From an uncultured virus (IMG/VR IMGVR_UViG_3300009155_000060) (lineage: Duplodnaviria > Heunggongvirae > Uroviricota > Caudoviricetes), in IMG/VR virus record IMGVR_UViG_3300009155_000060: a DNA stretch of 20,000 nucleotides. One strand, given 5' to 3'. Positions 1 through 20,000 of this stretch are shown here, piece after piece. Position 1 is the stretch's first letter; each line of letters begins with the position of its first letter. The position numbers were made by a program, and so were the translations under genes. The notes under the pieces are model-generated. The model saw only the letters and a list, made by a program, of their open reading frames with translations. It had not been told where the DNA came from and ran no database searches.

Positions 1-4
1 TGCA

Positions 5-1744
5 ATGAAGCCTATACAAATTATCAGCCAAGATCTATTCGACAAAATTCGCAGCCGTTTCAGTAACCTAGAAATGGGGGATGAGACTGGTGCAGTGACC
101 ATCGAACCAACAGCAGCACGTTTTTTTGATTTTGACTTCGTCAGAGAAGGAGTAGATCTAGGGCGAGTTAGCATCAGCTTAAACGATTTAGGCAGTCTTA
201 AAGTCTATTATAGTCAAGGTATCACAGAAGGTGAAGACGACAGTAGCAAACAATTATGGTATGATTTTCTTAAAGAAATGAGATTTTTTGCCATGCGTAG
301 GCTATTGAGATTTGACACCAGAGACATTGCCAAAACCAATCTTGACAAAAATGATTTTCAACACCTTGCTAAAACACAGGGGCCCAAGGAAGAAACTATG
401 ACAACAATGAATGAAAGCCAATGGAACCATAAAAGCTCAAAGAAAACCAGTCGTGCGGTCAAGGGCCGTACAGAGGTTATTATGAGACATCATAATCCAG
501 TATCAGAAACATATCCAGGTGCTCGTAGCCAACGTAAAAACATCAAGGCAATTTTTATTCAGAACAGAGACGGTGAGCGTTTTAAATATCCTTTTATACA
601 TCCAGCAGGTGCATTTGCCATGGCTCAACACGTAGATCATGGTGGTGCTCCACACGATCCAGCAGGCAAGGCCATTATCAGCATCAGCGAGCAAATTGCA
701 CAACTAAGCGAATTTCAACGTAAAATACAACATCAAACACTGCACGACGATGCAACAGGAATAACAGAAAGGGCCATAGGCCGACTTACAGAACTAAAAG
801 CAAAGATTGCTGCTTTAGGCAAACGTCATCATTATGAATCATGGCTCAGTGAATTTACTGAACAACAACCTATGGACGATGGACTAGAATTAGACGCCGT
901 TACTATGGAAGATTACAAGAGCAAATTTACACAGAAAAATTTCCAAGAAGAATTAACACAATTTTTTCCTTTAATTCATCGCATAATGCAGGAGGCTAAT
1001 AAAGTAGAATTAGAAGATTTTGTCAAAGAACAAGAACAAGAAGATGATATAGAAGAAACTGTAAAAGAAGACATATTCAATGAATTTGAACAATGGGCAG
1101 AAGCAATGGAACAGAATGTGTTCGACATCGAACAACTAACTGCTGCCATGGAGGCTTTGCCACAACCGTTGTCGTTAGCAGACGAAGTCAGCGTTGATGA
1201 AACCGTACGGTTCTTTAACGAACACGGAATTCAAGATCCAGAACTAGAACAAAATCTCAAAGATCAGGCAAGAATTGATTCAACAGCAGATCCTGTAAAA
1301 GAAGTATTGTTACCATGGGCACAACAACCAGAAAATCAAGAACAATATCCAGGCCTAACAGAACTATTAACCACATATGCCGGTGGAGAGGAACCCCAGG
1401 GAGAAACTCCACCTGCAGAGCCGGCGGCTACAGAACCAGCACCGGATCAGGAGCAACCTGTAGCAGAATCCCGTGATTTTAAGAAAATGGCTAGAGAAGT
1501 TGTAGAAATGGTAAAAACACGGTTCAATCGAGATAATCCCAATATGGAAGCGTTTAACGGACACGAAGGCATTTTAACTGATGTAGAAAAACATGTTAAA
1601 GAAAACTACGGTGATGAAGTTGCTGAAGCGGCTAGACAGGTGGCAGAAAAGGCCATGTCCAAAATGACTCATATGTGGAAGCAACGACACGGGCATGATT
1701 ACGAAATGGAAAGCATCCTCAAATTGGCAGGTATGAAAAAATAA
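5..1744 (+). CDS. Large acidic phage protein, probably virion/head-associated, function unknown
   Basis: 579-aa ORF with an acidic Glu/Pro-rich C-terminal half, ending EMESILKLAGMKK and followed by a strong hairpin terminator. The structural role is inference. There is a possible internal start at ATG 398 preceded by AAGGAAG. Confidence 0.55.
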   Translation: MKPIQIISQDLFDKIRSRFSNLEMGDETGAVTIEPTAARFFDFDFVREGVDLGRVSISLNDLGSLKVYYSQGITEGEDDSSKQLWYDFLKEMRFFAMRRLLRFDTRDIAKTNLDKNDFQHLAKTQGPKEETMTTMNESQWNHKSSKKTSRAVKGRTEVIMRHHNPVSETYPGARSQRKNIKAIFIQNRDGERFKYPFIHPAGAFAMAQHVDHGGAPHDPAGKAIISISEQIAQLSEFQRKIQHQTLHDDATGITERAIGRLTELKAKIAALGKRHHYESWLSEFTEQQPMDDGLELDAVTMEDYKSKFTQKNFQEELTQFFPLIHRIMQEANKVELEDFVKEQEQEDDIEETVKEDIFNEFEQWAEAMEQNVFDIEQLTAAMEALPQPLSLADEVSVDETVRFFNEHGIQDPELEQNLKDQARIDSTADPVKEVLLPWAQQPENQEQYPGLTELLTTYAGGEEPQGETPPAEPAATEPAPDQEQPVAESRDFKKMAREVVEMVKTRFNRDNPNMEAFNGHEGILTDVEKHVKENYGDEVAEAARQVAEKAMSKMTHMWKQRHGHDYEMESILKLAGMKK

Positions 1745-1761
1745 TCTGGACACTTTAGTGG

Positions 1762-1790
1762 TTGCGAGATAAATAAAGTTAGCATACAAT
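1762..1790 (+). promoter_or_regulatory. Sigma70-type promoter TTGCGA-17-TACAAT with a nested TAAATA late-promoter-like box (1770-1775), upstream of SSB
   Basis: TTGCGA 1762-1767, 17-nt spacer, TACAAT 1785-1790. Confidence 0.6.
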
Positions 1791-1815
1791 ACATGTATGC
1801 TAACTTTTTTCTTTT
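1775..1815 (+). terminator. Rho-independent terminator-like hairpin
   Basis: Perfect 14-bp inverted repeat AAAGTTAGCATACA (1775-1788) / TGTATGCTAACTTT (1794-1807), 5-nt loop, followed by a T-rich tract. Confidence 0.7.
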
Positions 1816-1871
1816 AGTCAGTGGGCTAAAAGGAATGGCATAACAAAGGCATAACATCAAGGAGAAATATT

Positions 1872-2867
1872 ATGGCAACTTTGGCTGAAATTCGTGCAAA
1901 ACTTCAAGCATCTTCGCAACAAAACACCGGAACAGGTGGCGGAGACAACGCAATTTATCCACATTGGAATATCCCAGAAGGTTCGACTGTAACAGTGCGT
2001 TTCCTTCCAGATGCAGATCCTAACAACACCTTTTTCTGGGTTGAACGTAACCTAATTAAACTACCCTTTGCTGGCGTCAAAGGCGAAACCAATAGCAAAC
2101 CTGTTCAAGTACAAGTTCCTTGTATGGAGATGTGGGGAGAAACTTGCCCAATCTTGTCTGAGGTTCGTCCTTGGTTTAAAGACAAGAGTTTGGAAGAAAT
2201 GGGCCGTCGTTATTGGAAAAAGAAGTCATATCTTTTCCAAGGGTTTGTGGTCGATAGCAAGTATCAAGAGGACAAGACTCCGGAAAATCCCATCCGTCGA
2301 TTTATCATTGGTAGCCAAATCTTTAACATTGTTAAGAACGCACTGATGGATGCAGAGATTGAAGAACTGCCCACCGATTACATTCGTGGCTTGGACTTTA
2401 AGATCATTAAAACCAGTAAAGGTGGCTATGCTGACTACAGCACCAGCAACTGGGCTCGACGTGAACGTGCTCTAAATCAAGCTGAACAAGATGCTATTAA
2501 CCAGCATAATCTGTTCAAACTCAGTGACTTCCTGCCTAAGAAACCAGGTGCAGTTGAACTTAAAGTCATGAAAGAAATGTTTGAAGCATCAGTTGATGGC
2601 GAAGCATTTGACATGGACAAATGGGGTCAATACTTCAAACCAGCAGGCATGGGCGGTGGCGGTAGTGCTACCGGTACCGGTAAAGTAGCGGCATCAACTG
2701 ATGACGAAGAAGCAGTAGCATATGAAGCACCAGTAGCACAATCTAAACCTGCAGTGGCCGCAAAGCCTGCAGAACCAGAAGCTGAAGCCGACGCTAGTTC
2801 GGGCAGTGAAGCCAGCGGCCGTGCCGCAGACATCATTGCTATGATTCGCAAACGTCAATCAACTTAA
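1872..2867 (+). CDS. Single-stranded DNA-binding protein, T4 gp32-like
   Basis: Motifs VRFLPD, C...CP (Zn site), RRFIIG.QIF, GLDF.I.K..KGGYADYSTS; low-complexity acidic tail; SD AAGGAG; upstream of UvsX/UvsY. Confidence 0.85.
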   Translation: MATLAEIRAKLQASSQQNTGTGGGDNAIYPHWNIPEGSTVTVRFLPDADPNNTFFWVERNLIKLPFAGVKGETNSKPVQVQVPCMEMWGETCPILSEVRPWFKDKSLEEMGRRYWKKKSYLFQGFVVDSKYQEDKTPENPIRRFIIGSQIFNIVKNALMDAEIEELPTDYIRGLDFKIIKTSKGGYADYSTSNWARRERALNQAEQDAINQHNLFKLSDFLPKKPGAVELKVMKEMFEASVDGEAFDMDKWGQYFKPAGMGGGGSATGTGKVAASTDDEEAVAYEAPVAQSKPAVAAKPAEPEAEADASSGSEASGRAADIIAMIRKRQST

Positions 2868-2879
2868 TAGGAGATTGCT

Positions 2880-3089
2880 ATGACCAAAAAATCAATCTCT
2901 TCGATTGGCGATAAACTTGCCAAGGTAAGTGAATCATTCGCTGTCAATATGTATGACAACGGCTATTTGTTTGAAATCTCAGGTCGTGATGAGGATGGTG
3001 ACTATAAATCTGCAAAAATTATGGTCTCCGATTTATCACAACTGGCTGCTCTAGTACAAGAAGCTACAGAAATGCCAAGGGACGACTGA
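2880..3089 (+). CDS. Small hypothetical protein
   Basis: 69-aa ORF with SD AGGAG, tightly packed between SSB and RecA. Confidence 0.75.
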   Translation: MTKKSISSIGDKLAKVSESFAVNMYDNGYLFEISGRDEDGDYKSAKIMVSDLSQLAALVQEATEMPRDD

Positions 3090-3090
3090 T

Positions 3091-4149
3091 ATGGGTAAGG
3101 CTTTTGACATCTCAAAATTTCGCAAAAGCCTTACCAAGTCCATTGACGGACTTGGTATTGGGTTTAACGATCCTACTGATTGGATCAGTACAGGCAACTA
3201 CGCCCTAAACTATCTTATCAGTGGAGACTTTTTCAAAGGCATTCCACTGGGCAAAGTCACAGTGTTTGCCGGTGAAAGCGGTGCTGGAAAGAGTTATATC
3301 TGTTCTGGCAATATTATTCGCCATGCTCAAGAACAAGGAATTTATGTCGTTCTTGTAGATACAGAAAACGCACTGGACGAAAAATGGTTACTGGACTTGG
3401 GTGTTGATACGCACGAAGATAAACTGCTCAAACTCAATATGGCCATGATTGACGATGTAGCCAAAACTATCCATGAGTTTATGAAAGAATACAAACTCAT
3501 GCCGGCAGAAGAACGACCCAAAGTTCTTTTTGTCATTGATAGTTTGGGCATGTTGCTGACTCCAACTGACGTTAATCAATTTGAAGCAGGAGACCTAAAA
3601 GGTGATATGGGCCGTAAGCCTAAAGCACTAACCGCACTTGTTCGTAACTGTGTTAATATGTTTGGTAGTCATAATGTAGGATTGGTTGCTACTAATCACA
3701 CATATGCTAGCCAAGATATGTTTGATCCTGACGACAAAATTTCAGGTGGTCAAGGCTTCGTTTACGCAAGTTCTATCGTGGTTGCCATGAAAAAACTTAA
3801 ACTCAAAGAGGATGAGGATGGTAACAAAGTTAGTGATGTGTTAGGTATTAGATCGGCCTGTAAGATCATGAAAACTCGTTATGCTAAACCTTTTGAAACT
3901 GTCCAAGTTAAAATTCCTTATTCGACCGGAATGAGTCCTACTAGCGGGCTTGTTGATTTATTTGAAAAACTAGGCATATTGACAAAGAGCGGAAATAAGC
4001 TACAATATGTCAGTAAAAAGACCGGAGAAATCGGCTCTGAATTTAGAAAAAATTGGACAGAAGATAAATTAATGACAATCATGCTGGAATGGGATAATTC
4101 GGCTTTGACTATTCCACTAGCAACGGTTGAAACCACGGAGGAATCGTAA
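3091..4149 (+). CDS. uvsX: RecA-like recombinase (UvsX)
   Basis: Walker A GESGAGKS, DTENA, Walker B VIDSLG, NHTY, SGGQGFVYASS. Confidence 0.93.
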   Translation: MGKAFDISKFRKSLTKSIDGLGIGFNDPTDWISTGNYALNYLISGDFFKGIPLGKVTVFAGESGAGKSYICSGNIIRHAQEQGIYVVLVDTENALDEKWLLDLGVDTHEDKLLKLNMAMIDDVAKTIHEFMKEYKLMPAEERPKVLFVIDSLGMLLTPTDVNQFEAGDLKGDMGRKPKALTALVRNCVNMFGSHNVGLVATNHTYASQDMFDPDDKISGGQGFVYASSIVVAMKKLKLKEDEDGNKVSDVLGIRSACKIMKTRYAKPFETVQVKIPYSTGMSPTSGLVDLFEKLGILTKSGNKLQYVSKKTGEIGSEFRKNWTEDKLMTIMLEWDNSALTIPLATVETTEES

Positions 4150-4406
4150 TGGAAGAAGATGTTATCATTGGAATTTGGGACACTTTTAAGGAATATGTTC
4201 CGGAAAAAAATCGTGAAAATGCGGCAGCACAGTTCATTGATTTTCTTCTCGGTCGTGATGTAGAATTAAGCGTTATCGAAAATCTAGCAGGGTTCGATCC
4301 CCATCTTGATTCAGCTATTGAATTGGTAGTTGATGAAGAAGGAGGTTATGACTCCGAGGACGATGAGGAAGATCGGGATTGTTACGAGGAAGATGAGGAT
4401 TATTGA
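4149..4406 (+). CDS. Small acidic hypothetical protein
   Basis: 85 aa, start overlaps the uvsX stop (TAATG), D/E-rich C-terminus. Confidence 0.75.
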   Translation: MEEDVIIGIWDTFKEYVPEKNRENAAAQFIDFLLGRDVELSVIENLAGFDPHLDSAIELVVDEEGGYDSEDDEEDRDCYEEDEDY

Positions 4407-4861
4407 TGACATGGTATTCAAAGGTCAGCAGGGACCTTGCTGCCCTGCCTGACTGTATAGAATATTTTTATCAAGAATTAACTCATGCTAAAATTGAATC
4501 AAAAATTTCTGGTAATATAGAACGAGCTTCTGCTGCTCTCCCCGGAATCGTTGAGCATAGGTTTAATCAACTTCAAGAAATTGAGGCCATATTAGAATTT
4601 CTCAACATTGAATTACGTAGGATTCGCAGCAGGATCTTTAAAAAATATCTGGAAAACTATCAAAGAGCATTGAGCAGCAGAGATGTAGAAAAATATGTAG
4701 ATGGTGAAGATGATGTTGTTGATATGGAAAAAATTATCAATGAATTTGCCATGCTACGTAATCAATGGTTAGGCATTATCAAGGCCATTGATATCAAACA
4801 GTGGCAATTGAGTAACATTATCAAATTAAGAACCGCTGGTTTAGAAGATATCAGTTTGTAA
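4406..4861 (+). CDS. uvsY: Recombination mediator UvsY
   Basis: Helical ~150-aa protein with KKYLENYQRALSSRDVEKYVDGE and K.WQLSNIIKLRTAG; located near uvsX and uvsW. Confidence 0.8.
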   Translation: MTWYSKVSRDLAALPDCIEYFYQELTHAKIESKISGNIERASAALPGIVEHRFNQLQEIEAILEFLNIELRRIRSRIFKKYLENYQRALSSRDVEKYVDGEDDVVDMEKIINEFAMLRNQWLGIIKAIDIKQWQLSNIIKLRTAGLEDISL

Positions 4862-4864
4862 CAC

Positions 4865-4893
4865 CGAGGGGAATTGACTTCCCCTCGTTTTTT
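4865..4893 (+). terminator. Rho-independent terminator
   Basis: CGAGGGGAA/TTCCCCTCG 9-bp stem, loop TTGAC, followed by T6, immediately after the uvsY stop. Confidence 0.85.
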
Positions 4894-4902
4894 CTGTATA
4901 AT
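4874..4902 (+). promoter_or_regulatory. Near-consensus sigma70 promoter TTGACT-17-TATAAT
   Basis: TTGACT 4874-4879, TATAAT 4897-4902; ATG at 4909 lies 6 nt downstream. Confidence 0.8.
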
Positions 4903-4908
4903 AGCAAT

Positions 4909-6108
4909 ATGGATATCGAATCTTTAATTCTTTTTCTTTCTCATAACGTCATGGTTAATAACATGACCACTTGGGATTTCAATTTGGTTAGTAGTTTTAG
5001 CGATCAAATCAGTCAAGGGAAAGCCTTGACTCAGAAACAGGCCAATATTGCAGTAAAAATTTTAAAAAAACATGTTATTGCAATGAGTTCTGCATTATCA
5101 AAAGATATTATGCCATATTTGAATACTCCGGTATTTAGATACCCCATAAGAATTGCAAATTCTACAAAAAAAATATCAATTGCCCAGCATAAAGATCATG
5201 GAAAAATTATAAAAGTGGAATTTCCGTTCGATGATAGTATTATTACCAAAATTCGATCAGCAAAATCTCAATTAAATTTAGCAATTTGGGATGCGGAAGA
5301 AAAATATTGGATTTTTTCTGTTGATGCAAAAAATATTGATTTTTTATCTGTCTTGGGCACTGAGAAAAAATTTGAATTTTGTGAAGAATTTGCAAATTAC
5401 GCTGAACGGGTAGAAGAAATCAAAAAAAATGTTGAAAAATATGTGCCCATGGTTGTGATTGAAAATGAAAAATATAAATTTATCAACATTCCTCCTTCTG
5501 TTCCTCAGCTCGATTCTAAAAATTTAACGGAATCACTATTTTTGGCAAGAAAACTGGGGATCTTTACCTGGTCAGATGCAGTTGAACAACAACTGCAAAG
5601 TATTGACATCGACCCTCTGGTTAGAAAATTTTTAAAATATGATACCAAAGATCATTTTATTCTCAGCCTGGAAGAAAATACTGTTTATTGTCTAAAAAAA
5701 CTGCTAAAATACCTTACCCCCTGTATTTTCTTTATTCCAGGTGGTCGAGAATTTGACGTCACAGAACAAGTTATTGATATTTTACGAAGCATGGACATTA
5801 AGGAAGAAGAGATCTCGGTGCTTTTTAGGCTACCATCAGAACACGGTAAAGAATTTAATGATTACGTGCGAGAAAATGGACTAAATTCACCGCTAACAGC
5901 AAAAACTCGTGCAGTACTGATCAGTCAGAAAATCCCCAAACCAGTGATCCAGTCAAAAATTCATTTTCATTGCGTTGTAAATTTCAGCAACTTTCAAACA
6001 CATTATTCATCTAGAGATTTTTTGAACACACAGTCAAATATTATTGAAGTTTGGGATAAAACTCCTAAATCAAACGTTCTAAAAGAAATTAATTTTTGGG
6101 AATTATGA
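4909..6108 (+). CDS. Hypothetical protein (AT-rich gene upstream of uvsW)
   Basis: 399-aa intact ORF with no recognisable catalytic motif; stop overlaps the uvsW start (ATGA). Confidence 0.75.
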   Translation: MDIESLILFLSHNVMVNNMTTWDFNLVSSFSDQISQGKALTQKQANIAVKILKKHVIAMSSALSKDIMPYLNTPVFRYPIRIANSTKKISIAQHKDHGKIIKVEFPFDDSIITKIRSAKSQLNLAIWDAEEKYWIFSVDAKNIDFLSVLGTEKKFEFCEEFANYAERVEEIKKNVEKYVPMVVIENEKYKFINIPPSVPQLDSKNLTESLFLARKLGIFTWSDAVEQQLQSIDIDPLVRKFLKYDTKDHFILSLEENTVYCLKKLLKYLTPCIFFIPGGREFDVTEQVIDILRSMDIKEEEISVLFRLPSEHGKEFNDYVRENGLNSPLTAKTRAVLISQKIPKPVIQSKIHFHCVVNFSNFQTHYSSRDFLNTQSNIIEVWDKTPKSNVLKEINFWEL

Positions 6109-7562
6109 GCAAAACAGCACATCTTAAAATACTTGATGAAGTCAATTGTAAATTTCTAAATTTAGATTTAGACACTCGCAAGGCGTTGGTTAAAAAATTC
6201 AAGTATGAGGACCCTACGGCCAGATATAGGCCCAGTTATCGACTAGGAAGATGGGATGGCAGCATCAACTTTTTTGGTCTAGGTGGAACCACCTATATCA
6301 GTATGCTGGAACAGGCTCTGTCGTTCCTTGAAGAACGTAATTACTATATTGAGGTAGAAGATCTAAGGACCAGTCCTCCCCTAGAATTCACCAAAATTTC
6401 TGAAGATTTTTGGGGAGATTTAGCCTGGCCTAAAGGACACGTAATGGAGGGGAAACCAATCCGATTACGTGATTATCAATGTACTGTGATCAATAATTTT
6501 TTAGATAATCCACAATGTCTGCAGGAAGTGGCCACCGGTGCAGGCAAAACTATTATTACCGCAACATTGGCAAAAATCTGTGAAAAATATGGTCGAACTA
6601 TAACCATTGTGCCCAACAAAAGTCTTGTGGAACAGACCGAAGAAGATTTTATCAACTGCCAATTAGACGTAGGTGTTTATTATGGGGACCGTAAAGATCT
6701 CAATCGAACACATACTATTTGCACCTGGCAAAGCCTAAATATTTTAGACAAAAAATCGCATGATGATACAGAATTATTAACACTAGCAGAATTTTTAGAT
6801 GGCGTTCAAACTGTGGTAGTTGATGAAGTTCATATGGCCAAAGCCGATGTACTAAAAAAACTACTGACACAAAATCTAAGCCAGGCTCCAATTCGTTGGG
6901 GGTTAACTGGAACCATACCTAAAGCCGAGCATGAGTATCAAGCACTACGGGCCAGCCTAGGAGATGTGATAAATCGTGTCAGTGCCTATGACCTACAACA
7001 ACGCGGCGTCCTTAGTGATTGTCATGTAAATATTGTGCAGACCGCTGAATGGAAAGAATTTGGGGGCTACCAAGAAGAATTGAAATATTTGGTTACTGAT
7101 GAAAACAGAATGACCTATATTGCCAATATGATCAAGAAGATTACTGAGTCAGGAAATACCCTGGTATTGGTAGATAGAATTGAAAGTGGCAAATTTCTCA
7201 TTGAACAGATCCCGGATGGAGTATTTGTATCAGGGGAAGTTAAAACTAAGGATAGGAAAGAAGAATATGATGAAATCAAAACTGCCGATAATAAACTTAT
7301 CGTGGCCACTTATGGCGTTGCTGCCGTTGGGATTAATATCCCCAGGATTTTTAATTTGGTCTTGCTGGAACCAGGAAAAAGTTTTGTCCGAGTTATTCAA
7401 AGCATTGGACGAGGAATTAGGAAAGCAGACGACAAAGACAGTGTCCAAATCTGGGACATAACCGCAGCTACCAAATACGCCAAAAGACATCTTACAGAAC
7501 GCAAGAAATTTTATAAAGATGCTCACTATCCATTTACAATAGAAAAGGTAAAATACCAATAA
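6105..7562 (+). CDS. uvsW: SF2 DNA helicase, UvsW-like
   Basis: LRDYQ Q-motif, ATGAGKT, DEVH, GLTGT, GINIPRI, QSIGRGIR; start taken as ATG 6105. Confidence 0.9.
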   Translation: MSKTAHLKILDEVNCKFLNLDLDTRKALVKKFKYEDPTARYRPSYRLGRWDGSINFFGLGGTTYISMLEQALSFLEERNYYIEVEDLRTSPPLEFTKISEDFWGDLAWPKGHVMEGKPIRLRDYQCTVINNFLDNPQCLQEVATGAGKTIITATLAKICEKYGRTITIVPNKSLVEQTEEDFINCQLDVGVYYGDRKDLNRTHTICTWQSLNILDKKSHDDTELLTLAEFLDGVQTVVVDEVHMAKADVLKKLLTQNLSQAPIRWGLTGTIPKAEHEYQALRASLGDVINRVSAYDLQQRGVLSDCHVNIVQTAEWKEFGGYQEELKYLVTDENRMTYIANMIKKITESGNTLVLVDRIESGKFLIEQIPDGVFVSGEVKTKDRKEEYDEIKTADNKLIVATYGVAAVGINIPRIFNLVLLEPGKSFVRVIQSIGRGIRKADDKDSVQIWDITAATKYAKRHLTERKKFYKDAHYPFTIEKVKYQ

Positions 7563-8065
7563 TGCAGATACTTACGCTTGAAGACCGAATGTTCAGTCTA
7601 AATGAACTACCTGAAGAAATAGAACATGACCTGAGATTTGCTGTGCTAGACAATAGCGACAGTAGCAATCCTGACTATTTTTTTGTTCCTTTGATTTTTT
7701 TAGAAAGTTTTACAGGACCCGCTGTGGTATTAAAAATCGGACCACATGAAATTACCATGCCACTAGATTGGTGTACTATTGTAGGAGATACTGAAGGGCT
7801 TGAAATGGAAGTGCTGCCTTTGACTAGCCTTAACGACAGAGGATTCAAAACATTCTGCTTTAATCCATTGAGCAGTTATCGTCCAGAATTTTTAGATATT
7901 GATATTGTTGATGTATATCAAGATGTCAAATGGTATTTCCCCAAAATGAAACCTGGCCAACTTCTTTGCACTCCCTTACATGAAGGAGACAATCCTCTCT
8001 GTGCCTATTTTGTCAAAGAAGTCAGCCGTCAAAGTGAATTGATCAGTTATACACAGGCTTGGTAA
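7562..8065 (+). CDS. Hypothetical beta-rich protein coupled to uvsW
   Basis: 167-aa ORF, TAATG overlap with the uvsW stop. Confidence 0.75.
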   Translation: MQILTLEDRMFSLNELPEEIEHDLRFAVLDNSDSSNPDYFFVPLIFLESFTGPAVVLKIGPHEITMPLDWCTIVGDTEGLEMEVLPLTSLNDRGFKTFCFNPLSSYRPEFLDIDIVDVYQDVKWYFPKMKPGQLLCTPLHEGDNPLCAYFVKEVSRQSELISYTQAW

Positions 8066-8067
8066 AA

Positions 8068-8262
8068 ATGATCTATGCTCATAAATCTCAAGATGCTAGT
8101 GTAAGCCTACGAAGAGAAAATTTAATCGAGGAGATTAGAGAAAATCAACTATGGGGTAATATTCATCGAGCAGCCCTTACCAATCCTGCTTTACAAGAAG
8201 CCTTAGAGCGTGTTAAAATAATATACTACCTGAGTAAAGACAATGGCCGCAGCAAAACCTAA
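8068..8262 (+). CDS. Small hypothetical protein
   Basis: ~64-aa ORF filling the gap between neighbours; ATG 8068. Confidence 0.65.
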   Translation: MIYAHKSQDASVSLRRENLIEEIRENQLWGNIHRAALTNPALQEALERVKIIYYLSKDNGRSKT

Positions 8263-8725
8263 AAAGAAAAGAGAACTAGACCTCAATAGGGTGTTGTCTG
8301 CGATTGACTATAAAAATTATGATTTTTACAATTCATTGAATGAGAAAGAACTTAAAGAATTCAGCCCTTATGCACTGATGAGTTTTTCCAGTAATAGGTC
8401 TCATAATATTCCAGATGTAGAAGAATGGTATGTTGAGACTACCAATGAATTTGTGAATAAAAATCACTGGCAATTTGGGTCACGTCATAAAGAACTATTG
8501 TGGAAATTGTATGCAGCAACAGGAACCGGAGAGAAAACGGCCTATCAATATCTCAAACCATTAACAGTTGGCATTGATCGTTTTGAAAAATTACTGTGTG
8601 ATCTTTATCCTGCCTGGAAAATTGAAGATGTTAAATTACTAGCCAGTTTAATGACTCGAGAAGACCGACATGATCTGTTTGACAAAATGGGATTTGATGC
8701 AAAAGAAAGAAAAGAGTATGAGTAA
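8243..8725 (+). CDS. Probable clamp-loader small subunit (T4 gp62-like)
   Basis: Size (160 aa), FSPYALM..S and N...W.....HKELLWKL patterns resemble phage clamp-loader A subunits; replication-module context. Confidence 0.5.
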   Translation: MAAAKPKKKRELDLNRVLSAIDYKNYDFYNSLNEKELKEFSPYALMSFSSNRSHNIPDVEEWYVETTNEFVNKNHWQFGSRHKELLWKLYAATGTGEKTAYQYLKPLTVGIDRFEKLLCDLYPAWKIEDVKLLASLMTREDRHDLFDKMGFDAKERKEYE

Positions 8726-9416
8726 ACTGCTGTTGGCTCAACCCTTCAAATGTATGCATTGCGATAAAAGTTTTATGAAAGAAAAAACTTCGCTGGCTCA
8801 TATGTGTGAAAGAAAAAGGCGTGCCTTGCAGGAAAAAGAAAAACGTGTGCAGGCCGGATTTGTGGCATTTAATAGATTTTGGAAATTGACACAAGGTGCT
8901 AAAAAATCCAAGACCTACGAGGAATTCTGTGATAGCAGTTATTACAATGCCTTTGTAAAATTTGGCAGTTTCGTTAACAACGTAGATCCTCTTTATCCAG
9001 ATAGATTTGTTGACTATGTAATCAAAAGCGGTATAAAATTAGATCATTGGTGTCGTGATGAATTGTATGATCGGTACCTCTATGAAATGATCAAACTGGA
9101 ATCTGTGGAAGATGCTGTTCGAAGAAGTCTGCAGACCATGATGGAATGGGGTGATGAACACAACGCAAATTTTGCACATTATTTTAATTATGTAAGCCTG
9201 AGCCGAGCAGTACATGATATCAAGAATGGTAAAATTACTGCATGGCTTATTTTAAATAGCCAATCGGGAAAAAACATGATCAGTAAAATGAGCGATGAGC
9301 AACTGGATATGATTGCTCCGGCGTTTGATATTCAATTTTGGTTAAAGAAATTTAAGGAAACTCCGGCAGACGTTGCCCTAGTAAAAGAAATTGTTGAAGA
9401 GGTAGGAATAGAATGA
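8718..9416 (+). CDS. Hypothetical protein with N-terminal Zn finger (C-x2-C-x12-H-x-C)
   Basis: FKCMHCDKSFMKEKTSLAHMC; likely start ATG 8718. Confidence 0.7.
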   Translation: MSKLLLAQPFKCMHCDKSFMKEKTSLAHMCERKRRALQEKEKRVQAGFVAFNRFWKLTQGAKKSKTYEEFCDSSYYNAFVKFGSFVNNVDPLYPDRFVDYVIKSGIKLDHWCRDELYDRYLYEMIKLESVEDAVRRSLQTMMEWGDEHNANFAHYFNYVSLSRAVHDIKNGKITAWLILNSQSGKNMISKMSDEQLDMIAPAFDIQFWLKKFKETPADVALVKEIVEEVGIE

Positions 9417-9769
9417 GACTAGATGGGTTTGTAGAAAAGGGGTGGGGATATGAAAATATATGGGCCACTAACGACAAGTACTGCGGCAAATTGATGAAAT
9501 TCAATACTGGTGCTCAATTCAGTATGCATTTTCATTCAGCGAAAGATGAAACCTGGTATGTGTTAGATGGTAAATTCACTGTGAGATTCATAGATACTAC
9601 TACCGCTAAAATCAGTGAGCTATTACTGAATCCTGGAGATGTTTGGCACAATCCTCCGCTGCTGCCCCATCAACTGTATTGTATAGAAGAAGGAACTATC
9701 ATCGAATTAAGCACCGCTGATAGTGTTGAAGACAACTATCGAGTCCTGCCAGGAGACAGTCAACGATGA
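9413..9769 (+). CDS. Cupin-fold sugar isomerase-like protein
   Basis: VEKGWGYE, SMHFHSAKDETWYVLDG and PLLPHQL cupin motifs. Confidence 0.8.
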   Translation: MRLDGFVEKGWGYENIWATNDKYCGKLMKFNTGAQFSMHFHSAKDETWYVLDGKFTVRFIDTTTAKISELLLNPGDVWHNPPLLPHQLYCIEEGTIIELSTADSVEDNYRVLPGDSQR

Positions 9770-10167
9770 ACACAAAAGTATTTGTTAACGGCACCTTTGA
9801 CATACTGCACATAGGTCATTTAGCACTTCTAGAATATGCATTCAGTCACGGGGAAAAGTTGACAGTTGCCATAGACAGTGATCGTCGTATTCGTGAATTG
9901 AAAGGGATCGATAGACCCATAAACAACCAGCAAGACCGTAAAACCATGTTAGAATGTCTGTATATGGTTGACGAGGTATATGTTTTTGACACCGACGAAG
10001 AATTAGTAGAATTGATCAAACAACACTGTGATATAATGGTCAAAGGCAGTGATTATCAAGGACGACCTATTATAGGTTCAGAATATTGCAAAGAAATAAA
10101 ATTTTATGAACGAATTGAAAAATACTCAACCACAGAAATCATTCAACGTATTGCTAATCGGCGATAG
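9766..10167 (+). CDS. Cytidylyltransferase-family nucleotidyltransferase (HldC / RfaE domain II-like)
   Basis: NGTFDILHIGH (HxGH), DSD..IRELKG.DRPIN, VKGSDY, YSTT. Confidence 0.85.
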   Translation: MNTKVFVNGTFDILHIGHLALLEYAFSHGEKLTVAIDSDRRIRELKGIDRPINNQQDRKTMLECLYMVDEVYVFDTDEELVELIKQHCDIMVKGSDYQGRPIIGSEYCKEIKFYERIEKYSTTEIIQRIANRR

Positions 10168-10876
10168 TTGTATTGATGAATATTTCATAGGTACCTGTGA
10201 CAGACTTAGTCCTGAAGCACCTGTACCTGTTATGAAAATCAACAATCACTATACCACTCAAGGTATGGCTTCTAATGTGAAGAATAATTTTGCTAGTCTG
10301 GGAATAGAGGTTGATTTTATCACTAATGAGTCAGCAATTACCAAGACTAGATATATTGATCAAAGATCGGGGCAACATCTGTTAAGGGTAGATGACGAAC
10401 CTTACCTTCCAGAATGGTCTGGCCATATTACACATCCTTTGACAAATTATGATGTTGTAGTAATTTCAGATTATGACAAAGGTTTTATCACCTACGAACA
10501 CGTAGAAATCATTATCAAAGAATGTCATTGCCCTGTATTCATCGACAGTAAAAAAACTAACCTAGCCAGATTCGAAGGAGCATTTGTAAAAATCAACAAC
10601 AAAGAATTCAGTCTGGCCAAAACATTTTGCTCAAACATAATTACAACCATGGGAGATCAAGGTGCCAGATATAATGGTAAAATTTACCCAGCACCTAAGG
10701 TAGGACTGGTAGATGTCTGCGGAGCGGGAGATACTTTTTTGGCAGCATTGGTATACCAATATCTAATGACTTCTAGCGTAGAAGAAGCTATACTGTTTGC
10801 CAACAAGGCGGGAGCTGTGTCTGTTCAACATCAGGGAAACTACTCCCCTAGACTAGAAGAAATAAATGGATATTGA
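10106..10876 (+). CDS. PfkB-family sugar kinase (HldA / RfaE domain I-like)
   Basis: IGD..IDEY..G.CDRLSPEAPVPV, SDYDKG, DVCGAGDTFLA. Confidence 0.85.
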   Translation: MNELKNTQPQKSFNVLLIGDSCIDEYFIGTCDRLSPEAPVPVMKINNHYTTQGMASNVKNNFASLGIEVDFITNESAITKTRYIDQRSGQHLLRVDDEPYLPEWSGHITHPLTNYDVVVISDYDKGFITYEHVEIIIKECHCPVFIDSKKTNLARFEGAFVKINNKEFSLAKTFCSNIITTMGDQGARYNGKIYPAPKVGLVDVCGAGDTFLAALVYQYLMTSSVEEAILFANKAGAVSVQHQGNYSPRLEEINGY

Positions 10877-11441
10877 TTTAGATTTTGCGGACAGATCAAA
10901 AATACTTGACATTGTTCAGCATGTCCCTGCTTCCAGATTAGAAGATGGTGTTTTTAAAAAACACAATACAGGAGTCTATTGCCATACCATTCCCTACAAC
11001 CCTATTACTGGGCTCAGCAACATTGACTATAAAACGGCAGAAGGTAGAGGATACTTTAAGATAGATTTCCTCAATGTCAGTGTCTACCGAGATGTTAAAG
11101 ACAATCAACACCTTGAACAATTGATGTCAACTGAGCCTTTATGGGATCTATTAGAACAAGACGAATTTGTCGATCTCCTATTTCACGTCAATGGTCATGG
11201 ATCGACTTTACGACAAATGAAACCAAGAAACATAGAACAATTAGCTGCCGTACTGGCTATGATCAGACCAGGAAAAAAACATCTGATCGGTCAAGATTGG
11301 AACAGTGTGATGAAGGAAATTTGGATCAAACCAACGGGTGATGAATACTACTTTAAAAAGGCTCATGCCATCTCCTACGCTATGGTAGTCATGGTACATA
11401 TGAATCTTATCTGCGAGTCACTCAGCTACGAGTATTCTTAA
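10866..11441 (+). CDS. Miniature DNA polymerase III alpha (DnaE, C-family) catalytic fragment
   Basis: Ordered DnaE motifs: DIDLDF, KHNTGVY, YFKIDFLNV, LAAVLAMIRPG, YYFKKAHAISYA; only 191 aa. Confidence 0.8.
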   Translation: MDIDLDFADRSKILDIVQHVPASRLEDGVFKKHNTGVYCHTIPYNPITGLSNIDYKTAEGRGYFKIDFLNVSVYRDVKDNQHLEQLMSTEPLWDLLEQDEFVDLLFHVNGHGSTLRQMKPRNIEQLAAVLAMIRPGKKHLIGQDWNSVMKEIWIKPTGDEYYFKKAHAISYAMVVMVHMNLICESLSYEYS

Positions 11442-11809
11442 AGACCTTTAAGATTTCTAACCAGCTGAATGCTTTTTCTTTTAATTCGTTTTTCAGCAAT
11501 CTCGCTGAGATTAATTGTGGGCCCAAATATAATTTTAGTGTCTTTAGAATTAAAAGTCTTAATGTAAGTACGAAATGCAATCATTTCTTTTTTTAAAAAT
11601 ATATTAATAGGTATTTTACGATTGCTTTCCCACCACCAAACTTCGCCTAGCTCTAATAATAATTTTCTAGTGTCTTCGTCTATGATCATTCCTAGGTCAT
11701 AGATACTGGTCACATATGAATCGGCATTAAGTATGATTCCTACATACTCTTTTTCGTTTGACTTGACGCACGATATAAAGGGAAAGTTAACTTGAAATTG
11801 ATCTTTCAT
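11438..11809 (-). CDS. Hypothetical protein
   Basis: 123-aa ORF with WWWESNRKIPINIFL; TATAAATA on the minus strand at 11850-11857. Confidence 0.75.
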   Translation of the reverse strand: MKDQFQVNFPFISCVKSNEKEYVGIILNADSYVTSIYDLGMIIDEDTRKLLLELGEVWWWESNRKIPINIFLKKEMIAFRTYIKTFNSKDTKIIFGPTINLSEIAEKRIKRKSIQLVRNLKGL

Positions 11810-11820
11810 CCAGGGTTCAA

Positions 11821-11826
11821 TAAATA
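11821..11826 (+). promoter_or_regulatory. TAAATA late-promoter-like box 5 nt upstream of ATG 11832
   Basis: TAAATA-TTAGT-ATG; resembles the T4 late promoter TATAAATA. Confidence 0.6.
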
Positions 11827-11831
11827 TTAGT

Positions 11832-12665
11832 ATGCAAAAATTACCAATCTATTTATATCAGAATATTCTCAATGTAATTTTAGACAGAGATGCCACTGTT
11901 AAGGGAGTTAACCAGGTCATGTATCAACGAGATCTCATTATACAAAAAGGTATTAAAAATCAAGTTAGAATTCAGTTTAAAAATAGCGATGAAAAAAGAA
12001 TTTCTATTTCTACTGCATCGACTTACGTTTTCAGCATGTTTGACGCTATTGATCAAAGATTATTAATTGAAAAACCTTTACAAGTATTACCTGAAACAAC
12101 TAGCACTCGTGGGGTGGCAGTATTGACATTGACAGAAAGTGATACAGTTGATCTAGATAGAACTAGCTATCAATATAGCGTTAAAATGCTAGACAGTGAC
12201 GGTAGTTATTTGCCTGCGTATACTAATACCTATTATGGAGTAGCAGGCACCCTAAGACTCAATCAAGATACCTATCCTGTATTACAGCCCAGTGTTTCTA
12301 TCACAGCATTAACCAAAGCCTTTAATCTAGGTATATCTCTATACGAGCATACTACAGGTAACATCTACGCCCAACCGGAATTTAACGGCAACAGTGCATT
12401 ACATACCATAGCCTTTTATCTCACAGCCTATCGTGGAACCATAATTGTAGAAGGCACCTTGGAAAACACCCCAGGATCAGGTGTAAATTATGCAGTCATC
12501 AGCAGTACACCCTATACAGGGTTCAGCGGAATAGATTATCAAAATTTCAACGGAGTCTATTCTTACATCAGAGTTATACACATTCCAGACCAGGCACCAG
12601 GAGGCATAGACAATGACGATCCTTCCTACTACGGCAGTGTTGACAAAATCTTGTACAGAAGCTAA
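11832..12665 (+). CDS. Probable virion structural protein (beta-rich; N-terminus reminiscent of BppU-type baseplate domains)
   Basis: 277 aa, Thr/Tyr/Gly-rich, late-type promoter box; family assignment tentative. Confidence 0.45.
   Translation: MQKLPIYLYQNILNVILDRDATVKGVNQVMYQRDLIIQKGIKNQVRIQFKNSDEKRISISTASTYVFSMFDAIDQRLLIEKPLQVLPETTSTRGVAVLTLTESDTVDLDRTSYQYSVKMLDSDGSYLPAYTNTYYGVAGTLRLNQDTYPVLQPSVSITALTKAFNLGISLYEHTTGNIYAQPEFNGNSALHTIAFYLTAYRGTIIVEGTLENTPGSGVNYAVISSTPYTGFSGIDYQNFNGVYSYIRVIHIPDQAPGGIDNDDPSYYGSVDKILYRS
11850..11857 (-). promoter_or_regulatory. TATAAATA late promoter probably driving the 11809 gene
   Basis: Exact T4 late consensus on the minus strand, inside the start of the divergent gene. 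Confidence 0.45.
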
Positions 12666-12674
12666 AATAGCTAG

Positions 12675-13658
12675 ATGCAAGGTCTACACACAGCTATTCT
12701 AGCTCTACTTCCGGCTCGCCGTAAAACCACCCCCAGTGGCTGGACGGGGTTTAATGCACCCTGCTGTCATCATCGAGGACATAGCAACGATACCAGACAG
12801 CGTGGAGGAATTTTGCTGACTCCAGAGGGCGGATTTACTTTTCACTGTTTTAACTGCAACTTCAAAGCAGGTTGGAGCCCGGGTAAACTGTTGAGCCAAA
12901 ATACCCGCAGTTTGTTTTCTTGGTTGGGCATGAGTCCACAGGAAATTCAAAAAATCAACTTGACTGCAATGAAGCAGCAGAGCATGGAAAAGACTCTACC
13001 CGGCCTAAATTTTGAACTAGAACAGAGGGCGTTGCCGGGAGATGCTAGACCACTGGCTCAATGGCCCGAGGAAGCAGTAGAATCAATCAAACAGTATATC
13101 CTAGATCGGGGATTAGGGCTAGATTGGTACCCATGGCATTGGACAGACGAAAAAGGCTATGCTGATCGTGTGCTGATACCTTTTTATCACATGGGCAAGA
13201 TTGTGGGCTATACGGCTCGTAAAATTACATCAGGTAAGCCCAAATATCTTACACATAGCCAACCAGGCTATGTGTTCAACATGGATCGACAGACTGACTA
13301 CTATGACAGGCACTATATCATAGTGGTAGAAGGACAAATGGATGCCATAGCCATAGACGGCGTGGCTATAATGAGCAATGATGTCAATGCCACACAGGCA
13401 GCTAGAATTTCTGCAGTCAACAGACAGGTCGTTGTGGTTCCTGATCGAGATCGAGCAGGTGCCAAACTGATCACAGCCGCATTAACTCATGAATGGTCAG
13501 TGAGCTTGCCACCGTGGGGCGACGATGTCAAAGATACAGCAGATGCGGTCAAGAAATATGGTAGACTATATACACTGACCACTATTCTGCACTACCGCGA
13601 AACAAATAAGATAAAAATACAACTGATGAAACGACAATTAGAGAGGCTTGATGAATAA
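12675..13658 (+). CDS. DNA primase (T4 gp61-like; Zn finger + TOPRIM)
   Basis: PCCHHRG...FHCFNC, RVLIPF, GYTAR, PKYL, IVVEGQMDA, PDRDRAG. Confidence 0.88.
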   Translation: MQGLHTAILALLPARRKTTPSGWTGFNAPCCHHRGHSNDTRQRGGILLTPEGGFTFHCFNCNFKAGWSPGKLLSQNTRSLFSWLGMSPQEIQKINLTAMKQQSMEKTLPGLNFELEQRALPGDARPLAQWPEEAVESIKQYILDRGLGLDWYPWHWTDEKGYADRVLIPFYHMGKIVGYTARKITSGKPKYLTHSQPGYVFNMDRQTDYYDRHYIIVVEGQMDAIAIDGVAIMSNDVNATQAARISAVNRQVVVVPDRDRAGAKLITAALTHEWSVSLPPWGDDVKDTADAVKKYGRLYTLTTILHYRETNKIKIQLMKRQLERLDE

Positions 13659-15066
13659 ACCTGACTATAACCTAGAAGTACAAAAACTCTATCTGGAGAT
13701 GTTTCTGTCCGATGCAGAATCATTTGCTCGATGTCAAAACATATTTGATCCGGAAAATTTTGATAGGCGGCTACAGGAGCAGGCCAAGTTCATCAACGAC
13801 TATGTAGACAAGTACAAGGTCATGCCAGACGCGGCCATTATCAATGCAGCCTTAGGCTGCGATCTAAAAACTGAAGTCTTGCCCAAAGAGCACTATGATT
13901 GGCTATTGGACGAATTTGAGCGATTCAGCAGACACAAAGGCCTTGAACGTGCCATTCTCAAATCAGCTGACCTGCTGGAAAGTGGCGAGTATGGTCCTGT
14001 AGAAAAGCTGATCAAAGATGCCATACAGATCAGCTTGAACAAAGACATGGGCACTGACTACTTTGCTGATCCTCGTGGTAGACTGGGTCTGCTCAAAGAC
14101 AGCAACGGACAGATTTCAACTGGCTGGCCCACCGTAGACAAAAAACTCTATGGCGGATTTAATCGAGGTGAGCTCAATATTTTCTGTGCGGCTTCAGGTG
14201 GGGGCAAAAGTCTGTTTCTGGCCAATCTGGGTGTAAACTGGGCCATGGCCGGACTTAATGTCATATACTTGACCTTTGAGCTTAGTGAAGCACTGGTAGC
14301 CATGCGATTAGACAGTATGGTCACTGGCATCTCAACTCGTGAGATTTTTCGCAGCATTGACGAAGTAGAACTCAAAGTTAAGATGGCCGGAAAACGAGCG
14401 GGAAGTGTACAGATCAAGTATATGCCCAGTGGGAAAAATTGCAACGATATTCGTGCCTATTTGAAAGAATATCAGGTCAAAAAAGGTCAAAAACCTGACG
14501 TTTTGTTAATAGATTACTTGGATTTGATGATGCCTTTAAGCGTGAAGGTGTCGCCCAGTGATCTGTTTGTTAAAGACAAATATGTGTCGGAAGAGATTCG
14601 TAACCTAGCAATGGAAACACAGTGTATTACTGTAACGGCCAGTCAGTTGAATCGAAGTGCGGTGGAGGAGATTGAATTTGATCACAGCCACATCAGTGGT
14701 GGACTATCCAAGATCATGACGGCAGACAATGTGATTGGTATCTTTACGTCACGTGCTATGAAAGAGCGAGGACGCTATCAAATACAGTTTATGAAAACTC
14801 GCAGCAGCAGTGGTGTAGGTCAAAAGGTTGATTTGGAGTTCAATGTGGAAACACTGCGTATACTTGATCTAGGAGAGGACGGTGAAACTGCTGCTAGTCC
14901 CAGTCTTCCTACCAGCAGTGTTTATCAAGGCCTAAAACGTACCAGTACAACTACCGCAGAACCAAATCCCACTGTGGGTTCACCGGTGCCTCGAGCTAAA
15001 CCTCAGGCTAAATCGGGTGCTGATATTAGAAACATGCTGGCCAGTCTCAACGCAGAACGAGACTAA
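13651..15066 (+). CDS. Replicative DnaB-like helicase (T4 gp41-like)
   Basis: ISTGW..VD..LYGG, Walker A ASGGGKS, TFELSE, IDYLDLM, TASQLNR, MKTRSS. Confidence 0.92.
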   Translation: MNKPDYNLEVQKLYLEMFLSDAESFARCQNIFDPENFDRRLQEQAKFINDYVDKYKVMPDAAIINAALGCDLKTEVLPKEHYDWLLDEFERFSRHKGLERAILKSADLLESGEYGPVEKLIKDAIQISLNKDMGTDYFADPRGRLGLLKDSNGQISTGWPTVDKKLYGGFNRGELNIFCAASGGGKSLFLANLGVNWAMAGLNVIYLTFELSEALVAMRLDSMVTGISTREIFRSIDEVELKVKMAGKRAGSVQIKYMPSGKNCNDIRAYLKEYQVKKGQKPDVLLIDYLDLMMPLSVKVSPSDLFVKDKYVSEEIRNLAMETQCITVTASQLNRSAVEEIEFDHSHISGGLSKIMTADNVIGIFTSRAMKERGRYQIQFMKTRSSSGVGQKVDLEFNVETLRILDLGEDGETAASPSLPTSSVYQGLKRTSTTTAEPNPTVGSPVPRAKPQAKSGADIRNMLASLNAERD

Positions 15067-15629
15067 AACCAGGAGGCGATCTGCTGTCGTGCATGTGATT
15101 CAATCACATGATGCCACTGCTCTTGGCCGTCTAGACCAAATACCAGGTCAAGGTCTGCAGGCACAGTACTCCAACTATGTGCTAGATCATGCCAAGGGGC
15201 ATCTCCTGATATTTCACCCTCTAGGTGTCCAGGAGGCCATTTTAGGAATCCAGCTATGGCACGATAGTGTTGTGGACCTTCACCTGCTGCAATGGCGGCC
15301 AACACACTGACGTCATTGCTGAGTCCTAGACAGTCGTTAATAGCGGTAGTGGTAGGAGACGTCCAATCTAGGCTGTGCAGCATCATGATACGATTGGTGT
15401 TTTCGCCACCTCCCATGTACAGGGGTTGATCTACATCCAAGGTCAAATCCATGTTGCTCATTACCGAGGCCAGTGTGCTGCCATTGTTCAGCTGTTTGTT
15501 GATCTGTAGACCCAGACTGCCGGTGTGATCTTGATCTATGACCAATACAACTCCGTGACTGAGGAATCCCTTGGCTCGTTTAGGATGTGCGGCCAGTAAA
15601 TGACCCTGATAATTTTCTATGTCTTCCAT
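15063..15629 (-). CDS. YqgE/AlgH (DUF179) family protein
   Basis: GHLLAAHP, GSLGLQINK, LYMGG, LHS, GFLKW.PGHLEGEI, W..VPA..DLVF; start ATG at 15629. Confidence 0.85.
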   Translation of the reverse strand: MEDIENYQGHLLAAHPKRAKGFLSHGVVLVIDQDHTGSLGLQINKQLNNGSTLASVMSNMDLTLDVDQPLYMGGGENTNRIMMLHSLDWTSPTTTAINDCLGLSNDVSVLAAIAAGEGPQHYRAIAGFLKWPPGHLEGEISGDAPWHDLAHSWSTVPADLDLVFGLDGQEQWHHVIESHARQQIASWF

Positions 15630-15634
15630 AATGA

Positions 15635-15652
15635 TATTTACACAAATAAATA
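15635..15652. promoter_or_regulatory. Back-to-back divergent TAAATA boxes in a 29-nt intergenic gap
   Basis: Minus-strand TAAATA (15635-15640)-5 nt-ATG 15629; plus-strand TAAATA (15647-15652)-6 nt-ATG 15659. Confidence 0.65.
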
Positions 15653-15658
15653 CCAATT

Positions 15659-16351
15659 ATGCTGATTCGAGAATTCATTAGCCCGGGCATAGAAGCCCAC
15701 CCCGAACTTAACAGTCTTTTGTGGTCTGATCAAGGTCAGTTAGATCCCATGGTCAGATCTCATTTGATTAAAATTGCCAATCATTTCAAACGATTTGTAG
15801 ATCTAGATTTTGAAGTATTGGACCTGCAGATCACCGGGGGACAGACTGGCCGATATTGGACCAAGCACAGTGACCTAGACCTGCACCTGATCACTGACTA
15901 CTCCAGTATCGACTGCGATCAAGAGCTGGCCGAACTGTTTGACACCAAACGGCTGTTGTACAAGCAGCAGCACAAGATTACCATACGCGGTATCCCGGTG
16001 GAACTTTACGTAGAAGACAGTAGAGAACCTGCCGTGGGCGGAGCCTATAGCCTGATCCGAGACCAATGGGTGCGACCCAGTACAGAACCACGAGGTCCTC
16101 TAGATCTTGATCGTGTGGCACAGTATGCGGCTCGTTGGCAACAGATCATACAGGCCACTACAGCGATCAATGACATTGACCAGGCTCGCAAAGTCATGTC
16201 AGTGTTAAAGGATTATCGTCGCAAGGGCCTGGCTCGTAGCGGTGAATATGGTGTGGCCAATTTGGTGTTCAAGAGCCTACGCAATTCTGGACTAGTAGAT
16301 CAGCTGCGACAGCAGATCACAGATCTAGAAGATGGACAGCTGAGCCTGTAG
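15659..16351 (+). CDS. Pol-beta superfamily nucleotidyltransferase-like protein
   Basis: ITGG-x9-SDLDLH and IPVELYVED give the G[GS]..DxD..E catalytic pattern. Confidence 0.7.
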   Translation: MLIREFISPGIEAHPELNSLLWSDQGQLDPMVRSHLIKIANHFKRFVDLDFEVLDLQITGGQTGRYWTKHSDLDLHLITDYSSIDCDQELAELFDTKRLLYKQQHKITIRGIPVELYVEDSREPAVGGAYSLIRDQWVRPSTEPRGPLDLDRVAQYAARWQQIIQATTAINDIDQARKVMSVLKDYRRKGLARSGEYGVANLVFKSLRNSGLVDQLRQQITDLEDGQLSL

Positions 16352-16885
16352 CTCAGCGGCCGATTCTACCAGCCGTTGAAAATTCTGTTCTAGTTCCTGG
16401 GCCGAAGCCACCACATCACGATTGACCACATGAAAAGCTCTACCGCCCACGGCACGCCACTCGATGCAGTTGGTCAGGCGATCATCGACTAAGATGTCTC
16501 CCGGACGGCAGTGATGTTGTTTGTCATGACTGTAGGGACCAAAATGTACGGCAATGTCAGGAAAATGATCCTGTACCCAAAGAATCTTGTCGTACTGTGC
16601 CCAAGGCATGTCATTGAGCCTGGGAATGGCCGTTAAGAACAGCAGCCGCCAGCCCAATCGATCTCTGTACTGTCGTGCGGTGTTGACCAACTGCCAGCAG
16701 CCCGCCATAGGTGGCAGATCACGATAAAAGCGTTCTATGTCACGAATCTTTGGCCATTCATCGCCCACAAAACTGAAAATTCCATCTTGTGTATAGCCGG
16801 ATAGATCACGTCCTAGGTGCTGTGCGGCCATGGCATCAAAGTCTGCTACCACGCCATCCATGTCAAGATACAGTGTTGGTGTCAT
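16325..16885 (-). CDS. HAD-superfamily 5'(3')-deoxyribonucleotidase-like protein
   Basis: LYLDMDGVVADF, FLTA, K..WV, DILVDDR..N..EW...GG; start at 16885 or 16909. Confidence 0.85.
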   Translation of the reverse strand: MTPTLYLDMDGVVADFDAMAAQHLGRDLSGYTQDGIFSFVGDEWPKIRDIERFYRDLPPMAGCWQLVNTARQYRDRLGWRLLFLTAIPRLNDMPWAQYDKILWVQDHFPDIAVHFGPYSHDKQHHCRPGDILVDDRLTNCIEWRAVGGRAFHVVNRDVVASAQELEQNFQRLVESAAELQAQLSIF

Positions 16886-16920
16886 AAAAATCCCCGTAGT
16901 ATAGACCATTACTTAGCTGT

Positions 16921-16955
16921 AAAAACAAAATGGACCGCGATTAAACGGTCCATTT
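16921..16955 (-). terminator. Rho-independent terminator
   Basis: AAATGGACCG/CGGTCCATTT 10-bp stem (16928-16955) followed by TGTTTTT on the minus strand. Confidence 0.7.
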
Positions 16956-17114
16956 GGCCATATACAGTAGAACTGCTGCTAGTCTAGCTCGACGCAGTCG
17001 ATCCAGCACATGATCAGGAAGATCATCAGCAGCAGAGCCTACAGCAACTTCTGGACGACGATAGCCCGTGTGTAGGTCCAGGTCCTCAACGGTGGTGCCA
17101 TCGTCATCATCATC
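16941..17114 (-). CDS. Possible small acidic protein (WDDDDDGTTVEDLDLH...LYMAKWTV), start codon unclear
   Basis: Protein-like open frame whose stop lies in the terminator loop; no ATG/GTG/TTG near its apparent start. Confidence 0.35.
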   Translation of the reverse strand, partial: DDDDDGTTVEDLDLHTGYRRPEVAVGSAADDLPDHVLDRLRRARLAAVLLYMAKWTV

Positions 17115-17124
17115 CCAACAGAGA

Positions 17125-17364
17125 TTACTTAGCGGCCGGTGCTGTGGTGGCAGCAGGCGTAGCAGCCTTTGCGTCGGCTTTGGCAGGAGCCGCACCTTCA
17201 CTTTTGGCAGGCTTAGCAACGTCATGCTTGTCCTGTTTGGTAACTGCATCAGTTTTGGCAGGTGCAGCAGCGGGTGCAGCGGGAGCGGCCGGTGCCTTGG
17301 CTGGCTCAGCGGCAAAAGCGGTAGCGGCAAATAGACCAGCGATTAGAGTTGCGATTGTTTTCAT
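17125..17364 (-). CDS. Small secreted Ala/Pro/Lys-rich protein with Sec signal peptide
   Basis: MKTIATLIAGLFAATAFA|AEPAK signal with AxA cleavage site; SD AAGGAA; disordered APAK-rich mature part. Confidence 0.85.
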   Translation of the reverse strand: MKTIATLIAGLFAATAFAAEPAKAPAAPAAPAAAPAKTDAVTKQDKHDVAKPAKSEGAAPAKADAKAATPAATTAPAAK

Positions 17365-17461
17365 TTTAGAACTTCCTTTAAGTTTATATTATGCACAGAA
17401 ACTGCTCTGTACATATACTATTAACGCACCTGTTAACAGATCCGTTGACATGTATTTGCCC

Positions 17462-17490
17462 AAAAGAAACCCGCCATTACAGCGGGTTCT
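17462..17490 (-). terminator. Terminator at the 3' end of the tmRNA coding piece
   Basis: Minus strand GAACCCGCTG-TAA-TGGCGGGTTTC-TTTT. Confidence 0.85.
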
Positions 17491-17537
17491 GGTTGGGTTC
17501 GGTGACGAGGTCTTTCCTACCTCGGAGTCGCTGCTGT

Positions 17538-17618
17538 TTAGGCAGCTAGAGCAAACTGCTCATCGTTGGCTACAACGATAGAACTGTTGTTCAAGAACTC
17601 AAGTGTAGATGCTGTTGC
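17538..17618 (-). other. tmRNA tag reading frame ATASTLEFLNNSSIVVANDEQFALAA* (short alternative ANDEQFALAA, 17538-17570)
   Basis: 27 codons in frame including the stop; GCA at 17616-17618 is preceded by UAAAU (U-5/A-4 resume context) just after the PK1-like element. Confidence 0.7.
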
Positions 17619-17801
17619 ATTTACTAGTTTTGCTTCTTTTAGGGAGATCGCCTACCCTGTTGTCCACTCATCTACTGATCCGTCAATCGATACCATGGCG
17701 GTCCCCCTGATTTGGAACCGAAGGGAGTCGAACCCTTGTCTTGCCCGTCTTTGGACTTGCTTCTTTCCCCGCTCACGCAAGGCATTTACAACAATATCAA
17801 C

Positions 17802-17830
17802 AGTGTATATTTATAGAACCATTCTGTCAA
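17802..17830 (-). promoter_or_regulatory. tmRNA promoter: TTGACA-17-TACACT with nested TATAAATA late box
   Basis: -35 at 17825-17830, -10 at 17802-17807, TATAAATA at 17808-17815. Confidence 0.8.
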
Positions 17831-17918
17831 GATCTGTGAGGCCCAAAAGGCTGCGAAGCAGAAAAGCGGTGCAGCAGATTTTAGGCCCAATAAACCACAG
17901 CTATAATATCAAATGGCA

Positions 17919-17948
17919 TTGACTACAGTGGCGTAAATATGCTAGTAT
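17919..17948 (+). promoter_or_regulatory. Possible sigma70 promoter TTGACT-18-TAGTAT with nested TAAATA
   Basis: TTGACT 17919-17924, TAAATA 17934-17939, TAGTAT 17943-17948. Confidence 0.45.
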
Positions 17949-18024
17949 ACAGCAGCATAGCATAATAAACTAATAATCCCACAACACCATACACTAGCGA
18001 TGACAACGGAATGAGTATAATAGA

Positions 18025-18318
18025 ATGAGCACCATCTTTTGTTCGGCCTGTAGACAACAGGTACACACGTTTGCCACACGCTGTCCCCACTGTACCACAC
18101 AGTTGGATGGATGGACCGGCAGCATAGCTAGACCACCACAGCAGTATCAGCCCTATGTGCCTCCGCCGCCAAAAACGCCAGAGCAGATAGCCGCAGAAAA
18201 TGAATTTGAAGGCAAAATTGTAGGCCTACTGGTAGTAGGTGGCATGCTGTGGTTAGTGTACAAGGCAGTGATGTGGCTGTGGGACTGCTGGTTGCAATTC
18301 TGGCACTGGCTGTTTTAG
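18025..18318 (+). CDS. Zn-ribbon membrane protein
   Basis: CSAC-x10-CPHC, Pro/Gln linker, C-terminal hydrophobic Trp-rich helix. Confidence 0.75.
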   Translation: MSTIFCSACRQQVHTFATRCPHCTTQLDGWTGSIARPPQQYQPYVPPPPKTPEQIAAENEFEGKIVGLLVVGGMLWLVYKAVMWLWDCWLQFWHWLF

Positions 18319-18381
18319 CACAACAGCAGCATAAGAACAGCAAAATGTTAAATATCTGTTGCTATAGTGCAGAGAACAACA

Positions 18382-18654
18382 ATGATGCTGTGGGATCACT
18401 ATCCTCAATTGCCCTACCGGGCCCAGGTACCTTGGCCCAAAATCTATACTAGAGGCAATCTAGACTGGGTGGCCAGCGTGGACATGGTCGAGCGTTGGTT
18501 AGATCACAGCGTGGGCAGACACTGGTGCGAATGGTGTTGGAACATGTGGGCACTGAATCAAAGCAGTGTATGCGGTGTCAGCTTTCGATGGGAAAAATCA
18601 GTGACACTGTTTCTGCTGCGATTTGGCTCAGGCATAGAACAAGATCTAGAGTGA
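18382..18654 (+). CDS. Small Trp-rich hypothetical phage protein
   Basis: ~90 aa ending F..EKSVTLFLLRFG; TAAATA at 18349-18354 upstream. Confidence 0.7.
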   Translation: MMLWDHYPQLPYRAQVPWPKIYTRGNLDWVASVDMVERWLDHSVGRHWCEWCWNMWALNQSSVCGVSFRWEKSVTLFLLRFGSGIEQDLE

Positions 18655-18669
18655 CACAGACTAGTGAGA

Positions 18670-18779
18670 CCTATAGTGCAGGGCAAAAAATCTGCTGCGT
18701 AAAATTTTTTGAGGTGTGGCTGCTGAGGGGCCTATAGCTGTAGGGCAAAAATCTGCTGTGCAAAATTTTTAAGGTATGG
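18670..18779. repeat. Imperfect ~50-bp direct repeat, two copies, 61-bp period
   Basis: CCTATAGTGCAGGGCAAAAAATCTGCTGCGTAAAATTTTTTGAGGTGTGG (18670-18719) vs CCTATAGCTGTAGGGCAAAAATCTGCTGTGCAAAATTTTTAAGGTATGG (18731-18779). Confidence 0.85.
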
Positions 18780-18787
18780 AGATCTTG

Positions 18788-18821
18788 GGTGTTGGTGATC
18801 TAGTCTAACACCAACTTTTTT
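18788..18821 (+). terminator. Possible terminator hairpin
   Basis: GGTGTTGG/CTAACACC stem, then AAC and T6. Confidence 0.4.
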
Positions 18822-18878
18822 GCAAGCGGTTTGTTGCGTGTGTGCAACAGTTTTAGATTTACTACCCCACCACCCCCC

Positions 18879-19229
18879 TCAGTCGCCACGCACATCGGTG
18901 TTGAGTGCGGGCTTGAGCTGGCGACGAATCTCTACTTCACGCTTGTGGGCAGCGGCTTTGCCACGCACGATCTCATGCACACGAATCTCAATCTCACTCT
19001 TGTCATTGAGCTGCCGCAGTGCTTGACAAAGTGTCCAATCCTTCTGCTCTTTCTTTGCACGATAGAAGTGTTTGGCAGCACGGCTCTTAACGGACTTGAG
19101 CACTGTTGACTCTGTCTTAGCAGTGACTCCAATGTAGTTGAGTCCATTTACGATCAGCTCGTAGATGATATGGTTACGATCGCTACGCTTCTTGCGAGCG
19201 GCTACTGGGGTAGTGTTTGCTGTGTCCAT
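18879..19229 (-). CDS. GIY-YIG-like nuclease domain protein
   Basis: HIIY-x8-YIGVT, R..KH, conserved E (KREVE) and LN; start ATG 19229. Confidence 0.7.
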   Translation of the reverse strand: MDTANTTPVAARKKRSDRNHIIYELIVNGLNYIGVTAKTESTVLKSVKSRAAKHFYRAKKEQKDWTLCQALRQLNDKSEIEIRVHEIVRGKAAAHKREVEIRRQLKPALNTDVRGD

Positions 19230-19235
19230 GTGTGT

Positions 19236-19264
19236 ATAATACAGCAGGGACTGGTCTGCGTCAA
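19236..19264 (-). promoter_or_regulatory. Sigma70 promoter TTGACG-17-TATTAT
   Basis: -35 at 19259-19264, -10 at 19236-19241, ATG 6 nt downstream. Confidence 0.75.
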
Positions 19265-19313
19265 CTGGAGTGCCGGGCTGTGGCATATGTGCAACACCGG
19301 CACCACAATGCCC

Positions 19314-19550
19314 TTAGCCTTCTTCTTTGGTCTCTGGGGGCAAGCCCTTACGCAGTCGTTCCATCTGTTGATGCAGGTAGTCTACGGTGGCCGACCACTC
19401 TTCTTCTTCACGCACCTTGGTCAGTGTCTCCACAGCCCACATCAGGGCGATCAGTACGGGGCCCTGCCAGGCCCAGTCCATTTCGCTGTTGAGGCTACTG
19501 CAGACTAGGGCCGCTAGCCCGTAGCATAGGGCCCTAGCCGCACCCATCAT
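19314..19550 (-). CDS. Small membrane protein
   Basis: 78 aa, two hydrophobic segments then a charged tail; ATGA overlap with the upstream ATPase stop. Confidence 0.6.
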   Translation of the reverse strand: MMGAARALCYGLAALVCSSLNSEMDWAWQGPVLIALMWAVETLTKVREEEEWSATVDYLHQQMERLRKGLPPETKEEG

Positions 19551-20000
19551 GCCCTCCGCATACAGGTAGTCCGGGCCATGGCCTGCCAGTTGGTTGGAAA
19601 GCCTCCACGCAGATCTGCAATCTTCAGTACCATACGCAGACTCAGCTCACGCAGGCGATCAGCATTGGTAGTAATAAAGTCAACGATCTCGTCCTTAGCA
19701 ATGTCGCTAAGGTTGTCACGATCGTCCAGCATACCACCTTTGACAATCTGCCGGATACGCAGTAGCTTCTCACGTGTGGTGTCCATTTGAAGATCGATGT
19801 AGTGGCAACGGCTTTCCAATGCATCCAGGTGATCACGCAGTTTCTTTGACTTGATGTGCTCGAACTTGATGTTGGTAATAAAGATGGCACTACCGCAGAA
19901 CTCAAAGCGGTTTGGAATGCCTTCTGACCTAAGGATGCGGCTGTCGGTGTTCCAGCTGATGAATCGACGGCGACTTGAGTCTAAGGCACCTTTAAGGATG
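19547..20000 (-). CDS. AAA+ ATPase, C-terminal part (5' end outside the window)
   Basis: Frame is open to the window edge: ILKGALD...FEFCGSAIFITN...DALESRC (sensor-1 and Arg finger)...LSLR. Confidence 0.8.
   Translation of the reverse strand, partial: ILKGALDSSRRRFISWNTDSRILRSEGIPNRFEFCGSAIFITNIKFEHIKSKKLRDHLDALESRCHYIDLQMDTTREKLLRIRQIVKGGMLDDRDNLSDIAKDEIVDFITTNADRLRELSLRMVLKIADLRGGFPTNWQAMARTTCMRRA

Follow-up and report, generated by a model that had tools for sequence, protein, structure and literature searches.

The window analysed here is a 20,000-nt stretch of DNA from an uncultured virus of the Caudoviricetes (IMG/VR record IMGVR_UViG_3300009155_000060). Positions 10866–11441 of its plus strand hold an intact open reading frame (ORF) for a 191-residue protein with the N-terminus M-D-I-D-L-D-F. 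The ORF shares 11 nt with the PfkB-type kinase gene upstream, and at its 3′ end it has 4 nt in common with the stop of a convergent gene; the product is a small standalone protein, bounded by other genes and devoid of the remaining domains found in DNA polymerase III (Pol III). Judged by sequence and predicted structure, the ORF is a real gene, and its product is the metal-binding half of a miniature enzyme that is encoded by two genes and related to the replicative DNA polymerase of bacteria. The features of the locus are listed below, with residue numbers of the 191-residue protein and of the E. coli enzyme.

8243..8725, plus strand: phrog_11758 gene, a conserved neighbour on the upstream side that probably encodes the small subunit of the clamp loader (69/72 loci)
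8670..9416, plus strand: phrog_11058 gene, with a zinc-finger-like N-terminal segment and a helical body, the most constant neighbour (72/72 loci)
9413..10876, plus strand: genes for a cupin, a cytidylyltransferase-like protein and a PfkB kinase, which form an accessory cassette, occupy a variable slot and lie outside the system (11–12/72 loci)
10866..11441, plus strand: 191-aa protein, predicted C-terminal unit of a split minimal Pol III alpha, with shortened fingers and the palm strands that carry three Asp (profile, PHROG and model)
10869..10883, plus strand: D2-x-D4-x-D6, equivalent to E. coli D401 and D403 (catalytic) and D405 (DnaE-type; Asn in PolC) (alignment and model)
11058..11066, plus strand: K65-I66-D67, in which D67 is the third catalytic Asp, E. 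coli D555 (alignment)
11141..11341, plus strand: ORF of 66 codons that lies within the mini-DnaE gene in a shifted frame, candidate overprinted gene (strong stop avoidance in close relatives)
11265..11276, plus strand: R134-P135-x-K137, closing the retained first finger segment, E. coli R639-P640 (conservation)
11346..11378, plus strand: Y161..K164-K165-A166-H167..Y171, nucleotide-binding helix, with H167 at the position of the E. coli steric gate H760 (alignment)
11438..11809, minus strand: phrog_11637 gene, convergent conserved neighbour (69/71 loci)
12675..15066, plus strand: DnaG-type primase and DnaB-like helicase genes, conserved downstream neighbours (69/71 and 63/71 loci)

PHROG 11778, annotated as 'DNA polymerase', matches residues 1–185 of the protein (5e-67), and Pfam gave solely a sub-threshold match to a finger domain. 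A phage collection returned 96 records at E≤1e-5, 94 of which cover at least 80% of the query, and the matches include Phosso, Atu_ph07, PA5oct/Paride, 121Q, RaK2, GAP32 and their relatives. At E≤0.001, 426 homologs were found in a 50%-cluster library and at least 8000 in a large protein search, where all 8000 candidates scored were hits. When a profile of 101 homologs was compared with the PDB, nine sequences were matched at E≤0.01, all of them Pol III alpha, over segments corresponding to E. coli residues 399–418, 538–641 and 741–768, the first and third of which are weak taken singly. The AlphaFold model of the protein has a pLDDT of 96.5 and a pTM of 0.88, and Foldseek gave six matches at E≤0.001, all to T. 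aquaticus Pol III alpha. Residues 1–188 of the model align to E. coli 401–781 (Z 9.3, rmsd 3.8, 180 residues aligned), and therefore about 200 residues are deleted inside this span. Nothing beyond E. coli residue ~781 is represented, and the parts deleted inside the span are presumably the thumb region and most of the index finger. Among 48,161 chains compared, the top seven were all Pol III alpha or PolC; these are C-family DNA polymerases, no other fold exceeds Z 5, and the row that follows stands at Z 4.1. This ranking agrees with the DnaE likeness that an initial annotation, made from the DNA sequence, had noted for the gene.

The DnaE motifs named in that annotation are present in the order given (H33..G36, K65-D67, R134-P135 and Y161-F163-K165-H167..Y171). 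The N-terminal D-x-D supplies the first two catalytic Asp (E. coli D401 and D403), so that all three catalytic Asp (D2, D4 and D67) lie on one chain. D6 corresponds to D405, a DnaE-type residue (PMC3919608), and H167 to H760, the E. coli steric gate (PMC8485763). The likeness to bacterial DnaE (E. coli 2HNH, T. aquaticus 3E0D and M. tuberculosis 5LEW) covers the palm fold with D401/D403/D555 and D405, the K-x-D and R-P motifs, and the helix with K758 and H760. In canonical DnaE a single chain holds the PHP, thumb and (HhH)2 parts together with a clamp motif and an OB (PMC3919608), whereas the phage enzyme has no PHP, HhH, clamp motif, OB or CTD and comprises ~360 residues in two chains, compared to 1160 in bacterial DnaE. 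Further differences are the deletions inside 401–781, the absence of the R709/R710 region, and the replacement of R390 by Glu in the N-halves of relatives. The 191-residue protein had been described as devoid of PHP, HhH, OB and the GRGS segment, which is what we found; in a six-frame scan of the window, neither GRGS nor a match to the N-half profile was detected.

The first alignment used to assess conservation was pre-filtered on the N-terminal Asp motif, which made the invariance of D2, D4 and D6 in it circular, and residues were therefore recounted with a length filter alone (175–235 aa), keeping 90 of 150 listed 50%-cluster representatives. All three Asp are kept in 88 of these 90, and the two misses have no homologous N-terminus. 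D2 and D4 are each found in 88, D6 in 86, K65, D67 and R134 in all 90, P135 in 89, K137 in 80 and H167 in 87. Compared to its nearest relatives, the gene shows 32 synonymous and 6 non-synonymous differences (dN/dS 0.042). Across 86 sequences, 3655 pairs were formed, of which 2554 were saturated and 10 too close; the 1091 usable pairs have a median dN/dS of 0.147 and a maximum of 0.30. The low dN/dS indicates that the gene is not decaying, and the earlier view of an intact gene rather than a decayed relic agrees with purifying selection at a dN/dS of 0.04–0.15. 

In jumbo phages of group 2.2, a minimal DNA polymerase III alpha that is split into two units has been described computationally (Iyer et al. 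2021, PMC7824862), and on profile and fold evidence the ORF at 10866–11441 is the C-terminal unit of this family. The novelty implied by the initial annotation is not supported, given this description. As in the group 2.2 jumbo phages (named members are Atu_ph07, 121Q, RaK2, GAP32, PA5oct/Paride and Phosso), the unit is a standalone C-terminal Mg2+/template-binding unit, it is 35–54% identical to the C-units of cultured phages over nearly its whole length, and nothing in the protein is different. The likeness extends to T4-like gp32, UvsX, UvsW, primase and DnaB genes nearby. In relatives, a separate N-terminal NTP-binding unit and a B-family polymerase (PolB) are encoded in the same genomes. 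The window copy differs from group 2.2 phages in lying behind an accessory sugar-nucleotide cassette and in holding a nested ORF, which is closed in Phosso, Paride and 121Q. Fused forms, clustered arrangements and the nested ORF are not mentioned in the accessible text of PMC7824862, and that of PMC12926913 contains nothing on the family. No bench test of the split mini-polymerase family was found in the literature searched, which mostly does not include subscription journals.

The initial annotation had raised the possibility that the protein is half of a split minimal C-family polymerase with a GRGS-bearing partner encoded elsewhere, and this proposal gained support from a partner gene in relatives, from co-folding and from natural fusions of the two halves. 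Neither a GRGS-bearing N-half nor a PolB was found in the window, and the nearest record (G001, 14 kb) has the C-half and no match to the N-half. The N-half is a GRGS protein of 161–180 aa in three of three cultured phages; it was found in neither of two short fragments. It is present in 5 of 11 IMG/VR records searched, namely the five longest, the misses being 15–43% complete, and in four of five further records of relatives. The N-half profile maps to E. coli residues 321–392, and the C-half chain begins at 401. In 73 of 80 loci the N-half ends 33 residues after GRG, a fixed break point.

The distance between the halves is 17–224 kb in seven records. Distant genes are also what is in print for the split enzyme, whereas 2 of 139 C-half loci carry both halves in one co-directional block of ~6–7 kb (L237:2392–8567 and L240:1512–8477). 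These compact blocks consist of the N-half, a GroES-like gene, an RFC-like gene, phrog_11758, phrog_11058 and the C-half; the GroES and RFC labels are putative and were assigned from motifs. The N-half is followed by a conserved gene of 70–150 aa and the GroES-like gene in L010, L011, L012, L104–L108, L237 and L240, and the GroES-like gene beside the N-half is annotated as 'chaperonin' in PA5oct.

A cognate pair of N- and C-half from one record of a relative, the C-half of which is 71% identical to that of the window, co-folds with a score of 0.92, against 0.00 for the best of three controls. The runs agree in at least 99% of contacts, the pLDDT of the partner is at least 92, and the mark applied was reached by 116 of 157 solved pairs and 2 of 215 mismatched pairs. 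The co-fold is support for binding rather than a demonstration of it, because likeness to solved DnaE structures can be enough for two halves of one split gene to pass.

A check for a separate PolB had also been suggested, and one was found in relatives carrying the C-half, including all three cultured phages. Among the 11 IMG/VR records it is present in four, including the single complete record, and it was not found in G008, an 83%-complete record. Motifs A, B and C were all seen in three IMG/VR records and in Paride, and two of the three in the stretches of the 121Q and Phosso PolB that were examined. The Paride PolB (L014/L016) is found in two open frames of 825 and 379 aa, ~2.5 kb apart, and its frame diverges directly after motif C, as though an intron or intein lay in between.

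Three proteins join the halves in a single chain. P0198 (375 aa) has the C-unit at residues 191–371 and a full N-unit ahead of it (probability 99.8, 173 columns), and P0284 and P0285, both of 376 aa, are fused in the same way, with 81% and 78% identity. One sequencing slip is ruled out, since the three fusions are alike and come from separate clusters. The fusion loci were not found in viral_contigs, and a word-index search for longer fused forms gave none among 362 candidates; this blank is no evidence, because fusions exist. A quick tree of 107 C-units groups the three fusions as a clade of their own (support 100), nested with nine split C-halves in a wider clade of support 99, and the records found with the alignment of these sister C-halves are still split. 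The fusions are nested in a clade of split forms and are thus not evidence of an unsplit ancestor; in this tree they look like secondary re-fusion, unless the root falls on the fusion branch. No report of fusions of both halves was found in the literature searched, where subscription journals are sparsely covered.

The gene neighbourhood was compared across 89 loci, 87 with an ORF call, which are not independent; at least 5 kb of upstream sequence was available for 72 and at least 2.5 kb of downstream sequence for 71. Upstream, phrog_11058 occurs in all 72, UvsW in 70 and phrog_11758 in 69, compared to 12 for the cupin, 12 for the cytidylyltransferase and 11 for PfkB. Downstream, the convergent phrog_11637 gene and the primase are each found in 69 loci and DnaB in 63. 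The constant neighbours of the C-half are replisome genes, and this association holds from freshwater phages to those of enterobacteria and Pseudomonas. The gene set of gp32-type SSB, UvsW helicase, DnaB and DnaG primase has the same order in the window as in cultured phages.

The phrog_11758 gene probably encodes a clamp-loader small subunit, as suggested by matches of 6 of 48 family members to the phrog_225 clamp loader (best 1.3e-8); it lies downstream of the RFC-like gene in L237 and L240. For the phrog_11058 gene (8670–9416), the Met at 8718 appears to be the likelier start. Its product gives a confident helical model, for which Foldseek gave no match at E≤0.001, and no profile support for gp59 was obtained. 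T4 gp59, which has a helical fold of two domains, ranks 16th against this model (Z 3.8, rmsd 11.8), with 164 residues aligned, the longest of 50 rows, and a gp59-like helicase loader is a weak lead from this comparison. Family and structure searches with phrog_11637 gave no lead; the gene is convergent and nearly abuts the C-half in most loci, and its product has a conserved W-W and a basic C-terminal tail. Past DnaB lie an AlgH-like DUF179 gene (15063–15656, minus strand), a phrog_36119 gene (15659–16351, plus strand) and a 5′-nucleotidase-like gene (16325–16909, minus strand). In two lake metatranscriptomes, 5–6% of the sequence words were present, and a 681-nt contig covers positions 10406–11086 at ~94% identity, although a contig in an RNA library is not proof of transcription.

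Inside the C-half gene, 65 of 75 distinct relatives have an ATG followed by 55 or more open codons in the nested frame, compared to 1.1% of synonymous recodings; relatives share ancestry, which limits how these counts can be read. Within residues 92–152, 37 of 4697 codon junctions carry a stop in the nested frame, compared to 1224 of 9777 outside, whereas the other shifted frame has stops at 601 of 4697 junctions inside the same residues. Stop-creating T at third positions accounts for 37 of 553 cases inside and 1224 of 2085 outside. The ORF is open with an ATG in 66 of 77 close relatives and in 3 of 27 more distant ones. Of the 77, 59 have a Shine-Dalgarno-like word, which may stem from Met-Glu codons of the main frame, and no such word was found for the window copy. 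Synonymous diversity of the main frame is higher inside the nested ORF than outside (0.56 vs 0.48, p=0.003); since it is not reduced, there is no support for constraint on the sequence of the nested peptide. The codon pattern looks like that of a clade-limited overprinted gene, which is a question separate from the polymerase. No report of a nested gene in this family was found in the literature searched.

Combining the sequence and model evidence, we consider it somewhat probable that the two halves form a thumb-less, distributive two-subunit DNA polymerase of DnaE type that serves primer extension or gap filling. The 191-residue catalytic subunit would bring the three metal-binding Asp and the nucleotide-binding finger helix, and the partner of ~165–180 aa, from its separate gene, would add the GRGS phosphate-binding motif and complete the palm. 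Synthesis would be distributive and without proofreading, because the thumb region, PHP/exonuclease, clamp motif and OB are missing, and dNTPs would be selected, because the steric-gate His is kept. The heterodimer would bind DNA weakly and add short templated tracts of dNMPs at the phage replisome.

Our first choice for its role, by analogy, would be the extension of RNA primers made by the primase, followed by hand-over to the processive PolB; the second would be filling of short gaps during recombination-dependent replication. The neighbourhood fits priming and repair alike and does not separate them. T4 PolB extends RNA primers unaided, and for this reason the need for a second enzyme is not established. 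In B. subtilis, DnaE extends the primer and then hands over to PolC (PMC3919608). The functional analogy lies in a C-family enzyme working beside a second, processive replicase; DnaE3 is a full-length single chain paired with PolC, whereas the partner replicase of the split enzyme would be of the B family.

In bacterial DnaE, dATP is reported to be contacted by four Arg, R362, R390, R709 and R710 (PMC4374717). R362 alone is kept, on the N-halves of relatives, and its invariance is circular because the motif was part of the search pattern for N-halves. All 83 N-halves have an acidic residue in the R390 column (81 Glu and 2 Asp), and the stretch 642–740, with R709 and R710, has no counterpart in the C-half. 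Directly behind its final F-L, each of the 83 N-halves has an Arg or a Lys. This terminal basic residue, together with K137 and K164, both of them well conserved, may stand in for the lost Arg.

A first alternative is that the heterodimer keeps the pol-beta-like chemistry and has been repurposed as a template-independent or non-replicative nucleotidyltransferase, acting in end tailing, as source of a nucleotide signal, or in nucleotidylation of protein or RNA. The parts with which DnaE grips DNA are gone, three of the four dATP-contacting Arg are lost or charge-reversed, and a complete PolB is already present in relatives, all of which would suit such an enzyme. However, the finger helix and the steric-gate His (87/90) are kept, every fold match above Z 5 is a C-family DNA polymerase, and the gene stays among replisome genes across distant phage groups; we regard this reading as unlikely, though it is the strongest competitor of a templated polymerase. 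Less probable again is that the enzyme serves as core of a second, processive replicase for one strand, in which neighbours such as phrog_11058 or the phage clamp would replace the thumb and clamp-binding parts. The linkage of phrog_11058 in every locus, its zinc-finger-like segment and the clamp-loader-like gene adjoining it speak for this idea, but neither half has a proofreading domain or a clamp motif, and phrog_11058 shows no structural likeness to a polymerase part (best Z 4.7). A protein without catalytic activity that binds replisome parts or host factors through a DnaE-like surface, as scaffold or mimic, would account for the loss of Arg residues and DNA-binding regions; it is improbable, since the three Asp, K65, R134 and H167, none of which a scaffold needs, are the best-kept residues across proteins 30–60% alike.

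Joint work with the upstream sugar-nucleotide genes in DNA modification had been hinted at in the initial annotation from the position of the gene at the end of this operon. The 11-nt overlap with the PfkB gene and the presence of PfkB directly upstream in 13 of 82 loci are in keeping with this reading, but the gene directly upstream is phrog_11058 in 46 and an unrelated ORF in 21, and the cassette is absent at the C-half locus in the three cultured phages viewed (Phosso, Paride and 121Q). Occurring in just 11–12 of 72 loci, compared to 72 of 72 for phrog_11058, the cassette appears to be cargo in a variable slot; synteny thus largely refutes the DNA-modification reading, to which we give very little credence, and the hint from operon position is not supported. 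The cupin, cytidylyltransferase-like and PfkB genes (9413–10876) resemble a split heptose kinase/adenylyltransferase set. Finally, a decayed remnant of a host dnaE, to which the short length and large deletions might point, can be practically dismissed given the at least 8000 homologs, the 94 phage records covering at least 80% of the query, the strong purifying selection and the fixed break point.

To return to the favoured two-subunit polymerase, we tentatively put forward a more specific picture, which as a whole is rather less likely to be right than wrong. The halves would form an active, thumb-less C-family polymerase of ~360 residues that acts as a Pol alpha-like primer extender in a PolB replisome, with a triphosphate site rebuilt from two finger Lys and the basic residue in which the N-half ends; a ready single-chain version of it would be the natural 375-aa fusion, and the second, inner gene of 66 codons in the freshwater clade would be translated.

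With the family already in print, the gene itself is no surprise. If active, the enzyme would mark the minimal catalytic core within the bacterial replicase family, and the retention of two polymerase families by these jumbo phages would be explained. Direct tests of this activity are possible with the single-chain fusions and with the compact genomes that carry both halves in one block.

Follow-up and report, generated by a model that had tools for sequence, protein, structure and literature searches.

The window, a 20,000-nucleotide stretch of DNA from an uncultured virus, carries a circularly permuted (two-piece) tmRNA gene [17538-17768(-); Rfam RF04321] that very probably encodes a tag of 26 residues, read from the GCA codon at 17618. 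Phage tmRNAs are usually seen as copies of host genes that free ribosomes; here the tag itself appears to have been remodelled. Conservation of about eleven of the added residues matches that of the degron that follows them, and the fate of the rescued protein would therefore seem to matter to the phage. The RNA is of a known kind, as phage two-piece tmRNAs have already been published (PMC4131195), and what is new is the long tag together with its selection.

The permuted tmRNA gene of the window

The presence of gp32, RecA, UvsW-like and DnaB-like genes identifies the window as part of a T4-like jumbo phage, with a genome of ~350-400 kb. A blastn comparison with cultured phages gave no close match. 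The complete 383-kb viral record G002 encodes a RecA and a helicase that are 79% and 62% identical, respectively, to those of the window. The host is likely to be betaproteobacterial, judging by the tmRNA type and the TctC/TctA genes of G002. This record (L390-L409) also carries 41 tRNA genes and genes for bS21, peptide deformylase, heme oxygenase, bilin reductase, CsgF/CsgG, IscU/IscA and TctA/TctC. Elsewhere in the window, cupin, cytidylyltransferase and PfkB-family kinase genes stand in a row [9413-10876(+)], which we take to resemble a split HldE-type heptose pathway, and an AlgH/DUF179 gene and an NT5C nucleotidase adjoin the helicase (15063-16909), together with a nucleotidyltransferase-like gene lacking a Pfam match.

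The tmRNA gene scores 79 bits with the RF04321 covariance model, for which the gathering cut-off is 47. The consensus resume site of the model falls on the first GCA, and 40 nt of the tag are modelled as an insertion. ARAGORN made no gene call at 17538-17768(-) under default settings, and with relaxed thresholds it returned a permuted tmRNA with the identical 26-aa tag. The tRNA(Ala)-like domain comprises a 7-bp acceptor stem with the G3-U70 pair, a discriminator A and a T arm, and its 3′ half lies upstream of its 5′ half. A pseudoknot is followed by a resume context and an open frame with a small hydrophobic end. The distinguished features, in the order of transcription, are as follows:

17802..17830 (-): putative sigma-70-like promoter of the tmRNA precursor, TTGACA-17-TACACT (consensus scan, 10/12)
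17713..17795 (-): acceptor piece, corresponding to the 3′ half of a standard tmRNA and placed first in the gene (RF04321 alignment; 5′ limit approximate)
17721..17737 (-): T arm, 5 bp with a 7-nt loop (sequence and Rfam alignment)
17713..17720 (-): 3′ strand of the acceptor stem and discriminator A (7/7 pairs including G3-U70; CCA not encoded)
17706..17712 (-): intervening sequence of 7 nt, without CCA (piece boundaries)
17699..17705 (-): 5′ strand of the acceptor stem, start of the coding piece
17632..17658 (-): PK1-type pseudoknot preceding the resume codon (covariation)
17616..17623 (-): resume context UAAAU and predicted resume codon GCA, 13 nt past the pseudoknot
17604..17618 (-): tag codons 1-5 (ATAST), under apparent RNA-level constraint
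17571..17603 (-): tag codons 6-16 (LEFLNNSSIVV), extension apparently selected as peptide (family pN/pS)
17538..17570 (-): host-type degron ANDEQFALAA and stop (translation)
17455..17492 (-): terminator-like hairpin and U-run 3′ of the coding piece (sequence and fold)

The promoter-like site is the best of four in the region, where 1.5 would be expected by chance, and its function is putative; the hairpin at 17455..17492 was not listed by a terminator scan. A further predicted hairpin, of 8 bp [17561-17580(-)], holds the inner GC in its loop.

The intervening sequence is the shortest seen (three of 116 distinct records; median 76 nt). Its form, 7 nt without CCA, is common to the window, L054 and L546, and the nearest relatives with an identical tag have a 75-nt intervening sequence that includes CCA. 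The window gene resembles a mosaic, its 5′ half being of the L054 type and its 3′ half of the L122 type. One identical intervening-sequence core recurs across tag classes among 108, but as proof of tag shuffling such sharing is thin. By analogy with the family, the precursor would be cut in two, receive CCA, be alanylated and act in partnership with SmpB; the window tmRNA is real and probably functional.

None of 24 RNA runs contains half of the sampled words. In the four runs that were aligned, contigs of 159-205 nt with 3-4 differences span 17491-17696, which corresponds to the predicted coding piece including the whole tag; they come from relatives of the window, one of which has a long intervening sequence. 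Such RNA-library contigs show the presence of the sequence, not its strand, ends or level, and may reflect DNA carry-over. Their lack of cover above 17767 and their shared ends near 17491-17496 were not counted as evidence.

Directly after the tmRNA gene, the window encodes a small secreted Ala/Pro/Lys-rich protein [17125-17364(-)], and in many relatives this place is taken by signal-peptide proteins resembling outer-membrane beta-barrels or by peroxiredoxin-like or rubrerythrin-like proteins; these labels were assigned by sequence inspection. Within a flank of about 500 nt, none of the downstream genes tracks tag class.

Reading frame and selection of the long tag

An earlier note, made from the bare sequence and silent on the circular permutation, had proposed that translation resumes at GCA 17616-17618, just downstream of a PK1-like element, and that 16 residues thus precede a canonical degron. 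Retranslation of 17618-17538(-) agreed with all of its coordinates, giving 26 residues and a stop, of which the last ten, from 17570, are ANDEQFALAA. It had also read the contexts correctly: UAAAU precedes the first GCA, and UUGUA, which is no such context, precedes the inner GCC. The PK1-like element proved to be a pseudoknot of nine pairs, 96.9% paired over 86 sequences, with two-sided changes at seven pairs and a covariation score that none of 500 shuffles reached, the relatedness of the sequences not being removed. In the window, an additional pair flanking stem 1 is mismatched. With search patterns that permitted 11-20 nt, the gap between pseudoknot and GCA was 13 nt in 75 of the 90 long phage tags and in 41 of the 65 short ones.

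A tmRNA's resume codon is positioned by the sequence upstream of it (PMC3985003). By homology, GCA 17618 corresponds to the first codon of ANDESYALAA in Alcaligenaceae and of the 10-aa tags of related phages. At the aligned GCA also begins the 13-aa tag of L054, a close phage relative that shares with the window its 7-nt intervening sequence and its downstream gene.

Viral scans, in which the patterns demanded UAAAU-GCA and an Ala-Ala end and left the reading frame free, yielded at least 361 loci; among the matches listed, 143 records passed a D-loop filter, 99 of them distinct. A distal Ala-Ala-stop is present in 95 of these 99 tmRNAs and, among the matches listed, lies in an open frame that starts at the first GCA in 94 of the 95, the other two frames containing stops in 93/94 and 90/94. 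In bacterial genomes, a like pattern matched 44 sequences that are not tmRNAs, of which only 5 had an open reading in frame, so the conservation of frame exceeds chance. The single exception, L305, bears a short duplication near the tag start and has lost the Ala-Ala end (a pseudogene or an assembly error). A check of the 26-aa reading against homologous sequences was therefore passed, as the nearest homologues (L018/L122 and L126) encode an identical peptide and 1 of 95 relatives is frameshifted.

At least 72 distinct tag peptides, 22-34 aa long, were distinguished; they form about ten dissimilar classes and thus define no single sharp motif. The long tag is not a one-off feature but is shared by a large phage family, and long tags have also been described in Mycoplasma (PMC8403727). 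In 185,579 prokaryote genomes the PK1 pattern of the phage family gave 33 matches, namely 30 complete and one cut-off ANDESYALAA tag of Alcaligenaceae-type tmRNAs, one chance match and one long tag; with 31 Alcaligenaceae-type genes among 33 matches, a beta-type PK1 and spacing are evidently shared. The contig with the lone long tag (7.6 kb; L425/L596), assigned to a Bifidobacterium MAG, carries a tag equal to that of viral contigs and is probably a misbinned phage piece. A second scan of viral records found 66 short-tag (10-14 aa) tmRNAs among 120 loci.

Positional homology with the short tags, conservation of frame and peptide-level selection (see below) lend strong support to the 26-aa reading, and by comparison resumption at GCA 17618 is very probable. 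It is highly improbable that translation resumes at the inner GCC, to give an ordinary 10-aa tag preceded by untranslated RNA. The last ten residues of the window tag do constitute, exactly, the whole tag of three short-tag phages (L470, L540 and L574), and the first GCA can be masked by a weak hairpin (-5.6 kcal/mol) predicted to cover it in the window. However, the inner codon lies 61 nt from the pseudoknot, is mostly GCU or GCC and lacks UAAAU in 59 of 59 sequences with the inner motif. Moreover, an inner Asn motif is kept in 40-45 of the 72 long tags and is wholly missing from 27-32, depending on the rule, so the latter have no canonical inner start. Frame and peptide are conserved upstream of the inner codon, and the 12-aa tag of a cultured phage opens with the same five-codon element and offers no alternative site. 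A hairpin over the resume codon [17604-17624(-) in the window] can form in 64 of 88 long sequences and in none of 62 short ones, shows no covariation and could tune the loading of the reading frame.

Selection was estimated from 55 nearest-neighbour pairs (tree edges) among 84 distinct coding sequences. The pN/pS ratio is 0.36 for the whole extension, which divides into two parts. Codons 2-5 show almost no synonymous change (pS 0.037, pN/pS 2.55), and the Ala3 codon is GCA in 66 of 66 cases, compared with 88 of the 260 later Ala codons; by this pattern of substitution, these codons are constrained as RNA. The idea that residues 1-6 represent a duplicated SspB half-site was set aside because the synonymous sites of codons 2-5 are frozen, which indicates RNA constraint; Asn2 is retained less frequently in tags with an inner Asn (p=0.04, among related sequences). 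From codon 6 up to the last ten, pN/pS falls to 0.24 (p=7e-19), and it is 0.33 in the last ten codons, the degron. A structural role of the RNA in the rest of the extension was rejected, as the 72 tags have no folding advantage over their synonymous recodings (mean z -0.03). The low ratio without excess folding argues that this middle part of the tag is translated and is important as a peptide. The earlier interpretation is supported in part: from codon 6 on the extension is more than a neutral spacer, while the altered adaptor or protease routing that the note suggested is conjectural.

Hydrophobic residues occupy tag positions 6, 8, 11 and 13 in 72-82% of the 72 peptides, and 65 of the 72 extensions contain two or more aromatic residues. 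The window fits this pattern at positions 6 and 8 (Leu6, Phe8), not at 11 and 13, and its extension has one aromatic residue. In the family as a whole, one and the same 31-aa peptide is encoded by eight different nucleotide sequences. Leu stands at position -3 in 56 of the 72 tags, and the C-terminal AA is kept, although it was required by the search patterns. The binding site of SspB is AAND-x-x-aromatic, 11 residues from the tag end; at the putative site the window has VANDEQF, with Val for the first Ala, and Ala occurs at -11 in 32 of the 72 tags. The window tag ends in LAA, the C-terminal element of the proteobacterial ssrA degron (PMC9382460), but with 26 residues it is far longer than the usual ~10, 10 aa being the most frequent tag length (PMC11915505).

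Candidate roles of the extension

We propose, with about even confidence, that the extension is a hydrophobic second recognition or grip element for AAA+ proteases, placed before the host-type degron. The phage would supply its own two-piece tmRNA, from which host enzymes would excise the 7-nt intervening sequence before adding CCA and charging alanine. With host SmpB the tmRNA would enter stalled ribosomes, resume at GCA 17618 and add Ala plus 26 residues. The last ten residues would act as a common degron of the betaproteobacterial type, read by SspB/ClpXP and ClpAP (Alcaligenaceae genomes carry their own SspB, 2/2, and ClpA, 1/1), and codons 2-5 would be retained for the sake of the RNA. 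Residues 6 to about 16 would form a second hydrophobic/aromatic element, selected as peptide, that offers AAA+ proteases of the infected cell an extra stretch to bind or grip. Degradation of the rescued fragments would then be more reliable or would involve more than one protease, chiefly the double-ring ClpA(P), whether host or phage-encoded.

The ClpA channel is described as holding about 24-25 residues and gripping hydrophobic side chains (PMC11570520). This is close to the tag lengths of 22-34 aa, a match that is suggestive only, since the distance between the end of a truncated chain and a folded domain is not fixed. ssrA tags are taken up directly by ClpA, and ClpS inhibits the recognition of ssrA-tagged proteins by ClpAP (PMC8666677); a lengthened tag that adds protease contacts has a precedent in Mycoplasma (PMC8403727). 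Against the second-grip proposal stand the phage G038, which has a Clp set and a 10-aa tag, the phage G029, which has a long tag and ClpX, the short tags of the nearest relatives of the window, the partial fit of the window to the hydrophobic pattern, the roughly ten tag classes, and the weak hairpin predicted over the resume codon.

Clp genes were compared between 26 long-tag records, of which one (G002) is complete, and 23 short-tag records; G009/L255 (a chance match, not a tmRNA) and G001/G028 (the record ends before the tmRNA) were excluded from the 26. The estimated genome size is 346-500 kb in 26/26 long-tag vs 10/23 short-tag records. ClpS was found in 18/26 vs 2/23 records, and inside the jumbo size class in 18/26 vs 2/9 (p=0.02); part of this excess is linkage, as about 15 kb separate clpS from the tmRNA gene in G002. 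A full-length ClpA-like ATPase is encoded in 5/26 vs 1/23 records, a difference that is not significant (p=0.19), and in five of the seven long-tag records that are at least 46% complete. Neither ClpA nor ClpS was detected in seven near-complete short-tag phages of about 157-175 kb. ClpP or ClpP-like proteins do not discriminate (14/26 vs 12/23), ClpX was found in one of the 26 long-tag records (G029), and SspB, SmpB and Lon in none of these 26. TIGR02639 is the best family for all five phage ClpA-like proteins, at full length and with 806-885 bits, below the cut-off of 993. The complete genome G002 encodes ClpA-like, ClpS, ClpP, DnaK, DnaJ, Hsp20 and GroES proteins, and a Pfam scan of 296 of its 359 ORFs revealed no PDZ protease and no release factor. 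The association of long tags with Clp genes is partial and confounded by lineage and linkage, the records being related.

In a helicase tree of 19 rows, the long-tag label needs five changes, three of them forced by well-supported branches, and the rows nearest to the window, G045 and G031, have 13- and 10-aa tags. The long tag may therefore be an optional cassette, repeatedly gained, lost or swapped among jumbo phages.

A more specific alternative, which we consider rather unlikely, is that residues 6-16 are read specifically by the phage's own ClpA-like ATPase/ClpS/ClpP, so that phage-rescued fragments would reach a phage-run protease even when ClpS damps ClpA on tags of the host type; the phage Clp proteins would then co-vary with the tag classes as lock and key. 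Ribosome rescue would become a private disposal route, with a two-part address whose middle is read by phage ClpA/ClpS/ClpP independently of host adaptors. The tag would be an exchangeable, diversifying cassette that co-evolves with this machine or evades host control of proteolysis, an extrapolation to which we attach a similarly low probability. The ClpA-like, ClpS and ClpP genes of long-tag jumbo phages, where SspB, SmpB and Lon were not found, are consistent with such a route, as are the excess of ClpS within the jumbo size class, the inhibition of ClpAP by ClpS cited above and the occurrence of such long tags on viral contigs, the one exception being the contig judged to be misbinned. On the other hand, G038 combines a full Clp set (ClpA-like, ClpS and ClpP) with a 10-aa tag, sister phages differ in tag length, and no ClpA, ClpS or ClpP gene was seen in the close relative G031, which is 54% complete. 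The five long-tag ClpA sequences are too few to reveal co-variation.

It is less probable still that the extension is a Lon degron, as in Mycoplasma, by which host Lon would be recruited to back up a ClpXP that is saturated or inhibited in the course of infection. The richness of most extensions in aromatic residues would suit this role, hydrophobic stretches being held to be recognised by Lon (PMC11986505), and Lon degrades the 27-aa tag of M. pneumoniae (PMC8403727). However, Mycoplasma tags end in NYAFA, not LAA (PMC9382460), whereas the phage tags keep a Clp-type end, the window extension has a single aromatic residue, and no phage Lon was found in the 26 long-tag records.

There is little likelihood that the extension is translated but merely tolerated as a spacer, constrained to an open frame and a general composition. 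The roughly ten unrelated classes of 22-34 aa, repeated gain and loss, and sister phages without an extension speak for tolerance; the pN/pS ratio from codon 6 on, lower than that of the degron, the identical 31-aa peptide encoded in eight ways and the hydrophobic pattern maintained by position across classes speak against it. We think it slightly less likely again that the long tag slows or diverts degradation, as a decoy, for chaperone hand-over or as a mark of phage-rescued products: G002 does encode DnaK, DnaJ and Hsp20, and alternating hydrophobic residues could bind chaperones, but the terminal Leu-Ala-Ala degron is under purifying selection, as estimated from tags within the scope of the search patterns, which sample Ala-Ala ends and not degron loss.

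Whichever protease is involved, the 72 natural tags constitute a ready library for studying how the length of a tag and a hydrophobic element upstream direct substrates to ClpXP, ClpAP(S) or Lon, and degrons of new specificity could be drawn from it. Should the extension be read by a phage protease, a tmRNA-protease pair would be encoded wholly by the virus.

Comparison with known tmRNA systems

The two-piece tmRNAs of betaproteobacteria (RF01850/RF04321; Advenella, Oligella and Pelistega) share with the window the permuted order, the G3-U70 stem, PK1 and the resume spacing. In contrast to the 26 aa of the window, all 30 complete tags of the Alcaligenaceae genes are 10 aa long (ANDESYALAA), and the window further differs in its 7-nt intervening sequence without CCA. 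L250, L070, L425 and L526 score above the RF01850 cut-off, and the window and L054 score below it, the window being matched by RF04321 only; L021 and L469 fit the alpha model better than RF01850.

Among phages, a complete permuted ssrA gene like that of the window is present in Melnitz, an aquatic T4-like phage of Methylophilales, and 53 two-piece tmRNA forms were reported among isolate genomes in the same study (PMC9004378). tmRNAs are also known in huge phages (PMC7162821). Both groups are presumed to keep ribosomes running during infection, and long tags or tag selection are not described in the available parts of these two accounts (PMC9004378, PMC7162821). The literature searched, which included few subscription journals, yielded no description of long phage tags or of a wholly virus-encoded tmRNA-protease pair; the full tmRNA database may contain such tags.

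We identified unannotated permuted tmRNAs with tags of about 12-18 aa in three cultured jumbo phages: XacN1 (L617:1028-1327, AP018399; two copies), Xoo-sp13 (L643, MN047793) and Brevundimonas phage Domovoi (L583:579-834, ON529855). The gene of jumbo phage XacN1 is of the beta type, and its 12-aa tag, ANANTFDYALAA, opens like the commonest long tags; unlike the window family, XacN1 has a short tag, and it has no ClpA gene. The jumbo myoviruses PA5oct, Paride, MIJ3 and Atu_ph07 provide the best cultured matches of the window helicase (51% identity to PA5oct/Paride), but PA5oct, unlike the window, is without a permuted tmRNA.

The closest parallel in tag length comes from Mycoplasma and Mesoplasma, whose ssrA tags are read by Lon (27 aa in M. 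pneumoniae) and also place a hydrophobic/aromatic extension before the terminal degron (PMC8403727, PMC9382460). Their tmRNA, however, is a one-piece molecule with a tag ending in NYAFA, in hosts that are without ClpXP (PMC8403727, PMC9382460). The window tag ends in FALAA, not in the mollicute NYAFA type, and the tags of its family differ from those of Mycoplasma and Mesoplasma in that their LAA end is still of the Clp type and that a host-type tag is often kept whole.
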